NCBI GenBank assembly: GCA_965243025.1 | Contig: CBDETY010000003.1 | Span: forward strand, 2,880,001-2,944,000 | Source: Candidatus Latescibacterota bacterium | Lineage (GTDB): Bacteria; Latescibacterota; UBA2968; UBA8231 | Reading direction: 5' to 3' | DNA length: 64,000 nucleotides | In this document: piece by piece, positions 1-64,000 of the stretch | How the letters are laid out: each line of letters begins with the position of its first letter | Numbering within the stretch: position 1 is the first letter of the stretch | The notes under the pieces: model-generated | The model's database searches: none | The model's input: the letters and a program-made list of their open reading frames with translations, nothing else | What the model was told of the DNA's origin: nothing | Made by a program: the position numbers and the translations under genes

Positions 1-292
1 GGGCGATCTCCAGCATGTCGCGGAAGCCGGCGGTGGTGACGAACCCGGTGCGCGCCACCTTCCCCTCGATGATGGCGTTCGTCGCCACCGTGGTCGCGTG
101 CATGACGTAGGTGACGTCCCCGGGGTCGACCTCCTGTTCGGCCAGGATTCGGCGCGCGGCCTCGCTGAATCCCTCGGCCGGGTCTCCCGGGGTCGTGGGG
201 ACCTTGGCGGTGGACACCTCGCCGGTCGCCTCGTCGACGAGGTTGGCGTCGGTGAAGGTGCCGCCGATGTCTATTCCCAGTCTATGCGCCAC
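1..292 (-). CDS. Hydantoinase A / oxoprolinase family protein, N-terminal part (runs off the window)
   Basis: Not in the ORF track. Reverse strand from GTG at 292 reads VAHRLGIDIGGTFTDANLVDE...KVPTTPGDP...HATTVATNAIIEGK...GFVTTAGFRDMLEI, the Hydant_A_N motifs. Overlaps the stop of the hydantoinase B gene. Confidence 0.9.
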   Translation of the reverse strand, partial: MAHRLGIDIGGTFTDANLVDEATGEVSTAKVPTTPGDPAEGFSEAARRILAEQEVDPGDVTYVMHATTVATNAIIEGKVARTGFVTTAGFRDMLEIA

Positions 293-2060
293 GGCCCCCC
301 CCTGCCGCGGCAGCGGCGCGCAGCCTGGCTGTCTCCTCCTCGTCCACCCGCCAGGCCTCGGTGTCGACGGCCACCCGGTAGACCTCCCGGGCGCGCTCGA
401 GACCGACCTTGCCCTCGCGCACGTCGGCGAGCACCGCCAGCGGGTCGCGCTCGTGCGGCGGCCCGTACCCGCCGCCGCCGCAGGTGCGGTAGCTCATCAC
501 CTCCCCCGGGGAGAGGTCGAAGGTCACCTTCGAGCTCAGCTCCTCCGCCTCGCCGTCCGGGTCGAGCACGTAGCTCGCCCTGCGCCCCGGCTCGCCGCCG
601 AACAGGCCGTGGGGCCCCCAGCGGTCGCGGTCGGCGAGGATGGTGAAGCGGACCTCGTGGCCGTAGAAGCGGTAGTCCCGCCGCAGACCCAGCCCTCCGC
701 GCCAGGTGCCGGCCCCGTCGGAGTCCTCGACCAGCTCGTAGCGCACGACGTGCAGCGGGTAGTTCATCTCCGTCTCCTCGACCGGCGCGTTCTCCGTGTT
801 CTGCCCGTGCGTCTGCACGGCGTCCGGGCCGTCGCGGCCAGCGCGGCCCCCGAAGCCGCCGGCCAGGGTCTCGAGGTAGCAGTAGTACTCGCCGCTGCGC
901 GGGTCGGCGCCGCCGAAGCCGGCGTGGCACTGCATCGCCTTGGTTCCCGCCGGCATGCGCTCCGGAAGGGCCGGGGCCAGGGCCTTGAACATCACGTCGG
1001 TCAGCCGCGTCTGGGTCTCCCAGCCGCCGACCACGGCCGCGGGCGCCCTGCAGTTCACCACCGTGCCCTCCGGGGCGTTAATGCGCACCTGGCCGTAGAA
1101 GCCGGCGTTGACCGGCACGTCCTCGTCGATCAGGCACTTGAGGGCGAAGGCGCAGGCCGAGAAGGTCTGGGCCCAGGTCGAGTTCACCGGCGCCCGGCGC
1201 TGCGGATCGCACCCCTCCAGGTCGAACAGCACCCCGTCCCCGTCGATGACGATGCGGGCGGCCAGGGCCACCGGCTCGCCCCCGAAGCCGTCGTTGTCGA
1301 TGCAGCCTTCGGCGCGGAACTCACCCTTGGGCAGCCTGGCGAGGTCGGCGCGGGTGCGCCTTTCGGTGTAGGCGATCAGCTCGCCGGTGTAGAAGGACGC
1401 GGCCTCGGCCCCGACCCGGGCGACCAGGTCGTTGACGCGGCGGATCCCGGTGTTGTTGGCGGCGATCTGGGCGCGCAGGTCGCCGGCGGTCTCCCGCTTC
1501 GAGCGGATCTGCGCCAGCACCAGCCGGAACAGGTCGTCCTCGATCTCCCCGGCCCGCACCAGCCTGACCGCGGGGATGATCACCCCCTCCTGGAACACCT
1601 CCTGGAAGGCGCCGACGCTGGCCGGGGCGCCGCCGCCGACGTCGACGTGGTGGGCGATGTTGGCGGCGTACCCGAACAGCTCGCCGCCGCAGAAGACCGG
1701 GGAGATCAGGGCGATGTCGTTGAGGTGGACGCCGCCGGCGTGGGCGTCGTTGGTCAGGATGGCGTCCCCGGGGCCGAGTTTCTCCGCCCCGTACCGCCGG
1801 ACCGCCCTGGGCACCAGCTCGACCATCGACCCGAGGTGGGTGGGCTGGGCGAAGCACTGGGCAACCGCCCGCAGGTCCCGGTCGAACAGCACGCAGGAGA
1901 AGTCGGCGCGCGTCTTGATGTTGGTCGAGTACGCCGACCGCCTCAGGGCGACGGCCATCTCCTCGGTCGCCTCCACGAGGGCGTTGCGGATCACCTCGAA
2001 GGCGATGGGGTCGACGCGGCGGTCGGGGGGACTGGGACCGGGGCGTTCTGCTGCCGACAT
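282..2060 (-). CDS. Hydantoinase B / oxoprolinase family protein
   Basis: DPIAFEVIRNAL, AYSTNIK..ADFSC, THLGSM, GVHLND, GGGGYG motifs. ATG 2060 preceded by AGGAAGG. Confidence 0.92.
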   Translation of the reverse strand: MSAAERPGPSPPDRRVDPIAFEVIRNALVEATEEMAVALRRSAYSTNIKTRADFSCVLFDRDLRAVAQCFAQPTHLGSMVELVPRAVRRYGAEKLGPGDAILTNDAHAGGVHLNDIALISPVFCGGELFGYAANIAHHVDVGGGAPASVGAFQEVFQEGVIIPAVRLVRAGEIEDDLFRLVLAQIRSKRETAGDLRAQIAANNTGIRRVNDLVARVGAEAASFYTGELIAYTERRTRADLARLPKGEFRAEGCIDNDGFGGEPVALAARIVIDGDGVLFDLEGCDPQRRAPVNSTWAQTFSACAFALKCLIDEDVPVNAGFYGQVRINAPEGTVVNCRAPAAVVGGWETQTRLTDVMFKALAPALPERMPAGTKAMQCHAGFGGADPRSGEYYCYLETLAGGFGGRAGRDGPDAVQTHGQNTENAPVEETEMNYPLHVVRYELVEDSDGAGTWRGGLGLRRDYRFYGHEVRFTILADRDRWGPHGLFGGEPGRRASYVLDPDGEAEELSSKVTFDLSPGEVMSYRTCGGGGYGPPHERDPLAVLADVREGKVGLERAREVYRVAVDTEAWRVDEEETARLRAAAAAGGGRGA

Positions 2061-2377
2061 TATGGACCTTCCTGCTCGCGGTCTCCGCGAGAATGGGTGC
2101 GCTGCCTCAGGCTCCCGGCAACGTACTTTCTTCAGCCTCAAACGCCAACCGGCAATGGAGGAACCCTGCCCCTGGATTTCCCGCGCGGGAGACAGCACAG
2201 GATCCGCAATCGCTCGCCGGCGGCCGGCGGGTACGACGGAAGGCTCATGAACGACAAGACTGTTCTGAAGAAAGGAAGCGTGACCTTTCCCGAGGACCGC
2301 ATCCGGATCAGCTGCCGGGCCCCCCGGCCGCTGTGTTTCCGGTTGGCAACGCCGGGTTTCCGGCAGGAGATGAAACC

Positions 2378-3595
2378 ATGACGGTTCCGAGGGTCGCCGT
2401 CGTCGGCATGGGGGGGTTCGCCGCCGACCACCGCTCCTGGGCGCGCGAGCTCGACGCGAAGGGAGCCATCCGTCAGGTGGCGCAGGTCGCCCCGGCCTTC
2501 GACCACCGGCCCTTCGCCGCCGACATCGCCGCCCTGCGCGAGCGCGGCGTCGCCGTGTACGACAGCCTCAGGCAGATGATGGCCGAGCAGCGCCGGGAGA
2601 TCGACCTCGTCACCATCCCGACCGGCATCCACCTGCACCGGCCGATGACCGTGGCCTGCCTCGAGGCCGGCTGCCACGTCCTGGTCGAGAAGCCGGCCTC
2701 CGGCTCGATCCAGGATACCGACGCCATGATCCGCGCCGAGGAGCAGTCGGGGCCGCAGGTCACCGTCGGCTACCAGCACCTTTACCGGGAGGACGTCGCC
2801 CTGCTCAAGGAGTGGGTCTGCGCCGGCCGCTTCGGGGCGGTACGGCGGATCAAGGCGTTCGGGAGCTGGCCGCGCAGCCTCGAGTACTACGGCCGCAACG
2901 AGTGGGCCGGCCTCTACGGCCTCGGCGACCGCTGGGTCCTCGACGCCCCGCACCAGAACGCCATGGCCCACGCCGTCAACCTCATGTGCTACCTCGGCTG
3001 CCAGCGCCCCCGGCAGTCGCTGACCCCGGAGTCGATCCGGGCGGAGCTCTACCGCTGCAACGCCATCCTCAGCGCCGACTCCGTCTCCCTGCGCATGCGG
3101 TCCGCCGAAGGAACGGAGGTCTTCTTCGCCGCCAGCCACTGCACCGACGAGCAGCTCGACACCGTCTTCGTGCTGGAAGCGGAGAAAGCGACCCTCACCC
3201 TCGAGTACGAGGGGGGCGGCGGGATCGAGTGGTCCGGCGGCGGGCGGGAACCGCTGCCCGTCTCCGAAGCCGGGGTCACCGACGTGCTGGAGAAGGCGGC
3301 CGCCCTGGCCACCGGCGGGCTCGACCTGCCCCCCTGCCCGCTCGCCGTCGCCAGGGCCCAGACCCTGTGCACCTGCGGCAGCTACGAGTCCTCAGCCGTC
3401 CACGAGCTGCCCGGCCGGCAGATAGTCGGCGGCACCGTCGTCTTACCCGGGATGAAGGAGGCGGTGCTGCAGGCGTTCGAGGAAGCGGCGCTGTTCTCCG
3501 AGCTCTCCCTGCCCTGGGCGCGGGCGGGCGAAGAGGTCGACCTGCGGGGGTACGGGTACTACCCTGCCTTTCGCCCGCCTGCTGAAAGGAAGTAG
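2378..3595 (+). CDS. Gfo/Idh/MocA family oxidoreductase
   Basis: VAVVGMGGFA Rossmann start, HVLVEKP motif, VGYQ. AGGAG RBS before ATG 2378. Confidence 0.88.
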   Translation: MTVPRVAVVGMGGFAADHRSWARELDAKGAIRQVAQVAPAFDHRPFAADIAALRERGVAVYDSLRQMMAEQRREIDLVTIPTGIHLHRPMTVACLEAGCHVLVEKPASGSIQDTDAMIRAEEQSGPQVTVGYQHLYREDVALLKEWVCAGRFGAVRRIKAFGSWPRSLEYYGRNEWAGLYGLGDRWVLDAPHQNAMAHAVNLMCYLGCQRPRQSLTPESIRAELYRCNAILSADSVSLRMRSAEGTEVFFAASHCTDEQLDTVFVLEAEKATLTLEYEGGGGIEWSGGGREPLPVSEAGVTDVLEKAAALATGGLDLPPCPLAVARAQTLCTCGSYESSAVHELPGRQIVGGTVVLPGMKEAVLQAFEEAALFSELSLPWARAGEEVDLRGYGYYPAFRPPAERK

Positions 3596-3718
3596 ACTGC
3601 ATTCATAGTCGAGCATGAAGACAAACGCTCCTTGCTGGAGATCCTGGCCGCTCTCGAACCATTGAGGGAGGAGTTCCCGCCAGTCGACGATCCGCAACCC
3701 GACGAGGTCGAGCTCTGA
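3596..3718 (+). pseudogene. vapB: C-terminal remnant of an AbrB/MazE-type VapB antitoxin
   Basis: Frame reads FIVEHEDKRSLLEILAALEPLREEFPPVDDPQPDEVEL*, resembling the acidic VapB tail. No start codon. TGATG overlap with the vapC start. Confidence 0.65.
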
Positions 3719-3934
3719 TGCCATACCTGCTCGACACCAACATCCTGTCCGACCTCGTCCGCAACCCTCAGGGCCGGCTGCGCAGCCGGCTGGGAAGGAA
3801 GGGGCAGCCGATCGGGGGCAACGATCTGCTGATCGCCGCGCAGGCCCTTTCTTCCGGACACATTCTCGTTACCGACAACGAGCGCGAGTTCTCCCGCATC
3901 GACGGCCTGCTGCGGGAGCACTGGGCTGAGGTAG
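3718..3934 (+). pseudogene. vapC: VapC PIN toxin relic with an internal deletion and a frameshifted stop
   Basis: MPYLLDTNILSDLVRNPQG is joined directly to RLRSRL..GQPIGGNDLLIAAQAL..ILVTDNEREFSRIDGL; roughly 60 central residues are missing. TGG-G-CTG-AGG-TAG would read WLR* without one extra G. Confidence 0.8.
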
Positions 3935-3970
3935 GCCGGCGCCCTGGAAACTGCGCCGGCCCCCGCCCTT

Positions 3971-6487
3971 TCAGTGGGGCACGCCGAGCTTGTGCATGCG
4001 CCGGTGAATGGCCTCGCGCGCCTCGACGAACGGCCGCTCGAGGTAGGCGCCGTGATCCTCCTCCCCGTGGTGATGGGTCGCGGTCCCGACCTCGTGCTGG
4101 CGGCTGGTGTTGCGGATGTACTCGATGCAGCCGTCGACGAGGGTCAGCATGTAGGTCGCCGTATCCTGGTCGAACATCCACCACTCCCCGCCGCAGGCGA
4201 CGTAGACCGGCGAGGTGTGCGCGAAGATGCCGCGGCCCCAGCCGTCGTAGTGCGGTAGCGACCGGTACCCCGGGCCCGCGACCCGCGCCGCCAGCCAGGA
4301 GTGGCCGCTGATCTCCGCCTTCCCTCTCAGGGTGAGCCGCCGCGCCCCCCTGGGCTCCGACGCCTCGGCCACAACCCGCCCCTCCTGCACCACCTGCAGG
4401 CAGTGGACGGGGAAGATGCACTCCGCCTCGGCCTCGAACTCCAGGGTGCCGCCGTTGCCGGGCAGCTCCACGGTGTCGCCGATCTCGCGGCCGTCGACGC
4501 GGAACTTCAGCATCGGCCCGCCGCTGTGGACGGTGCGGCCGGCGGCGACCGCCCGGCACCAGTTGTCGTAGGTGAACTCCTCCCCTTCGCCGAGCTTCGC
4601 GTAGGTGCGGTAGATGCCGACCGGCACGTCGCTCGACATCTTGTCGGTGCCGCCGACCAGCGGAAGCTTGTACCCGCAGTTGAGGTAGCGGTAGTACTCG
4701 TGGTGGTTGAACTCGGCGTGGCGCAGCATCTCGACGGCGTCCGCCCTGCCGGTGGCGATCAGGGCGGCGGGCTCGCCGTTGGGGCTCGGCAGGTGGGGAA
4801 TAACCACCGTCCCTCCCTGGGAGTGGGTGCGGTCGGCCCAGTCCGACATCGTCACCTCGAGGGTGCCGCCCATCTCCGCCTCCCCGGGGCCGTCCGAGCA
4901 CCAGGGCATGACCGGCTCCTTCAGGCCCCACAGGATCAGGTGGCCGAGGAAGTGCTGCCGGTTCTCCTGCGACACGTAGACGATGCTGTTGCCGTCGTCG
5001 GAGACGCTGGGGGCCCCGGTGAACTCCTGCTTGTCGGTGAACAGGGTCCCCCACTGCGACTGCAGCATGTTGACGACGTTGAGGTCCTCGGCGTTGGCCT
5101 CGGTGTGGCTCCCCTGCGCCGACAGGAAGTGGACGTGGGAGTCGCCGCTGTACCAGCCCTCGGCGTTCATGTGGCACCAGCGCTTCAGGCGCAGCTCAAG
5201 CTCCCGCTGCCCCGGCTTTATCTCGATCCTGCGGCGGACCGGCTCGTACTCGAACCCCCGCGCCACGTCGACGATCACCTCGCCGCGCGGCAGCCAGCCC
5301 TGGCAGGTGCCGTCGATGTAGGCGTAGGAAGCCTGGCCGAGGCGCAGGTCGCCGCCGACGTCGAAGTGCCAGGTGCCGTTGTTGGAGTTGACGTGGGCGT
5401 GGTGCCCGTGGGGGGCGTAGGCCACCCCCCGCGGCGAGCGGAAGTGGATGCGGCAGGGGACCGGCCGCCCGGTGTCGTCGTCGATCACCCGGGTGTGCAC
5501 CCAGTTGCGGCCGCCGTCGGCGACCTCGACGCGGACCCTCGAGCCCGACCCGGCTGCGCCATCGGCGAGCACCTCTCCCCAGCTGACCTCACCCAGGGTC
5601 TCCTCCCCCTGCCTGACGGTCACCGTCGCCGACGGCGAGGCGGCGATCTCGACCTGGGCGGGGCTGCTCTTCTCGTTCTGCGGCTCCCCCCATCCCTTGC
5701 GGTCGTCGGCGACGAACTCGTCGGCCGGCTTCTCCGGCAGCGGGTACGGGTAGGTCGCCACCCCGCGGTCGACATCGACCTCGAGACCGAACGGCTTTTC
5801 CGCGTCCTCCGGCCGCGGCAGGGTGATGACGGCGTCGCGCAGACCCCCGCGGCAGACCGGCTCCTCGTCGGCGCTGCCGAGGGTTATGCCGCCGACGGCG
5901 AGGACCCGCGGGCCCGGAACCACCTCGATGGCAACCAGCTCCTTCTCCGGGGAGGGGTTCTTCCACGACCAGAGCACGAACCAGCGCGGCGTCGCCCGCT
6001 CCACCTCGGTCTGGCGCCGTCCCGCGTCGCTCCAGCGGCCCTCCCAGCGCGGCAGCAGCCTGTCGCCACAATCGGGGAAGGCGAGAAACGGGGAGCCTCC
6101 GTTCGGGGGCACCGTGCAGATCTCGAAGCGCTCCCGCAGGGAGACGGCGTGGGACTCGCCGCCGGCGAGGTGGAAGACGTAGGAGCCGACCTCCTCGCCG
6201 ACCGGACCGCCCTGTGAGATCCGCGATTCCACCAGGCGGTGGGCGAAGACGGCGTAGCGCGCCGAGCTGCCCACGGGAATCGACACCGGTTCGGCCGCGT
6301 GTCCCGGCCCGGCGGCCAGCAGGCAGCGCCCCGGCCCTGCGCCGGCGCCGCCGATCGAGAACGGCAGCCCCTGGAAGGTCTGGTCCCCGGCGGGGAAATC
6401 GCTGGGGGGGGCGCCTCCGCTGTCGAAAAGGTCCGCCCCGGCGTTGCACACTCCAGCCAGATCGATCGGTTCGTAGTCCTTCGTCAT
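3971..6487 (-). CDS. CehA/McbA-like PHP-fold metallohydrolase with N-terminal beta-rich extension
   Basis: RGFEYEP, GWYSGDSHVH, AEDLNV, QENRQHFLGH, YYRYLNCG, GGTD..RTY motifs. GGAGGTGAAAGG RBS. Confidence 0.8.
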   Translation of the reverse strand: MTKDYEPIDLAGVCNAGADLFDSGGAPPSDFPAGDQTFQGLPFSIGGAGAGPGRCLLAAGPGHAAEPVSIPVGSSARYAVFAHRLVESRISQGGPVGEEVGSYVFHLAGGESHAVSLRERFEICTVPPNGGSPFLAFPDCGDRLLPRWEGRWSDAGRRQTEVERATPRWFVLWSWKNPSPEKELVAIEVVPGPRVLAVGGITLGSADEEPVCRGGLRDAVITLPRPEDAEKPFGLEVDVDRGVATYPYPLPEKPADEFVADDRKGWGEPQNEKSSPAQVEIAASPSATVTVRQGEETLGEVSWGEVLADGAAGSGSRVRVEVADGGRNWVHTRVIDDDTGRPVPCRIHFRSPRGVAYAPHGHHAHVNSNNGTWHFDVGGDLRLGQASYAYIDGTCQGWLPRGEVIVDVARGFEYEPVRRRIEIKPGQRELELRLKRWCHMNAEGWYSGDSHVHFLSAQGSHTEANAEDLNVVNMLQSQWGTLFTDKQEFTGAPSVSDDGNSIVYVSQENRQHFLGHLILWGLKEPVMPWCSDGPGEAEMGGTLEVTMSDWADRTHSQGGTVVIPHLPSPNGEPAALIATGRADAVEMLRHAEFNHHEYYRYLNCGYKLPLVGGTDKMSSDVPVGIYRTYAKLGEGEEFTYDNWCRAVAAGRTVHSGGPMLKFRVDGREIGDTVELPGNGGTLEFEAEAECIFPVHCLQVVQEGRVVAEASEPRGARRLTLRGKAEISGHSWLAARVAGPGYRSLPHYDGWGRGIFAHTSPVYVACGGEWWMFDQDTATYMLTLVDGCIEYIRNTSRQHEVGTATHHHGEEDHGAYLERPFVEAREAIHRRMHKLGVPH

Positions 6488-6630
6488 GATCCTTTCACCT
6501 CCTGTGGTATCTCCGTTTCTGCTGCATTGAATGCTTTCCGTGCCAATGTTTCCGGCGGGATGTCCCCTGCTGCCGGCGGCCCCCGTTCCTCTCCCGCTGG
6601 CCGGCTCTCTTTTTTCCCCGCCCCCGGCCG

Positions 6631-7359
6631 CTACAGGCCCGCCTTTTCCAGCATGCGCCCGACCAGCCCGACCGAATGCTCGATGCAGTCGCGCCCGTGA
6701 CCGGCCGTGGCGTCGCGCGGGTCTTCGCCGCCGACCCCCTGGGGCCAGACCCCGCGGTCGGGATCGAGGGCTCCGAGGTCGACCAGCTCGGCCCTCAAGG
6801 CCATCACCAGCGACGTCTCGTTGCGGGCGGCGTGGTCGATCTGGCTCTTCCACTCCCCCGCCACCTCTGCGGTGACCCCGAGCAGCTCGAGCCCGAAGCG
6901 CGCCTTGCGCTCCTCCAGGTGGGTCACCCAGGAGCGCCGCGACGGGCCGTGGCCGTCGGCGAAGACCGCCTTGAAACCGGCCCGCTTCACCTGCTCGAGG
7001 ACGGCGTCGACGAGGGCGAGGAACAGCCCCTGCGAGACCCAGTAGCAGCTGCCGTCGAGCTGCCGGTTCGGCGCCGTCACATCGGCCGTGTCCATCCCCT
7101 GCAGGAAGCTGCCGTCCGGCTGCAGCGATGCCCGGTCAGGTCCGAGGTGAATCGGCGGCAGCACGATCCCCCCGAAACGGCGGGCGCACTCGCACATCAC
7201 GCCCTCGCTGATGATGGCGTCGCTGCCGAGGGGCAGCTGCTCGCCGTGCCACTCCAGGGTTCCCAGGGGCAGGTAGGCCAGGGGCCGCCGCGCCAAGCGC
7301 TCGCGGAACTCCTGCGGCCTCATCTCGGCGTATCGCACCTTGTCGGACACTTTCGTCAT
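6631..7359 (-). CDS. Creatininase / creatinine amidohydrolase family protein
   Basis: AYLPLGTLEWHGEQLPLGSD, DGHG, DHAARNETS. ATGA overlap with the upstream gene. Confidence 0.88.
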   Translation of the reverse strand: MTKVSDKVRYAEMRPQEFRERLARRPLAYLPLGTLEWHGEQLPLGSDAIISEGVMCECARRFGGIVLPPIHLGPDRASLQPDGSFLQGMDTADVTAPNRQLDGSCYWVSQGLFLALVDAVLEQVKRAGFKAVFADGHGPSRRSWVTHLEERKARFGLELLGVTAEVAGEWKSQIDHAARNETSLVMALRAELVDLGALDPDRGVWPQGVGGEDPRDATAGHGRDCIEHSVGLVGRMLEKAGL

Positions 7360-9377
7360 CCCTCTCCGCTGACGCGGGCGAACCCGTCGGGCGCCCTCAT
7401 GTTCTCTGCCGCGGCGCGGATCCAGGCGCCGGAGCGGACGCGTTCCTCGACCCGCAGGTGGGCGACCTCGCCGTCGAGGCGGCTGCAGCCCTCGAGCTCG
7501 CCGACCTGCACCCCGGCGCTGCAGGCCCCCAGTTCTCCCTTCCCCTTCGCGGTCCCCGCCAGCGTCCCGTCGATGTAGAGCCGCGCCTCCGCCCCGTCGT
7601 AGACCCCGGCGACGTGATGCCACCCCGGACCCGGGTTGCAGTTTGCCCGGGCGCTCACCGGACCGGTCCTGGTGTTGACGGTGAACACCGGCCCGGGCAC
7701 CGACGCCCCGAGGCCGCCGTTGTGGCCGCAGTCCATGTACTTCAGCAGGAACCGCGCCCCCTCCCCGGCGGTGTCGTAGCGCAGCACCTGCCCGTGCGGG
7801 AAGATCGAGCCGTCCCCGGTCGGGTCGCCCGGCTCCCCGTCCTTGCGCCACGGCGCGAAGTAGAGGAAACGGCCGTCGAAGGCGCCGCCGTTGAAGCCGC
7901 CGGGATTGGGGGGCGCCAGCAGCGAGCCGTCCGCGGCGCTCCAGGCCTCCCCGTCGGCGAACTCCATGCTGGTGTCGTAGCGCAGCAGCTCGCAGTGGAA
8001 GCCGCTCTCGCCGCCGCCGCTGTAGAAGGGGATGAAGTACACGTAGCGCCCGTCGAACAGGGCGCCGTCGAAGCCGCGGCACTCCAGCCCGGAGGTCCCG
8101 GCGACGTCGCGCGCCTCCCAGCCCGCGCCCGCCTCGAACCGGGCCCCGGTGTCGAAGCGCACCACCGCAGCGTTGTCGCCGTAGGGCGCGTAGTAGACGT
8201 AGCGGCCGTCGAACACCGCCCCGACGCACATGGCGATCGGCGGATCGGTGGCGCCGCGGATGTCGCAGGCCTCCCAGCTCCCCGGATCCGCGAACGGCCG
8301 GCGGGTGTCGTAGCGCAGCATGTTGCCGCGGCGGCTCAGGGGGGCGAAGTACACATGGCGGCCGTCGAAAACCGCCCCGTCGTAGCAGGAGCAGGCCACC
8401 CCGCCGGTGTTTCCCGCGTCCCAGGTCTCGTAGCTGCCCGCCTCGTCGAACGGCGCCGCGGTGTCGTAGCGGATCACCAGACCGCTCCCGCCGCCGCTGC
8501 CGTCGTATCCGGGGACGTAGTAGATGTAGCGCCCGTCGAAGGCGCACCCCTGGGAGGAGCGCGCCAGCCCGAGGTCGAACGCCTCCCAGGCGGCCGGGTC
8601 GCGGAAGTCGCCGTTGCCGGCGTCGTAACGCAGCATGGCGGAGTGGAGCTTCCCGCCGCTGTTGTGGCGCGGCACGTAGTAGACGTAACGGCCGGCGCAA
8701 ACGACCCCGTAGTACCCGGTGGTGTCGAGCCCCGCGGTCCTGCCGGCGTCGCGGGCCGCCCAGCTTCCCGGGTCGTCGAAGCCGCCGTGGGTGTCGTAGC
8801 GCAGGGCCGTGCCGTGGCGCCCGGTGGTGTTGCACTGCGGCGAGAAATAGACGTAGCGGCCGTCGCACATCGCCCCGAAGAACCCCCGCGTCTCCAGGCC
8901 GTCGGTGGCGCCGGCGTCGTAGGTGGCGAAGCGCTCGAGAGCGGGCGCCAGGGGCCACTGCGAGGCGATCACTTGCATCTGTTCGGCACGGGATTCCCCG
9001 GCGCGGATCCAGGACTCGACGGTCAGGGCGCTGCCCCCGCCGTTCCCGCCGCTCGATTTGTCCGTCGCCCGCGCGGAAACTCCTGAAGCGGGGAACCGGC
9101 AGCTCCGGGTGAACGGGTCTTCGGGATTTCCGGAACCGCTGCCGCCGGGCACGGCGAAGAAGACGGTGTCGGCCGCCGCGGCTACCCCGGGCAGCAGCAC
9201 CCGGACCAGGGATTCCCCGGGGGTTCCGAACCGGACCCACGGAAGCTCCCTGCCGCTGGAGTCAGCGAACGCGAGGCCGGCTGCCGCCGCGCCCTCCGGG
9301 AGCCTCACCACCACCGGAAAATCCGCGAGATCGGCGGCCGCTGTCCCGGCGGGAATGGTGATGCGCAGCCGCTTCAT
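7356..9377 (-). CDS. LamG/ConA-like domain protein with an inserted 7-repeat beta-propeller and a DUF2341-like N-terminus
   Basis: N-terminal LADFPVVVRL..LAFADSSGRELPW. LTVESWIR precedes, and WHHVAGVYDG..RLYIDG follows, seven FDGRYVY.P..LRYDT repeats. Confidence 0.75.
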   Translation of the reverse strand: MKRLRITIPAGTAAADLADFPVVVRLPEGAAAAGLAFADSSGRELPWVRFGTPGESLVRVLLPGVAAAADTVFFAVPGGSGSGNPEDPFTRSCRFPASGVSARATDKSSGGNGGGSALTVESWIRAGESRAEQMQVIASQWPLAPALERFATYDAGATDGLETRGFFGAMCDGRYVYFSPQCNTTGRHGTALRYDTHGGFDDPGSWAARDAGRTAGLDTTGYYGVVCAGRYVYYVPRHNSGGKLHSAMLRYDAGNGDFRDPAAWEAFDLGLARSSQGCAFDGRYIYYVPGYDGSGGGSGLVIRYDTAAPFDEAGSYETWDAGNTGGVACSCYDGAVFDGRHVYFAPLSRRGNMLRYDTRRPFADPGSWEACDIRGATDPPIAMCVGAVFDGRYVYYAPYGDNAAVVRFDTGARFEAGAGWEARDVAGTSGLECRGFDGALFDGRYVYFIPFYSGGGESGFHCELLRYDTSMEFADGEAWSAADGSLLAPPNPGGFNGGAFDGRFLYFAPWRKDGEPGDPTGDGSIFPHGQVLRYDTAGEGARFLLKYMDCGHNGGLGASVPGPVFTVNTRTGPVSARANCNPGPGWHHVAGVYDGAEARLYIDGTLAGTAKGKGELGACSAGVQVGELEGCSRLDGEVAHLRVEERVRSGAWIRAAAENMRAPDGFARVSGEG

Positions 9378-9405
9378 CGCACCGCGCCGCCGCCGGATGG
9401 CTCCC

Positions 9406-10398
9406 TCAGCCCCCGACCGCCCGCATCAGGGTCTCCTGGACCAGCAGTTCGTGCTCGTACGGCCGGTCCGGCTCGCGCTCGCCGGTGACCGCCGCCAGGA
9501 ACGCGGCCAGCTCCTCGTCGTAGCAGCCCTGGCGCTCGCGGCCCTCCATTTCGACGGTCTGGACTCCCTTGCGGTAGCCGCCGCGGTCCTCGTCGAGGCA
9601 GAGTCGCACCCGGTCGCCCGGCTCGAACGGCTCGAGGATGATGGCGCTGCCCCGGGTGCCGTAGACCTCGAAGCGGCGCGCCATCGGCGACGTCTCCATG
9701 GCGGCGATGTCGACGACGGCGACGGCATTCTCGAACTCGTACACGCCGATGGTGTTGTCGCTGAACTCCGGGACCTCGCCGGTGTCGTTGCGCAGGAAGG
9801 CGGTGACCTTTTGCGGGCGCCCCAGCATCCAGACGACCTGGTCGAGCATGTGGCCGGCGAGGTCGTAATGGACGCCGCCGCGGTGGGCATCGGCGATGCG
9901 CTGGCGCGCCTCGGGCGGGACGCTCGTCGACATGTGGGCCCGCACCGAGAAGACGTCGCCGAGGAAGCCCGACCGCGCCCACTCCGTCACCTGCCGGAAA
10001 AGCGGGTTGTAGCGCAGCATGTACCCCATCTGCACGACGAGGTTGCCGGCGCGCGCCGCGGCGATCACCCGCTCCCACTGCCGGTAGTCGTCGCCGGCCG
10101 GCTTGTCGTACCAGGCGTGCTTGCCGGCGGCGACGATCTGCTCCGTCTGGTCGAGGCTGTTGGAGTTGCGCCCCTCCGAGGCGACGGCGACGATGCTGTC
10201 GTCGGCGAGCATCTCCCCGGCGCTGTCGTACCAGTGCAGGCCTTCGTACTCCGGGTTGTCGGCGAACCTCCGGCGGTCCTCCTCTTCCGGCTCGAAGACC
10301 CCGGCGACCTCGACGCCGGGGTTCGTCCTCATGGAACGCATCTTTCCGGCCGCGTGCCCGTGCCCGATGCCGAGCTGGGCCATGCGCACTTTTCCCAT
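9406..10398 (-). CDS. Gfo/Idh/MocA family oxidoreductase
   Basis: AQLGIGHGHA, GKHAWYDKP, QMGYMLRYNP, DLAGHMLD. Confidence 0.88.
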   Translation of the reverse strand: MGKVRMAQLGIGHGHAAGKMRSMRTNPGVEVAGVFEPEEEDRRRFADNPEYEGLHWYDSAGEMLADDSIVAVASEGRNSNSLDQTEQIVAAGKHAWYDKPAGDDYRQWERVIAAARAGNLVVQMGYMLRYNPLFRQVTEWARSGFLGDVFSVRAHMSTSVPPEARQRIADAHRGGVHYDLAGHMLDQVVWMLGRPQKVTAFLRNDTGEVPEFSDNTIGVYEFENAVAVVDIAAMETSPMARRFEVYGTRGSAIILEPFEPGDRVRLCLDEDRGGYRKGVQTVEMEGRERQGCYDEELAAFLAAVTGEREPDRPYEHELLVQETLMRAVGG

Positions 10399-10404
10399 GT
10401 CCTC

Positions 10405-11424
10405 CTACTCTCCTTGTGTGTCGATCAGAACCTTCATCAGCTCGCCGCCCGCCTCGATCTCCTCGAAGACCCCCTGCAGGTCGCCGAGCCCCCGGCGCGC
10501 CGAGATCAGACGCTCCAGCGGCAGCTCCCCCGAGGCGACCAGCGCTATCGCCGCGTCGTAGTCCTCCGGCTCGTACACGCGCACCCCGCACAGCCTCAGC
10601 TCGCGCCAGAAGAAGCGGAACAGGTCGATCCGCGGCGGATCGGCGAAGATGGCGACGACGACGATGCGGCCCCGCGTGCGCACTAGCTCCGTCATCACCC
10701 GCGCCCCCTCCTGGGTGCCGGAGACTTCGAAGAGCACGTCGGCGCCCCCGGGGCTGTGCTCCTCCACCGCCCCGGCGAGGTCGCGGGCGCGCGGGTCCAC
10801 CGTCTCGAAACCGAGGCCGCGGGCGAACTCCACCCGGAACGGGTTGACCTCGGCCAGCAGCACCTCGGCCCCGGCGTGGCGGCAGACCAGGGCGACCAGG
10901 GTGCCGATCGGGCCGCCGCCGATGACTACCGCCCGTTCCCCCGGTTTCACCTCGCCGAGACGCACGTCGTGGCAGGCCACGGCGAGCGGCTCGATCAGGG
11001 CGGCAAGCTCCATCGAGATGCCGTCCGGCAGCCGGTGCAGGGTGTGGGCGGGAACCGTCCAGGAAGCCTGGAAGGCCCCGGGGCTGTCGATGCCGATGAA
11101 GTTGAGGTTCTGGCAGATGTGCCCGTGTCCGCGGCGGCAGGCCGGGCAGCTGTGGCACGGCTCCAGCGGCCGCACCACGACGCCGTCCCCCGGGCCCCAG
11201 CCGTCGACCCCGGGACCGGTCTCGGCGACCGTCCCGGACATCTCGTGGCCGATCACCACCGGCGTGCGCACGCGCTGGTCCATGTGGCCCTGGAAGATGT
11301 GCAGGTCGGTTCCGCACACGCCGCACCAGGCGACCTCGACCCTGACCTGTCCGGGCCCCGGCGCCACCGGTTCGCACGGCCCCACCCCGATCTTCTTTCC
11401 GCCCTCGTAGAACGCCGCTTGCAC
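10405..11424 (-). CDS. Zn-dependent medium-chain alcohol/polyol dehydrogenase
   Basis: CGVCGTDLH, GHEMSG, structural Zn CxxCxxC..C, GGGPIG. GTG 11424 with GGGAG RBS. Confidence 0.92.
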   Translation of the reverse strand: MQAAFYEGGKKIGVGPCEPVAPGPGQVRVEVAWCGVCGTDLHIFQGHMDQRVRTPVVIGHEMSGTVAETGPGVDGWGPGDGVVVRPLEPCHSCPACRRGHGHICQNLNFIGIDSPGAFQASWTVPAHTLHRLPDGISMELAALIEPLAVACHDVRLGEVKPGERAVVIGGGPIGTLVALVCRHAGAEVLLAEVNPFRVEFARGLGFETVDPRARDLAGAVEEHSPGGADVLFEVSGTQEGARVMTELVRTRGRIVVVAIFADPPRIDLFRFFWRELRLCGVRVYEPEDYDAAIALVASGELPLERLISARRGLGDLQGVFEEIEAGGELMKVLIDTQGE

Positions 11425-11482
11425 GGTTGCTGTCTCCCTGGGAAGCACTTGCGGCAGCCTACGTCCCGCCGCGAAGGGGCAG

Positions 11483-11511
11483 ATAATAGCGAGGACGCCT
11501 GCTGTTCTCAA
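11483..11511 (-). promoter_or_regulatory. Sigma70-type promoter of the dehydrogenase operon
   Basis: Minus strand TTGAGA (11511-11506), 17 nt, TATTAT (11488-11483), about 60 nt upstream of GTG 11424. Confidence 0.6.
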
Positions 11512-11567
11512 TCGCGGCGGCGGGGGCAAGCGGATGCCGGAGGCCTGGGAAAGCCGGCCGCCTGCTC

Positions 11568-11583
11568 CTGCAACAGGTTGCAG
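11568..11583. promoter_or_regulatory. Palindromic operator-like site
   Basis: CTGCAAC-AG-GTTGCAG, one mismatch from the LacI/CcpA-like TGnAAnCGnTTnCA pattern. Confidence 0.35.
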
Positions 11584-11804
11584 TGGAATGAAATACAGCC
11601 GCTCCGGCGTTGCGGTTGCAAGGTGTAGCGGATTGAACGGACGGGCGGAAGCAGCGGCCGATCCCGGGCGGCGCGGAGGCCGGGGATCAGGCAGCCGGGC
11701 CAGCCGCGGCCGACGCGGGTGCAATGCGGGCGGGATGGAGCGCAGGACGGGGTAGAGCTTCCGGGGGGCGCGGCGGGCAGGAAGGGCAGCCAGAGACCGC
11801 CGTA

Positions 11805-11839
11805 CAAAACAACAGGAGGCAACCAAGGTTGCCTCCTGT
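11805..11839 (-). terminator. Intrinsic terminator
   Basis: Perfect inverted repeat ACAGGAGGCAACC/GGTTGCCTCCTGT (11812-11839) followed on the minus strand by TGTTTTG. Confidence 0.7.
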
Positions 11840-11978
11840 CGGGGAAAAGGGCCGGACGGGGGAGTAAATGTCCGTCCGGCGAACTGGCATCCGGCACGAG
11901 GCGGCCCTGCCGGACGCCCCCACCCGTTTCCGGGTGAAATCGGCGCCGGAATCGCTCCCGGCGTCGATCGTGGGGATT
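11805..11978 (-). ncRNA. Candidate structured small RNA 2 (about 170 nt)
   Basis: Own promoter (TTGACT-17-TAGGAT), four consecutive hairpins including CACCCG-GAAA-CGGGUG, then an intrinsic terminator. No credible ORF. Confidence 0.55.
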
Positions 11979-11984
11979 GGCCAA

Positions 11985-12013
11985 ATCCTACGAATCGGCC
12001 CGGGGAAAGTCAA
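11985..12013 (-). promoter_or_regulatory. Sigma70-type promoter P2
   Basis: Minus strand TTGACT (12013-12008), 17 nt, TAGGAT (11990-11985). Confidence 0.65.
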
Positions 12014-12015
12014 GG

Positions 12016-12055
12016 AAAAGAAAAGGCCGACAGGATCGCCTCTGTCCTGCCGGCC
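12016..12055 (-). terminator. Intrinsic terminator
   Basis: Minus strand GGCCGGCAGGA-loop-UCCUGUCGGCC followed by UUUUCUUUU. Confidence 0.7.
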
Positions 12056-12104
12056 CGCAAAAAGCTCGCCACCGTCGAAGGGTGACCGGCTTTTTGTTTT
12101 GAAC
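12016..12104 (-). ncRNA. Candidate small RNA 1 (about 90 nt)
   Basis: Starts 7 nt after the TAGTAT -10 box. One AAAAAGC..GCUUUUU-closed hairpin, then a terminator hairpin and U-tract. Confidence 0.5.
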
Positions 12105-12110
12105 AGCCCA

Positions 12111-12139
12111 ATACTACTTTCATACCGTCTGCTTGTCAA
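12111..12139 (-). promoter_or_regulatory. Sigma70-type promoter P1
   Basis: Minus strand TTGACA (12139-12134), 17 nt, TAGTAT (12116-12111), in a locally AT-rich patch. Confidence 0.75.
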
Positions 12140-12203
12140 GCGAAAATCTAGGCCTAGGTCTTGTTTTTTATGCGGTTGTACTCAGTCAGCCCGGAGGTTT
12201 GAG

Positions 12204-12836
12204 ATGCCCGGTACAGTCTTTTATATCGCCGATCCGATGTGCTCCTGGTGCTGGGGGTTCGCCCCTGCCCTCGCCGCGGTCGAGGCGGAGCTGCCTGCCG
12301 AGGTCCCCCTGCGCTACGTAATGGGGGGCCTTGCCCCCGACTCCGACGAACCGATGGCACCGGAGGTGCGCGCCTACGTGCAGGAGAACTGGCGCGCCGT
12401 CGAGGCGGAGACCGGTGCCTCCTTCAACTGGGATTTCTGGGAGCGCTGCCTCCCCCGGCGTTCCACCTACCCCGCCTGCAGGGCGGTCCTGGCGGCGCGG
12501 CAGCAGGACTCGGGGCCGGCGATGTTCCGGGCCGTCCAGCGCGCCTACTACGCCGAGGCCCGCAATCCCTCCGACCTCGAGACCCTCACCGCCCTCGCGG
12601 AGGAACTCGGGCTCGACGCCGCCGGCTTCGAGCGGGATATCGCCTCCCCCGAGGTCGAAGCGCAGCTGCAGGGGGACTTCGAGACCCGCCGGCGGCTCGG
12701 GGTGCGCGAGTTTCCCACCCTGCTGCTCGAATCGCCGGCAGGTTCGGGGAAGAAGGCCCTTCTCGCCCGCGGCTGGGCGTCCTCCCGCGCCGTCCTCGCC
12801 GCCCTTCGCCGGGCTCTGGGCGCCGCGGCTGACTGA
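12204..12836 (+). CDS. DsbA/FrnE-like thioredoxin-fold protein
   Basis: YIADPMCSWCWGF, RSTYPACRA, GVREFPTL (cis-Pro loop). GGAGG RBS. Confidence 0.9.
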   Translation: MPGTVFYIADPMCSWCWGFAPALAAVEAELPAEVPLRYVMGGLAPDSDEPMAPEVRAYVQENWRAVEAETGASFNWDFWERCLPRRSTYPACRAVLAARQQDSGPAMFRAVQRAYYAEARNPSDLETLTALAEELGLDAAGFERDIASPEVEAQLQGDFETRRRLGVREFPTLLLESPAGSGKKALLARGWASSRAVLAALRRALGAAAD

Positions 12837-13001
12837 GCGCCCGCGGTCGCTTATGTTCCTCCCCGGCGCCGGCGGCCGGGGCGCATTTCCTCAGTCTTCG
12901 GGGCGGTCCTCGCGCCGAACCCGCACTCGTGCCCGGGGCCGGCCGCACCTGACCTTCAAGAAGTGGTTCCCCACCCTGCCGGGTTTCCCTGGAGTAGATG
13001 A

Positions 13002-13991
13002 ATGAGCTCTGAACGATTCCTGATCACCGGCGCCTACGGCTGCGTCGGAGCCTGGGCCGCCCGCCTCCTGGTCGCCGAGGGGGTTCCGGTCTGGACCTAC
13101 GACCTGGGCGGCGACCCCCACCGCCTGCGGCTGGCGATGGACGACGGGGAGATGGCCGCCGTCCACATGGAGACCGGCGACATTACCGACGCGGCGGCCT
13201 TCGACCGCGTCGTCGCCGAAAACGGCATCACCCACATCGTTCACCTCGCCGCCCTGCAGGTCCCCCTGGTGCGCGCCGATCCGGTGGCCGGGGCCGCGGT
13301 GAACGTCGTCGGCACGACCGTCGTCCTCGAGACCGCCCGGCGCCGCGCCGACCAGGTTCGCGGAGTCGCCTTCGCCAGCTCCTTCGGAGTGTACGGCGAT
13401 CCGGAAAACTACCCCCCCGGACCGATAGCCCACGACGCGCCGCTGACGCCGCCGACCCTCTACGGGGTCTTCAAGCAGGCGAACGAGGGAACCGCGGCCG
13501 TGTATTGGCGCGAGAACCGGCTGCCGTCGATCGGCCTGAGGCCCTGCGTCGTGTACGGCCCCGGCAGGGACCAGGGCTGGACCTCGACGCCGACCAAGGC
13601 GATGCTCGCCGCCGCGCTCGGCCGCGAGTACCGCATCACCTACGGGGGCACCCTCGTCTACCACCACGCCGAGGACGTCGCCGCGGCGATGATCCTGGCG
13701 GCCCGCACCCGGATCGAAGGGGCCCCGGTCTACAACCTCGGGGGCAGCACCGCCCACATGCGGGATATCGTCGCCGCCATCGAGGAGGCGGTTCCAGGCG
13801 CCAGGGGCAGCATCAGCTTCGATCCGGCGGCCCTGCCCCATCCCTCCGAGGTCGACGACTCCCAGCTGAGCGCCGACATCCCCGGCATCCGCTGGCGGTC
13901 CCTCGCCGACGGGGTGCGCGACTCGGTCGAGCTCTTCCGCAGGGCGGCTGCGGCCGGCCGCATCGACGTCGAGCGCGCCCTCGCCCAGTAG
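13002..13991 (+). CDS. NAD-dependent epimerase/dehydratase (extended SDR)
   Basis: LITGAYGCVG, HLAA, ASS, YGVFK (YxxxK), LRP.VVYGPG. Confidence 0.9.
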   Translation: MSSERFLITGAYGCVGAWAARLLVAEGVPVWTYDLGGDPHRLRLAMDDGEMAAVHMETGDITDAAAFDRVVAENGITHIVHLAALQVPLVRADPVAGAAVNVVGTTVVLETARRRADQVRGVAFASSFGVYGDPENYPPGPIAHDAPLTPPTLYGVFKQANEGTAAVYWRENRLPSIGLRPCVVYGPGRDQGWTSTPTKAMLAAALGREYRITYGGTLVYHHAEDVAAAMILAARTRIEGAPVYNLGGSTAHMRDIVAAIEEAVPGARGSISFDPAALPHPSEVDDSQLSADIPGIRWRSLADGVRDSVELFRRAAAAGRIDVERALAQ

Positions 13992-14008
13992 GTGGCTCCG
14001 CCCCGGTT

Positions 14009-14887
14009 TCAGTCCGTCGAGATCCTGTAGGAGGTCTGCCCGATCACCTCGTGATCAGATGCCCGCGCCAGCTCCATGGCGCGTTCGGTGACCGGGAAGC
14101 AGTAGCGGGTTTCCGCCGACATCCTGATGAACCCCTCGGCGTAGGCGCAGCCCCCGGCCTGCCCGAAGGCGCCGTCGCTGGTCTCGATCCGCTTGCGCGC
14201 GTAGGCGCCGCCGTACCCCTGGCTGACCAGGGCGTCGAGGGCGGCGAGCTTCCTGTCGACGACGTCGGTGATGTCGATGAACAGGTCGTTGTAGTACCCG
14301 CCTTCGGAGCCCCAGACGTCGCGCGGCAGGGGCGCCCCCCCGCAGCCGAAGAAGAAGACCTGGGCCACCTTGTGGGGCGGACGCCGGTCCCCCGGGTCGA
14401 CCCCGGCGGCGTGGGACAGCGCGTGCATGACGATCTGCCCGGCGGTGGCGTGGGCGTTCGTCTTGCCGTCTCCCTCCCTGGGGAAGTGGGTCAGCACGAT
14501 GTCGGGCTTGAGCTCCCGGAGCAGGCGGGCGACGGTCCGCACCGCCTCCTCGGTCACCATCAGCACGGCGTCGTCGATCCCGAGAAAGCGGACCTCCTCG
14601 ACCCCGAGGGAGCTGCAGGCCCTGCGCACCTCTTCCGCCTTGACGTCGGAGCGCTCCGCCATCAGTTGCTTCAGCTCCCCGGCTTCGGGAACCTCTTCGC
14701 GGTGGAACATCCCGTCGCTGATCACGGCGTCGTGCACCCGGGCGCCGTGGGTCAGCACCACGCATCCCACCCAGTCGCCGCGCGCCGCGTGATGGGCCAT
14801 GGCGCCGCCGGACTGGTCGAAGATGTCGGCGGGATGGGCGCCGATCGACAGGATTCGCAGGGGTTCCGCACTCCCGCCGGCGCTCAT
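14009..14887 (-). CDS. PIG-L family protein, GalB (4-oxalomesaconate hydratase)-like
   Basis: IGAHPADIFDQSGGAMAHH, LTHG, KPDIVLTH, VSQGY, YAEGF. Confidence 0.75.
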   Translation of the reverse strand: MSAGGSAEPLRILSIGAHPADIFDQSGGAMAHHAARGDWVGCVVLTHGARVHDAVISDGMFHREEVPEAGELKQLMAERSDVKAEEVRRACSSLGVEEVRFLGIDDAVLMVTEEAVRTVARLLRELKPDIVLTHFPREGDGKTNAHATAGQIVMHALSHAAGVDPGDRRPPHKVAQVFFFGCGGAPLPRDVWGSEGGYYNDLFIDITDVVDRKLAALDALVSQGYGGAYARKRIETSDGAFGQAGGCAYAEGFIRMSAETRYCFPVTERAMELARASDHEVIGQTSYRISTD

Positions 14888-15870
14888 GACCGCTCCAGGG
14901 GAATGGGAACGCGGACGTTGCCGCGGACCTGCGACTGCAGGCAGGCGAGCATCATCTCGACGACCGCCAGGCCGTCGCGGCCGGTGCAGGAGAGCTCCCC
15001 TTCACCGTCGAGGACGCTGACCAGCTCGCGGACCCCGGCTTCGATCCCCTCGAACTCCCACTGCGGCGCCGCAACCGGTTCGCGCTGCTCGCCGCGGTCG
15101 AGGAAGGCGTTCTCCCCCTCGATCAGGAGGCGCCCCTCCGTGCCGCTGACGATGAACTCGGTCCGCCGCTGGGCCCGCTTGTCCCCGTGGTACACCCCGC
15201 GCACCCCGTTGTCGAAGCGGATCAGGGCGTTGGCGCTCGGCTCGGTGGCCGGATCGTGGCCGCCGTCCCCGCGGTACTCCCCGTACTCTTCATACCCGTC
15301 TTCGAGCTCGGCGACGACCCACTGCGGGCGGCCCCCGGCGAACCACATGATGGCGTCGAGCATGTGGGTGCCGTTGCGGAACAGCATCGAGCGGGAGCTG
15401 TGGAACAGCAGCACGACGCTGCGCACCTCGCCGATGGCCCCTTCGGCCGCCAACTCCTGGCAATGGTGCCAGAGGGGGTACCAGTGGCGGGTGTGGTCGA
15501 CGGACAGCAGGGTGCCGCTGGCCTCGGCGGCCGCGACCATGCGGTCGGCCTCGGCGAGGGTGGTCGCCAGCGGCTTCTCGCAGAAGATCCCCTTCACCCC
15601 GGCTTCGGCCGCGTCCACCGCCATGGTCGCGTGGGCGTTGTCCCCGGTGGCTATGGTGACGATGTCGGGCCTGGCCTCATCGAGCATCTCGCGGTAGTCG
15701 CTGTACATCTTCAGGCCGGGGTTCGTCGGCCGGAACTCCTCCTCGAAGCTCTGCCGCTGCTCTTCGACGAGGTCGCATCCGGCCACCACCTCGGCGTTGT
15801 CGAGCCCGTCCGCGCCCCGGGCATGGCGGTTTCCGATCCCCCTGCAGCCGATTACTCCTACTCTGTACAT
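14884..15870 (-). CDS. Gfo/Idh/MocA family oxidoreductase
   Basis: VGVIGCRGIG, IFCEKPLA, NGTHMLD. Confidence 0.9.
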   Translation of the reverse strand: MYRVGVIGCRGIGNRHARGADGLDNAEVVAGCDLVEEQRQSFEEEFRPTNPGLKMYSDYREMLDEARPDIVTIATGDNAHATMAVDAAEAGVKGIFCEKPLATTLAEADRMVAAAEASGTLLSVDHTRHWYPLWHHCQELAAEGAIGEVRSVVLLFHSSRSMLFRNGTHMLDAIMWFAGGRPQWVVAELEDGYEEYGEYRGDGGHDPATEPSANALIRFDNGVRGVYHGDKRAQRRTEFIVSGTEGRLLIEGENAFLDRGEQREPVAAPQWEFEGIEAGVRELVSVLDGEGELSCTGRDGLAVVEMMLACLQSQVRGNVRVPIPLERS

Positions 15871-16127
15871 CTCCTGTCTCTCCTGTTTGTGTGGAAATGT
15901 GTGCGAAACCGCCGCGGGCCGCGGCGGCTCGTCTGGTTACGGTCCAATACCTCGAGCTGTTCCCCTGGTCATCCTGAAGGTCCGGCTCCATCCTCCGGGT
16001 CCGGCACGCCAGCGTCTCCCGGTGCGGCGAACATCCCGGCTGGCCGGGAACTTCAGACTGTATCCCATCTGGTGCGGGTCCGACACACCCAAGCTCCCTC
16101 GGCCGCCAGCATCCCGGCTGCCCGGGC

Positions 16128-18563
16128 TTACTCTTCAAAACCACTTTCACCTCCGGCTGCGAGGCGGTCGAGCTCTTCCAGCAGCTGCCGCCGCGTGGAC
16201 ATGAACTCCTCCGGATCCCCGGTGAAGTCGGTAAGGGAGCGCATCAGCCGGCTGCACAGCCGCCGGCCCGCGGCGCCGGCGTCCCCTTTCCGCAGGCTCA
16301 GCATCTGCAGCAGCTCGTAATCCTCGATGCCGTCGCGGACGTTCTCGAACCGGAGCGACGACACCGGGCCCTCCTCCCCCGGAAAGATCAGACAGCCGTC
16401 GCCGTTGGCGGTCCCGAACGAGGCGGGGTCCCAGCTGGTCCTGTTCGATCCCGCGGCGGTGCCCAGCGGCCCCTCCCCGCCGGGCCAGCGGTTGAGGGTG
16501 TAGTAGAGAAACCCGGTCACTCCCCGGCGCCAGGTCATCCACCAGAGCAGCCGCGCCTCGAGCAGCGGGTACTCGACGAACCAGTTGGCGAACGGAGCGG
16601 TGGGATCGATGCAGATGTACCACCAGACCTCCTTGCCCCGGGCGCGGGCGGCCGCGGCTGCGTCCTCGTCGTAGAGCGCGGTCAGCGGCACCCAGATATC
16701 GACGGCCTCGTCGAGGCCGCTCTCCAGGCCGTAGCTCGGATCCTTCGCCGTCGTCGCCGTCTTCACGTCCGGGAAACGCCGTTTCATGTACCCGAAGGCG
16801 GCCCTGAGATTGTCGAAGTCCGCCGCGGTCGCCTCGTCGAAGCCGTAGATGAAAGCCAGGTGCAGCAAACTCCGGGAGCGCAGGAACCGCACCGTCGGCT
16901 CCAGGCTGTCGGCGATGGCGGCCAGCTCCCGCTCCGTGTAATCGCGGGCCCGCAGGTTTACGAGGTTGGCGGCGTTCAACCGGCGGCGCGCGGCGAGCTC
17001 GGCCAGCTCCTGCCCGCCCGGCGGCGAGCGCCGGTACAGGTGGGTGACGTTGAGCCGGTGCGCGGCGATGAAGTCGCGGTATTGTAGGTAAATGGCTTCG
17101 CCGCGGCGACTTCGTGACCCCGCCCGGGTCTCGGTCCCGTAGACCTTCTCCAGCATGTCGTCGTAGAGCGAGAAGGCGGTGCGGACCGTGGTGGAGTCGG
17201 GCAGCACCGGATGGTGAACGGTCACCTGGAGCGGCACGGAACCGGCCGGTTGCCCGTCCGCGGAGATCTCGACGGAACCCCGGTACACCCCCGGAGCGGT
17301 CGTATCGGCAGTCGCAAACGTCAGCCACAGCGGCGTCGCCTCCCCTGCCCTCGCCGCGACCCTGGACCGCGGCAGCAGGGGGTCCGGCCACCAGCCGGCG
17401 AAATCGACGGCGTACTCCCCGGGGGCCTCGGTCTTCACGTACCCCACCACGTCGATGCGGCAGCCGCCGGGAGAAAAGGGGGTCCTGCCGTCGGCGTGGC
17501 GCAGCGGGCCGACCGCGGCTTCAAGCCCGGCATGTACGCGGCTCAGCAGCACCAGCTGCACCGACTCCTGCTCGTTTCTCGCCAGGTCCACGGACAGTGG
17601 TCCGGCCTCTTCCGCCGGCGGGAACTCGTACACCTCCCGGCCGATGCCGGGCCAGCTGTGCGGAAACAGCTTCTCCACCGGGGTCGCCCCCCAGGCGGCC
17701 AGCTGCGGGCGCGTGGAAACGGGACGGGCGGACACCTCTCCGACGGGCATTTCCATCGACTCGCCCCAGATGCTGTCCTCTGCGGCCAGGGTTACCTCCC
17801 AGGTCTGCGGCGAAACCCCGGGAGCCGGCTTCCACTCGTACTCGATCCCCGTATCGATGGCGCGGGCGTACCCCGCCGGCAGCCCCTGCCCGTCGCGCAC
17901 GACGACCTCGACCGCGGCCCGGCGGTTGAATTGCGCGGCGACCCGCAGCCCCCCGGAAGCCAGGGGATCGCGCACCGCTTCCAGCTCGAGAAGCTCGAGC
18001 CGCCCGGCTTCCAGGCGGATGTCGTCGATCAGGAGGGAGCGGTCCCGGGAGGGCTGCCGCATGTACAGGTCGAGCAGGCGCACGCGGCGGGTGTCGATCT
18101 CGCCGCCGAGACCGGCGATGGATACGGCGCAGGTGGTGGTGGTATCGGCGGAAACCGCGAGGATGCGGACGGCGCGGCGCCCCGCCGCGTCGTCGATGCG
18201 CAGCTTGAGATGGGCGGTTCCGCCGAGCAGCGACCGCGCCCCGAACTTCAGGGAGGTGAAGCCGCTCCAGTCGCCGGCATCGAACCCCCCGTCGCCGAAA
18301 TGCAGGCGCGCCGAGGGCCACTTGCCGGCCCCCCGGGTCCAGCGGGGGTACTGGAGGCGGGCTGCGGACCCCGGGCCGGGGTCCGCTGCCGCGAGTTCCA
18401 GGCTCGTCTGGCGCAGCCGCCAGTGGCCGGCGCCGCCTTCGAAATCCTCGAGGACGCGGACGCGGTCAGCCGGGGCGGCGGCCGCGGCGACTGCCAGGGC
18501 GAGCAGCAGCCCGGCCGCCTTCGTAGACCTCCTATGTTTCGTATTTGCTCTGCGGGATACCAT
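16128..18563 (-). CDS. Secreted DUF4091 / GH123-like glycoside hydrolase domain protein
   Basis: Signal peptide, CBM-like N-domain, LARNEQESVQL, WWPDPLLP, PGVYRG, GFDE, VWWY, GFLYY, NGDG.LIFPG..SSLRFENVRDGIEDYE. Confidence 0.8.
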   Translation of the reverse strand: MVSRRANTKHRRSTKAAGLLLALAVAAAAAPADRVRVLEDFEGGAGHWRLRQTSLELAAADPGPGSAARLQYPRWTRGAGKWPSARLHFGDGGFDAGDWSGFTSLKFGARSLLGGTAHLKLRIDDAAGRRAVRILAVSADTTTTCAVSIAGLGGEIDTRRVRLLDLYMRQPSRDRSLLIDDIRLEAGRLELLELEAVRDPLASGGLRVAAQFNRRAAVEVVVRDGQGLPAGYARAIDTGIEYEWKPAPGVSPQTWEVTLAAEDSIWGESMEMPVGEVSARPVSTRPQLAAWGATPVEKLFPHSWPGIGREVYEFPPAEEAGPLSVDLARNEQESVQLVLLSRVHAGLEAAVGPLRHADGRTPFSPGGCRIDVVGYVKTEAPGEYAVDFAGWWPDPLLPRSRVAARAGEATPLWLTFATADTTAPGVYRGSVEISADGQPAGSVPLQVTVHHPVLPDSTTVRTAFSLYDDMLEKVYGTETRAGSRSRRGEAIYLQYRDFIAAHRLNVTHLYRRSPPGGQELAELAARRRLNAANLVNLRARDYTERELAAIADSLEPTVRFLRSRSLLHLAFIYGFDEATAADFDNLRAAFGYMKRRFPDVKTATTAKDPSYGLESGLDEAVDIWVPLTALYDEDAAAAARARGKEVWWYICIDPTAPFANWFVEYPLLEARLLWWMTWRRGVTGFLYYTLNRWPGGEGPLGTAAGSNRTSWDPASFGTANGDGCLIFPGEEGPVSSLRFENVRDGIEDYELLQMLSLRKGDAGAAGRRLCSRLMRSLTDFTGDPEEFMSTRRQLLEELDRLAAGGESGFEE

Positions 18564-18664
18564 TCAGGCAGCTGCCTTGCCGTTCACCATGTTGTTGCCC
18601 GCAAAACTCCTCATCTTGAAATTCCAATCAAGACAACCCGTCGATACGGATGGAAGCTGGACTT

Positions 18665-18674
18665 GATGAGGACG
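18665..18674 (+). repeat. 10-bp direct repeat GATGAGGACG, left copy
   Basis: Identical to 21211-21220; the pair brackets the ATPase-PIN-ligase cassette. Confidence 0.4.
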
Positions 18675-18697
18675 GGAATCCGGCAGGAGCAATGGAT

Positions 18698-20056
18698 ATG
18701 CTGAACCACCTCAAAATCGAAAATTTCAAAGCCTGGAAGGAAGCGGATCTGACGCTTGGCAAAGTGACCGGATTCTTCGGGCCCAACAGCGCCGGAAAGA
18801 GCAGCCTTCTCCAGTTTCTCCTTCTACTCAAGCAGACTCGAAACGCCACGGACCGAGGCTTGGTCCTGGATTTCGGAGGGCCGGGGGACATGGTGAATCT
18901 TGGGACCTTCAAAGACGTGGTTCACCAGCAAGATGAACAGACCCGGATAAGCTGGGCCCTTGACTGGACACTGTCGGAGCGTCTCCGGATAAATGACCCG
19001 ATGAAACTCCGAAGCAGAACGCTGTTCGTTGGCGATTGCCTTCGGACGCGTTGTGAGGTGGGCTTGAGGCAGACAACCCTGTGGCCCTACGAGCTGGCCT
19101 ATCGGTTCGCTGAAGTGGATTTCAGGCTGCGGCCCGAAGATGGCTCCCAAACGGAATTCGATCTGGAGGACACGGCCGAATTCCAATTCATACGCAACCG
19201 GGGCCGTCCCTGGCGGCTTCCGCGTCCGGTCAAGACCTACCGATTTCCCGACGAAACGAGGGTCTACTATCAGAACGCGGATTTCCTTGGTGATTTCGAG
19301 TTGGCCTACGAGAAGCTGATGGACTCGGTCTACTATCTGGGCCCCTTGCGCGAGTACCCGCGGCGGGAGTATCACTGGGGCGGTTCGAGTCCTGAGGACG
19401 TCGGACAGCGAGGCGAGCGCACCGTAGACGCCATACTGGCCGCAACTCGCGACGGAATAACGAGAAGTCTCGGTCGACGGAAACGAAAAAAGCCGTTCCA
19501 GGAGATGATCGCCTTTTGGCTGAACGAGCTTGGGCTGATTCGCGATTTCCGTATCGAGGAAATCGCAGAGGGAACCAATCTGTACCGGGCGATGGTCAGG
19601 ACCTCCGCATCGAGCGTGCCCACAGGACTGACCGACGTTGGGTTCGGTGTATCCCAGGTTCTGCCAGCCCTGGTCTTGCTATACTACGTCCCCGAAGGTT
19701 CGACGGTGCTGTTGGAGCAGCCGGAAATTCATCTCCATCCGGGGGTGCAGAGTGGACTGGCGGATGTCATGTTGAAGGTCGCCGAGACTCGAAACGTGCA
19801 GATCATCCTGGAGAGCCACAGCGAGCACCTGATGCGGCGCCTGCAACGCCGGGTGGCGGAAGAGACCACTTCCTCCGGGGACGTGAAGTTGTATTTCGTA
19901 TCAACGAATCGAGGCGCTGCCCAAGCCACCGATCTTGCCCTGAACGAGTGGGGCGAGATCGAAAATTGGCCTGATCAGTTCTTCGGCGACGAAATGGGGG
20001 AGATCGCGGCGATCACCAAGGCTTCCTTGAGTAGAAAAATGAAGGTGTCCGCATGA
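18698..20056 (+). CDS. AAA_21-type ABC ATPase with C-terminal DUF3696
   Basis: LKIENFKAW, Walker A GPNSAGKSS, YLGPLR, DVGFGVSQ, Walker B VLLEQPE.HLHP, ESHSEH, C-terminal GEIENWPDQFF. AGGAG RBS. Confidence 0.88.
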   Translation: MLNHLKIENFKAWKEADLTLGKVTGFFGPNSAGKSSLLQFLLLLKQTRNATDRGLVLDFGGPGDMVNLGTFKDVVHQQDEQTRISWALDWTLSERLRINDPMKLRSRTLFVGDCLRTRCEVGLRQTTLWPYELAYRFAEVDFRLRPEDGSQTEFDLEDTAEFQFIRNRGRPWRLPRPVKTYRFPDETRVYYQNADFLGDFELAYEKLMDSVYYLGPLREYPRREYHWGGSSPEDVGQRGERTVDAILAATRDGITRSLGRRKRKKPFQEMIAFWLNELGLIRDFRIEEIAEGTNLYRAMVRTSASSVPTGLTDVGFGVSQVLPALVLLYYVPEGSTVLLEQPEIHLHPGVQSGLADVMLKVAETRNVQIILESHSEHLMRRLQRRVAEETTSSGDVKLYFVSTNRGAAQATDLALNEWGEIENWPDQFFGDEMGEIAAITKASLSRKMKVSA

Positions 20057-20526
20057 CGGCATTCGTCGTGGATACCAATGTCGCGATAGCCGCGAACGGG
20101 AGAGAGACCCACGCAGATGACCTGTGCCGACTGGCTTGTATGGAGAAACTGGAACACCTGGTCGAGAGGGGAACCGTGACCGTCGATAAATCAGGTCTCG
20201 TTCTGGAGGAGTATGCAAACCACTTGTGCTTGTCTGGAAATCCAGGCGTTGGGGATGCCTTCTTCAGGCATGTTTTCAACAACCAGTACCAAAACCACCG
20301 GGTTCGAAGGGTCGCGGTTACGCCATCCGACGATGACCGGAGAGGGTTTGAAGAACTTCCCGAGAACAGGTTTGACCGGTCGGACCGGAAATTCCTCGCG
20401 GTCGCGGTGGCCGCAAAGGCAGTCGTTCTGAACGCGACCGACAGCGACTGGGGCGAGCACGAATCGTTGATGGACGAACTGGGCGTGGAAGTCAAACAGC
20501 TCTGCCCTCAACACGCAACAAAATGA
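20053..20526 (+). CDS. PIN-domain-like protein (putative RNase)
   Basis: FVVDTNV, LEEY, FDRSDRKFLAVA, ATDSDW give the PIN acidic residue pattern. ATGA-coupled to the ATPase. Confidence 0.7.
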   Translation: MTAFVVDTNVAIAANGRETHADDLCRLACMEKLEHLVERGTVTVDKSGLVLEEYANHLCLSGNPGVGDAFFRHVFNNQYQNHRVRRVAVTPSDDDRRGFEELPENRFDRSDRKFLAVAVAAKAVVLNATDSDWGEHESLMDELGVEVKQLCPQHATK

Positions 20527-20558
20527 CGTCTCCGGGGAGCAGGTGAGGACCGAAGCCT

Positions 20559-21215
20559 TTGAACCCCAAGTATCCCAAGACCCCGTACTGGCCCTGGTCG
20601 CCGTTCATCGGTCGCGACGACACGGTACATAAAAACCCGGACAGATTCGTCGGCGAACCCGTGGTTGTGACGGAAAAGCTGGACGGCGGCAACACGCTGC
20701 TTCACTCAGGCGAGGTTTATGGACGCAGCGTGTCGACCCCATGCGAAGGCAAGTGGATGGCGATGGTGAAGAAACACCACGCCTGGAAAGTGAGGGAGCC
20801 GGATCTGTATCTCTACGGCGAGGATATCTACGGGGTCCACAGCATCGCGTACGACCCCGTGCCGGAGAACCGGACCTTCCATGCATTTGCGCTGAGGGAC
20901 GGAGGCGGTGCATTCGCCTCCTTTTCGGAAGTCGAAGCCTATGCGAAGCGGCAGGGAATCCCGGTTGTCCCGGTCCTTTTCAAGGGCCGCTTCAAGTCGC
21001 TTGCCGAGATACGCGCGTTTCTGGAGCGCGCGCATGGGGAAGCCTCCCTGCTTGGAGGAGAGCGGGAGGGCGTCGTACTACGGCTGGCCGGCGGCTTTCC
21101 CGAGGCGGAATTTCCGCAAAGTGTCTGCAAGAGCGTCCGCCCTGACCACGTGCAGAGCGAAGAACACTGGTCCAGGAACTGGGTCCCGTGCAAAATCGCA
21201 CGGGACCCTGGATGA
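20559..21215 (+). CDS. Rnl2-like RNA ligase family nucleotidyltransferase
   Basis: KYPKTP, motif I TEKLDGGN, III LYGE, IIIa FHAFAL, VVPVLF.G, IV EREGVVLR, V CKSV. TTG start after GGTGAGG. Confidence 0.85.
   Translation: MNPKYPKTPYWPWSPFIGRDDTVHKNPDRFVGEPVVVTEKLDGGNTLLHSGEVYGRSVSTPCEGKWMAMVKKHHAWKVREPDLYLYGEDIYGVHSIAYDPVPENRTFHAFALRDGGGAFASFSEVEAYAKRQGIPVVPVLFKGRFKSLAEIRAFLERAHGEASLLGGEREGVVLRLAGGFPEAEFPQSVCKSVRPDHVQSEEHWSRNWVPCKIARDPG
21181..21208. terminator. Perfect 11-bp hairpin between convergent genes
   Basis: GGGTCCCGTGC-AAAATC-GCACGGGACCC at the ligase 3' end. No clear U-tract. Confidence 0.35.
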
Positions 21216-21220
21216 GGACG
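21211..21220 (+). repeat. 10-bp direct repeat GATGAGGACG, right copy
   Basis: Contains the ligase stop codon; identical to 18665-18674. Confidence 0.4.
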
Positions 21221-21264
21221 CTTCTCCTTCCTGGATTCGGAGGGTTACCCCTTGGTGGCCGCCT

Positions 21265-22260
21265 TCAGCGAATCGCCAGGGGCCGGCCGGGGGAGCCGGT
21301 CCCGCCCTTGAAGCGGATCGGGGCGAACACGAACAGGAACTCGTAGACCTCGTCCTCGACGAGCCCGTCGAACACCATGTTTTCGAGGTTCCAGATGCCG
21401 TGCTTGCAGATCAGCTCGGTGTGCACGGGGAATGCAAGACCCTCCTGGGGGTTCGGGATCACTTCGCCGTTCCACTGGTCGGATCCCCACATCGAGGCAT
21501 TGCGCTCGGCGACCCAGGCCGCTACCTCGAGACCGATTCCGGGCGGGTTGGTGTTGTACTTGTCGCCGTCGGTCCAGTACTTCGACCAACCGTAGCGGAA
21601 GAAGAGGGCGTCCCCGTCCTTCAAATCCTGCTCAGACATCCCCTGGCGCTCGAGAGCGGCTCTCACGTCGGCGACGGTCACCTCGTAGCTGTGGTCGAGC
21701 GCCTCCATCCCCTTCTGGCCGGCAATGTCGATCAGTACGCCGCGGGTCAGGTACGGTTTGACCTGCTCGATGCCGAGCTTCCGCAGGCCGTAGGAGCCCT
21801 CTATCTCGTCGATGGGGAAGCCGTTGTAGAACACATCCTGCACGGACCCGTCCCCCATGGTGGTGCGGACGCCGATGTGGCCGGGGCCGTCGAACTGGGT
21901 TCCGACCTGACCGATCTCGGCCGTGAGGATCTCGTCGAAGTAGACGAGGGCGTTGTCGCCGAAGGGTCCGCCCGTGGGAGAACCCGGAATGAACATCGAG
22001 TAGGTGCGGCCCTCGAACAGGGGAATGCCGCGCTCGTACACCTGCCCGAGCTCGTACACCTTGCCCGTCTTCACGAGCTGGACCGCCTCGAGGATCTTCT
22101 CCGGGGTTATCCAGTTCGAGCCTCCCGCCTGGTCCTCGGGCCCCCACAGCGGGTGGGGCCACCACGGCCCTTTTTCGCGGGTCTGCGCAAGGCTTTCGCC
22201 GGCGACGGCGACTGCGATCGCCGCGCATGCCAGGGTCAGGGTCAGTTGACGCAGTTTCAT
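21265..22260 (-). CDS. Cyclase / kynurenine formamidase-like family protein with signal peptide
   Basis: WGPEDQAG, QVGTQFDGPGH, TRGVLID, PGIG, ENM, GGTGSP.RPLA. N-terminal MKLRQ..AVAGESLA. AGGAGG RBS. Confidence 0.88.
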   Translation of the reverse strand: MKLRQLTLTLACAAIAVAVAGESLAQTREKGPWWPHPLWGPEDQAGGSNWITPEKILEAVQLVKTGKVYELGQVYERGIPLFEGRTYSMFIPGSPTGGPFGDNALVYFDEILTAEIGQVGTQFDGPGHIGVRTTMGDGSVQDVFYNGFPIDEIEGSYGLRKLGIEQVKPYLTRGVLIDIAGQKGMEALDHSYEVTVADVRAALERQGMSEQDLKDGDALFFRYGWSKYWTDGDKYNTNPPGIGLEVAAWVAERNASMWGSDQWNGEVIPNPQEGLAFPVHTELICKHGIWNLENMVFDGLVEDEVYEFLFVFAPIRFKGGTGSPGRPLAIR

Positions 22261-22528
22261 GGTTGCTCCTCCTGTCTGAAGTGGACGCCAAGTACCGCCA
22301 AACCGGTGGAGTCCGTCAATATCCGCTTCCTTGGACCCCGTTGCCGACAGCCGGGGGCCCCACACTCTTCCTGTCCACCCTTATATTTCCCGGCTCGAAA
22401 ACCGCTGGAAATCCTGATTACCTGAATTTCAGAACGTCAGCAAAGCCACCGATCCGTCCACCGGGATTCGTTACCTGAAATCCGGAATCGTCGGGCACCT
22501 GAGGGACCGGCTGCTGAATGAGACACGA

Positions 22529-23392
22529 ATGCCTGAAATAGAAACCCGCGTCCTGGGAAGGACCGGCATGACGCCGAAAGCCCTCGGTTTCGGCTGGGCC
22601 CACCTCAGGACCGAGTCCGACGCGGTCGAGGCGGTGCGCCGCGCCATCGAGCTCGGCGTCGACTACATGGACACCTCGGCCGGGTACGGCGACAGCGAGC
22701 GCCTTCTCGGGCTGGCGCTCGCAGGGGGCTGGCGCGAACGCGTCTACCTGCAGACGAAGACCGGCACCCACCGGGACAGGCCCGGGGATTACTCCGCTGA
22801 GGGCACGCGCTGGTCGGTCGAGAACAGCCTCAGGCGGCTCGGGACCGATTACCTCGACGCCGTTCTGATCCACGATCCGGCCGACATCGAACCGGCGCTG
22901 GTTCCCGGGGGCGCCCTCGACGAGCTCTGGCGCATGAAGGAGGAGGGGATCGTCGGACACGTCGGCCTCGGCTGCCGGCCGCAGCCCTTCCACCGGCGCG
23001 CCATCGAGACCGGCCGGCTGGAAATCGTCCTCACCTTTCTCGACTACAACCTCATGAACCAGTCGGCCGCGGCGACGACCCTGCCGCTGGCACGGGAACG
23101 CGGAGTCGGTGTGATCCTGGCGAGCGCCCTCGGCCTCGGCCGCCTCACCGGGGTCGAGCCCGACCGCGGGGCCGAGCCGCTCGCCCACCGCATGTGGCAG
23201 TGGTGCCGGGAACACGGGGTCAACATCCGCCACCTCTCGATGCAGTTCTGTCTCGCCGCCGACATCGAGGGGATCGTGCTGGCCGGGCCGAAGAACCGCC
23301 AGCAGGTCGACGACGCGATCGAAGCTGCCACCGTCGAGGTCCCGCCCGAGGTCTGGGCGGCCTTCAAGGCGGAGTTCGGAGTCGGGCTTTAG
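22529..23392 (+). CDS. Aldo/keto reductase
   Basis: RVLGRTG, DTSAGYGDSE..LG, TK, SLRRLGTDYLD..IH. Confidence 0.92.
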   Translation: MPEIETRVLGRTGMTPKALGFGWAHLRTESDAVEAVRRAIELGVDYMDTSAGYGDSERLLGLALAGGWRERVYLQTKTGTHRDRPGDYSAEGTRWSVENSLRRLGTDYLDAVLIHDPADIEPALVPGGALDELWRMKEEGIVGHVGLGCRPQPFHRRAIETGRLEIVLTFLDYNLMNQSAAATTLPLARERGVGVILASALGLGRLTGVEPDRGAEPLAHRMWQWCREHGVNIRHLSMQFCLAADIEGIVLAGPKNRQQVDDAIEAATVEVPPEVWAAFKAEFGVGL

Positions 23393-23412
23393 GCGAGACC
23401 CGGGTATCGGCC

Positions 23413-24366
23413 TCACCCCTGCGATGCGCGGATGTACTGCTCCACCTCGAGGTCGAAGGTCTCCTGGAAGGTGCGGCCTTCGAACAGCTCGATCAGGGGC
23501 ATGCGTTCGTCGGGATCGGCCTGCGAACCGGCGCTCGGCTCTAGAGTGGCCCCGATGAGCTGCTTCTGCACCGGGCTACACATCTCCGCGGCCTCGGGGG
23601 ACACCTCGTTGCGGTCGCTGAGCCGCGCCCACCAGGGGCCGTACACGTAGTAGAGATTGCGGCGGTACACCTCCGAGGTGTTGCGGGAAACCGCGTGGAA
23701 CAGGGCGTTGTGGAAGACGACGGCGTCCCCCCGCTTCAGGGTGATCTGCACCGCCCCGGGACAGCCTTCGCAGATGTCGTCGAGCTCCTGGTACCCGGCG
23801 AACGAGGTCAGCCTGAGGGCGTGGTCCATTCCCCCGGGAATCCTGGGAAACCCGAGGCGGTGGCTTCCCGGGATGACGCAGAAGTTCCCCATGTCCGGCT
23901 CGGGCATGTCGGTGAGGAACCAGCCGATCCGGAACTGCAGCAGGGGCAGCATGCCTCCGGCGGCCGGGAATCCGTAGGGCGCCATGGTATCGCGGTGCCA
24001 GCGGCTCGGTCTGGGATCGGGAGGGCGGATCATGATCTGCGTGGCGAGGGCGTGGACGGCGGCCCCCATCAGCCCGCAGACCAGGCCGAGGTGATTGCGG
24101 TGGTCGAGGAGGTCGATGAAGACCTGGTTGGGCCCGGTGGGAAGCCGGGTGTTGCCGTTCGACCGGTCGACGGTGCGGTCGACGACGTTCATCAGGTCGA
24201 GGTAGGTGCCGGCCTCGCGCCCGTGCTTTCGGGAGAACTCGTCGCAGCGGTCGATCTCGGCGTCGATGGCGGCCATCTCCTCCTCGGTGAGGGCGTCCTC
24301 GACGAGGAAGTAGCCGTCGCGGTCCCACTGCTCGCGTTCGCTGTCGGTCAGGCGGCGGAAGTCCAT
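23413..24366 (-). CDS. Phytanoyl-CoA dioxygenase (PhyH) family protein
   Basis: WDRDGYFLVEDAL, WHRD, GNFCVIPGSH, GDAVVFHNALFH, R. AAGGGG RBS. Confidence 0.88.
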   Translation of the reverse strand: MDFRRLTDSEREQWDRDGYFLVEDALTEEEMAAIDAEIDRCDEFSRKHGREAGTYLDLMNVVDRTVDRSNGNTRLPTGPNQVFIDLLDHRNHLGLVCGLMGAAVHALATQIMIRPPDPRPSRWHRDTMAPYGFPAAGGMLPLLQFRIGWFLTDMPEPDMGNFCVIPGSHRLGFPRIPGGMDHALRLTSFAGYQELDDICEGCPGAVQITLKRGDAVVFHNALFHAVSRNTSEVYRRNLYYVYGPWWARLSDRNEVSPEAAEMCSPVQKQLIGATLEPSAGSQADPDERMPLIELFEGRTFQETFDLEVEQYIRASQG

Positions 24367-24434
24367 GCGGGGTCCCCTTTTTGGAACTGAAGGTGTTTTC
24401 GTCGATTCGCGGTCCGGCGGCGCCCAACGGCAGG

Positions 24435-25490
24435 TCAACCGCTTGCCGGCGACGGTTCCGGGGCCTGCGGCTCTCTTTCCGCGGTCTTTATCAGCGCCCT
24501 CATGTACCCCAGGTCGTAGGCGTTGGCCTGGCGGAAGTCCTCGTCCCCGTCGACGCGGGGCCAGTGCGCCGGCGCCAGATGGGCACCGGAGCCGGCGCGG
24601 TTGAGGGAGCGGATGACGGCGAGCAGGTCGCAGTCGCCCAGGTCGAGGAAGGTCTCCCCGAAACTCGGGACGGTGCCGTTGACGGCCTGCACGTGTCCCA
24701 TGAAGATCTTCTCTCCCCCCAGCGAGCGGATCGCGTGGTGGAGGTCGATCCCCATCGCCTGCCAGTTCCCCAGACACATGTTGATCCCCCACATCTCGCT
24801 GTCGCCGATCTCCAGCGCCCGCATGTGGCCCTCGAGGTCGTGGAACAGCCTCGGCACCCCTCCCATGCTCTCGACCGGCGGGTCGTCGGGGTGCACGGCC
24901 ATCCTCACTCCCGCCTCTTCGCACACCGGCACGATCCGACGCGCGAAGTACTCGTAGTTGTCCCACATCTCCTCGCGGCTGTACTCGCGGCCCCGGAACA
25001 GGGGGAGGGGCTCGAGCCTGTCCATGTCGATCCGGGACAGCAGCGCGCCGGCGCGGCCCCGGACTTCGTACGAATGGCGCCAGGAGGCGCTGATCATCGT
25101 CGGGGGATTGACCATCCAGTGGTAGGCCATCAGCGTGACCCCCGCCTTTCCCGCGAGCCGGATGTTGTGGGCGAGATTGTCGATCTGCCGGTCGCGCAGC
25201 TCCCCGCCGAGCCAGATGTGCTCCATGGCCGATGCTTCCCCCTGCCCTGCCAGCTCGAGGGTGCCCAGCTCCATGCCGAGGTCGCGGATCTCGTTGACGA
25301 GGTTCACCAGCCTCAGGTAGTCCCAGTGCATCCCCGGCTTGCTGCCCCCGGTCTTGCCGCCGGGATTGAGGCTCGGGTCGATGCAGCCGACGATGACCTT
25401 GTCGACGCCGAACTGGGCGAGGGACCGCAGCAGGGTCTTGTCCTTCATCACCGGCTCGAACCGGGCGTACGCACCGAGACAGACAGGCAT
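24435..25490 (-). CDS. Mannonate dehydratase (UxuA)-like protein
   Basis: IWLGGELRDRQI, AYHWM, SREEMWDNYEYF..IVPVCEEAGVRMAVHPDDPP, CLG, FGETF.D.GD. Confidence 0.82.
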   Translation of the reverse strand: MPVCLGAYARFEPVMKDKTLLRSLAQFGVDKVIVGCIDPSLNPGGKTGGSKPGMHWDYLRLVNLVNEIRDLGMELGTLELAGQGEASAMEHIWLGGELRDRQIDNLAHNIRLAGKAGVTLMAYHWMVNPPTMISASWRHSYEVRGRAGALLSRIDMDRLEPLPLFRGREYSREEMWDNYEYFARRIVPVCEEAGVRMAVHPDDPPVESMGGVPRLFHDLEGHMRALEIGDSEMWGINMCLGNWQAMGIDLHHAIRSLGGEKIFMGHVQAVNGTVPSFGETFLDLGDCDLLAVIRSLNRAGSGAHLAPAHWPRVDGDEDFRQANAYDLGYMRALIKTAEREPQAPEPSPASG

Positions 25491-25527
25491 GGAGTTTCTC
25501 CTCAGTTTTCTCCTCAGTTTATCCGGA

Positions 25528-26040
25528 TCAGGCGGAGCGGCCCCCGGCGACGAGCACCGACATCTCCGCCAGGCGGCGGCCGAGCCGGGCGGCCCAGGCC
25601 GCGGCCTCCCCGTCGAGCTCCTCGACGATGACGCCGCCGACGAAGTCGGAACCGCCGGCTTCCGGGGCGCCCTGTCCGATCACCGCCATGTTGTAGAGCA
25701 GGAACGAGCGCAGGATCACGCCGATGACGGACTCCTGGCCCCCGAAGGAGCCGTGCGAGCCGGAAAAAGCGGCGCCGACCTTGTAGTTCAGGTGCTCGCG
25801 GATCTCCGACATCCTGCCGATGAGGGCGCCTATCTCGGGGGAGACCGTGTGCCCCGGCATCTTCGGCGAGCCGATGGCGATGCCTTCGGCCCTGACGAGA
25901 TCCCCGTCGCTCACCTCGGAGACCGGCTTGAGGGTGACCGCCGCCCCCTCGACCTGCCCGGCCCCGGCACGGATCCCCTCGGCGAGGCGCCGGAAGGGAC
26001 CGTCTCCGTAGGTGTGGTAGATGATCAGCACCTCGACCAT
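25528..26040 (-). CDS. Flavodoxin/WrbA-like protein
   Basis: VLIIY..LAEGIRAGA, GIAIGSP, KVGAAFS.S..GGQES, ARLGRRLAE. Confidence 0.75.
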   Translation of the reverse strand: MVEVLIIYHTYGDGPFRRLAEGIRAGAGQVEGAAVTLKPVSEVSDGDLVRAEGIAIGSPKMPGHTVSPEIGALIGRMSEIREHLNYKVGAAFSGSHGSFGGQESVIGVILRSFLLYNMAVIGQGAPEAGGSDFVGGVIVEELDGEAAAWAARLGRRLAEMSVLVAGGRSA

Positions 26041-26133
26041 GGCTACATTCCATCCCCTTCCCGCCGGACGCCGGAGACCCCGCTTCAGGGGCCGGCATTG
26101 ACCGCCGCGCAATTATAGAGGAACCCCTTCGCG

Positions 26134-28062
26134 ATGCAAACCGGATCGCCGTTCAGCCTCAAGGGCCTGCTGGTCGGCACATCGCTGTCGGTCTTCATCG
26201 GCCTCGTCGGCACCTACGGCATGATGCACGCGTACGCCGAGATCGGGTTCAACCCCTCTTCTCCGGCGGCCGTATTCCTGTTTCTCGTCGTCACCCTGTT
26301 CGTCAACAGCGTTCTCCGCCTCGCGGCGCGGCCGCTCGCCCTTTCGAGGGCGGATCTCGTCCTCGTGTACGCGATGATGCTGATGTCGCTGACGGTGCCG
26401 ACCTGGGGGTTCCTCTTCTTCCTGTTCGGCACCATGGTCTGGCCCTTCTACCACGCCACCCCGGAGAACCGCTTCGGCGAGATGTACCTCGACTGGATCC
26501 CCGAGTGGATCGCCCCCCACGACCTCACCGCCATCAAGCATTACTACGAGGGGCTCCCCGAGGGGATGCCCCTGCAGTGGGGCGCCTGGCTGGAGCCGCT
26601 GGCGAACTGGTTCCTCTTCTTCCTCGTCATCGGCTTCATGCTGATCTGCCTGAGCGCCATCTTCCACCGCCAGTGGTCCTCCCACGAGCGCCTGACCTAC
26701 CCGATGATGCAGCTGCCGGAGCGGATGATCGAGGAGGGCGGCCCCGGACTGATCGCCCCGTTCTTCCGGGACAGGACCATGTGGATGGGGTTCTTCATTC
26801 CGTTCTTCCTGTTCAGTCTCTCCGGGCTGAACCATTTCCACCCGGTGATTCCGGCCTTTCCCTTCCACCACGCCCACATACCGCTGGCCGGCCCCGGCGT
26901 GAACCTGCCGATCGTCTTCAGCTTCGCCTGGGTCGGCTTCTTCTTTCTCGTCAACCTCGACATCACCTTCAGCATCTGGTTCTTCTTCGTCCTCTTCAAG
27001 ATCCAGAGGGCGGTCTTCACCACTCTCGGAATCGCCGGCAGCGAAGTGCTGAGCGCGTACGAGGGGGGAGGGGCGGAAACCGACATCACCCACCAGGCGA
27101 CGGGAGCGGCGATCGTCTTCGTCCTCTTCGTCGTCTGGAGCGCGCGCCGCCACCTCAAGGAGGCGGCGCTCAAGGCCTGGTCCGGGACCCGCGACCCGGC
27201 CGATGCGGAGGAGCTGCTCAGCTACCGCACCGCGGTGGTCGGCTTCGCCGCCGGGATGGTCTTCTTCGCCCTGTGGCTCTGGCGCACCGGGGTCCCGGCG
27301 GTGGTGATCCCGATCGTGCTGTTCGTCGGGCTGTGCTGGTACATCTTCATCACCCGGGTCGTGACCGGGGCGGGGGTCGCCTCGGCGCGGGGGCCCCTGG
27401 TGCCGGAGTTCTTCGTCATCTCCGGGTTCGGCACCGGCATTCTCGGAGCCAGGGGAATCGTCGCGCTCAACTTCACGCTGGTCTGGCAGGGAGAGATGCG
27501 CCAGTCGCCGATGATCGCCTGTTCCAACGCCCTGAGGCTGGCCGAGCGCGTCCGCGGACCCAAGGGCCGGCTGTTCTGGGGGCTGATGATCGCCCTGGCT
27601 GCGACGTTCCTCTCCGGCACCTGGATGATCATGACGATGACGCACGAGCACGGCGCCCTGAACCTCTTCAACATCAACTGGGTCGGGGTCCACGGCTGGC
27701 AGCTGCTGCCGCCGGTCATGACCGAGATGCCGGGGGCGTACATGCGCGGCTGGTTCTTCACCGCGGTCGGGGGCGCGGCGCAGTTCTTCCTCGTGTGGGC
27801 GCAGCATCGATGGTTCTGGTGGCCGCTACACCCGATCGGCTTCGCCATCGGCACCGGCTTCCTGACCGGGATGCTGTGGTTCTCCGCCTTCGTCGCCTGG
27901 CTGCTGAAGGCGGTCGTTCTCAAGGTCTGGGGAGGAAGGACCTTTCAGAACCTCAAGACCTTCTTCCTCGGACTGATCGTCGGCGAGGCGAGCGTTGCCG
28001 GTTTCTGGTGGATCGTCTTCTGGATTTCGGGGGAACGGGGAACCCTGATCACGCAGATGTAG
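26134..28062 (+). CDS. Polytopic membrane protein, DUF6785/DUF6784-like (putative transporter)
   Basis: Many TM segments; LSRADL..VY, ATPENRF, RQW..HERL.YP, WWPLHPIG, FFLGLI.GE. Paralog of 60557-62488. Confidence 0.8.
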   Translation: MQTGSPFSLKGLLVGTSLSVFIGLVGTYGMMHAYAEIGFNPSSPAAVFLFLVVTLFVNSVLRLAARPLALSRADLVLVYAMMLMSLTVPTWGFLFFLFGTMVWPFYHATPENRFGEMYLDWIPEWIAPHDLTAIKHYYEGLPEGMPLQWGAWLEPLANWFLFFLVIGFMLICLSAIFHRQWSSHERLTYPMMQLPERMIEEGGPGLIAPFFRDRTMWMGFFIPFFLFSLSGLNHFHPVIPAFPFHHAHIPLAGPGVNLPIVFSFAWVGFFFLVNLDITFSIWFFFVLFKIQRAVFTTLGIAGSEVLSAYEGGGAETDITHQATGAAIVFVLFVVWSARRHLKEAALKAWSGTRDPADAEELLSYRTAVVGFAAGMVFFALWLWRTGVPAVVIPIVLFVGLCWYIFITRVVTGAGVASARGPLVPEFFVISGFGTGILGARGIVALNFTLVWQGEMRQSPMIACSNALRLAERVRGPKGRLFWGLMIALAATFLSGTWMIMTMTHEHGALNLFNINWVGVHGWQLLPPVMTEMPGAYMRGWFFTAVGGAAQFFLVWAQHRWFWWPLHPIGFAIGTGFLTGMLWFSAFVAWLLKAVVLKVWGGRTFQNLKTFFLGLIVGEASVAGFWWIVFWISGERGTLITQM

Positions 28063-28159
28063 GGTGACAACCGCTGGAGGGAGGTTCTCCGCGGGAGCCG
28101 GAAAGATTGCATGCCAGAAAGCCCGCGGCCCCGGTGGGACCTCGACGGGAAATGGTTTC

Positions 28160-29731
28160 TCAGTGGTCCTCCGGCGAGCGGGCCGGCTGCGATTTTCTCA
28201 GCCGTTCGAACTCCGCCATGGCCGCGGCGGCTTCTTCCGCCCGCCCCAGCTGTCCGTACACCCGGGCAAGGCCCATGTGCGCCGGCCCGTACCCGGGCTC
28301 GAGGGCAAGGGCGCGCTCGAATGCTGCCACGGCGCGCTGGGGCTCCCCGGAGAGGGCGAGTGCCCCTCCGAGGCCGGCGTGGGCCGATACCCGGGTCGAG
28401 TCGATCGCCAGCAGGCGTTCGTACGTCTCGACGGCGCGCGGAAGCTGCCCCATGCCGAGGAACACGAAGGCGAGGTTGCCGAGAGCCTCGACGTCTCCTG
28501 GAAGGATCTGCAGTCCGACTTCGAGCGCCTGCGAGGCGGCCAGCGGCCGCACCAGGTGGGAGTAGAGACTGCCGAGTTCGAGAAAGGCGGCGCCGTCTGT
28601 CTGATCGAGGGCTATGGCGACCTTCAGCCGCCGGATCTCCTCCCGGTGATCGCTGAGGTGCTCGAGGTATTCCGCCATCAGCCGCGCCTTGTCCTCCGCG
28701 CCGATGCGCCGGTACGCCCTCCCCAGAGCGGCACAGGCTTCGAGCAGGTCGGGATCCCCGAAGACCGCCCTTTCCAGCCAGGGAACGGCCTCGGCCTCGC
28801 GCCCTTCCTCGACCAGCAGGATGCCCCGCTCCGCGGCGAGGTCGATCTTCAGCGAGTCGATCTCCGTGCCGGCTTCGACTGCCGCGCCTGCGGATGCCAG
28901 GTCGCCGCCCCGGCGGTGAATCCTGGCCATGGCGGCGTGCGCCGGGAAGAAGGCGGGATTCTCCCGGGCTAGCCGGGCGGCCTGCTCCAGTGCCCCCTCG
29001 TAGTCGCCGGCCTCGCTCAGCAACTCGGCGAGCCGCAGCCGGAGCCCAATGCTCTCCGGGATATGATCGAGCCCACGACGCAGGGCGGCGACCGCCAGGG
29101 AATCCAAGCCCTGGCGCAGGTGAGTTTCGGCGAGCTCGAAGTGCACCCGGTCAGGTGACGGATCGATTGCCGCTGCCCGGTCGAACCCGGCGGCGGCCTG
29201 CTCCCAGCGCTCCAGGCGGGCGGCGACGAGGCCCTGGAGGAAATGCAGCCCGGCGGTGGGGGGCGCCGCCTCCCGGGCGTTTTCCAGTATGGCTGCGGCG
29301 TCATCGTTACGCCCCACGGCCGCGAGCGTCCGCCCCAGACCCATCCAGGAATCGGTGTGCCCCGGATCGAGGCGGATCGCCGCCCTGAACTGCTCCTCGG
29401 CGCCGCCATAGTCGCGGTCTCGGCGCAGGGCTTCCGCCAGCCAGTAGCGGGAGTCCCGGTCGCTCGAGTCCGCCCTGACGAGGGCCCGCAACCGCAGGAC
29501 GCCCCCCGGAGGCAGGTCCGGCTCGGAATCCCCCTCGCCGACGTGAATCCGCGGCACCGAGAGCGGGGCCGACATCAGGCTGCTGCGCAGGCCGGCGGCG
29601 TCGACGGAGGAGGAGGAGGCAGGGGCGGCGGGAGGCGAGTCGGGACCGTTTTCGACGCCGTCGGGCTCGGGCTGGGTCCCGCACGCGGACAGAAGTGCGA
29701 GTGCGAGAATCCTTGCTGCGATCGCGTTCAT
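28160..29731 (-). CDS. TPR-repeat lipoprotein
   Basis: Lipobox LLSAC; repeated A..LG..A...A..LDP TPR units. Confidence 0.82.
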   Translation of the reverse strand: MNAIAARILALALLSACGTQPEPDGVENGPDSPPAAPASSSSVDAAGLRSSLMSAPLSVPRIHVGEGDSEPDLPPGGVLRLRALVRADSSDRDSRYWLAEALRRDRDYGGAEEQFRAAIRLDPGHTDSWMGLGRTLAAVGRNDDAAAILENAREAAPPTAGLHFLQGLVAARLERWEQAAAGFDRAAAIDPSPDRVHFELAETHLRQGLDSLAVAALRRGLDHIPESIGLRLRLAELLSEAGDYEGALEQAARLARENPAFFPAHAAMARIHRRGGDLASAGAAVEAGTEIDSLKIDLAAERGILLVEEGREAEAVPWLERAVFGDPDLLEACAALGRAYRRIGAEDKARLMAEYLEHLSDHREEIRRLKVAIALDQTDGAAFLELGSLYSHLVRPLAASQALEVGLQILPGDVEALGNLAFVFLGMGQLPRAVETYERLLAIDSTRVSAHAGLGGALALSGEPQRAVAAFERALALEPGYGPAHMGLARVYGQLGRAEEAAAAMAEFERLRKSQPARSPEDH

Positions 29732-30335
29732 CTGGGAATCAGTCGTCGGAGGGGACTGAAAAATAAGGGAATCCACGTTGCCCGGGTAAAACCCGATGGG
29801 GGCTGCACCGGCCGCTCGTGGGGCTGCCTGGAGCCGGCGGTCACCTGATGCGATGGAGAACGACGCCAGCGATGCCTCCCTGTTCCTGCAACCTGGTCCC
29901 CGGCGTGGAATGACCGGAAGCAGTCCGCTCCCTGTGGAGAAGAGCTGCGACTGCCCACTCGGGAAACCTGCCGATTGCGTGGCAGGGTCCACGCCGACAT
30001 ACTTAGCAAGCTGTATGCGAGCGGCGGCAAGGAGGATTGCTCCACGGAGCAGTCGATTCCTGCCACATGACAACCCGGGAATTCCCTGGATCTGATCTCG
30101 TCAAACCTTCGCTGCGGTACGTCCCCATCCTGGTTTTCGAACTCACCGGGAAGCTGCCGCGGGTCTCCCCTGGGCAACCGCTCCCCGGCGGGCACCGTCG
30201 GAATAACTCCGGTGGGCTCCTGCCCCCAACCGTCCACCTCCCCGCGGGAAGGCCTGCACCGATGAAGGCGAATTCAGTGTTCAGCGACCCCGTCCCGGGG
30301 GTCGGCCTGCCCCCGGAAAGGGCTCAGGTCATTCG

Positions 30336-31097
30336 ATGAAAATCGCGGTTTTCGGCGCCGCCGGCTGGGTCGGGCGGGCAATCCTCGACAATCTTTCCCA
30401 CGGCCACCATGTGCGCGCCTGTGACCGTTCCGCCGAGGCCTGGAAGGCCGTCGCCCGGATCGACGGCGAATGGCGCGGCGAGCTCGTCCACGGGGACGTC
30501 GCCGACTACGGCAGCGTCGACCGCGCCCTGGAAGGGATGGACGCCGTCGTGCACGCCGCGGTGTACTTCTCGGGGGCGCCCGGCGCCTACGGGGTGGACG
30601 ACGACCTGCCTTTCCTGGTCAATCTCAAGGGGCTCTGGAACGTGCTCGAAGCGGCGCGCACGCGGGGGATCCGGCGGGTCGTCCACATCGGTTCCTGCCA
30701 GGTGGTGCACCCTGAAGGGGTCTTCTTCAGCTCCGAGGTGCGCCGGCCGGACGCCGGCCTCTACCCGGTGACCAAGAGGCTGCAGGAGGAGATGTGCCGC
30801 CAGTACCACGACGCCTTCGGGATGTCGATCGTCGTGCTGCGCCCCTGCTCGATCGTCGACCTGAGGAAGGGTATCAACAAGCTGGGGGAACCGCTGAAGC
30901 CGGGCTCGTGGAACGTGAGCTGGGTCTGCCGCCACGACCTGGCGCAGGCGTGCCGGCTGGCGCTCGAGAAGGAGGGGATCGGGCTCGAGGTGCTCAACAT
31001 CGCCGGGGATCCGGAAGCGGAACGGCACTGCAACGTCGACAGGGCCCGGGAGATCCTCGGCCTGGAGTTCGCAGGAAATGCCGAACCCTACCGGTGA
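30336..31097 (+). CDS. NAD-dependent epimerase/dehydratase (uronate dehydrogenase-like SDR)
   Basis: IAVFGAAGWVG, VVHAA, NLKG..NVLEAA, LYPVTK (YxxxK). Confidence 0.85.
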   Translation: MKIAVFGAAGWVGRAILDNLSHGHHVRACDRSAEAWKAVARIDGEWRGELVHGDVADYGSVDRALEGMDAVVHAAVYFSGAPGAYGVDDDLPFLVNLKGLWNVLEAARTRGIRRVVHIGSCQVVHPEGVFFSSEVRRPDAGLYPVTKRLQEEMCRQYHDAFGMSIVVLRPCSIVDLRKGINKLGEPLKPGSWNVSWVCRHDLAQACRLALEKEGIGLEVLNIAGDPEAERHCNVDRAREILGLEFAGNAEPYR

Positions 31098-34000
31098 CCC
31101 CGGCAAGGAGCGAGCCCGCCTTCGCGGGCCAATGCTGCTGGCCGGGGCGGCCATTGCCCTCGCTTTACCGGGGCCGGCAGCCGCAGCCCCTGCTGGCGCC
31201 GGCGAAACCGCGGACTTCGCCGAAATCCTCGCCACCGAGGAGGCGATTCTCTCCCTGACCCCCCGCCTGAAAAAGCTCGGAAGGGACGTGCTGAATCTGC
31301 AGCTTCCCCACCGCGCCGGGGCGGGGTTGTTCGCCGACGAGGTATCGTTCACCGACCTGGCGGTCCCGGGGCCGCCTTCCGGCGAGGAACTTGCGGGCCT
31401 GGCGGTGCGTTCGTCGGAGTGGCCGCTGGACGGCGCGGCACGCACGGCCCCCTCGTCCTCGCTGCGCTTCTGGGCTCCCCTGTTCGACCAGGTCGAGTAC
31501 TTCGAGCACGCCAGATTCCATTTCGAGCGGGGGAACTTCCTCGACGCGGGACGGCGGCGATGGGAGGCCGTCATCGCCTTCACCGGCGCCGCCCGCACCC
31601 GGAGCGGAACCCTGCTGGCGGTTGCGGCCAAGCTCGCCACCCGGTGGAAAGCCGGGCCGGACCCGGGGTCCCCGGGTGGGGCGAAGCCGGCCTGGGAGGA
31701 CTGGCGGATCGAGCGCTGGCACCTGATGAGCCTGACCACCCACGAGGCCGCCGATCCCCTCTTTTCCGATGTCCTCGACAGGGCCCTGCCGCAGGAAGTC
31801 GACCGCATGCGGGCGCGCGAGTCGATCCAGGAGCAGCTCGTCGTCGCCTGGGGCAGGGACCTGATCGCCGGCACCAACCGGTTCGAGAAACCGCACGTCC
31901 TGTTCGACATCTCCTCCCTCTACCAGAAACCGGGCGTATCGGTCGTCGACATCGACAGGGACGGGTACGACGACATCTACGTCATGCCGTCGTGGGGGAA
32001 GAACCTGCTCCTCCACAACCAGGGGGACGGAACCTTTCGGGACATCGCGGCCGAGGTCGGTCTCGATCTCGAGAACTTCTGTTCCAGCGCCGCCTTCGCC
32101 GACTTCGACAACGACGGCGACCCCGACGTCTTCATTGGCCGCACCTTCGAACGCAGTCTCTACTTCGTCAACGAGGATGGGCGTTTCTACGACCGCTCAG
32201 GAACCTTGGCCCTTGCCGCCCTCCCGAATTTCGTGACCTCGATCTCGGCAGCGGACTACAACGGGGACGGGCTGCTCGACGTCTACTTCTCCACCTACGC
32301 CCACGACGACACATGGGACCGGCTGCGGGAGGTGCTCGAGCTGATGCCGAGGAGCCAGGCGAGAGAGCTGCTGGCGCGCCGCAGGAAAGGACATCGCTTC
32401 CGCGATCACTACGGGCCGCCCAACCTGCTGCTGGTGAACCGGGGTGCCGGCCGCTTCGCCGTGGCGCTGCAGAGCAGCCAACTCGCCCTGTGGCGCAATA
32501 CCTTCCAGTCGACCTGGGCGGACTACGACGGCGACGGCGACCCCGATCTCTACGCGGCCAACGACTTCGCCCCCAACAACATGCTGCGCAACGACGGCGA
32601 CCGGTTCAGCGACGTCACCGCCGAGACCGGGACCGCCGACATCGGCTTCGGCATGGGGGTGAGCTGGGGGGACTACGACAACGACGGTCTGCAGGACCTG
32701 TACGTCTGCAACATGTACAGCAAGGCGGGCCAGCGCATCATGGGCCAGATCCCCGGGCTCGATCCGCGCATCGTCATGCTCGCCGGGGGCAACTCGCTGT
32801 TCCGCAACGAGGGCGGGCGCTTCCGCAAGGTCTCCGGCGTCGAGCCCCCCTCCCTGCTCGTCGAAAAGGTCGGCTGGGCCTGGGGAGGCCAGTTCGCCGA
32901 CTTCGACAACGACGGATTCCTCGACATCTACTCCCTGTCCGGGTACTACTCCGCTCCCCCGGAGATCGCCATTCCCGAGGCGGACTTGTGAAGCTTCTTC
33001 TGGCGCACGGTCGTGCGCACCGATGAGCAGATCGCCGCGGAGCTGGACTCGACCGGGATGGTCGAACAGCGCTGGAAAGGGGGGGCCACCTCCGGCTGGT
33101 TGGAGGAGCCGGGAGGGGAGATCTCCCTTTCGATCAGCGGGTACGAGCGCAACCGCCTCTTCCTCGGCGCCGGCGGCAGTCAGTTCCGCGACCTGTCGGG
33201 AGTTTCCGGGCTCGACGCGCTGGCCGACGGCCGCGCCTTTGCCCTGACCGACTACGACCGGGACGGCTGGCAGGATGTCGCCGCGGTCAACACCAACGCC
33301 CCGCTGCTGCAACTGTTCCGCAACGACATCGCCGATCGGGGTGGCACCGGGAACACGATCGCCCTCCGTTTCTCGGGGGGCAATCACTCACCCGGGGCCT
33401 CCGCCGGCTTCGGTCCGCGCGACGGGTACGGCGCCATGGTGACGGTATCGGTGGGGGAAACGCAGCTGCTGCGGGAGCACCGCTGCGGCGAGGGGCTGGC
33501 GGCCCAGAACAGCGCCACCATGCTGGTGGGGATCGGCCGCCGGGAGGCTGCCGACGCGGTGGAGGTGCGCTGGCCCGGAGGGGCGGTGCAGCGAACCGGC
33601 CCGGTTTCAGCAGGCACCCTTCTAACGGTCTTCGAAAACCCGTCGCACTCCCCAAATGGAGAGGCCTTCGTCCCCGAGCCGTACCTGAGACCGGCCCCCG
33701 CACCGCCGGCGGGGCCGCCCCGGAAGCAGGAGGCCGGGGAATTCAGCCTTCCTTCGCCGGCCGCGAGTTCCCGAGCCGGAGCGAAACTGCGGATGTACAC
33801 CTCGACCGCCACCTGGTGCCCCTCCTGCAAGGCGAGCCTGCCGCAGCTGCAGGCTCTGCGGGATGCCTTCACCCTCGAGGAGCTGGAGATGACCGGGGTT
33901 CCCGTCGACCCCGGCGAGGGGGAGGAGAAGCTCGACGCCTACGCCGCGAAGTACCGGCCGGCCTACCGGCTGCGCACCGACCTGAGCCCGGAGCAGGCCG

Positions 34001-34158
34001 CCTCGTTCGGCGAGACCCTGGCGCGGACCACGGGGCTCGATGCCCTGCCTTCGACGCTGATCACCGCCGCGGACGGAACCATCCTGCTGGGGATCCCGGG
34101 GGTGCCGACGATCTCGGAGATCCGCAGTCTGCTGCGCCGCGGCCGCACCGGGGGGTGA
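31078..34158 (+). CDS. CRTAC1-like FG-GAP propeller + ASPIC/UnbV + TlpA-like thioredoxin protein with in-frame TGA (predicted selenocysteine, codon 638)
   Basis: ORFs 31078-32991 and 33013-34158 share one frame separated only by TGA 32989-32991 (ADL*SFFWRTVV). DxDNDGxxD repeats continue across it. SECIS-like hairpin follows. C-terminal TATWCPSC..LPST. Confidence 0.78.
33002..33021 (+). promoter_or_regulatory. Bacterial SECIS-like hairpin
   Basis: GCGCAC-GGUC-GUGCGC; the loop starts 18 nt after UGA, begins with G and matches the GGUC loop of E. coli fdhF SECIS (GCA-GGUC-UGC). Confidence 0.72.
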
Positions 34159-34450
34159 TCACCTGCCGGCGAACGGCACGAAAGCAGGATCTCCTGTCCG
34201 GTGGGCGAGGGTGACGAATCGATATGAAAACCGCCGGATTTTCGATTCGACCGGCACCCGGACCGGTGGAGCGGACGCGGGGGAACGAAACGACTGCTGC
34301 GGGGGCGACCTTCTCCGAACTGGCACGGTGCTTCGGGAATCAGGGGCCCGGATGACCTCGACTGGTATCCGGCATCCGGAGCGGCCTCCCCTGCTGGCGG
34401 CAGGACAATTCGGCGCGTACTCTGTGCCTGAAACGGAAAGGAGGGGAACG

Positions 34451-35125
34451 GTGGCCGAAATCGTTCTCGAGCCGGAGCGGATTGAGGAGTTCAACCAGCA
34501 GGGATTCGTCGTCCTGCGCCGGCTGATCTCCGAAGAGATGGTCGAGGAGCTGCGGGCGGGGTACGACGAGGCCGTGGCCGGAGGTTACGACGTGCCCGGG
34601 TGGAAGATTGCGCCGGACCGGATCCTGCAGCTCGGAAACCCCAGCAAGAACATCCCCGGGTGGCGCGGCCACCCGTACATGCAGCGCATCGTCGGCGCCG
34701 GCAAACAGCTGCTGGGCGACGACCTCGAATACCGCTACGACCAGCTGATCTTCAAGCCTCCCCACAATCCGGTGGAGCTGCTCTGGCACCAGGACGCCGG
34801 GTACGGCTGGCGCGGCAAGGCAAACTACCGCAGCGGCACCTGCTGGCTGGCGCTGTCCGAGGTGACCACCGGCATGGGAGGCATGCAGTTCATCCCCGGC
34901 AGCCACCTCGAGGGGATCGCCGAGCACGTCGACGCCCGCCACAAGAACCCGATCAATGCCGCCCTCGAGGTAATGGTGGACGAAGGCCGGGCGGTGCAGG
35001 TCGAGTACGGCCCGGGAGACGCGACCATCCACCACGGGCGCACCCTGCACTACACCAGCGGCAACGGCACGGACAGGCCCCGGAGGGGGCTGTCGACCCA
35101 TCTCTGGCCGGAGCCGAACGAGTGA
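34451..35125 (+). CDS. Phytanoyl-CoA dioxygenase (PhyH) family protein
   Basis: FNQQGFVVLR, IFKPP, WHQD, CWLAL, FIPGSH, GDATIHHGRTLH, N...RPRR. AAGGAGG RBS. Confidence 0.9.
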   Translation: MAEIVLEPERIEEFNQQGFVVLRRLISEEMVEELRAGYDEAVAGGYDVPGWKIAPDRILQLGNPSKNIPGWRGHPYMQRIVGAGKQLLGDDLEYRYDQLIFKPPHNPVELLWHQDAGYGWRGKANYRSGTCWLALSEVTTGMGGMQFIPGSHLEGIAEHVDARHKNPINAALEVMVDEGRAVQVEYGPGDATIHHGRTLHYTSGNGTDRPRRGLSTHLWPEPNE

Positions 35126-35132
35126 GGGTCTC

Positions 35133-36635
35133 GTGGCAAACCCCTTCCCCGACATCAATTCGAGGCCGCTTGCGGAGGCGACCAGGCCGTTCCACGCCGG
35201 CTCGGTCCGCCAGCTGCTGTTCGACGATTTCCTCCTGCACATGGCGGACCGCAACCACTGGGACCAGATCGCCTGGAACGTCCGCTTCTCCAACGGCCCC
35301 GTCGAAAAGTCCGACGGCCCGGTCATGGTCAGCGACGCTCCCTTCGAGCAGTCGATGGCCTGGATTTCGGTGATGCGGGAGTCGGGCGGGTACCGAATGT
35401 GGTACAACTCCGTACAGGGCGACCGCCGCGGCATGCGGGTCAGCTACGCCGAGTCGGACGACGGCCTGACCTGGCGGCGGCCGGCTCTCAACCTGCTCGA
35501 GGTCGCCGGCTGCAGCGATCACAACATCGTCTTCGAAGGGGGCCGCGACGGCAACTCCCCGGAGATGGGCGGCGTCTTCAGGGACCCCGCGGCCGAACCG
35601 GGCGAGGAGTACAAGATGGTCTACGCCGAGTGGATCGACCGCCGGCTCTTCGACGCCGGGCAGCCCTCGAACGGGGCGATGCGGGGGGCCTGCTCCGGCG
35701 ACGGCATCCACTGGCAGCGGTACCGCGAAAACTTCACCACCTACTATCCGGATTCGCAGAACGCGGCTTCCTGGGACCCGACCCTGGGCAGGTACGTCTG
35801 CTATCACCGCAGGCTGGCGGGCTTCGGCGGCCTCGACGCCGGCTCCCTGCAGGTCGAGCCGCAGCGCCGGGGGCGCTCGGTCGTGCGCCTGGAATCGGAG
35901 GATTTCCGCACCTGGTCGAACCCGGAGCCCGCCATCGTTCCCGACCTCGAGGACGGGCTCAACACCGACATCTACAACAGCGCCTACAGCCGCCACCCGG
36001 ACAACGACAACGCCCACTACGTGTTCCCGTCGTTCTACCGCCATTTCGAAGGGACCTTCGAGGTGCAGGCGCTGACAAGCCGCGACAACCGCAACTGGGC
36101 CCGCCCCTGCCGCGACACCTTCATCCCCCTCGGAGCGCCCGGGGAGTTCGACTGCTACATCGTCTCCGTCGCCCCCGGGATCGTCCCTGTCGACGGCGAC
36201 ACCTGGGCGCTTTACTACCGCTCGGGAGACGGGCCCCACGCAGGCTGCCGGCCCGTCGAGCTCGACTACGAGCCGGAGAGCAGGGTGGGACGGGTCACTT
36301 TCGGCAGGGACCGGGTGGTCGGCATCGAGGGGAGCGCCGCGGGCGGGCAGTTCTCGCTGCGGCCCCTGGCCTTCGAGGGGAGCGGGCTGGTCGTCAACGC
36401 CGGGCCGACCGGGCCCGACCCGGAAATCCGCGTGCAGCTTGTATCCTCCGAAACCCACGATCCGCTTCCCGGGTACACGTTCGAAGACTGCGAGCCGCTG
36501 CGGAGGGACGGACTGGACCAGCGGCTGCGCTGGAACGGCAGCGCGGCAATCGGGGGAGAGGTGTCCCGGGAATCGCTGCGGCTTCACTTCCGCGTCCGCT
36601 CGATGCGGATCTACGCCTTCCAGTTCGTCGACTGA
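35133..36635 (+). CDS. Uncharacterised five-bladed beta-propeller glycoside-hydrolase-like protein
   Basis: RQLLFDDF, YRMWY, YAESDDGLTW.RP, S.DGIHW, SRD..NW (Asp-box-like), R.DR/G, LVVNA..RVQL, PGYT..DC. Confidence 0.65.
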   Translation: MANPFPDINSRPLAEATRPFHAGSVRQLLFDDFLLHMADRNHWDQIAWNVRFSNGPVEKSDGPVMVSDAPFEQSMAWISVMRESGGYRMWYNSVQGDRRGMRVSYAESDDGLTWRRPALNLLEVAGCSDHNIVFEGGRDGNSPEMGGVFRDPAAEPGEEYKMVYAEWIDRRLFDAGQPSNGAMRGACSGDGIHWQRYRENFTTYYPDSQNAASWDPTLGRYVCYHRRLAGFGGLDAGSLQVEPQRRGRSVVRLESEDFRTWSNPEPAIVPDLEDGLNTDIYNSAYSRHPDNDNAHYVFPSFYRHFEGTFEVQALTSRDNRNWARPCRDTFIPLGAPGEFDCYIVSVAPGIVPVDGDTWALYYRSGDGPHAGCRPVELDYEPESRVGRVTFGRDRVVGIEGSAAGGQFSLRPLAFEGSGLVVNAGPTGPDPEIRVQLVSSETHDPLPGYTFEDCEPLRRDGLDQRLRWNGSAAIGGEVSRESLRLHFRVRSMRIYAFQFVD

Positions 36636-36658
36636 GGATTCGCCGGATCGATATACCG

Positions 36659-38332
36659 CTACTCGGATTCGAAAGGCTCCGTGACGACCAGCACCTGATT
36701 TACCCCCACGTTTTTCAGGGTCTGGGTGATGCCACTCGGCCAGCGCAAGGTCACGCTGTCGACGAGCTCGGCCTTTCCCAGACCGAAATGCGCCCGCATG
36801 TCGTCGTGGCCAAGGTAGCTGCCGCCGCTTCTCACTTCCGCAACCTGACGCCTGCCCCCTGCGTCGATCTCGATTCTCGTTCCGACGCCGTCGCGGTTGC
36901 TGCGCGTGCCGACTGTCTCGATCAGCAGGTAGTTGTTCGAGCTGCCGCCGTCGTTGCGCAACAGGTTGGGAAAGCCGTTGAGATTGAGCACGAAGATATC
37001 GAGATCGCCGTCGTCGTCGTAATCTCCGAAGGCGGCGCCGCGGCTCACCGCTTCGATCCCCAGACCCGGGCCGGCGAGCTTCGAGACCTCGCGGAAGGTG
37101 CCGTCTCCGAGGTTCTCATACAGAAAATTCGGTTGCGCATAGCTCGCGTTGGTGTTAGGCAGGTCGGCCTCGGGATAGGTATGGCCGTTGGCGACGAAGA
37201 TATCCTTGTCGCCGTCGTTGTCGTAGTCGAAAAGGGCGGTACCCCACCCGACCTCGGGGCCACCCACAGCCGCCACTTTCGTCGAGAAGGATGCGTCGAG
37301 AAAAAACCCGGCGCCTTCATTCCGGTAGAGGGCATTGTACTGCCCCTCGAAATTGGTGACGAAGAGGTCGAGACGGCCGTCGCCGTCGTAGTCCCCCACA
37401 CCCACGCCCATGCATCCCTGCTCGGTGCCCCTGGCGCTGAATCCGAGCCCGGATCCGAGAGTTTCGTCGGAAAACGTGCCGTTCTGCCGGTTGATGAACA
37501 GCTTGTTCGGCGTCATGTCATTGGCGACGAAGACATCGGGCCAGCCGTCCTCGTTGAGGTCGACAAAGACCGCGCCGTACGAGTAGTACTTGCGGCCGGA
37601 CATGCCGACGGCGGCAGTCGCCTCGGAGAACGTGCCGTCGCCGTCATTGCGGTAGAAAACGTCAGCCTGGGGGATCATGCCGCGAGGCCCGCAGAGAGTG
37701 TCGTAGCCCTTCCAGTTGCACGGCAGCGTCGACTCGTAATCCAGTGAGAACTCGATGTAGTTGGCGACGTAGGTGTCGAGGTCGCCGTCGAGGTCGTAGT
37801 CGCCGAAGGTCACTCCGGTTCCGTACCCCCCGTCTCCCACTCCAGCCCGTTCGGTAACGTCTTTGAAGGAGGCGTTGCCCGGATTCCTGTAGAGTGTGTT
37901 GCGGCCGAAATTCGCGACGTACAGATCGAGGTGGCCGTCGTTGTCGTAGTCGGCGGCGGAGCACCCCAGGCTCCAGCTCGTATCGCCGACACCGGCGGCG
38001 GCGGTGACGTCGTCGAAGAGGCCGCCCCGATTGCGGTAGAGGTGGTTGAATGGCCTCTCTCCGGCGGGAAAGCCATGAAAGCTCGAACCGTTCACGACGT
38101 AGAGATCGATATCGCCGTCGTCGTCGTAGTCGAAGAACGCCGTCCCGCCGATCGAAGTTTCGACGATAAAAGCCTGGTCCCTGCCTGAAACGTTGCGATC
38201 GGACCCCAGTCCGATCGCTTCGGCAACATCGACGAACTCGACCGGAAAGGAGACAGAAGGACCGGCGACACCCGGCGAAAGAATACAGATCACAAGGGCG
38301 CCGGCGATTGAAGCAACTAATGCAATGGCCAT
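36659..38332 (-). CDS. CRTAC1 family protein (FG-GAP repeats + ASPIC/UnbV)
   Basis: Multiple DYDNDGxxD repeats; SNRDGVGTRI, EVRSGGSYLG, AHFGLG, VTLRWPSG. Start codon uncertain. Confidence 0.9.
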   Translation of the reverse strand: MAIALVASIAGALVICILSPGVAGPSVSFPVEFVDVAEAIGLGSDRNVSGRDQAFIVETSIGGTAFFDYDDDGDIDLYVVNGSSFHGFPAGERPFNHLYRNRGGLFDDVTAAAGVGDTSWSLGCSAADYDNDGHLDLYVANFGRNTLYRNPGNASFKDVTERAGVGDGGYGTGVTFGDYDLDGDLDTYVANYIEFSLDYESTLPCNWKGYDTLCGPRGMIPQADVFYRNDGDGTFSEATAAVGMSGRKYYSYGAVFVDLNEDGWPDVFVANDMTPNKLFINRQNGTFSDETLGSGLGFSARGTEQGCMGVGVGDYDGDGRLDLFVTNFEGQYNALYRNEGAGFFLDASFSTKVAAVGGPEVGWGTALFDYDNDGDKDIFVANGHTYPEADLPNTNASYAQPNFLYENLGDGTFREVSKLAGPGLGIEAVSRGAAFGDYDDDGDLDIFVLNLNGFPNLLRNDGGSSNNYLLIETVGTRSNRDGVGTRIEIDAGGRRQVAEVRSGGSYLGHDDMRAHFGLGKAELVDSVTLRWPSGITQTLKNVGVNQVLVVTEPFESE

Positions 38333-38404
38333 GGAGATTCGGTGGATTTTGGGGGAGGCGATCCGGTTGAAACCAGCGACGGCATCGGCTAATGTACGAA
38401 CCTT

Positions 38405-39868
38405 ATGAGTCGTCCACGCCTCTTCCCCCATGGCCTGATCGCCATCTGCGTTGCCGCGTCATGCGCTCCTGAGAAAGAGACTCCGACCGATGCGGGATTT
38501 CTCGAGGGTTGGAAGCACTACTCGAACGGGGAGTACGGCGAGGCGATCGGGATTTTCAAGCGCACCTTGGAGGAACACCCTGGAGAAATCAACACCCTCC
38601 TCTTCCTCGGCCGGTCGTACACGTTTCTCAGCAAATACGATTCCGCCCGAATTGCCATAGAGAGGGCGATCGATATCGACCCGGACGATCCACGACTGCA
38701 CGAAGCGGTGGGAATCATCCACACCGGCCTCTACACCTCCCGAGCCTACACCGACAGCCAGTCCATGCACGCCGCTGCAGCGACCGCCGCGTTCAAGAGG
38801 GCGATTGCATTCGACTCGCTTCGGCTGGGTGCTCATTACAATCTGGGTGTGGTGTACAGCTACGAAGACAGTGTTCAACTCGCGCTTCAAGCCTTCGCCG
38901 CGGCTCTGAGGTCGGACTCGACATACGCTCCCGCCCACAAGAAGCTGGGACAGTTGTATCGTCAGGGAGGTTACCTCGAGGCGGCTTTCGCGAGCTTTCG
39001 CGAGGCAGCCCGGTACGCCCCCGATGATGCCGAAGCGCACTTCGAGCTCGGACTCGCCTACCGGATCCGCGGCGACCTCGCCAACGCGGTTGCCAGCATG
39101 GAGAGAGCCACGGAGCTCAATCCGGTCGACCACAAGATGCGGCTGAACCTCGGGAATCTCTACATGCGGACAGGTCGCCGGGAGGAGGGCATGCGGCTCG
39201 TGGAGTCCGCCGAGCGCCAGCGGCGGACTCTCTCGGGGCTGCATGCTGAAATCCGGTCCCCCGCGCAGGGGGGAGCCGTGCTGGTGGGTTCTGCGAGAGA
39301 TCACTACCACATGGGCCTGTCGTACATCATGAAAGGCGAACAGCACAAGGCCATTCTCGAGTTTCGCCGGTCGATCGAGATCGAGCCCGATCGCAAGGAC
39401 CCGCATACCGGCCTCGGCATGCTCCTGCTGGAAGCGGGCAATACTTCCGAGGCAATCCCCCATCTGGAGCGGGCCGTCGAGATCGACGAAGACGATCCCA
39501 TCGCCTGGACACGCCTGGGCTGGGGGTACAAAAAGCTCAAGCGACTGATCGACGCGCGCCGCGCTTTCGAGACGGCCGCGCGGCTCGACACCAACCTCGC
39601 CGAAGCGCCGCTGAACCTGGGCCACGTGCTGTTTCGCATGGGGGACATCGAAGAATCCGTCGACCACTACCGAAGGGCCATCCGCCTGCTTCCCAACATG
39701 CCGGGAGCTCACACCAGCCTCGGAGCAGCCTATGCCCGCCTCGGCAAACTCGAGGAGGCCGCTGCTGCGTACAAGCGTGCGATTGAGCTGGATCCCGACA
39801 ACATGCGGTCCCGCCTTGCGCTCGCGGACGTGTCGCGTCGACTGCGCCCGGCCGAGGCAGGTGAATGA
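38405..39868 (+). CDS. TPR-repeat protein (probable lipoprotein)
   Basis: VAASC lipobox-like segment; many AHYNLG/AHFELG TPR units. Confidence 0.88.
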   Translation: MSRPRLFPHGLIAICVAASCAPEKETPTDAGFLEGWKHYSNGEYGEAIGIFKRTLEEHPGEINTLLFLGRSYTFLSKYDSARIAIERAIDIDPDDPRLHEAVGIIHTGLYTSRAYTDSQSMHAAAATAAFKRAIAFDSLRLGAHYNLGVVYSYEDSVQLALQAFAAALRSDSTYAPAHKKLGQLYRQGGYLEAAFASFREAARYAPDDAEAHFELGLAYRIRGDLANAVASMERATELNPVDHKMRLNLGNLYMRTGRREEGMRLVESAERQRRTLSGLHAEIRSPAQGGAVLVGSARDHYHMGLSYIMKGEQHKAILEFRRSIEIEPDRKDPHTGLGMLLLEAGNTSEAIPHLERAVEIDEDDPIAWTRLGWGYKKLKRLIDARRAFETAARLDTNLAEAPLNLGHVLFRMGDIEESVDHYRRAIRLLPNMPGAHTSLGAAYARLGKLEEAAAAYKRAIELDPDNMRSRLALADVSRRLRPAEAGE

Positions 39869-40608
39869 TCAGGTGCCTGATTGCCGTGGCGGCGGCTTCC
39901 ATATTCCCCTTCTTGCCCGCGCTCCGCAGCGCCGAATCCTCAACGGCTTCCGCCATGGCGAGCGCCGGCTCGAGGGCCGACTCCGCCGCCCATTACCTCG
40001 CCGGAGGGCGCAGGTATTTCAAGGCGCGGGCTCACTCGGAGGCGGTTGCTCAGCTGCGTCAGGCCGTCCGCCTGGCGCCGGAGTCGGCGCAAGCCCACAA
40101 CCTGCTGGGTCTGGCCTATTCCTTCAGGTTGCAGACGGGAAAGGCCATCGAACACATCGAGAGGGCCATCGCGCTGGATCCCGACAACGGCATCTTCTAC
40201 CTGAATCTCGGCAAGCAGCACATGCTGTTGGTGAACCACGACGCCGCCAGGGCAGCCTATTGGCGCGCCATGGAGCTTGGCTTGAAACAGGACATGCCGT
40301 TCTACGACCTCGGGATCATCAGCGAGCGGGAAAACAGACTCGGGGACGCCCGGGAATTCTACCGCAAGACGATCGAGACGCTTCCCGGGTTCGCCCCCGG
40401 GTATTTCCGGCTCGGGATGGTCATCGAAAAGGACGGGGACGAGATGCGGGCCCTCGAACTGTATTCACTCGCACTGAAGCTCGATCCGAATCTGACCGCG
40501 GCTCACTACCGCATCGCCCATCTCTACCTGCGTGCAGGCCGCAAAGTACTGGCCGGGATCCACCTCGACCGGTTCCGGACGCTCAAGGCTTCTGAAGCGG
40601 AACAATGA
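39865..40608 (+). CDS. TPR-repeat protein with signal peptide
   Basis: AHNLLGLAY, FYLNLG, FYDLG, AHYRIA. ATGA-coupled. Confidence 0.85.
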   Translation: MIRCLIAVAAASIFPFLPALRSAESSTASAMASAGSRADSAAHYLAGGRRYFKARAHSEAVAQLRQAVRLAPESAQAHNLLGLAYSFRLQTGKAIEHIERAIALDPDNGIFYLNLGKQHMLLVNHDAARAAYWRAMELGLKQDMPFYDLGIISERENRLGDAREFYRKTIETLPGFAPGYFRLGMVIEKDGDEMRALELYSLALKLDPNLTAAHYRIAHLYLRAGRKVLAGIHLDRFRTLKASEAEQ

Positions 40609-42404
40609 AACAGCGCCTGGTGCCGGTTCTCCTCTTCGCACTCGCCCTCGGGGTGCGAACCTGGTATTTCCTCGAGATCGACGACGCCCCCACTTTCACC
40701 CACCCGCCGGTCGATGGGCTGACGTACGTACAACACGCCGAGGACCTCGCCGAGGGCAACTGGCTCGGCTACGGCCGCGAGCCTTTCTGGCAACCTCCGC
40801 TCTACCCGTACGTCCTGGGTGTTTTCCGCGTCTTCTTCGGAGGCGACGGCTTCTTCTACGCTATCCGTTTTTTCCAGGCCCTGTGCGGCTCGATAACCTG
40901 CGTGCTCGTCTGGTACCTCGGGAGGCAGCTGTTCACCTCCCGGGTCGGCATCGCCGCCGCTGCGGCGGCAGCGGTTTACGGCCCTCTCATCTACTTCGAC
41001 GGCGAGATCCTGCCCGCGAGCCTGGCCACTCTTCTCGATCTGGTCGGTGTCTGCCTGCTGCTGCACTGCCTTCGCCGTCCCACCGTGCCGGGATTTCTCG
41101 GAAGCGGAGCTATCTTCGGACTCGCCTCCCTTGCTGTGGCAACCGTGCTGACCTTTGCCGCCGGAGCCGCGGTTTACACCTGGTTGAAAGTGGACTGGGG
41201 AAGACTGCTCTCACTGCGGCGGCTCGCTTGCCCGGGTGCCTTCGCCCTGGGAGTCCTTCTGGTCATCTGTCCGGTCGTGGTTCGAAACGCCGTCGTCGGC
41301 GGAGACGCCGTTCTGATCTCCTACAATGCCGGCGTGAACTTCTTCGTGGGCAACAACGAGAACTACGATGAGAGCGTTGACATCCTTCCCGGATGGGACT
41401 GGGACGAGCTCCTCGACCGGCCCCGCAAGGAGGCCGGCATCGGGCGGCCGAGCGAGCGCTCGCGCTTTTTCATGGCGCAGGCATGGGAATTCATCAGCAC
41501 CCGCCCGGCGGACTATCTCGCCCTGCTGGGGAAGAAGACGTTCCTGTTCTGGCACGGCGACGAGATCGGTCGCAACCAGGCCATCTATTTCTGGCGGAAC
41601 TACTCCGACATACTGACCGCCCTGTTGTGGAAGGGGGCGGGAGTGGCATTCCCTTTCGGGATCGCAGGCCCTCTGGCGATTCTGGGGGGATTGCTGGCGA
41701 TCCGTCGTGGAGGCTGGTCCCTGCCTTTGCTTTTCATCGCCCTGTACAGTCTCTCGGTTATCGCCTTCTTCGTCACATCGCGGTACCGCATTCCCCTCGT
41801 CCCGCTGCTTCTCATCTACGCCTGTCACGGGGGTCAGTGTTTCGCCGCCTTTCTGAAGGGGGGCCAGCGCAAGGCGTTGGCGTTCTGCGCGGCCTGCACC
41901 TGCCTCCTGCTGCTTGCATCGAACTTCAGAGTCGGCGCCATGGACCTCGAAGGAGACGCGGCCATTCATTTCAACCTCGGCCTTGCGCACACCCATGAAC
42001 GCGACCCCGATGCCGCCAGAAAGGAATACGAACTGGCCGTCGCCCGGGACCCGGCCCACTGGCAGGCCTGGTTCAACCTCGGTTCGATCAACGCTGTCCA
42101 GGGAGACCCCGAAGGGGCGATCCCCATATTCGAGCAGGTCGTGGAGGCACATCCCGATCGCGTAGTCGCCTGGATCAGCCTCGCCCGCGTGCGCAGGATT
42201 GTCGGAGACCGGGAGGGGGCGCTGCGGGCATACGAGACCGGACTTTCCGTGGACCCGGTGGCCTTCAACTACTTCGGCAGGTACGCAGAGCTGATCGAGC
42301 TCTACTTGCAGATGGGCAACCGCGAGGGCGCCGAGCGGGTCCTGGGAATTGCCATGCGCCACTTCCCCGAGGAGACGCGCCGCCTGCGCCAGTACGTGCC
42401 GTGA
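40605..42404 (+). CDS. GT39/ArnT-like membrane glycosyltransferase (GT-C fold) with C-terminal TPRs
   Basis: VDGLTY, FWQPPLYPYVLG, YGPLIYFDG, GVNFFVGNN, FFVTSRYR.P, then HFNLG TPRs. Confidence 0.82.
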   Translation: MKQRLVPVLLFALALGVRTWYFLEIDDAPTFTHPPVDGLTYVQHAEDLAEGNWLGYGREPFWQPPLYPYVLGVFRVFFGGDGFFYAIRFFQALCGSITCVLVWYLGRQLFTSRVGIAAAAAAAVYGPLIYFDGEILPASLATLLDLVGVCLLLHCLRRPTVPGFLGSGAIFGLASLAVATVLTFAAGAAVYTWLKVDWGRLLSLRRLACPGAFALGVLLVICPVVVRNAVVGGDAVLISYNAGVNFFVGNNENYDESVDILPGWDWDELLDRPRKEAGIGRPSERSRFFMAQAWEFISTRPADYLALLGKKTFLFWHGDEIGRNQAIYFWRNYSDILTALLWKGAGVAFPFGIAGPLAILGGLLAIRRGGWSLPLLFIALYSLSVIAFFVTSRYRIPLVPLLLIYACHGGQCFAAFLKGGQRKALAFCAACTCLLLLASNFRVGAMDLEGDAAIHFNLGLAHTHERDPDAARKEYELAVARDPAHWQAWFNLGSINAVQGDPEGAIPIFEQVVEAHPDRVVAWISLARVRRIVGDREGALRAYETGLSVDPVAFNYFGRYAELIELYLQMGNREGAERVLGIAMRHFPEETRRLRQYVP

Positions 42405-44230
42405 ACCGGGTTTTCGCCCTCCTGGCATTGTCCCCTGCCCTTATCGCTGCCGGCTCCGCAGCGGAAACGCGGACTGGTCCGGCCCCCTTTTTTGCCGATG
42501 CAACGCGTGAAGCCGGGATCGACTTCATCCACACCAGCGGCGCGGCGGGCCGCTACTACCTGATCGAGACGATGGGAGCGGGAGGCGGCTTCTTCGATTA
42601 CGACAGCGACGGTTACCTCGACATTTACCTCGTCGACGGCCACTCACTCCGGGGAATCTTGCAGGAATCGCCGCCGGTGAATCTGGTGGAAGAAACTGAA
42701 GGCCATTATTTCATCAGGCATACCGATGAGATAAAACTGGACGTGAGGCCCGAGCGAGCGGCAAGCAGTCTCGTTGCCCAAGTCGGTCAGCATGGACCTG
42801 CCAAGGTGAAGAACAGGCTCTACAGGAATGAGGGAGGAAGCAGCTTTGTAGAAGCGATGGCCGGAGCCGGCGACAGCGGCTATGGCATGGGATGCGCTAC
42901 CGGGGACTACGACAATGACGGCGATCCCGATCTCTATGTCGCGAACTACGGGCCGAACGCACTGTTCGAAAATGCAATTGCCGAGAGGGGTTCATTCGTC
43001 GAGGCAACCGGGAACACCGGTGCCGGCGACGCGCACTGGGGCGCGGGGGCCGCGTTCTTCGACTACGACAACGACGGCATGCTCGACCTCTACGTTGTCA
43101 ACTACGTCGACTTCCACGCAGGCAACAACCTGGTATGCGGGGTCGAAGATGCCAGCCTGCAGTCCGATGAGGGCACCCTCGTCCGCGTGCGCAAGGACCG
43201 GCGCAGTTATTGCAGTCCCGATCGCTACGGAGGCGCTCCGGATGTTCTCTACCGCAACACCGGACGCCGGTTCGAGGACGTGACGCGCCCGGCAGGGGTG
43301 TTCAGTATCGAGGGCAAGGGGCTCGGCGTCGTCACCGCAGACTACGACAGCGACGGCGATACCGATCTGTATGTCGCCAACGACGGGGTGAGGAACTTTC
43401 TCTACAGGAACGAGGGAGGAGGACGGTTTCGCGAGGTTGGCATGGTCGCCGGTGTTGCCTACAACGGGGACGGCAGGCCGGAAGCGGGGATGGGAGTGGA
43501 TTGGGGTGACTACGACGGCGATGCCGACTACGACCTGTTCGTCACGAACTACTCGAAGCAGACGAATACCTTGTACCGCAACGAGGGAAGCCGCTTCGGC
43601 GATGTGACCTCGCTGTTGCAGCTGGCCGAAAGCAGCTACAAGCCTCTCGGCTTCGGCACCTTCTTCTTCGAGGCGGACAACGACGGCGACCTCGACCTTT
43701 TCGTCGCCAATGGCCATGTACAGGACAAAGTCCGGTACATCGCCGGCAACCAGGGGATATCGTACGAGCAGCCGAACCAGCTATTCGAAAACAATTCCGG
43801 CAGGGCCTTTGTCGATGTCTCTGAAAACAGCGGACCCGGTCTCGAACCGGCGTTCGTGTCCCGGGGCGGCGCCTACGGGGATTACGACAACGACGGCGAC
43901 CTGGACATTCTGGTGACCAACTGCAACGGCCCGGCGCAACTGCTTCGCAACGATCTGGCAGGGTCCAGGAACTGGCTGTCCGTGCGTCTTGTGGGCGCGG
44001 TGATGACGGATGCGGTCGGATCGAGGATAGCGGTGGACTGCAATGGCGCAACGCAGGTTCGCGAAGTCAGGTCGAGCGGCAGTTACGGATCGGCGAACGA
44101 CATCCGTCAGCACTTCGGACTCGGTGACTGCGGGGTTGTGGAGAGCCTGGAAATCATCTGGCACGATGGTACGCTGCAAGTGATGGACGGGCTGGCTGCG
44201 AATCAGTTCCTCACGATCGAGCAGCAGTAG
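42401..44230 (+). CDS. CRTAC1 family protein (FG-GAP repeats + ASPIC/UnbV)
   Basis: FADATREAGIDF.H, ETMGAGGGFFDYD.DG, AGMGVD.GDYD, DAVGSRI, EVRSSGSY, HFGLG. Confidence 0.92.
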   Translation: MNRVFALLALSPALIAAGSAAETRTGPAPFFADATREAGIDFIHTSGAAGRYYLIETMGAGGGFFDYDSDGYLDIYLVDGHSLRGILQESPPVNLVEETEGHYFIRHTDEIKLDVRPERAASSLVAQVGQHGPAKVKNRLYRNEGGSSFVEAMAGAGDSGYGMGCATGDYDNDGDPDLYVANYGPNALFENAIAERGSFVEATGNTGAGDAHWGAGAAFFDYDNDGMLDLYVVNYVDFHAGNNLVCGVEDASLQSDEGTLVRVRKDRRSYCSPDRYGGAPDVLYRNTGRRFEDVTRPAGVFSIEGKGLGVVTADYDSDGDTDLYVANDGVRNFLYRNEGGGRFREVGMVAGVAYNGDGRPEAGMGVDWGDYDGDADYDLFVTNYSKQTNTLYRNEGSRFGDVTSLLQLAESSYKPLGFGTFFFEADNDGDLDLFVANGHVQDKVRYIAGNQGISYEQPNQLFENNSGRAFVDVSENSGPGLEPAFVSRGGAYGDYDNDGDLDILVTNCNGPAQLLRNDLAGSRNWLSVRLVGAVMTDAVGSRIAVDCNGATQVREVRSSGSYGSANDIRQHFGLGDCGVVESLEIIWHDGTLQVMDGLAANQFLTIEQQ

Positions 44231-44336
44231 AGGACATGGGGCACGGTCCCGGGGAATTTGACCGCCCGGTTCTACTGCGACGTGCTCCTGGACTCGTATC
44301 GCCGGGAGTTCAGGCGACGCTCCGGCGAAAGCATGT

Positions 44337-45560
44337 CTACTCGTGGACCTTGATCCAGTGATTGCGCATCTGCAGCGGCAGGTCCCGGCCCCGCTGACCG
44401 ACTACGCGCAGTGCCGTGGTCTGTCGGGGCATGTGGCAATCGATGCAGTTCGCTGCCCCCCCTGCCTCCGCCATGGGAATTTCGGTACAATGCCGACCGG
44501 ACGACGAGGTGTGACACTGCAGGCAGCGCTGTGAGAAGAAGGCGATCTCGTCCCGCTGGTTCCTGTGAGGGTCGTGGCACGTCGTGCACGTCATCGATGG
44601 CGTGCGCTTGAAGCACTGGCTCATCGTCAGGAAGGGCGCCTGGGTCGCATGGGGATCGGTGTCCCGAAAATCGACCACCGCGGGCTCGATGAAATCGGAG
44701 TAGGTGTCCCCAGGCTGAAAACTGAAGGGGGTGCGCAATACGGCTCCCGGCGGGGTGTGGCAGAACCCGCAGACCTGGACCTGCTGAGTCTGCGTGAGGT
44801 CCCGGATTCTTGTTATGTGGCGCCCGGTTTCATCGTCCGGGTTTTCGCGGTGGTAGCGAACATGCTGCGCTGAACGGCCGTGACATTTCGCGCACGATAT
44901 GGGAAGCACGAAGGTTTCTTTCTCGAACAAAAAGGAATCGGCGGAATGCAGGTATTCGTCCAGGGGACGCGCCGGTCCTGAGTACTGCGTCGTTTTTCTC
45001 ACTTCGAAATGTCCCGAGTGGCAGTCCAGGCAGGCCGCCGATACGGGTCGACCGCCCTGCATCGTCGCCAGGTGACCGTAGATCCCGGGCCCGAACGCCC
45101 ACGCCCCGGCGCCAGTGTAATACGAGAGCGGGTTGAGGAAGAGCCTGTCTCCTTCCCACCGCAGATAAGCCTTGGCGAACTTGCCGGAACCCAGCTCGAG
45201 ATCGAGGCTCAGGCGGTCCAGCTCCTCGGGCCCGTTCTTCCCCGAAACGAAGATCTGCTGTTCGTACCCCGCCCCGGTGATCGCCAGCCGGAAAAAGGCG
45301 CTGTTCGCAGTATCTTTCTTGACGTAGAAGAACTCGTTTTTTTCTCCGAACTGCTCATCGAGCAGACCAGGCTCGACCACGCGCATCGCCTGCGCGTGCG
45401 ACGTCTGCAGGTAGCCGTCGGAAACGGACTCATGGCAACCGCGACATGCCTCCGGTGTCAGAAAATCATCCGACGAAGGGTCCGCGGCGGCGGCCGGTTC
45501 CCCGGCTCCGTTCTCAGCGGCCAGGAACGCGAGCCATGCCAGTACTGATGCAACGCGCAT
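44337..45560 (-). CDS. Periplasmic multiheme cytochrome c (7 CxxCH)
   Basis: CRGCH, CLDCH, CAKCH, CGFCH, CTTCH, CLQCH, CIDCH; signal peptide. Confidence 0.9.
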   Translation of the reverse strand: MRVASVLAWLAFLAAENGAGEPAAAADPSSDDFLTPEACRGCHESVSDGYLQTSHAQAMRVVEPGLLDEQFGEKNEFFYVKKDTANSAFFRLAITGAGYEQQIFVSGKNGPEELDRLSLDLELGSGKFAKAYLRWEGDRLFLNPLSYYTGAGAWAFGPGIYGHLATMQGGRPVSAACLDCHSGHFEVRKTTQYSGPARPLDEYLHSADSFLFEKETFVLPISCAKCHGRSAQHVRYHRENPDDETGRHITRIRDLTQTQQVQVCGFCHTPPGAVLRTPFSFQPGDTYSDFIEPAVVDFRDTDPHATQAPFLTMSQCFKRTPSMTCTTCHDPHRNQRDEIAFFSQRCLQCHTSSSGRHCTEIPMAEAGGAANCIDCHMPRQTTALRVVGQRGRDLPLQMRNHWIKVHE

Positions 45561-45580
45561 ACGGGTAAATAGTCGAAGGT

Positions 45581-47164
45581 TTGGGACCAGATCAATCGGG
45601 GAACTCTCGCGGCTCTTTTCGGGGCACCCTGCTCGCCCTGCTCGCGGGTGTTGGCTTCGTCCTCATGCTCGAAGCTTCGCTGCAGCTCCTGAAGGTGGGC
45701 CCGGCGAACAGCCTGTTCCTGAGGACCGGCAGCGACGGCGAAATCCGCTACGTTGCCAATCGCGAGGCCGCCCATCGTTTCTTCCAGCCACGGTACCGGC
45801 GCGATTTTGGGGGCGGGGCCAGTTTCACGGAGCCCAAGCCCGCGAATACGGTGCGCATCTTCATCCTCGGCGCATCCACGGTCGTCGGCTTTCCCAACCC
45901 TTCCCAGACAGCGTTCCCGCGCTTTCTCGAGCAGATGCTGGCGGACCTCTACGCTTCACAGCGCTTCGAGGTCATCAACTGCGGCCTGACTGCGATCAAC
46001 AGTTTCTGTGTGCTCGATTTCGTCGAGGAAGTCGTCGACTATGCACCCGATCTGATCGTCCTCTACACAGGTCACAACGAGTTTGTCGGGCCCTACGGGA
46101 TTACAACCCCCTTCACGAGATTCGGCAACGACTGGTATGGGATCCGGGTCTTCATGAATCTTCAGCGCTCCAAGATCCACTACGGCCTCAAACGCCTGAT
46201 TTCGTGGGGGACTGAAAAATCTTCCAGGGAGCCCTTCGGCCTGCACCTTGTCGGCCGGGAGATCGGGCCGCACGACGAGGGATACGAAACGACGGGACGG
46301 AACTTCCGGCGCAACCTCGAAGAGATACTGGCGATCGCAGACCGACGCGCCGTACCGGTGGCCCTGTCGACACTCGTTTCGAACCTCAAGGACTTTCACC
46401 CGCTGCGTTCGGAGTGCGATGGCTCCGGTGTTTCAAACCGGATCGAACGTCTGCTGCACGACGGCGACCTCGCGGAGGCCGGGAGGCTCGCCGCAAACGC
46501 ATTGGAGGAGCACCCGGACTGTGCGGACATCCACTTCCAATTGGGGCAGGTGCACTACAGGAAGGGGGAGTATTCCCAGGCCGCCGAGGCGTTCGCTTCA
46601 GCCCGCGACCTCGACCGGATGCCGTTCCGCGCGCCGACATCCTTCAACCGGGTGATCCACGATCTGGTCGCCGGAAGCGGGGGACGGGTGCTTCTCAACG
46701 ACGTGGAAGCAGCGTTCGCCGCGGCCTCGCCCAACCGGATCGTCGGCAACGAGCTGATTACGGAGTACCTGCACCCGACGGTATACGGACATTACCTGAT
46801 AGCCAGAACGCTGGCAGAGACGCTCGCAGAGAGCCGAATCAGCGGCGCATGGGGCTCCCCCCGGACAGGGGGACTGTCGGACTACGCGAGCTATGCGCAG
46901 CGGCTCGGGTATTTCTTGCCGGACCAGGTGTTCAACCGCAACTACCTCATACGGTTTCTCGGCAGCCTTCCGTACAGGGAGCAACCCGCGTCGTTGCGCA
47001 GGCAAATGGTTGCGCTGATACGGGAGCAGGCGCTGCAGGTCTCCCGCCTCGACCCGACATCTCGACAGGTTTTCGAACAGCGTGGCGAGATGGCCTTCCT
47101 GCGATCGATGGTGGATTCCCTGCTTCCGGAGGACCGGGAGAAACTGGGGCCTCTGCTAGAGTAG
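45581..47164 (+). CDS. SGNH/GDSL hydrolase-fold protein with inserted TPR
   Basis: RIFILGAST..GFP, EVINCG, YTGHNEF.G, EYLHP; TPR segment HFQLG. Confidence 0.8.
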   Translation: MGPDQSGNSRGSFRGTLLALLAGVGFVLMLEASLQLLKVGPANSLFLRTGSDGEIRYVANREAAHRFFQPRYRRDFGGGASFTEPKPANTVRIFILGASTVVGFPNPSQTAFPRFLEQMLADLYASQRFEVINCGLTAINSFCVLDFVEEVVDYAPDLIVLYTGHNEFVGPYGITTPFTRFGNDWYGIRVFMNLQRSKIHYGLKRLISWGTEKSSREPFGLHLVGREIGPHDEGYETTGRNFRRNLEEILAIADRRAVPVALSTLVSNLKDFHPLRSECDGSGVSNRIERLLHDGDLAEAGRLAANALEEHPDCADIHFQLGQVHYRKGEYSQAAEAFASARDLDRMPFRAPTSFNRVIHDLVAGSGGRVLLNDVEAAFAAASPNRIVGNELITEYLHPTVYGHYLIARTLAETLAESRISGAWGSPRTGGLSDYASYAQRLGYFLPDQVFNRNYLIRFLGSLPYREQPASLRRQMVALIREQALQVSRLDPTSRQVFEQRGEMAFLRSMVDSLLPEDREKLGPLLE

Positions 47165-47171
47165 GAGATCC

Positions 47172-48881
47172 TCATTCGGGGCGCTTATTCGAGGTCTTCT
47201 CGCGGATGAGCCGGGCCCGCTCGAGCAAGGGCCCGGCCTCGTCGTTGCGGCCCTGGGCGCGGTAAAGCGCCGCGAGGTTCCCGAGCGCCCGGGCAACCTC
47301 GACCCGGTCGGTCCCCAGCTTCTTCTCGTAGATGTATAGGGCGCGCTCGAGAAACTGCTCCGCCTCGCCGTAGCGCCCCTGCAGGCGGCAGATTCCGGCG
47401 AGGTTGTTGAGAGCTGCTGCTACCGCCGGGTGATCCGGGCCGAACCTCTTCTCCTGGATCGCGAGGACGCGGCCGAGCGTGGAACCGGACTGATCGAAGC
47501 GGCCGGCGGCGTGGTAGAGCCCGGCAAGACTGTTCAACAACGGGGGTATCCCGGGGTGGTCGGGACCCAGCGCATCCTCCTGGATGGCGACCGCCCTCAC
47601 GAGCAGGGACTCCGCCCGGGCATGCCGCTCCTGCCCGATGTAGAAGGCAACCAGGGTCTGCAGCGACTCCGCCGCATGCGGATGCCCGGGCACAAGCATC
47701 TCCTGCCGGATCTCCAGGGCTCTTCTGTACGCCGCCTCGGCCTCCCCGAGCCGGCCGCGCCCGGCTAGGAACGCCCCCAGCTCCGCGAGCGACGCGGCGA
47801 CGTCGGGATGGTCCGGGCCCATGGCCTTTTCACGGATGGCGACCGACCGCCTGAACATGGCCTCGGCCTCGGCATGCCGGCCCTGATCGCGGCGAAACAC
47901 CGCCAGCGACAGCAGGTAGGCCGCCACCTCGAAGTGGCCGGGTCCGAGCTCCTTTTCATAGATGGCAAGGGCGCGCTCGTACAGGGGTTCGGCCTCGTCG
48001 TAGCGGTTCAGGGCGTGGTGGAGGGTGGCGAGGTTGGTCAGCGACTGCGCCACGTCCGGGTGCTCCGGCCCGTGGGCCTTCTCCCGAATCTCCAGGACAC
48101 GCTCGTAGAGCGGCTCCGCCTCCTCGTACTGGCCGCGGGCAAAATACAGGCCCGCTAGGTTGCTCAAGGTCTTCGCCACCCCGGGATGATCGGGACCGAA
48201 GGACTTCCTGTAGATCGCCAGGGACCGCCCCAAGGCCGCTTCCGCCTTTCCCAGGCGGCCCTGGTCGGAGTAGAGCAGGGCCAGGCTGTTGAGGACCGGC
48301 GCCAGATCGGCATGGTCGGTTCCCAGCGCCCTGGCGCGTATGTCGAGGGCGCGCGCGTAGAGGGGCTCGGCCTTGACGTTGAGTCCCTGGGCCCGGTACA
48401 TGCCGGCGAGATTGTGCAGCGCCGTCGCCACCCGGGGATGGTCCGGCCCCAGGGATTTCTCGAGAATGGCCAGCGCCCTCCCGTAGGCCGCCTCGGTTTC
48501 AGGGTAGCGGTCCTGGTCGTAGTAGAGCAGCCCCAGGTTGTTCAGCGTCTGCGCCAGCTCGGTATGGTCCGGGCCGAGGGCCTTCTCCTGCAGGGCGGCC
48601 GCCCGCAGGAAAAGCGGCTCCGCCCTGGAGTACTCGTCCCTGACGTAGTAGAGAAGCCCGAGATTGTTCAGGCTGGCCGGGAGGCGGGAGTCCTCCGAAC
48701 CGAGCCTCTCCGCGATCGCGAGGGCTTCCTGCCAGGAGGTCTCCGCGCCGGCGTAGTCCCCCGCCTCGAACAGGGACCATCCACTCCCGGTGGCGGTCTC
48801 CCAGTCTCCGTTCCGGCCTGCGGCCGGCAGCGCCAGGAGAACGCACCCGACTGCGGCGAGGAACCCGGCCTTGCGCCCCAT
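47172..48881 (-). CDS. Secreted kinesin-light-chain-like TPR protein (42-aa repeats)
   Basis: About 12 LGPDHP.VA.SLNNLA.LY..QGRY.EAE.L..RAL.I.EK units after a signal peptide. Confidence 0.9.
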   Translation of the reverse strand: MGRKAGFLAAVGCVLLALPAAGRNGDWETATGSGWSLFEAGDYAGAETSWQEALAIAERLGSEDSRLPASLNNLGLLYYVRDEYSRAEPLFLRAAALQEKALGPDHTELAQTLNNLGLLYYDQDRYPETEAAYGRALAILEKSLGPDHPRVATALHNLAGMYRAQGLNVKAEPLYARALDIRARALGTDHADLAPVLNSLALLYSDQGRLGKAEAALGRSLAIYRKSFGPDHPGVAKTLSNLAGLYFARGQYEEAEPLYERVLEIREKAHGPEHPDVAQSLTNLATLHHALNRYDEAEPLYERALAIYEKELGPGHFEVAAYLLSLAVFRRDQGRHAEAEAMFRRSVAIREKAMGPDHPDVAASLAELGAFLAGRGRLGEAEAAYRRALEIRQEMLVPGHPHAAESLQTLVAFYIGQERHARAESLLVRAVAIQEDALGPDHPGIPPLLNSLAGLYHAAGRFDQSGSTLGRVLAIQEKRFGPDHPAVAAALNNLAGICRLQGRYGEAEQFLERALYIYEKKLGTDRVEVARALGNLAALYRAQGRNDEAGPLLERARLIREKTSNKRPE

Positions 48882-49951
48882 CAGTTCCCCTCGAGCCGGT
48901 CCCGCAGCCAGGGCTCGAGCCTGGCCGCCACGAGCCCGGCGATGCGCCGGTTTGTGCGCGCCGTGGGATGGACCCGGTCGTGGAAGAGTCCGGCGAGGGG
49001 ATGGATCGCCGCCATGGCCTGGATCGCCGGCACCGTGTCGATGCATCCGTCGGCCCCGCCCGGGCCGAAACGGATGCTCCTGCAGTAGTCCCCCGCCTCA
49101 ATCTGGTAGGACGACCGCCTTCCGGGGGGCCCGGTGAGGTTGTTGCGGTGGGGCCCGACGATGATCAGGAGCTCCACCCCCCGCCTGCCCGTCGATTCGC
49201 GAACCCGCGCCAGCAGGCCGCGGAATTCGTCAGGGCGCAGCCGCGGACGCTTGCCCGGGCTGGCCTGGCCCTTTCCTTCCGACGGAGCCGGGGAGGCGGC
49301 GGCCTGCCACAGCATGCGGGCGATCCGGCTCCAGCGCAGGGGCCGGACCGGCAGCTGCGCCTGCAGGGCCTCGTACTGCTGCGGATCGCTCATGCCCCCC
49401 CAGGACGCCCCTTCGTTCCAGCCGAAGTAAACGACGACGACATCAGGCTCATACCCGTACCCCTCCGTTTCCAGGAACCTCCAGCCCTGGAAGAGTGTGT
49501 AGCCCGGAACTCCGGCGTTGATGCACTCGACCGCGGCCCCGGGAATCCCGGAGCGCAGGCTGTCCTCGACTCCCTGCACGAACGATTCGGCGTGGCTCAG
49601 GTATTCCCCGAAGGTGCAGGAATCCCCGAGAAACAGGATGCGGATCTCCCCTTCCCCTTTCGTTATCGGGATCTCGTGGTCCTCGCGCAGGCCTTGGTCG
49701 TTCGACAGGATGCCGAACAGAGGCCCGGAGGCGTCGGGCCGTTCCAGGCCGGGCCTGAGGCGCCAGAAGAGCTCGGGGTCGTTGGCGAACAGCTCCTCGG
49801 CCGGCACGGCGTTGACGCGCTCGGCGATGTCGGCGAACTGCCGCCACACCACCATCGGGCGGTGCGGGACGAAGAGCCGCAGCGCGACCTCGCCCAGCGC
49901 CAGGGCGGCGAGGGTTGCCGCGGCGGCGAGCGCGATCCGGGACCATACCAT
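48881..49951 (-). CDS. SGNH/GDSL hydrolase family protein
   Basis: N-terminal TM ALGEVALR, RILFLGDSCTFG, INAGVPGY, FGWNE, DRVHP. Confidence 0.88.
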   Translation of the reverse strand: MVWSRIALAAAATLAALALGEVALRLFVPHRPMVVWRQFADIAERVNAVPAEELFANDPELFWRLRPGLERPDASGPLFGILSNDQGLREDHEIPITKGEGEIRILFLGDSCTFGEYLSHAESFVQGVEDSLRSGIPGAAVECINAGVPGYTLFQGWRFLETEGYGYEPDVVVVYFGWNEGASWGGMSDPQQYEALQAQLPVRPLRWSRIARMLWQAAASPAPSEGKGQASPGKRPRLRPDEFRGLLARVRESTGRRGVELLIIVGPHRNNLTGPPGRRSSYQIEAGDYCRSIRFGPGGADGCIDTVPAIQAMAAIHPLAGLFHDRVHPTARTNRRIAGLVAARLEPWLRDRLEGN

Positions 49952-49969
49952 CCCTCTGCCCCTTCAGTT

Positions 49970-51601
49970 TTAATCGGCGAATACCTGCACTTTGTGCCGC
50001 TCCCGAAGGAGCTCGACGAACTCCGCGAACGAGCGTTGATACCTGTCCAACTTGACATACGCTCGGGCCCGCTTCTGCGAGGTTTCGTTGAAGGGCTTGA
50101 CCTGAGAGGGTGTACGCTCGACGACCTTGAACACGGACCAGCCGTCCTCGAGCTCGACCGGACCGCCGATTTCTCCGACGCCGAGCTGCCTGGCGCCCTC
50201 GAACAGGGGGGCGCCGTAATGGAACTGGGTCCCTTTGTTCAGGGTGATGAGACCGTCGTGGTGGTCGAGTCCCGCTCGTGTGGTGTGCTGCCTCGCCAGC
50301 TCTCCGGCATCCCCGCCGGCATCCAACTCTCTCCGCAACTCCTCGGCGCGCTGCCTGTCGTCGACCATGATTTCGGTGACCTTTATCGTCTCCCAGGTCA
50401 GGAACTTCCCGGGGTGGTCCCGGTAAAATCCTTCAGCCTCCTGGAAGGTGGTTTCCGGTATGCGATCGTCCACTTCGCGTCTCTTCAGGGTGCTGACAAG
50501 CATGTTCTGCTTCTCATTCTCCAGCCATTGCAGCGTGGATTCCTCCGTATCGAGACCGAGTGTCTTGGCGGCTTCGAGGTACAGGGCAAAGGGGATGACC
50601 CTGGCATTCAGCATCCCCTCAATCCAGGAAGGGTTGGAAAGGTTGGTAACCCCGTCCTTGCTGCGGCTGACGACGGACTGGAAGTCATCGATCCTGATCT
50701 CCCCCCCCCTGTAGGTGCACACCGGCAGTGCTTTCACCTCGTCCGTCAGCCCTTCCCTGAGGAACCTTTCCGAGGCGGCTGCTATGTTCTTTGTTTGAAT
50801 CTCGGGAGCATAGTGCTCGCGCAACGAGTCGAGGACCACCCGCTCTCTCTCGGCTCGTTTGCGAATGAAGATCTCCTCCTTGACCTCGTCGACGACGGCT
50901 TCGATACCGACGGAAATGGAATCGAGAATCTTGAAGACGCCAAAATGCTGTTTGCCCTTGAAGGGAAAAGGCAATGGCTCCGACAGGGATCCGACCTCGA
51001 GCCGAAAGATCGGCTGGATGGGGGGATTGGTCTCATCCCTGAGCATGTACAGACCGGTGTCCCCTCCCTGATCCCGGGTTTTCTCGAACAGGCTGTGCTT
51101 CCTTGCGAGCTCGGCAAAGTCAGCGCCTTCATCGGCAAGCTGTAAAATTTCCCGGGCTTCCTCTTCCGTTTCCACGAGAATACCGGCAAAACGCAGCGCC
51201 CGGTCCCGGTGAGTTGCCCTGAAACGCTCTTCCAGTTCCTCTTCCGCAATCGAGACCGGCGCACTGATCCGGGCGGTGGTGTACAGATTGACGACATGGG
51301 CGTTGACCCTTTCCTGCAGCCGCCTCTTGAACCAGTCCTCGTCCTGGATATTGCGATGCCGCGCTTCGGCAAGCATAACGGTCTTGTCGATCAGCGCGCG
51401 CAGCAGCGCACTGTCCCGCTGTGTCTCCGTCAGATCGGCTGAAAGTGCTTTGGCCCCCAGCAGCTCGAAGCCTCTCAGGTCCTCCGCTGTGATTTTCCGC
51501 TCCCCCACCGAGGCGAGGACGGTTTCGTCGGCAGCCTGCGCCGTAAAGGCGATGCCAGAAAAGAAGGCGGCGGCGAGTACACGCAGGCGGATGTCGTTCA
51601 T
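49970..51601 (-). CDS. Parvulin/SurA-like peptidyl-prolyl isomerase with two rotamase domains
   Basis: VLASVGERKIT, GADFAELARKHS..GGDTG, second GELARQHT..G, GEIGGPV..GWSVFKV. Confidence 0.85.
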   Translation of the reverse strand: MNDIRLRVLAAAFFSGIAFTAQAADETVLASVGERKITAEDLRGFELLGAKALSADLTETQRDSALLRALIDKTVMLAEARHRNIQDEDWFKRRLQERVNAHVVNLYTTARISAPVSIAEEELEERFRATHRDRALRFAGILVETEEEAREILQLADEGADFAELARKHSLFEKTRDQGGDTGLYMLRDETNPPIQPIFRLEVGSLSEPLPFPFKGKQHFGVFKILDSISVGIEAVVDEVKEEIFIRKRAERERVVLDSLREHYAPEIQTKNIAAASERFLREGLTDEVKALPVCTYRGGEIRIDDFQSVVSRSKDGVTNLSNPSWIEGMLNARVIPFALYLEAAKTLGLDTEESTLQWLENEKQNMLVSTLKRREVDDRIPETTFQEAEGFYRDHPGKFLTWETIKVTEIMVDDRQRAEELRRELDAGGDAGELARQHTTRAGLDHHDGLITLNKGTQFHYGAPLFEGARQLGVGEIGGPVELEDGWSVFKVVERTPSQVKPFNETSQKRARAYVKLDRYQRSFAEFVELLRERHKVQVFAD

Positions 51602-51651
51602 GTTCGAGCTCCCGGGTTTTCCTTTTGCTTGTTGGTTGTTGCAGTCACGAC

Positions 51652-54600
51652 TCACTCCGACGCCGTGGTCCGGATGTCCCGGGCCGGGTGCGCGCGCAGC
51701 AGCCGGAACATCAGCTCCTCCCCGCCGCTCCATTCGCCGTGGCGGGTTTCCGAACCGTACCGCTCCCACAGCGCGGACAGGGCATTCCAGTCTCCGCCCC
51801 CGGCGCGGCCGGCCATCGCCGCGGAGAGAAGGTAACCGAGCCTGTTTTTCGGCATCCGCCCGGACCGCGCCAGTATTTCCTCTGCGTTGGCCGCCATTCG
51901 AGGCGCGTTACGGGCCCCGGTCGCCGCGAACAGCGAGACCCATGCCTTGCCGACCGGGGGAAGAGCGCCGTAGCAGCGTGAGGACGCGACCATGTTCCAG
52001 ACCTCGCTCGACCCGCCCTTTCCGAGGGCGGGGTTGACCACCGTTGCCACGGTGTAGAGGGAGCCGAGCCATTGTTGCGCCTCCACCGGGTCGGAACATT
52101 CCTGGAGACCCCGCCTGCAGACCTGGGCGTCGTCCCGCAATGAGGGCGGCATCCGCTTCAGGGCGGATTCATCACCCCCTGCCAGATAGGCGCGGAGGGC
52201 GCGGGCGCTCTGAACCAGCTGCAGGAGTGCATACCCGTCCTTCGTTCCGACTCCCCCTTTTGCCGACGGAGGGCGCCACTCCCGGCTGCCCCTTCCGGAT
52301 TGCAGGAGATCGAGGACCGGAACCGGAGAGGTGCGCAGGGCCATGAGTCCGCTGGCGCTGTGATCGAGAAACCGGGATCTCACGGCGTTCAGGTCGAGAA
52401 AGGGGCGGTAATCGCTGTTCGCCGGCACCTCCCAGGAATCGAAAAACGGCTGCAGCGCCGCGCTGCCGGCGATCCTCCTCGTCTCGAGGTCGGCGACGGA
52501 GTGGATGTGGTGCCGGCGCAGCTCGCCGGCCACTCCGGCATCGGCGAACAGGGCCCCCCGGAGCTCGCCGACCGGCCCGCCCTTGCGCGCCAGGATCAGG
52601 ATGTTGGCGTTGTCGGTAGCGTACACGTCGTAGTCCGGGAAGGTGCGCGAGAGGGCGCCCATGACGGACGCGACGAGCCGCGGCTCGATTTCGTAGAGTT
52701 GCAGCCACTGGGCGAGGACTCCCCGCGGCCGCAGATGGCGCTCGGCGAGCTCGTAGAACTCCGCGGAAAAGAGGCTCGACACGCCGCTCACCCAGGGATT
52801 CGATGGCTCGGCGATCAGCAGGTCGTACTGCGCGTTCTGCGTCGACAGGAAGCTCCGGGCGTCGTCGGTGAAAATGCGGCTGCGGGGATCGGTGAAGACG
52901 CGCTCGACGTGCGGCCCGAACTTGCGGGCGGCAGCGATCACAGCCGCCTCGATTTCGATCGTGTCGACCAGCTCGAGGCTTGAGCTGCCGAGCAGGACGT
53001 GACTCGTCTGCCCCGAGCCCATACCGACGACGGCCGCGGTCCGCGCCTTCGGCCGGGCGGCAAGGGGCAGCACCGCGGAGAGAACCATGGTTATTTCGTC
53101 GCTGGCGGGATTGTCCCCTTCCGCCAGGTTGATGGAGGCCTCGGCCTTGCCGTTTGTGAATATGACGAGCCGCCCGGTCGAATACTGAACGAGATCGACG
53201 CTCGTGGTTTTGCCGTCTTTGTGGAATACGTTGGTCGCTTTCTCCGCTGAGATGAGTTCCGAGTACCGATAGACGCCGGAGGCCATCTTCAGAGGGTCGA
53301 TGTGGGCCCCTGCCAGGATGGCCGAAACAGCGGCTGCACCCGTGCCGGCCGCTATCCCCGGAACGAGCCGGGACGAACATACCGACCACAGGAGCCCCAC
53401 TCCAAGGGCGAGGTCCACTGCCGCACCGAAAGCCACGAGGCCCTTCAGTCCCAGCAGCGGCATACCGACGTGTGTCGCGGCAACTACTCCCGCAATCGCT
53501 CCGACCGTGTTGGCGGCATAAACGGCGCCGATGCTCTTTTCCCCGCCGCCTTGCTTGAGCAGCGCAAACGTGATGAGGGGCAGCGTCATGCCGGCGCAGA
53601 ACGTGGCCGGAAACATGACAAGCAGGGAAAGCGAGTGGCTGGCGATGTTGAACAGGACATACCCCTGGTCGGTCCGGCTCAACCCTTTCATTACCGCCGC
53701 CATCAGCTCGAAGCAGTTCGCGTAGACCGGCACCGTCGCCAGCGCCAGCAGACCCATGGCGATTTGTACTGCCGCGAGATAACGCACCGGCTCCACGATG
53801 CCGTCGATTCGGCCCCTGATCCAGAGACCCCCGAAGGCCAGGCCGGCGATGAAGGCGCTCAGCATCAGCTCGAATGAGTGAGTCGAGCTGCCCAGCACGA
53901 GACTGAGCATACGAATCCAGCCGATCTCGTAGACGAACGATGCAAACCCCGTCAGGGCGGCAACCCACAACATCAAGCCGTAACCGACGGTGGAACCCAG
54001 GCGTCCGGGCTCGTCGTGGCTCGTCGCCGTCTCCTCCTTCGGGAGAGGCTCGGAGACGAAGTTCACCAGGATGTAGACGACCGCGGCCACGGCCAGGTTC
54101 AGTACAGCAGCCACGACCAACGTCCCCGGAAGTCCAAGCAGTTCCACGAAAACGAACCCGCTCATCAGCACCCCCGCTGCCGCCCCGATGCTGTTGGTGA
54201 AGTAGAGGATGGAAACGGACGAGCCTGCAAGGCGCGGGAACTGGCGCACGACTCCGGCGCTCATCAGCGGGAAGGTCATGCCCAGCAGGACCGCCGGTGG
54301 CAGAATCAGCAGCCCCGACAAGATCAGCTTCAGGCCCCCTACCCCTGCCGGAAAACCCACGGCGGGCATCAGGCTGATGTAAGACAGCTGCGTGAGACCT
54401 GCGAAGAGAGGGTGAAAGAGCAGTCCCAGAACGCCGATAGCCGCTTCGGCTATCGCGTACCAGCGCAGCAGGCGGTGCAAGCGGGTCGAGTAGCGGCTCG
54501 CCAGCCAGGAGCCCAGTGAAAGCCCTCCCATGAACAGGGCGATCACCAGAGTCTGGGCGTAGGCGGAGTGCCCGAGGAAGAGGCTGAGGTAGCGACTCCA

Positions 54601-54675
54601 GATCGACTCGTAGATGAGCCCGGCGAAGCCGGACACCGCGAAGGAGAGGAACAGCGTGAAGCGCAGCAGTTTCAC
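51652..54675 (-). CDS. Fused MFS-like membrane domain / spermidine synthase-like protein
   Basis: SGFAGLIYE..W.R.L repeated twice, LLGMTFP, YAANTVG, VVGMGSGQT, EIE, DDAR, YDLLIAEPSNPWVSG. Confidence 0.9.
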   Translation of the reverse strand: MKLLRFTLFLSFAVSGFAGLIYESIWSRYLSLFLGHSAYAQTLVIALFMGGLSLGSWLASRYSTRLHRLLRWYAIAEAAIGVLGLLFHPLFAGLTQLSYISLMPAVGFPAGVGGLKLILSGLLILPPAVLLGMTFPLMSAGVVRQFPRLAGSSVSILYFTNSIGAAAGVLMSGFVFVELLGLPGTLVVAAVLNLAVAAVVYILVNFVSEPLPKEETATSHDEPGRLGSTVGYGLMLWVAALTGFASFVYEIGWIRMLSLVLGSSTHSFELMLSAFIAGLAFGGLWIRGRIDGIVEPVRYLAAVQIAMGLLALATVPVYANCFELMAAVMKGLSRTDQGYVLFNIASHSLSLLVMFPATFCAGMTLPLITFALLKQGGGEKSIGAVYAANTVGAIAGVVAATHVGMPLLGLKGLVAFGAAVDLALGVGLLWSVCSSRLVPGIAAGTGAAAVSAILAGAHIDPLKMASGVYRYSELISAEKATNVFHKDGKTTSVDLVQYSTGRLVIFTNGKAEASINLAEGDNPASDEITMVLSAVLPLAARPKARTAAVVGMGSGQTSHVLLGSSSLELVDTIEIEAAVIAAARKFGPHVERVFTDPRSRIFTDDARSFLSTQNAQYDLLIAEPSNPWVSGVSSLFSAEFYELAERHLRPRGVLAQWLQLYEIEPRLVASVMGALSRTFPDYDVYATDNANILILARKGGPVGELRGALFADAGVAGELRRHHIHSVADLETRRIAGSAALQPFFDSWEVPANSDYRPFLDLNAVRSRFLDHSASGLMALRTSPVPVLDLLQSGRGSREWRPPSAKGGVGTKDGYALLQLVQSARALRAYLAGGDESALKRMPPSLRDDAQVCRRGLQECSDPVEAQQWLGSLYTVATVVNPALGKGGSSEVWNMVASSRCYGALPPVGKAWVSLFAATGARNAPRMAANAEEILARSGRMPKNRLGYLLSAAMAGRAGGGDWNALSALWERYGSETRHGEWSGGEELMFRLLRAHPARDIRTTASE

Positions 54676-54789
54676 GCTGTTCCTCTCCTTCGATCGCCGG
54701 GGTCGGAGACGGCGCTACTGAACCATCTGAAGGAGGCGGCGGGTTGTCCAGCCTGTGCGGCTGCTGCCGGTCTGATCGCTCCCAAATAC

Positions 54790-56271
54790 CTACCCTGCCG
54801 GTTCGTCGCCGTACTTGCGCTGCAGCCGTTCGAGTTCGCCGTGCAAGTAACGTTGCACCTTGGCGTAGGCTGGGTGGTCGTAAATATTGCTCAACTCGTC
54901 GGGGTCTTTTTGCAGGTCGAACATTTCCCAGTAGGGGTCGAGCTGCGGTGATTCGGCCGAGCCGCGCCACTGGGTCTCGTCCGGACCCGGGGTGTAGAAG
55001 TGGACGAGCTTGTGGTGCGGGGTTCGCACGCCATAGTGGGCGCAGACATTGTGCCCCCCGTGATTCCAGTAACGATAATAGAAGGAGTTCTGCCAGTCAC
55101 CCTGCGGTTGTCCGCGCAGCATCGCCCGGGCGGAGACACCCTGCATCTGGTCGGGAATGTCAATGCCGGCGTAGTCCAGCAGCGTTGGGGCGAAGTCGAG
55201 ATTGGTCAGAATCTCATCGCGAACGCTTCCCGCCGGCACCTCGGCAGGGAGACGCAACAAGAAAGGCATGCGCAGCGAGTGCTCGTAAATGAATCGCTTG
55301 TCGTACCAGCCGTGATCGCCGAGGAAGAAACCCTGATCGCTGGTGTAGACCACCAGAGTATTGTCCTGGAGTCCGGCATTTGAAAGGTAGTCAAGCAGCC
55401 GGCCGACAGATGCGTCAACGCTGGCGACACAGCGCAGGTAGTCCTTCATGTATCGCTGGTAGTACCAGTCTTTGAGCGCCGCTTCGTCGAGTGCATCCGG
55501 CGGGTCGGCTTTGACATCCTCGTGGAGGAGGTCGCCAAGGATGCACATTTTTGCAGCGGCGGCGGCGGGACGCGTGGCGTAATCGTCGTCGAAGGTCGCC
55601 GGGTGCGGCACTCGCTCGTCTTCGTACAGGTGCTTGTAACGCTCTCCCGGGGTCCACGGCCGATGCGGCGCCTTGTGGTGCACGCACAGGAAAAAGGGTT
55701 TGTCGGGGTCGCGGCGCTGCGTCAGCCAGTGCAGTGACAGATCGGTGATGACGTCACTGCAGTAGCCCTCGACGACCATGGGGCCGCCCGGGGTGTGGAA
55801 TGCCGGGTTTTCATACAGGCCCTGGCTGGGAAATGTTGCCCAGTCATCAAAACCCGCCGGCGAGGCGGGTACGGCGTCGGGGTGGTCGGAATCGTTGAGT
55901 ATGGGGGTCTGAAGGTTGTCCTGTTCCGTACTGACCTCGTGGGTCAGCCCGGAACCCAGGTGCCATTTGCCGAAAAGCGCAGTCGTGTAACCGGACGAGC
56001 GCAGGAGCTTCTGCAGTTGAATCGGACGGCGGTTGTCCAACGGCTGCCATTCGCGGACCCCGGTAATGTGACCGTATTGACCGGTGAGAATCGTCGCCCG
56101 GCTGGGAGTGCAGATCGCGTTGGTGCAAAAGCAGTTGTTGAGTCGCACCCCGCCATTTGCGATGCGATCGATATGGGGCGTTTCGTTGACCGCGCTGCCG
56201 TACGCCGAGATGGCGTGGGCGGCGTGATCATCGCTCATGATGAATAGAATGTTCGGTCGCTGATGCGACAT
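54790..56271 (-). CDS. Formylglycine-dependent sulfatase
   Basis: RPNILFIMSDDH, CTPSRATILTG, GKWHL, HKAPH, TSDQGFFLGDHG..DKR. Confidence 0.95.
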   Translation of the reverse strand: MSHQRPNILFIMSDDHAAHAISAYGSAVNETPHIDRIANGGVRLNNCFCTNAICTPSRATILTGQYGHITGVREWQPLDNRRPIQLQKLLRSSGYTTALFGKWHLGSGLTHEVSTEQDNLQTPILNDSDHPDAVPASPAGFDDWATFPSQGLYENPAFHTPGGPMVVEGYCSDVITDLSLHWLTQRRDPDKPFFLCVHHKAPHRPWTPGERYKHLYEDERVPHPATFDDDYATRPAAAAAKMCILGDLLHEDVKADPPDALDEAALKDWYYQRYMKDYLRCVASVDASVGRLLDYLSNAGLQDNTLVVYTSDQGFFLGDHGWYDKRFIYEHSLRMPFLLRLPAEVPAGSVRDEILTNLDFAPTLLDYAGIDIPDQMQGVSARAMLRGQPQGDWQNSFYYRYWNHGGHNVCAHYGVRTPHHKLVHFYTPGPDETQWRGSAESPQLDPYWEMFDLQKDPDELSNIYDHPAYAKVQRYLHGELERLQRKYGDEPAG

Positions 56272-56796
56272 CCTGCCTCTTCCCGGCTGAAACGGAAGCT
56301 TGCCGGGGCACTCAGGGGTGCCGGGCTCAATTCCGTGAGCTCCACGAAGGAATCGACTCGCCGTGCGCTTCGTAGAGTGGCGACTGACCTGAATCTCTCG
56401 TATGGAGTCGAAGAAGACCTCAACGGTGCGGCTTGTTTGGCCTCCCTAGAGACCGCTTGGACCTCGCGACACCAACCCGGCCTACAGTCCGGTATTCTTC
56501 AAGGGTAACCTGGGGCTCGTACTGAAGATTCATGAGCGTGTGGGTGTAGAGCCCGGCTTCTCGGCGGCCGAAATATAGGACCGTATCCCCCGCGATGGCA
56601 GGGTTCGGTTTCACCCGTTCGGCTCGCCCTCACAGATTCACAGGCGCGGCTTTCCACTGGCCGCTTTTTTTGCAATTTTGGGAGGGTCCTCCGTTTTGGT
56701 TTTCTTCGGGACAGTCGCGGGAGCGGCAACCTCGCAGTGGAAGGTTCCAGCCTGCTTTCTGGTGATTACCGGGGAAAAAAGGAGACCGATGGCGGC

Positions 56797-57797
56797 ATGG
56801 CGTTGATGCAGGACTGGCTTGTCACCGACTACGACCGCGAAATCATCGAGCGTGAACTCGACAGCTTCGTGCCCCCCGAGGTATTCGACGCCCACGCTCA
56901 CCTCTATTCCCTCACTCATTTTCACGAAGACGCCGATCTGGCATTTCTCCCGGGTGGACCGACAACGGTCGGCTTGGAGGAGTACTATCGCGGGATCGAT
57001 GAGATCATGCCGCGATGTTCGGTAGACGCTCTTTTCTTCGCTTTTCCCCGGCTGCCGGTAGACTTCGCCGCAATCAACGAGTTCGTGGCGAAGGAAGTGA
57101 GCAAGCGGCCCCGCTCCCGGGCAGAAATGCTGGTCCGCCCCTCCCACGACCCGGAGTACATTCGAGAGACCGTCCGCTCGGGAGGCTTTGTCGGCCTCAA
57201 ACCCTACCATCTTTTTTCCACCCGCACTCCGACACAGGCGTCCAGGATCGAGGAGTTCCTCCCGGAGCAGCAGGTTCGAGTCGCCCACCAGGAGGGGCTC
57301 GTCGTCACGCTGCACATCGTACGGCCGCGAGCCCTCGCCGACCCGGCAAATCAGGAGACGATTCGCCGATACGCCGAAAAGTACCCCGATATGAGGCTGA
57401 TCCTTGCCCACGCCGCCAGGGGATTCAACCCGCACCATACCATCGAGGGAATCCGTGCTTTGTCCGGCCTGGGCAACGTGTATTTCGACACATCGGCGGT
57501 GGCCGACCCGGGCGCCAACGAAGCGATCATCCAGACCATGGGACACCATAGCCTTTTATTCGGGTCGGATTACCCCGTTACGCACCAGCGCGGCAGACCT
57601 GTGGCGGCTGGCGACGACTATCACTGGGTGTTTCCGAAAACCTAAAGACCGAGCAATGGGGTGGAATGGCCCGGCCGACGATGATAGGAATCGAGTCGCT
57701 GAGAGCCTTGAAAATCACTGCCATGACCCTCAGGCTCACCGACGCTCAGATCGAGGACATCTTCCACAACAACGCCGTGCGGCTTCTGCGCCTGTGA
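56797..57797 (+). pseudogene. Amidohydrolase_2-like protein with a frameshift near the C-terminus
   Basis: FDAHAH, GLKPYH, LILAH, YFDTS, LLFGSDYP; stop at 57645, but the -1 frame continues ..IGIESLRALK..QIEDIFHNNAVRLLRL* to 57797. Confidence 0.75.
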
Positions 57798-57869
57798 CCG
57801 CGATTTCCGGCGACGCTGTAACCGCGCTGTGACTGCCTGCTCGCGGGGGCGAATTCGGGGGAAGTCACC

Positions 57870-59057
57870 GTGAGCCAACAGATCGTATTGGGCTGCGGGA
57901 ACTGTATCGACTATGAAGTTTCATGGGACTCCCGGGTGCTCGAACGGCTGATTGCGGAGCATGGTATAGGGGCCTGCGAAACAGGGACCGGGGGACCGAT
58001 ATCCAGCACCCGGGACCTGGTTGTATCGATACTCGGTTATTTGAAGAGCGGAACCGGTGGCGGACACTTTGTGGATTCCCCCTCGGTCATCGAGGACTTC
58101 GCCGGCCTCTTCCAGAAGAAGGTCACCATGGGGGGAACGGCGGTTCGGGCGGCGATCGCCATGGGGAAGCTGGGACACACTTCCGCCCTGCATCTGGTGA
58201 CTGTCAGCGACGAGGTGCGCAAACAGATTCCGCGGAACTGTCCCTGGGTTTGCAGCAGCAAAAAGGACAGCTCATACCCTCACCTGATCGTGCAATTCCC
58301 CAAGGACGCACGCGTTCGGGTCGGAAATCTCGTTATCAAGGCACCCCGGGCGAACCGCGTCATCTACGAGAACGATCCCGACAATACCGCCATGGAGCTT
58401 GATCCAGGGCTGGCTTCCCTCGCTTCCGATGCCCGGGTGTTCCTGGTTTCCGGGTTCAACGCCATGCGAAACCGCGCACTCCTGGCCGACAGAATGGAAG
58501 CGCTCGTGAAAGTCCTCGCCTCCATTCCCGCCGATGCACTGGTTTTCTACGAGGATGCCAGTTTCCACGAACCCGCATTGGCCTGGCAGGTCCGCGATGC
58601 CCTGGTCAACTCGATCGACATCTTCAGCCTCAATGAGGACGAAATGACGGGATACCTGGGCAGAAAGGTCGCGCTGCTGGATCCGGTCGAGGTGCATTGC
58701 GCCTTGAGGGAGCTGCATCGGTTGCTCCCCGTTCCGGCGCTGCTGGTACATACCCGGTATTGGGCCCTGGCCTTCGGACCGGATGCCGGCCGCTACCAGA
58801 GGCCCTTGAAAGGCGGAATCACCATGGCGGCCACACGGCTCCGCTTCGGCGATGACTTCGCCCCCTCGGACTATCGGGAAACGGAAGGATTGCCCGAGGA
58901 GCCATTGGGAAAGGAGTTTGCCGAGGCTCTCGGCGTGGAGGCTGGAGACGCTGTCTGCTGTCTCCCTTCGGTTGAGATAGGGGAAAGTGTTGCGACGACG
59001 GTCGGTTTGGGAGATGCCTTTGTGGGAGGAGCGCTCCCGAAACTGGCTCAGATGTAG
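57870..59057 (+). CDS. ADP-dependent glucokinase/phosphofructokinase family protein
   Basis: VLG...IDYE, TMGGTA.RAA, HLIVQF, PRANRVI, VSGFN, FSLNEDE, VHT, TTVGLGDAF. Confidence 0.85.
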   Translation: MSQQIVLGCGNCIDYEVSWDSRVLERLIAEHGIGACETGTGGPISSTRDLVVSILGYLKSGTGGGHFVDSPSVIEDFAGLFQKKVTMGGTAVRAAIAMGKLGHTSALHLVTVSDEVRKQIPRNCPWVCSSKKDSSYPHLIVQFPKDARVRVGNLVIKAPRANRVIYENDPDNTAMELDPGLASLASDARVFLVSGFNAMRNRALLADRMEALVKVLASIPADALVFYEDASFHEPALAWQVRDALVNSIDIFSLNEDEMTGYLGRKVALLDPVEVHCALRELHRLLPVPALLVHTRYWALAFGPDAGRYQRPLKGGITMAATRLRFGDDFAPSDYRETEGLPEEPLGKEFAEALGVEAGDAVCCLPSVEIGESVATTVGLGDAFVGGALPKLAQM

Positions 59058-59101
59058 GACTTCACCGCAAAGCTGCTATCCCGGCACAGCGCACCCGTTG
59101 C

Positions 59102-60541
59102 TCATCCCGCAATGGTCCTCAGGCTCGTGCCGTTGAATACCGCCCTTCCTCCTTCCGAGACGAACAGCCCGGCTGAACCCTCTTTCAAATCGTACACCCG
59201 CCCGCTCAACACGACGTCGTCGTTCACGCATACACAGATGACCGTGTCGGAAACAACGACCCGAATCACCGCGCGATCACCGGAAAGTCGCAATGGCCGC
59301 TCCATCCACGGGTAGTCCCAGCCCCGCCGCCAGCGGTCGAAGGTGAGCAAGCCCGAACCCGGCTGGATGCAAACCAGATAGGTGTCATCCAAATCCTTTT
59401 TTGCTCGCACCAGCACGCCTATCGCCTTGGTGCCTGCAATCCACTCGGCGGTGGTCTCAAGTATGCAGGTTCCCGGCGCCGTTCCCAGCAACAGAGCGCT
59501 GAAACCATCCCGCGCCTCTGCTGCAATCCGACCTTCCGCGACGTTCCAATTACCCGTCGAGGGCGCCGGGGCAAGCGGCACCGCGGTAGAGAACGCGTCC
59601 TGGATTTCCGCAGGAATCCGGGCGGCAAGCGTTCCGTCAGAACGCTGAACCAGTTCGTGCGCCATCAGACAGCCGCCGTGAAGGTATCTGCCGTCGTCAC
59701 TGTCCTCCTCTTTCCCGCTCGTCCAGCCGAATAGGATCCGGCGCGCCCCGTCGGTCGCGGTCTTTGCCGCGTAGAATGCCCTGCCGTCGAAACAGTCATC
59801 GGCAGGGGCGATCCACGGCCCACGCGGGTCCCGCGCCATGCGGTAGCGGGTGATCCAGACATCGTGATATTGTGAGAAGATGAGGTACCACCACTCGCCG
59901 ATGCGGAACAGGTCGGGACACTCGGTCGTGTCGAACAGCCCAGGTGACCAGATGGGGTCCTGCGTCCGCCATTCGACGAGATCCCGCGAAGTTAAAAGCG
60001 CCGTACATCCCAGGCGTCCGTGGGGGTCAGGATGGAGAATGCTGCTTCCATCCCGGGGAACCTCGTCGGTGGTGTCTTTCTTCACCTGGGCGGCGAGCAC
60101 CATCCAGTACTCCCCCGCCTCGTCGTTCCAGATTACGCAGGGGTCCCGCCAGGCGACCGCGCCGTACCTGGAAAGGTCGGGAGGCAATCGCCAATCTGGA
60201 TCTTTGGTCCAGGAGATCAGGTCGGGGCTCGTAGCGTGCAGTTGAACCCAGTCGAACCTGCCTGGGATATCGCGCCAGTTCGCGTTGTGGCCGGTGTAGA
60301 AGGCGTGAAAGGTTCCACCCTTTTCGATGACGCAGCCGGTTGCCACGGCGTGATCCTGGCTGCCCTCCCCTCCCGAGGGTATGGCGGTACCGTGATCCGC
60401 AAAGTCGACGAGGTTCGTCGTGCTCAGGTGGCGCCAGGAGCAGGGTCTGCCTTCGAGGTAGAACAAGTTCCACGCACCGTTGGCGTACAGCGGTATGAAG
60501 TCCCCGCTCTTTCCCTCTTCTGGCTCCGGGTAGATTCTCAT
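59102..60541 (-). CDS. Glycoside hydrolase family 32-like protein
   Basis: GDFIP..WNLFYL, ATGCV, FYTG, WRDP, TECPDLF, FYAAKT, C-terminal beta-sandwich. Confidence 0.85.
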   Translation of the reverse strand: MRIYPEPEEGKSGDFIPLYANGAWNLFYLEGRPCSWRHLSTTNLVDFADHGTAIPSGGEGSQDHAVATGCVIEKGGTFHAFYTGHNANWRDIPGRFDWVQLHATSPDLISWTKDPDWRLPPDLSRYGAVAWRDPCVIWNDEAGEYWMVLAAQVKKDTTDEVPRDGSSILHPDPHGRLGCTALLTSRDLVEWRTQDPIWSPGLFDTTECPDLFRIGEWWYLIFSQYHDVWITRYRMARDPRGPWIAPADDCFDGRAFYAAKTATDGARRILFGWTSGKEEDSDDGRYLHGGCLMAHELVQRSDGTLAARIPAEIQDAFSTAVPLAPAPSTGNWNVAEGRIAAEARDGFSALLLGTAPGTCILETTAEWIAGTKAIGVLVRAKKDLDDTYLVCIQPGSGLLTFDRWRRGWDYPWMERPLRLSGDRAVIRVVVSDTVICVCVNDDVVLSGRVYDLKEGSAGLFVSEGGRAVFNGTSLRTIAG

Positions 60542-60556
60542 GGGCCGGCCTCGCTG

Positions 60557-62488
60557 CTACATGATTGTCAGAATACGGCCGTACTCCGTCGTCTGGGAGT
60601 AGATGACCGCCCACACGCCCCCCACGACGACCTCTCCCAGAATCAATCCCAGGAAGAACGGTTTCAGCAGCCGAAACAGCTTGCTTCCGCCAACGTGAAG
60701 GATAATCGCCTTCAGCAGCCAGGAGACCAGGGCGGAGAACCAGATCGACTGCACCAGCCACCCCACGGAGATCGCCAGGCCGATGGGGTGCAGCGGCCAC
60801 CAGTGCCACCGGTGTTGCGCCCACATCAGGAACCACTCGACCGCTCCACCGATCCCTTTGAAGAGCCATCCCCTCATGTTTGCCTCTGGCTGAGTCTCGA
60901 TCGTCGTCCCTATGTGGGGCCACCCGTGAGCCCCTGCCCAATGCAGCGAACCCAGGTTTATGGCCCCATGGCTGTAGGCCATGTTGAGTGTCGTCAGCAG
61001 CGATGCTGCGAGACTGGCGACGAGGGCGATCATCAAGCCCCAGAACAGACGCCTTTTGCTCCCCCGGATGCCTTCGGCCAGCTTGAGCCCGTTGGAGGCG
61101 GCCACCATTGGGGAAGTGCGCGACTCTCCCTGCCAGATGAAGGTGAAGATCAACGCCACTAGCCCCTTGGCTCCCAGCATCGACGTCCCGAACCCGGATA
61201 TGATGAAATAGGCCGGCACGATCGGGCTTCGCGCCGTCGGCACCCCGGCAGCGGCCACGACCCGGGCGACGAGAGCGAAGAACAGGAGGCTGACGATGAC
61301 GATTATGGGGACGAAAACCGCCGGTATGCCCGAGCGCCACAGCCATACGCAAACGATGACGAAGCTGGCGAGAAAGCCCAGAACAGCGGTGCGGTAGCGC
61401 AACAGTTCCTCGCTGTCGTCAACCACCCTCGACGGATTCCACGCCGTCTTCAGCACGTCCCCGATGTGAGCGCGGGCGATCCACAGTCCGAACAGGACGA
61501 AGACGATGACGGCGCCTGTCTGCTGATGGGTCAGGTCCGGGGCAATCGTCGGGGATGACTCATAGGTGCTCATGCGTTCGGTGCTGCCGATGCCAAGCAT
61601 GTTGAAGGTGCCCTCCTCCACCCGGCACAGCACATAGAAGAACCAGACGCTGAAGGTCAGATCCAGGCTGGCGAGGTAGAAGAAGCCGATGTAGGCGAAG
61701 TTCACCACCATGTTCAGCGTAACGGTGTTGCGAAAAAGATCGATACTCCCGCGCAGGCTCGGATCCGGAAGGAAGGGGAAGAAGAAGTTGAGCCCCTTCA
61801 TGCTCAGGAACAGGAAGGGCACGGCGAATCCCAGCCACATGATCTTGTTCCTGAACAGCGGCGCGATCCGCGACCTCGTGGTCGGGTCGCCCTCGAGCAT
61901 GGCCTGCGGCAGCTGCATCATCGGATAGGCCAGCCGCTCGTGCACCGACCACTGCCGGTGGAGGATGGAGCTCATGCAGATGAGCATGAAGCCCATGGCA
62001 ACGATGAGGCCGAGCCAGTACCCCATCGGCTCGACCCACGTCTCCCAGGGAATCGAGGCGCCCTTCGGCAGGCCCTCGTAGTACTCCTTGACGGCCTGGT
62101 GGTCCTGCGGCACCATCCACGAGGGAATGTGATCGTGGAGCTGCTCGGCGAATCGGTTTTCGGGAGTGGCGTAGTAGAACGGATAGACGGTCGTGCCGAT
62201 CAGAAAGAACATCAGGCCCCACGTCGGGACGGTGACCGACATGAGAAGCATGCAGTAGATGAGCACCAGGTCGGGCTTCGACAGCTGGAAGCGGTGGCCG
62301 ATGTAACCGACGACGATGTTGACGAGGAGGAGACAGGAAAAAAACAGGATGGCTCCCGGCGACGAGGGGTTGAACCCGATCGCGTGATACCGGAACAGGG
62401 TGACGAAGGGGGCGGCGACGCCGATGGCCAGGCAGAGCGCCGTGCCGATAGTGAGCCCTTTCAAGCTGAAGGAGGAGTCTCTCACCAT
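60557..62488 (-). CDS. Polytopic membrane protein, DUF6785/DUF6784-like (putative transporter)
   Basis: Shares FSLKGL, IGFNPSSP, VPTWG, ATPENRF, WQGE.R.SPM, WAQHRW.WWPLHPIG with 26134-28062. Confidence 0.8.
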   Translation of the reverse strand: MVRDSSFSLKGLTIGTALCLAIGVAAPFVTLFRYHAIGFNPSSPGAILFFSCLLLVNIVVGYIGHRFQLSKPDLVLIYCMLLMSVTVPTWGLMFFLIGTTVYPFYYATPENRFAEQLHDHIPSWMVPQDHQAVKEYYEGLPKGASIPWETWVEPMGYWLGLIVAMGFMLICMSSILHRQWSVHERLAYPMMQLPQAMLEGDPTTRSRIAPLFRNKIMWLGFAVPFLFLSMKGLNFFFPFLPDPSLRGSIDLFRNTVTLNMVVNFAYIGFFYLASLDLTFSVWFFYVLCRVEEGTFNMLGIGSTERMSTYESSPTIAPDLTHQQTGAVIVFVLFGLWIARAHIGDVLKTAWNPSRVVDDSEELLRYRTAVLGFLASFVIVCVWLWRSGIPAVFVPIIVIVSLLFFALVARVVAAAGVPTARSPIVPAYFIISGFGTSMLGAKGLVALIFTFIWQGESRTSPMVAASNGLKLAEGIRGSKRRLFWGLMIALVASLAASLLTTLNMAYSHGAINLGSLHWAGAHGWPHIGTTIETQPEANMRGWLFKGIGGAVEWFLMWAQHRWHWWPLHPIGLAISVGWLVQSIWFSALVSWLLKAIILHVGGSKLFRLLKPFFLGLILGEVVVGGVWAVIYSQTTEYGRILTIM

Positions 62489-62763
62489 CCTGGCATCTCC
62501 TCACACGACCAAACCTGCCACTCGTAACACCTCGTCGAGGATGGATCCATCCTCAGCCTGTCCGCGATGGAGCGCGGCCAGTGTCCGCGATGTCGAATTT
62601 CCGGAAATCAACCCAAGTTCCTCCAAGGCGTCGCCGTCTCCCATGGGGACCGGAACCTTGGAGTTCGCCACGTCCAGTGCACCATGGTCTTTCCGGGACG
62701 AAGCGGAGATACTGCTGTGTTGTCAGGAAGGTGCGCCCGTGGGAACGGACCGTTTGACGTTCG

Positions 62764-64000
62764 TCAATACGCCAGGGAGACAACGCGACTGGCAGTGAAG
62801 GTGTCGTCGTCGGTTTCCACGTCCAATCGCAGCAGATAAATGCCGGGGGGCAGCAGTCTCTGGTGGTCGTCCATTCCGTCCCAGGTTACTGAATGGGGTC
62901 CGCTGGCGCGGTCTTCCAGGAGCAGTTCGGCGCGACGCGTTCCCGCCAGATCGAACACCTTCAATCTCACCGGCACGGCCGTCGACAGGTTCACCAGGTC
63001 GAAGCGGACGTCGAGGCGGTCGTTGACGCCGTCGCCGTTTGGGGTGAACCCCGCCGCGGAGACTTCGATCGCCTCCAGTACTTCCTGACCAACGTCGGTC
63101 AGCTCGACGGTGAGGGAGTTGTTGTCGGAAAGGAAAGCGGCGTCGCCGGGCTCCAGGGCCTGAGCCACTTCCCAGGGCCGGGTGCTGTCGTATACCTGGC
63201 CATCGAACATCGTGCCGAAGTCGAAGATGGCTGCGTGGAAGACAATTTCCACGAGTTCCCCGGTCTGGCGGTCATCCATTCGCGGCAGACTCACCTCAAA
63301 ACGGCTGGAGTCGATGGTTGTCTGCCACTGCGACGGCTCGAGTGAGACGCCGGCGACGGAGACCGACTCGACCCTGTCGATGCGCGAAGGCGTGGCAACC
63401 CGAATGCGGTCGAAACCCAGATCCCCCACACTGATTTCCGGCCGCAGGAACAGGGTGAAACGAGTCGCCTTCCTGGCCTGCACCCGTGGCGGCTCGATCT
63501 CGGCTGTGGCGCGAGTCAACACCGGAGGTTGGGTGACCGGGAACTGGAGGTGATCGAGGCGGCCTCCGGAAAGGAATTCGGCTCTGAACTGCACGTACCG
63601 GCGAGGCCGGGAGGTACCGAGGTCAGCCGTCTGAGCGCTGAATCCCAGCGGCGAGCTCCAAGCTGACCAGTTGTCGAGATCCGGGGCGATTCCCCCCTGC
63701 TCACCGGACTCCAGCTTGAGGTACGAAGCGCGGTCAAGGGGGGTTCCCTCGCTGTTGTAACGGCTCCGCTCGGACCCCCTGAACGTTTTGCGATAGTAGA
63801 TGTTGGGATCGGGAGTGTCGCCGCTGCGCATCCTCAGATCAACACGGGCGCCCCGGTGGAGCCTCCCCGACCAGGTGAGCGGGCCGAGGGTAGCGGGTTC
63901 CTCCAGATCGATCACAGTCGAGGCGTAGTTTGAACTCACGGCGAAGCCTCCGCCATACACCTCGAACTCCGCGATCCACCAGTTCCCGATCTCTGCGATG
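62764..64000 (-). CDS. Protein with a C-terminal FlgD-Ig-like domain (5' part outside the window)
   Basis: FTPNGDGVND, VFDLAG..R, VTWDG.D....LPPGIYL.RL; upstream IAEFEVYGGGF, RSGDTPDP, PRRYVQFR. Confidence 0.82.
   Translation of the reverse strand, partial: IAEIGNWWIAEFEVYGGGFAVSSNYASTVIDLEEPATLGPLTWSGRLHRGARVDLRMRSGDTPDPNIYYRKTFRGSERSRYNSEGTPLDRASYLKLESGEQGGIAPDLDNWSAWSSPLGFSAQTADLGTSRPRRYVQFRAEFLSGGRLDHLQFPVTQPPVLTRATAEIEPPRVQARKATRFTLFLRPEISVGDLGFDRIRVATPSRIDRVESVSVAGVSLEPSQWQTTIDSSRFEVSLPRMDDRQTGELVEIVFHAAIFDFGTMFDGQVYDSTRPWEVAQALEPGDAAFLSDNNSLTVELTDVGQEVLEAIEVSAAGFTPNGDGVNDRLDVRFDLVNLSTAVPVRLKVFDLAGTRRAELLLEDRASGPHSVTWDGMDDHQRLLPPGIYLLRLDVETDDDTFTASRVVSLAY

Follow-up and report, generated by a model that had tools for sequence, protein, structure and literature searches.

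Hairpin loops with C-rich motifs that resemble the anti-Shine-Dalgarno sequence are a feature of 6C RNA in Actinobacteria and of the CcsR, or 'cuckoo', RNAs of Alphaproteobacteria, the CcsR genes standing in tandem. RoxS of Bacillus subtilis and RsaE of Staphylococcus aureus use C-rich regions to pair with G-rich ribosome-binding sites (PMC8216469, PMC5419742, PMC6158497). One of these accounts also describes a sponge of RoxS, the RNA RosA of about 229 nt, whose G-rich regions are complementary to RoxS's C-rich regions (PMC8216469). As far as we searched the literature, we found no regulatory RNA described for the Latescibacterota (Latescibacteria). To our knowledge, no member of this phylum has been cultured.

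Here we analyze a 64,000-nt stretch of DNA (the window) from a bacterium of this phylum whose lineage is probably a sponge or coral symbiont. An earlier note on the window had proposed that its minus strand encodes a tandem pair of undescribed small RNAs. Two autonomous small-RNA genes do lie head to tail at 12139-11803 of that strand. We propose, with a probability of roughly 0.55, that the second RNA (unit 2) is a trans-acting base-pairing riboregulator that blocks ribosome-binding sites and that the first (unit 1) is its add-on antagonist.

Results

Locus and promoters

The minus strand between 12139 and 11803 comprises two promoter-to-terminator units, unit 1 of about 89 nt and unit 2 of about 176 nt. 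All elements listed in the earlier note (promoters, hairpin units, and terminators) were located at their places on this strand, including promoter 1 (TTGACA-17-TAGTAT, 12139-12111), promoter 2 (TTGACT-17-TAGGAT, 12013-11985), and promoter 3 (TTGAGA-17-TATTAT, 11511-11483), the last being the promoter of the downstream Zn-alcohol-dehydrogenase and Gfo/Idh/MocA genes and treated here as context only. A consensus scan of positions 9000-15000 returned these three sites and no others, compared with 0.1 ± 0.5 sites in 50 shuffles. Terminator-like hairpins were reported by the same scan at 12046-12029 and 11841-11810. The G+C content is 0.52-0.56 at 12000-12299 versus about 0.72 in the surrounding DNA. 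Transcription is predicted to start near 12104 from promoter 1 and near 11978 from promoter 2, and the 3' ends given below for both units are likewise predicted.

Upstream of promoter 1 lies an element (12169-12148) composed of the A-tract AAAAAACAA (12169-12161) and the palindrome CTAGGCCTAG (12157-12148). The motifs AAAAACA and CTAG-NN-CTAG are kept there in nearly all of 16 aligned sequences, which represent seven genera. A search of the 6.8-Mb genome for the operator pattern CTAGNNCTAG-N6-16-TTGAC found it at this site and nowhere else. A regulator may possibly bind at the A-tract and palindrome.

Both promoters of the pair are conserved among relatives. The -10 sequence of promoter 1 (TAGTATT) is invariant and its -35 TTGAC is present in 15 of the 16 sequences (TTGGC in the remaining one), with a variable spacer between them. 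Promoter 2 (TTGAC[AT]-17-TAnnnT) is present in all 15 sequences that have DNA at this place, with 17-nt spacers unrelated in sequence, and was recognized by eye in seven more; it also precedes unit 2 in the five genomes that have no unit 1. The distance from the terminator of unit 1 to promoter 2 ranges from 17 to 90 nt among relatives, again with unrelated sequence.

Fold and covariation of unit 1

Unit 1 (12104-12016 on the minus strand, about 89 nt) is supported by its fold and by matches of model R1, which were obtained in 13 genomes of the family and three metagenome contigs. It folds into the two hairpins that had been noted for a unit of about 90 nt, with a predicted energy of -42.4 kcal/mol (z -4.5) that none of 200 shuffles reached. 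Hairpin 1 (12096-12058) has a variable outer stem and a kept inner GUCAC...GGUG; the hairpin folds in 16/16 sequences, with differing stem sequences. The terminator hairpin (12056-12024) carries an invariant loop C-N-GAGGCGA, with GAGGCG at 12042-12037, and is followed by a U-rich tail to 12016 that is broken by C or G in several genera. Across the 16 sequences its 13 pairs are formed in 99.5% of cells, and six of them have changed on both sides.

Fold and covariation of unit 2

Unit 2 (11978-11803 on the minus strand, about 176 nt) is supported by its fold and by model R3, which scores 105 bits here. The fold, four hairpins plus the terminator where the earlier note had described a unit of about 170 nt with four stacked hairpins, has a predicted energy of -101.3 kcal/mol (z -7.7), and again none of 200 shuffles was as good. 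The RNA begins with a C-rich 5' tail (AAUCCCCAC, 11978-11970) that is unpaired in the predicted fold and reads CCAUCCCCA or AUCCCCA in 13 of the 14 sequences of alignment A4. The tail is followed by variable 5' hairpins (11969-11920), namely H1a (11969-11938), seen in the source genus only, and H1b (11937-11920), in which the noted GAAA loop is present (CACCCGGAAACGGGUG). H1b is the counterpart of helix 1 in the family model, a helix whose nine pairs have all changed on both sides.

Hairpin H2 (11918-11886; 13 pairs, eight changed on both sides) has the loop GGGCCGCCUCG. Its CGCCUC (11903-11898) is invariant in 21/21 sequences and resembles CACCUC in the tail of the 16S rRNA, the 3' end of which we read; the loop sequence CGCCUCGU agrees with the 16S tail of this genome, CACCUCCU, in six of eight places. 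Hairpin H3 (11880-11851; seven pairs, five changed on both sides) presents the C-rich loop ACAUUUACUCCC at 11871-11860, with the motif CUCCCCC, and is absent from one genome (G083) and one metagenome lineage. A pyrimidine linker (11850-11842), CCUUUUCCC here and UCUCCCU in most other genera, is single-stranded in the predicted fold. The intrinsic terminator (11841-11803) ends in a U-rich tail; its hairpin was found at 11841-11810, where the earlier note had placed a perfect 13-bp repeat, but the stem has 14 pairs and a 4-nt loop. In the alignment the terminator helix comprises 12 pairs, of which nine have changed on both sides.

Overall, 41 pairs across 21 sequences are formed in 97.2% of cells and 31 have changed on both sides, counts that come from model-fitted alignments of related sequences, ten of the 21 being from one genus (the counts for unit 1 are likewise model-fitted). 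None of 500 shuffles reached the observed level, and slid controls were 33-50% paired. The alignment was rebuilt from eight close sequences and then realigned with the model, because RNAalifold on a plain MAFFT alignment of 14 sequences mis-drew H2 and H3. The loops of unit 2 are invariant while its stems vary. The unpaired columns are 40% C and 17% G, the paired columns 32% C and 37% G, and in the terminator-ended unit four conserved C-rich motifs fall in unpaired columns.

Distribution

A homologue search showed that the pair is conserved in seven genera, which retain the promoter hexamers and their spacing and show compensatory changes in the helices. Unit 2 is present as one copy per genome in 19 of the 76 genomes of the family, in seven of its 18 genera, and was not found in the other 57, many of which are closed. 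Among 88 genomes from 13 other families of the phylum no real match was found; one match, in genome G152, scored 24.8 bits. Unit 1 lies directly upstream of unit 2 in 14 genomes and unit 2 stands alone in five, absence of unit 1 being defined as no match of model R1 at E <= 1. Wherever unit 1 was found (14/14 genomes) the two units are adjacent in constant order and orientation, while the surrounding genes change. The relatives are mostly deposited as Candidatus Latescibacterota.

Several candidate homologues were rejected. An exact scan of the genomes of 185,579 species with the loop pattern of unit 1 returned eight stretches, of which three were real and five were coding sequence from unrelated bacteria. 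A 17-mer search allowing up to two mismatches matched 43 of the 76 family genomes, but the reversed control matched too, and six recurring near-matches that were retrieved all lay within long open frames. The three weakest R1 matches (31-33 bits, all in genus g14) were ordinary terminators behind genes. Some weak R2/R3 matches (21-28 bits) were tRNA-Met genes followed by a terminator (four loci identified by ARAGORN, the rest by eye), and two others were coding-like sequence.

Neighboring genes

Depending on the genus, the genes upstream of the pair encode DsbA, an epimerase, GNAT, AP_endonuc_2, a beta-lactamase fold, or PIG-L, and those downstream Zn-ADH, Gfo/Idh/MocA, a sulfatase, or a convergent PhyH. 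Because the flanking genes differ, with those downstream often convergent, units 1 and 2 are not leaders, a role that the earlier note had thought unlikely in view of the separate promoter of the downstream operon. Promoter 3 is indeed kept in sister genomes, and the homology to two genomes of the same genus starts again at 11514, which is 3 nt upstream of the promoter-3 -35 hexamer (11511). The long spacer between the DsbA and Zn-ADH genes (about 780 nt) would have room for leaders or riboswitches acting in cis on the downstream operon, or for hairpins arisen by chance. We consider such an origin barely credible given the conservation and covariation across seven genera, the third promoter, the downstream genes, which differ or run convergently, and the lack of an Rfam riboswitch match. 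Two mechanical open reading frames on the minus strand (11508-11984 and 11687-12139) had no Pfam match, and since the indels in the alignments are also not multiples of three, we rejected a coding function.

Known RNA families

The earlier note could not assign either unit to a known class, and the Rfam check that it proposed (Rfam 15) gave no match at gathering score in the 64-kb window. The best match in E-value mode, LOOT, scored 26.0 bits against a cut-off of 46.4, lay partly over promoter 2, and did not recur in eight homologous loci; these loci contained no Rfam family and just two unrelated noise matches at E <= 1. The RsaE/RoxS model was neither among the nine Rfam matches at E <= 10 in the region nor matched in the eight homologous loci.

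The SRP RNA, tmRNA, and RNase P RNA were located elsewhere in the genome. The 6S model (RF00013) matched neither the region nor any other part of the genome, and its silence means little because it detects 6S in just five of 14 control genomes. Unit 2, which at about 176 nt is similar in size to 6S RNA, could be a protein-binding housekeeping RNA, for example, the divergent 6S RNA of this lineage. The fold speaks against this, as covariation backs four local hairpins with a free 5' tail and not a rod in which the paired 5' and 3' ends enclose a central bubble. The patchy occurrence of unit 2, not found in 57 of 76 family genomes, is also a poor fit to a housekeeping RNA, and we regard this identity as very improbable.

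Expression

In a coral-reef metatranscriptome of 7.3 million letters the only contigs on the 1.8 kb examined were three at 11838-11961, inside unit 2. Since unit 2 shows up even in so small a data set, it could be used as a marker of the activity of these bacteria. A sponge metatranscriptome (X1), which holds a relative 90-97% identical, has contigs on both units and also on promoter DNA and the start of the DsbA gene. Because promoter DNA is covered too, X1 does not separate RNA from DNA, nor one transcript from two, and since all data of these runs are contigs, strand, ends, and levels are not readable from them. X1 was left out of the evidence on expression, and the uncovered stretches in it (11688-11809) and in coral-reef run X2 were excluded as evidence. 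Expression of unit 2 is, therefore, weakly supported. The notion of an undescribed pair of noncoding RNAs is thus supported by conservation, by the non-leader context, and by the absence of an Rfam match, with expression adding weak support for unit 2 only.

Two X1 contigs extend from 12032/12033, inside the terminator of unit 1, into unit 2. Such a bridge would be expected if the locus were one composite gene, in which unit 1 is a leader or attenuator, read-through from promoter 1 yields a long unit 2, and promoter 2 yields a short form. The interrupted terminator tail of unit 1 in several genera would agree with this. However, the bridge may be DNA, as X1 covers promoter DNA as well, there is no conserved alternative (antiterminator) pairing, the stretch between terminator 1 and promoter 2 varies in length and is unrelated in sequence, and unit 2 stands without unit 1 in five genomes. 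A composite gene is, in our estimate, improbable.

Complementarity between unit 1 and unit 2

The loop sequence GAGGCG of unit 1 is complementary to the loop sequence CGCCUC of unit 2, and both are invariant. The predicted helix has 6-8 bp and a net energy of -4 to -9.7 kcal/mol, and it ranked first among accessible perfect helices in 12 of 13 pairs of RNAs and tied for first in the remaining one. GAGGCG matches unit 2 perfectly but would form a C.A mismatch with the 16S tail. This loop-loop complementarity suggests a RosA-like partner. When loops of the same composition were shuffled, 3.2-11.0% of trials still gave a Watson-Crick match of at least 6 nt in the unpaired parts of unit 2, so that the pairing is putative. 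The two RNAs show no covariation with each other, because the six paired loop letters are invariant, and the letters flanking them do not covary either. CGCCUC is equally conserved in the five genomes without unit 1, and binding unit 1 cannot, therefore, be its main job. Of the steps in our proposal, the pairing of the two units is the least certain, and we treat it as tentative. A second pairing, UGGGG of unit-1 hairpin 1 with CCCCA of the unit-2 5' tail, was dropped because it is not kept in the source genus, and full-length duplex folding of the two RNAs gave only meaningless long duplexes.

The shuffled-loop matches, the retention of the unit-2 loop where unit 1 is missing, and the lack of covariation between the loops would agree with two unrelated trans-acting small RNAs lying side by side, with GAGGCGA of unit 1 serving its own mRNA targets and the complementarity being coincidental. 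Against this stand the adjacency, order, and orientation, constant in 14/14 genomes despite changing surroundings, and the helix itself, which links the two loops of highest conservation and outranks the other accessible helices in 12 of 13 pairs. We see such a coincidence as a real but minority possibility.

Discussion

The reading that we favor, a riboregulator with an add-on antagonist, would work as follows. Stable, covarying helices of unit 2 would hold out conserved, G-poor and C-rich single strands, namely the 5' tail AUCCCCAC, the loop CCGCCUCGU, the loop CUCCCCC, and the linker UCUCCCU. Through their likeness to the anti-Shine-Dalgarno end of 16S rRNA, these single strands would bind G-rich ribosome-binding sites on mRNAs and prevent their translation, and would do so without Hfq; we infer this action in trans from the motifs. 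Neither Hfq nor CsrA was found in the genome. Unit 1, made from its own, separately controlled promoter, would present the Shine-Dalgarno-like GAGGCGA in its terminator loop, and pairing of this loop with the CGCCUC loop would titrate or modulate unit 2.

A bolder version, which we offer as speculation, is a self-contained, linked module of regulator and antagonist in a candidate phylum lacking Hfq and CsrA, in which unit 2 mimics the anti-Shine-Dalgarno sequence and so silences a set of mRNAs, and unit 1 is a Shine-Dalgarno decoy with a closer fit to unit 2 than to the ribosome (a G-C pair versus a C.A mismatch). If this is true, one 89-nt RNA made from a promoter with operator-like palindromes could release a whole regulon, and the joint inheritance of a small RNA and its sponge in a single cassette would be novel. 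With this pair, riboregulation that does without Hfq can be put to the test in a concrete case, and the two alignments are of sufficient quality to serve as seeds for two new RNA families.

Among known systems, 6S RNA shares with unit 2 its size, and a classical 6S RNA was not detected in this genome, but unit 2 differs in fold and in its patchiness within the family. 6C and CcsR RNAs differ in that there is no Rfam match here and that the tandem units are two different RNAs rather than repeats of one. In the sources cited above, RoxS/RsaE, FsrA, and CsfG resemble unit 2 in being stand-alone genes that have a sigma-70-type promoter and end in an intrinsic terminator. RoxS/RsaE is further described there as holding several C-rich regions single-stranded in loops or linkers; unit 2 has four such regions and its unpaired positions are G-poor. 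Unit 2 differs from RoxS/RsaE in lacking sequence or model similarity, in its greater length and its four or five hairpins, in belonging to another phylum, and in its motif CGCCUCGU, which is a near copy of the anti-Shine-Dalgarno sequence and not a plain C-run. For unit 1 the proposed counterparts are RosA of B. subtilis and RsaI of S. aureus, stand-alone sponges described as separate small RNAs with their own regulated promoters and G-rich single strands complementary to the partner (PMC8216469). GAGGCG of unit 1 complements CGCCUC of unit 2, and its pairing is predicted. Unit 1 is much shorter than RosA (about 89 versus about 229 nt by that account), it has a single G-rich site, placed in its terminator loop, and, unlike RosA and RsaI, it has its gene immediately next to that of the presumed partner.

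Locus layout, promoters and folds

Two tandem small RNAs were read here from the minus strand: unit 1 (predicted ends 12104-12016, ~89 nt) and unit 2 (predicted ends 11978-11803, ~176 nt), which occupy the right part of a ~780-nt spacer. To their right a DsbA/thioredoxin-fold gene (12204-12836, plus strand; Pfam Thioredoxin_5 and DSBA) points away; to their left lie a Zn-dependent alcohol dehydrogenase (Zn-ADH) gene (10405 to ~11423, minus strand), with a GTG start near 11423 preceded by AGGGAGA, and a Gfo/Idh/MocA oxidoreductase gene (9406-10398, minus strand). A 667-aa mechanical ORF (9374-11377, minus strand) was rejected as a gene; it lacks a Pfam match, its translation is low-complexity, and the real Zn-ADH gene uses another frame. 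The G+C content is 0.52-0.56 across 12000-12299 versus ~0.72 in the surrounding DNA.

A promoter consensus scan of 9000-15000 returned exactly three sites, all on the minus strand, versus 0.1 +/- 0.5 in shuffles: promoter 1 before unit 1 (TTGACA-17-TAGTAT, 12139-12111), promoter 2 before unit 2 (TTGACT-17-TAGGAT, 12013-11985) and promoter 3 before the Zn-ADH and Gfo/Idh/MocA genes (TTGAGA-17-TATTAT, 11511-11483). Terminator-like hairpins were found by the same scan on this strand in unit 1 (12046-12029) and unit 2 (11841-11810). Sequence and scan confirm the promoters and terminators listed in the earlier note. Folding also bore out the proposed architecture, with two hairpins in unit 1 (12105-12016; -42.4 kcal/mol, z -4.5) and four hairpins plus terminator in unit 2 (11979-11803; -101.3 kcal/mol, z -7.7); 0 of 200 shuffles were as good in either case.

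Comparison with known RNA families

The claim that neither unit matches a known RNA class held in an Rfam 15 search of the 64-kb window, which gave 0 matches at gathering score. In E-value mode over 11300-12300, the best of nine matches was LOOT, at 26.0 bits versus a cut-off of 46.4 and partly overlying promoter 2; eight homologous loci from other genera gave two unrelated noise matches at E <= 1, neither of them LOOT. The SRP RNA (70 bits), tmRNA (191 bits), RNase P RNA (294 bits) and single 16S rRNA gene of the window's genome all lie outside the locus. The 6S RNA model found no match in the whole genome, and detects 6S in only 5 of 14 control genomes. A search for literature on sRNAs in the phylum returned nothing relevant.

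Distribution and conservation

Of 41 related genomes searched at the DNA level, six contain the region, the window's own included: two same-genus genomes with 90% identity across 359/381 nt, and three from other genera of the family with ~70-73% identity across 163-214 nt. We built covariance models of promoter 1 plus unit 1 (R1) and of unit 2, from 8 close sequences (R2) and from 21 (R3). Over 76 family genomes R1 matched 16 at E <= 0.01, of which 13 are real; the other three were rejected as ordinary terminators behind genes. R3 matched 21, with 19 at 65.6-164.6 bits, one per genome; the remaining matches, at <= 27 bits, were rejected because they fall on coding-like sequence or on a tRNA-Met and the terminator behind it. 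In this family the unit-2 models repeatedly give weak false matches to one arrangement, in which a conserved gene precedes a tRNA-Met gene and then a strong terminator (loci L091-L093 and L106).

The genomes with unit 2 span 7 of the family's 18 genera, numbered g1 to g18 (g1 3/3, g2 1/1, g6 2/2, g8 1/1, g12 1/1, g15 1/1, g18 10/10), and R3 found none in the other 57 of the 76, many of them closed. The 88 genomes of 13 other families in a phylum-wide sample of 151 gave one 24.8-bit match in total. Exact pattern scans covered 185,579 species, at one genome per species, and a metagenome collection. By species, 3 of 8 stretches were real with one scan and 5 of 5 with another; the metagenome collection gave six stretches, three of them new sequences. 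All real matches belong to this lineage.

The succession of unit 1, promoter 2 and unit 2 is complete in 12 genomes and cut by a contig end in two more; the pair also occurs in two further metagenome lineages, and one metagenome contig stops after unit 1. In five g18 species unit 2 stands by itself, immediately after a PIG-L-family gene and with its own TTGACA-17-TAAGGT promoter; R1 found no unit 1 in these five genomes at E <= 1. In one genome bin (G085) the pair appears in two distinct versions on two short contigs, one truncated within unit 2 and the other within unit 1 (L053, L074), which reflects either two copies or a strain mixture in the bin.

Promoter 1 has an invariant -10, TAGTATT, and keeps the -35 TTGAC in 15/16 sequences. 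Upstream of the -35 lie an A-tract and a CTAG-NN-CTAG palindrome, with a second CTAG palindrome further up in most genera; the palindrome-plus-hexamer pattern occurs once in the window's genome, at unit 1. In g18, g8 and g6 (L052-L058) a same-strand GNAT acetyltransferase gene of ~325-336 aa always lies upstream of promoter 1, and a second palindrome, TCTAG-N6-8-CTAGA, sits between it and the CTAG-NN-CTAG site. Promoter 2 reads TTGAC[AT]-17-TAnnnT in 15/15 sequences with DNA there, and was seen by eye in seven further sequences; its 17-nt spacers are always unrelated in sequence, and 17 to 90 nt separate it from terminator 1. Conservation of hexamers and spacing across unrelated spacers is the pattern expected of real promoters.

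The helices show compensatory changes, counted in alignments fitted to the structure and among kin (10 of the 21 unit-2 sequences come from one genus). The four helices of unit 2 (41 pairs) are paired in 97.2% of cells, with 31 pairs changed on both sides; 0 of 500 shuffles reached any of five measures, and slid controls were 33-50% paired. The unit-1 terminator (13 pairs, 16 sequences) is paired in 99.5% of cells, with six pairs changed on both sides, and hairpin 1 of unit 1 forms in 16/16 sequences with quite different outer stems. The GAAA-loop hairpin corresponds to the family's helix 1 in unit 2, to which the window's genus adds an extra 5' hairpin. The lack of an Rfam match, conservation as a pair, and the retention of promoters and helices support the reading as an undescribed ncRNA pair; the unit 1 and unit 2 RNAs are new families.

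Independence from the flanking genes

The view that the units are not a leader of the downstream operon was borne out by the flanking genes, which vary among genera and are in some cases convergent. Upstream stands DsbA in the window's genome and its sisters, an epimerase (G016), a GNAT acetyltransferase (g18, g8, g6), an AP_endonuc_2 protein (G013), a beta-lactamase-fold protein (G003) or, in the five genomes with unit 2 alone, a PIG-L protein. Downstream are Zn-ADH (window's genome and G013), Gfo/Idh/MocA (G021, and convergent in G009), a sulfatase (G086 and one metagenome contig) or a convergent PhyH gene (G083, G003 and one metagenome contig). Homology with the two sister genomes stops past the unit-2 terminator and restarts at 11514, three bases before the promoter 3 -35. 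The ~290 nt between (11515-11800) lack a counterpart in these two genomes, where the gap is ~75 nt, and are strongly skewed (minus strand C-rich; plus-strand GC skew up to +0.29); an insertion may account for them.

Presence in public runs

In a small coral-reef metatranscriptome (7.3 million letters) three contigs fell within the 1.8 kb compared, all at 11838-11961, inside unit 2, with at least 95% identity; such public-run contigs carry no strand, end or level. A sponge metatranscriptome contains a 90-97% identical relative, covering 11835-12033, 12047-12398 and 11200-11681. Because the second interval includes promoter DNA and the DsbA start, RNA and DNA, or one and two transcripts, are inseparable in this run. 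The RNA runs with part of the stretch are labelled as coming from sponge and coral-reef habitats; the full stretch is present in four public runs of unknown kind, which may be source DNA.

Conserved single strands and proposed function

In both units the single strands are fixed while the stems vary. Unit 1 has a fixed loop, C-N-GAGGCGA. Unit 2 has a fixed 5' tail, (C)CAUCCCCAC, a fixed H2 loop, CCGCCUCGU, with CGCCUC in 21/21 sequences, and a fixed linker, UCUCCCU; its terminator loop is also C-rich in several genera, and its unpaired columns are 40% C and 17% G. The H3 loop is CUCCCCC, with the variant CUCCUAC in five sequences, and the H3 hairpin is lost in two lineages. In G083 (L054) and the metagenome loci L070/L072 the whole of H3 with its CUCCCCC loop is absent and all other parts of unit 2 are kept, so H3 is dispensable.

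This anatomy is that of the C-rich-region riboregulators of Firmicutes: PMC8216469 describes these as stand-alone genes that end in an intrinsic terminator and whose RNAs use several single-stranded C-rich regions to pair with G-rich ribosome-binding sites. The 3' end of the genome's own 16S rRNA is GGAUCACCUCCUUUCU, and the H2 loop CGCCUCGU matches 16S CACCUCCU at 6/8 places. Searches of the window's genome found neither Hfq nor CsrA. From the shared anatomy, the likeness to the 16S tail and the two absent proteins we infer that unit 2 probably acts in trans by occluding ribosome-binding sites.

The unit-1 loop GAGGCG complements the unit-2 CGCCUC exactly and is perfect against unit 2, with a C.A mismatch against the 16S tail. 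Among accessible perfect inter-RNA helices, GAGGCG x CGCCUC is the top helix in 12 of 13 pairs and shares first place in one (6-8 bp, net -4.0 to -9.7 kcal/mol), a ranking that omits G002, a sister genome nearly identical to its fellow G001. Against a partnership, the six letters are invariant and so give no covariation between the loops, the flanking letters do not covary, shuffled unit-1 loops match unit 2 at >= 6 nt in 3.2-11.0% of trials (8 sequences), and the CGCCUC loop is equally conserved in genomes without unit 1. That unit 1 would pair with the CGCCUC loop through GAGGCG is, on this balance, possible but less likely than not.

As a first riboregulator pair from an uncultivated phylum the locus is well supported, and its reading as regulator plus antagonist is testable, though unproven. 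Unit 1, with a G-rich loop complementary to a C-rich partner sRNA, recalls RosA, given in PMC8216469 as a G-rich sponge of RoxS, the pairing here being predicted.

Follow-up and report, generated by a model that had tools for sequence, protein, structure and literature searches.

To our knowledge, defences that act through an RNase (PrrC, PARIS, retron-Septu and VapC-like toxins among them) are generally regarded as one-way: the host breaks its tRNA, and repair enzymes come only from phages. Abortive infection would not seem to call for a repair enzyme encoded by the host, and a locus in Candidatus Latescibacterota raises the question of why a bacterial operon would place an RNA ligase beside a nuclease. 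In the 64,000-nucleotide stretch of DNA that we analyzed (the window), three co-oriented genes on the + strand at 18698–21215 encode an ABC ATPase that ends in a DUF3696 tail, a nuclease of the PIN type and an RNA ligase of family PF09414.

The layout of the locus is that of a compact cassette. The listed + strand open reading frames span 18650–20056, 20053–20526 (157 aa) and 20559–21215 (218 aa). Within the first, the ATPase starts at the ATG at 18698, with GGAG 9 nt upstream, giving a 452-aa ABC-type protein (18698–20056) with a C-terminal DUF3696 tail, whose first methionine is invariant in a 33-sequence alignment. An ATGA overlap at 20053–20056 joins its stop to the start of the gene for the 157-aa VapC-like PIN-domain nuclease (20053–20526, stop codon 20524–20526). 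A 32-nt spacer (20527–20558, + strand) follows, in which the Shine-Dalgarno-like sequence AGGTGAGGA can be read, and the gene for the 218-aa minimal ATP-dependent RNA ligase (20559–21215), which consists of the adenylyltransferase domain only, then runs from a TTG at 20559 to a stop codon at 21213–21215. The whole low-GC cassette (18564–21264; 57–59% GC, against ~70% in the upstream flank) is bounded by a GH123 gene (− strand, ending at 18563) and a cyclase gene (− strand, starting at 21265), and the flanking families are metabolic: GH123, GFO/IDH/MocA, PIG-L, cyclase, aldo-keto reductase, PhyH and UxuA-like. Repeats marking the ends of a mobile element were not found at the cassette. Two congeneric genomes share the insertion site, and their flanks are 85–90% identical.

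The ATPase and the PIN protein are full-length members of both families of a known defence system, HEC-03. The PADLOC profile of the HEC-03 ATPase, PDLC04148, matches the first protein with E = 2.2e-206 (684 bits; residues 1–450 against profile positions 1–455 of 458), and that of the HEC-03 PIN protein, PDLC04147, matches the second with E = 1.6e-67 (residues 4–157 against 3–157 of 159), bearing out the proposal of the initial annotation that this is an ABC ATPase with a PIN effector of the defence kind. Pfam assigns the ATPase to AAA_15 (1.4e-23), AAA_21 (4.8e-20) and DUF3696 (1.9e-07, residues 393–437). The Menshen NsnB model matches it at 1.3e-63 (residues 1–430), making this HEC-03 component NsnB-like, whereas the AriA, GajA and Old profiles give partial matches (E 1e-9 to 3e-26) that are far weaker than HEC-03. 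Invariant positions in the 33 sequences comprise the P-loop residues G28, N30, G33, K34 and S36, together with Q341, P342, H345 and H347 and with E372, H374 and S375, blocks that we take to be the Walker A, Walker B and H-loop motifs. The ATPase is presumed to be the sensor and gatekeeper of the system.

By sequence, the PIN protein is a divergent member of its family, in which fold and catalytic residues are present. Its Pfam matches fall below the cut-offs (PIN_3, 2.5e-4 and 22.3 bits against 27; PIN, 15.3 bits against 23.6). An AlphaFold2 model (pLDDT 94.4) nevertheless aligns by VIA-align to Mycobacterium tuberculosis VapC21 (5sv2; Z 10.3, rmsd 2.6, 119 aligned residues) and VapC11 (Z 10.0), with 44 chains at Z ≥ 8, mostly VapC or PIN; Foldseek E-values for the same model are weak (best 2e-3). 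PIN domains carry a D-E-D-D quartet of acidic residues, according to the available sections of PMC12065111, and the corresponding D7, E53, D111 and D130 do not vary across 37 sequences. The three genes are real, as are the coupling and the catalytic motifs reported for them, and all three proteins keep their catalytic residues, which are invariant in homologues.

What has been described for HEC-03 (Hma-embedded candidate 03) is a two-gene system of ATPase and PIN that protects E. coli from phages, needs both genes for defence and is toxic on induction, so that plates were kept without IPTG "due to apparent toxicity"; the available text of that study nowhere uses the word "ligase" (Payne et al., bioRxiv 10.1101/2024.01.29.577857). 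The A and B component names of HEC-03 are opposite in PADLOC and in Payne et al. The window locus shares with the described form an adjacent, co-oriented ABC ATPase and VapC-like PIN that match both profiles almost end to end, but it differs in lying among metabolic genes rather than embedded in Hma or restriction systems, in carrying a conserved third gene and in belonging to a distinct ATPase clade. We therefore regard the locus as a three-gene variant of HEC-03, in which the pair is already known and the ligase is the added component. The initial annotation did not recognize the triad as a named system and had counted a match to a described one as refuting its proposal; for two of the three genes, the pair, such a match exists.

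Several other systems resemble the locus in part. Menshen (NsnABC) shares an ABC ATPase with a DUF3696 tail, and the available sections of PMC12065111 report a prediction that the NsnB tail binds NsnC through the PIN-like N-domain of the latter. That PIN-like domain is described as catalytically dead and fused to another nuclease, whereas the window PIN keeps its D-E-D-D quartet and stands alone, and "ligase" occurs 0 times in the portion of PMC12065111 available. Menshen was rejected as an identification: no NsnA (ParB-DUF262) lies in the flanks, the PIN protein has no second domain, and only the NsnB-like ATPase is common to both. PARIS, Gabija, Septu and the OLD family likewise couple an ABC ATPase sensor to a nuclease effector, but the effector is TOPRIM or HNH there and PIN in the window. 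We know of no such system with a ligase. PARIS (AriA/AriB) was also rejected, with no TOPRIM match in the neighbours and an AriA match that is partial (E 2.9e-26, residues 297–378).

What kind of enzyme is the added component? Pfam PF09414 (RNA_ligase) matches residues 33–190 at 2.6e-18 (67.2 bits against a cut-off of 27; profile positions 1–168 of 171), and the PHROG "RNA ligase" families phrog_24030 (1.2e-31) and phrog_34045 (likewise E ~1e-31) match as well, whereas no PADLOC or NCBIfam model does. In alignments of 24–34 sequences, E39, K40 (of KxDG), D42, G43, G87, E88, E170, G171, R175, K191 and V193 are invariant; we presume that these blocks correspond to the numbered motifs I–V, with an Arg in motif IV at the position that is usually Lys. 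The AlphaFold2 model (pLDDT 90.9) is a single domain with an adenylyltransferase fold, its top Foldseek matches in the PDB being Rnl3 (8uch, 2vug), Naegleria Rnl5 (6vt4, 5cou), T4 Rnl2 (2hvr, 1s68) and Trl1-LIG (probability 1.00, E 2e-6 to 2e-4, TMq 0.5–0.57). The matched chains are longer, at 233–411 residues (TMt 0.29–0.49), and a sequence search of the PDB returned nothing significant (best E 0.37, to an unrelated protein). Filing the enzyme under Rnl1, Rnl2, Rnl3 or Rnl5 was rejected, as it has 218 aa and one domain, without a family-specific flanking domain.

Is this ligase part of the system or merely its neighbour? The initial annotation had staked its proposal on linkage of the ligase to ATPase–PIN pairs elsewhere, and the linkage recurs in many genomes, in several phyla and on plasmids. 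Across 168 genomes from the window's phylum, 15 places match the ligase, and 12 of these lie directly downstream of a PIN match. In a phylum locus set gathered with both PIN and ligase queries, it lies directly 3′ of the PIN gene in 14 of 28 HEC-03 loci with a PIN (present in G000, L002–L008, L010–L013, L028 and L029; absent from L014–L027). On genome contigs, 21 close homologues (62–76% identity) span at least six phyla, and a full or decayed ATPase and PIN pair lies upstream at 15 of these 21 loci, which come from Acidobacteriota, Alpha- and Gammaproteobacteria, Gemmatimonadota, Binatia and Thermodesulfobacteriota. Azotobacter pAcX50e and a pAsa9-like plasmid of Aeromonas salmonicida both have the RefSeq annotation "DUF3696 / hypothetical / RNA ligase family protein", and triad-matching coordinates occur on plasmids of Rhodococcus, Tistrella and five more Aeromonas.

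These data bear on the possibility that the ligase is functionally independent, either an enzyme of RNA repair or a selfish passenger, and merely accompanies some of the HEC-03 cassettes. Consistent with this, lone copies without a nearby ATPase or PIN exist (L009, which belongs to the phylum set, and L031, L035, L046 and L048), and such ligases could equally have a separate use of their own. The window ligase also has its own ribosome-binding site beyond the 32-nt spacer and no model in the defence libraries, and the two-gene form is enough for defence in the available account of Payne et al. However, the ligase occurs in two HEC-03 lineages, as members of two ligase subfamilies, in the same position and on the same strand, and the start of the region homologous to the ligase falls −40 to +82 nt from the PIN stop, on the same strand, in 34 loci with the triad. 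Identity to the window for ATPase, PIN and ligase, respectively, falls in parallel, from 88/74/89% through 61/62/65% to 34/35/31%, as expected of genes that diverge together. Among 49 metagenome loci picked by their PIN and having at least 750 nt of downstream sequence, 8 carry the ligase and 41 do not, and its 8 members make it the largest recurrent family among genes 3′ of the PIN. We consider an independent ligase very improbable.

The distribution on the ATPase tree has the same bearing. Presence of the ligase requires 2 changes on a tree of 74 rows, against a mean of 23.5 when shuffled, and falls into two clades, A with 24 rows (SH-aLRT 94) and B with 6 rows (SH-aLRT 99); a single clade for all ligase-bearing rows is rejected (p-AU 0.0098). 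In the ligase tree, the two HEC-03-linked groups lie on opposite sides of a split with a support of 100, each alongside ligases without PIN linkage. Because the two groups belong to different ligase subfamilies, the trees suggest that HEC-03 captured a ligase twice, independently. In two sub-branches of HEC-03, the PF09414 ligase is a third gene that is inherited together with the pair and tightly coupled to it. It is dispensable for HEC-03 as such, with a minority of HEC-03 loci carrying it. At L118, an intact pair related to clade A is followed by a different gene in place of the ligase, and on one Aeromonas caviae plasmid the annotated ATPase and PIN are kept while an IS256-like element interrupts the ligase.

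The plasmid copies also raise the possibility that the triad is mainly a toxin-antitoxin-like cassette for mobile-element stabilization or addiction rather than a defence system, with the ligase or the ATPase countering a PIN toxin. On conjugative Aeromonas plasmids, the triad adjoins Hok/Gef and AbiEii toxin genes and a recombinase; its low GC and patchy cross-phylum spread, the VapC-like character of the PIN protein and the antidote-like survival of the ligase all fit such a role. Against it, the available text of Payne et al. reports that two-gene relatives protect E. coli from phages, and such relatives lie inside defence islands (L015, L020, L024, L025 and L182). HsdR is encoded downstream in 4 of the 9 two-gene loci, from 14 such loci, whose downstream open reading frames were scanned (L015, L020, L024 and L025); L015 additionally has SLATT, ThsB-TIR and QueC/TGT genes upstream, and at L182 a HEPN-DUF499 protein is encoded downstream. 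The window copy, moreover, lies on a chromosome, with synteny across three genomes of the genus, and addiction and defence can coexist. A search of viral contigs found no relative, which counts for neither side. Overall, we judge a mainly addictive role to be quite unlikely.

If the ligase belongs to a defence system, what does it do there? PrrC offers the classical comparison: there, an RNase directed at tRNA during infection is under the control of an ABC-type ATPase module, and the break is undone by an ATP-dependent RNA ligase. Both prrC and the two-gene HEC-03 loci are found inside type I restriction loci, but the repair ligase of the PrrC case is phage-borne (T4 Pnkp and Rnl1) and serves counter-defence, whereas the window ligase is encoded in the defence operon. 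In PrrC and RloC, furthermore, the ATPase is fused to a HEPN-type nuclease, and the resulting cyclic-phosphate and 5′-OH ends require a kinase-phosphatase, whereas the window nuclease is a separate PIN protein with no healing enzyme: the triad contains no kinase, phosphoesterase, Tpt1 or methyltransferase.

On balance we lean, with modest confidence, toward a model in which the triad is an ATPase-gated PIN RNase with the ligase as an enzymatic antidote that reseals PIN-cut RNA. The ABC ATPase would keep the PIN protein inactive through its DUF3696 tail, a contact modelled by analogy on Menshen NsnB, until a signal of infection frees or activates the nuclease. The PIN protein would then cut RNA used in translation, with tRNA or rRNA the likeliest target, and the ligase would rejoin the 3′-OH and 5′-phosphate ends expected from a metal-dependent PIN nuclease. 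We propose that the triad lacks an end-healing kinase or phosphatase because the PIN protein leaves such ends. In this way the ligase would soften the effect of leaky or accidental activation and allow cells to recover, acting as an enzymatic antidote or "reset" as opposed to a protein-binding antitoxin. PIN and VapC nucleases may leave other ends, because VapC expression has been reported to activate the Rtc operon, with a 2′,3′-cyclic-phosphate tRNA fragment as the proposed ligand (PMC7790460). Were the ends cyclic phosphate and 5′-OH, the window ligase alone could not seal them.

The genomic company of the ligase family also points toward repair. The nearest relatives of the clade A ligase outside HEC-03 (33–39% identity to the window ligase) adjoin a single protein with polynucleotide-kinase (AAA_33) and HD phosphoesterase parts in 17 of 51 loci, resembling healing-and-sealing cassettes such as Runella HD-Pnk and Pnkp/Hen1, although the triad has no healing enzymes and carries a damage-making nuclease instead. 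At L052, the ligase frame's 3′ end overlaps the HD-kinase frame, an arrangement also described, in the available part of PMC6097658, for the Runella HD-Pnk repair cluster. That these relatives sit in repair cassettes argues, by kinship, for a family that does repair.

The same linkage evidence is equally compatible with a ligase that acts in the system without repairing, by making PIN damage permanent or unrepairable by phages (for example, by rejoining after nucleotide excision, circularizing fragments or leaving 5′-adenylylated ends) or by nucleotidylating a protein or RNA as regulation. Such a role would remove the paradox of a host repair enzyme within an abortive-infection system. Rnl3 ligases, which circularize RNA, are among the closest solved folds, and the occurrence of the ligase family in phages (phrog_34045, phrog_24030) makes competition with phage ligases conceivable. 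The Runella ligase-like relative forms enzyme-AMP but, as far as the available text of PMC6097658 goes, did not seal the standard 3′-OH/5′-PO4 substrates tested. In contrast, the healing-and-sealing neighbourhoods and an adenylyltransferase core with no extra domain hinting at a special substrate speak against this role. Patterns of decay do as well: in the phylum set, three loci (L007, L008 and L011) have lost or truncated the PIN gene and kept an intact ligase, which fits an antidote or an independent enzyme better, and the reverse, loss of the ligase with an intact PIN, was not seen among these loci. We regard a non-repair role as unlikely.

Repair by the ligase is not an idea new to this locus. 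A conflict system of PIN_3, ATPase, ATP-grasp (RNA) ligase and HNH was predicted, without experiments, by Burroughs and Aravind (NAR 2016), who proposed that the ligase neutralizes the nuclease, according to a tabulated summary by Matelska et al. 2017 (PMC5499597). Judged by that table summary alone, the window locus may be related to their system: it has PIN_3 (a weak match), an ATPase and a ligase, the latter two perhaps of other families than theirs. An HNH nuclease is listed there as well; in 28 triad loci, compared without an HNH profile, no fourth gene recurred. To the extent that the summary conveys it, the repair-by-ligase hypothesis was in effect already put forward there. A further-reaching form of the antidote model, which we offer tentatively and do not count as probable, is that the twice-captured ligase supplies an "undo" step: translation RNA would be cut on phage sensing and then resealed, with recovery in place of death for cells that are infected or falsely triggered, making the system a self-contained, reversible abortive infection, and lone ligases would be stand-alone antidotes. 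In a bolder variant, cutting and rejoining would delete nucleotides from the target RNA, such that phage repair enzymes could not restore it.

In summary, a host operon itself encodes an RNA ligase beside a nuclease system that has experimentally validated two-gene relatives. PADLOC-type tools call two genes at such loci, and the ligase linked to them carries no annotation beyond "RNA ligase family protein". Natural controls are at hand in the two- and three-gene forms, the two apparent independent captures and the decay intermediates. If the ligase reseals the PIN cut, the triad would provide a simple model of how immune self-harm is limited and how cells return from growth arrest, and a testable enzymatic antidote, as opposed to a binding antitoxin.

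The three-gene cassette occupies positions 18698-21215 of the window, with all genes on the forward strand, and the initial annotation had its genes, their coupling, families and coordinates right in every detail that we checked. Gene 1 encodes an ATPase of 452 amino acids whose ATG start at 18698 is preceded by GGAG and whose first methionine is invariant among 33 homologues; it matches the Pfam families AAA_15, AAA_21 and DUF3696. The start of gene 2, which encodes a PIN protein of 157 amino acids (PIN_3, below threshold), overlaps the gene 1 stop as ATGA. Gene 3, encoding a 218-amino-acid protein with a clear match to PF09414 (RNA_ligase), begins at a TTG behind a 32-nt spacer containing AGGTGAGGA and ends at 21215. 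The cassette has a GC content of 57-59%, as against ~70% upstream, and lies among unrelated metabolic genes, namely GH123, an oxidoreductase and PIG-L upstream and a cyclase, an aldo-keto reductase, PhyH and a UxuA-like gene downstream. The flanks yielded no convincing direct or inverted repeats, marking no element end, and scans of the cassette gave no promoter-like sites and two terminator-like sites, on the opposite strand and no more than in shuffled sequences. Near-identical copies were assembled from sequencing runs belonging to 12 studies, several of them labelled sponge or marine metagenomes; no RNA runs are listed among the sequencing runs that hold the cassette (18698-21215).

The ATPase–PIN pair is a known, named system. 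PADLOC-DB assigns the ATPase to HEC-03B (E = 2.2e-206) and the PIN protein to HEC-03A (E = 1.6e-67), with nearly end-to-end matches for both; the second-best ATPase match is Menshen NsnB (1.3e-63), and those to AriA, GajA and Old are partial. NCBIfam has no model for the PIN protein and gives only a partial MAD3 match, far below cut-off, for the ATPase. The predicted PIN structure (pLDDT 94.4) aligns with M. tuberculosis VapC21 (Z 10.3, rmsd 2.6, 119 residues) and with many further VapC chains, and residues D7, E53, D111 and D130 are invariant among 37 homologues. Three cysteines of the PIN protein (window 20053-20526), C25, C29 and C151, are present in 37 of 37 aligned HEC-03 PINs, ligase-linked or not; this conservation suggests a metal site or a disulfide, either of which would be atypical for VapC toxins. 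The preprint by Payne et al. (bioRxiv 10.1101/2024.01.29.577857) describes HEC-03 as an ABC ATPase with a VapC-like PIN, embedded in Hma systems, attributes defence to these two proteins, and reports that IPTG was omitted from the plates for HEC-03 strains "due to apparent toxicity"; its text makes no mention of a ligase. The proposal of an ATPase-gated PIN RNase with an RNA-repair partner, acting in reversible abortive infection, is supported in part: the ligase is linked to the pair, the pair itself already bears the name HEC-03, and the repair role is plausible. A scan of viral contigs with the PIN alignment produced 43 pattern matches and no confirmed relatives.

The ligase gene is linked to ATPase–PIN pairs in many other genomes, in several phyla and on plasmids. 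Across 168 genomes of the window's phylum, the ligase was found at 15 places in 14 genomes and the PIN at 30 places in 27 genomes. In the phylum set (28 fetched loci, with a partial PIN match at G090:C1:3604303 left out), tblastn and blastp show the order ATPase-PIN-ligase at the window's own locus (G000) and at L002-L006, L010, L012, L013, L028 and L029; three loci are decayed triads (L007, L008, L011), one is a lone ligase (L009) and 14 have the ATPase and PIN only (L014-L027). Scanning one genome per species with the ligase alignment gave 80 loci. The 21 closest ligases (62-76% identity) belong to Acidobacteriota, Alpha- and Gammaproteobacteria, Gemmatimonadota, Binatia and Thermodesulfobacteriota; an ATPase and a PIN lie upstream in 15 of them (two visibly decayed, L038 and L043), two retain remnants only (L047, L049) and four are lone ligases. 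The remaining 59 ligases are more distant (32-39% identity), and neither an ATPase nor a PIN lies near any of them. For Azotobacter chroococcum pAcX50e, and likewise for a pAsa9-like plasmid of Aeromonas salmonicida on which Hok/Gef and AbiEii genes adjoin the triad, RefSeq annotates the series [quoted passage not shown]. Coordinates give the same gene order in Rhodococcus aetherivorans, Tistrella mobilis and five more Aeromonas plasmids; the pair with no ligase is carried by three Acinetobacter soli plasmids.

Metagenome loci picked by their PIN offer a view of what follows the pair. With at least 750 nt available downstream, 8 of 49 such loci have the ligase and 41 have none; one further locus, with 674 nt downstream of the PIN, also has it. 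The ligase, with 8 members, is the largest recurrent family downstream of the PIN in these loci. Wherever the spacing of a triad was examined (34 loci), sequence homologous to the ligase begins between -40 and +82 nt relative to the PIN stop and on the strand of the PIN gene. When the genes around 28 triad loci were clustered, as distinct from an HNH profile search, there was no conserved fourth gene, only lineage-specific synteny and common metabolic families (the ten checked in Pfam included SDRs, a phosphodiesterase, a molybdopterin enzyme and a TonB receptor).

A 37-row ATPase tree, in which 13 rows (loci L030-L050) owed their selection to ligase similarity, separates ligase-bearing from ligase-less loci by a single branch (SH-aLRT 93). 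When 37 PIN-selected metagenome rows were added, ligase presence took two changes on the resulting 74-row tree: clade A (24 rows, including the window) and clade B (6 rows) are each nested among ligase-less relatives. Every ATPase in these trees was free of stops and aligned over 400 residues or more, and metagenome loci also had at least 750 nt downstream of the PIN or a ligase match. The ligase tree, of 102 rows, places the clade A ligases with free-standing ones from Bacteroidota, Bacillota and Actinomycetota and the clade B ligases with plasmid ligases paired with an AAA ATPase; a 100-supported split lies between the two. A single origin of the ligase association is disfavoured by AU tests: forcing all ligase-bearing rows of the ATPase tree together costs 77.8 log-likelihood units (p-AU 0.0098), and forcing the HEC-03-linked ligases together, a group named after the tree had been seen, is weakly rejected (p-AU 0.040). 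All trees were quick, unrooted IQ-TREE runs with SH-aLRT support only and no bootstraps, so gain and loss are not formally separable. The simplest reading of these trees is that the ligase was probably captured twice, independently, at the same position, and no other comparative observation argues as strongly for a functional link.

The ligase itself has no PADLOC or NCBIfam model, and a PDB sequence search returned a single chance match (E = 0.37). Its predicted structure (pLDDT 90.9) matches the adenylyltransferase domains of Rnl3, Rnl5, T4 Rnl2 and Trl1 (Foldseek probability 1.00, TMq 0.5-0.57); because it lacks the extra domains of these enzymes, we consider it a minimal ligase, and we do not file it under any named Rnl family. 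Residues K40 (of KxDG), E88, E170-G171 and K191 are invariant in alignments that cover both HEC-03-linked clades and free-standing relatives, and phage relatives fall in phrog_34045 and phrog_24030 ("RNA ligase"; E ~1e-31). The nearest free-standing clade A relatives are adjoined in 17 of 51 loci by a protein that joins an AAA_33 polynucleotide kinase to an HD phosphoesterase. These neighbours come from Bacillales, Bacteroidota and one acidobacterial MAG (L051-L109; for example, L056:3530-4489 and L052:5027-6211), and their domain order is swapped, being kinase-HD in Bacillales and HD-kinase in Bacteroidota. The same healing-and-sealing layout (HD-Pnk and ligase) is described for Runella (PMC6097658); there, a healing enzyme stands beside the ligase, whereas the window's triad contains none. 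Longer relatives of the clade B ligase (~285 aa), at L112 on the P. aeruginosa plasmid NZ_CP115230 and at L115 on the Variovorax plasmid NZ_LR594667, have as their partner an "AAA family ATPase" of ~380 aa, not a PIN; this pairing may be another ligase–ATPase module. A complex prediction for the ligase with the ATPase and PIN, made from alignments of all three, gave no call (score 0.00, mark 0.32, no controls) and weighs neither way.

Patterns of decay add to this picture. Three genomes of the genus carry the cassette at one and the same chromosomal position, and their flanks share 85-90% identity. At L007 (G103:C1:376000-388000, compared with window 18520-22330), internal deletions equivalent to window 19355-19590 and 20140-20358 affect the ATPase and the PIN, respectively, and the ligase ORF, at 90% identity, is undamaged. 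A second, more distant triad in this genome (L006) has its ATPase split into two ORFs. L008 retains the ATPase and ligase with the PIN reduced to 28 codons, and L011 retains the ligase and part of the PIN, the ATPase being gone; the ligase tends to outlive the nuclease. Loss of the ligase with the pair kept was not seen among triad-clade loci of the phylum set, which was gathered by PIN and ligase queries. That reverse pattern is found on an A. caviae plasmid (L196, NZ_AP022111, 68541-69794), where an IS256-like element of the ISAeme25 family takes the ligase position of sister plasmids and the ATPase and PIN are still annotated as intact, a natural ligase knock-out, and at L118, where an intact related pair is followed by another gene instead of the ligase. 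The ligase is therefore not indispensable. The possibility that it serves as an obligate antitoxin is ruled out by the common two-gene forms and by the IS-disrupted A. caviae plasmid.

Two-gene and three-gene forms also appear to differ in their settings. A Pfam scan of the downstream ORF, covering 9 of the 14 two-gene phylum loci, placed a type I HsdR directly after the pair in 4 of 9 (L015, L020, L024, L025). In the dense defence island at L015:343-9581, the order is SLATT, TGT-like and QueC (7-deazaguanine type), an HhH glycosylase, a ThsB-like TIR, the ATPase and PIN, and type I HsdR. The second family downstream of the PIN in metagenome loci comprises 7 ORFs in 6 loci; its one scanned member, directly downstream of the pair at L182 (3518-6472), is a Swt1-like HEPN (HEPN_Swt1) and DUF499 protein with 985 aa or more, truncated at the edge of the locus, and related ORFs follow the PIN in 5 other metagenome loci. 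A helicase follows the pair at L161. The triad loci that we checked lie among metabolic genes or on plasmids. Two-gene loci often reside inside other defence loci; the few proteins scanned are suggestive of a contrast with triads.

At the level of sequence, it is evident that the three proteins belong to these families and keep their catalytic residues, and that their genes are coupled in an operon and inherited together. A repair mechanism is plausible, in which the ATPase would gate the PIN, the PIN would cut RNA of the translation machinery, and the ligase would reseal the cut RNA; in Menshen, the DUF3696 tail is predicted to bind a PIN-like domain (PMC12065111). In favour of resealing, clade A ligase relatives lie beside a kinase and HD phosphoesterase in 17 of 51 loci, and the lack of a healing enzyme in the triad is consistent with a metal-dependent nuclease, one that leaves ends requiring no healing. 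Against it, the Runella ligase-like protein is reported to have failed to seal standard substrates (PMC6097658), there is no settled end chemistry for VapC-type PINs (PMC7790460), and repair seems opposed to abortive infection.

The resealing idea, and perhaps this very triad, is already in print as a prediction. A table in Matelska et al. (PMC5499597) lists a conflict system of PIN_3, ATPase, RNA ligase and HNH predicted by Burroughs & Aravind 2016. That entry was the only mention of the triad that our literature search found, although Burroughs & Aravind 2016 and Krishnan et al. 2020 may describe it; for "HEC-03", the search found only the Payne preprint and census-type mentions. What appears to be new is the link between the triad and the experimentally validated HEC-03, the division of HEC-03 into clades with and without the ligase, and the two ligase captures together with the pattern of decay. 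The finding would be of more interest if the reading of the triad as a reversible immune system were true.
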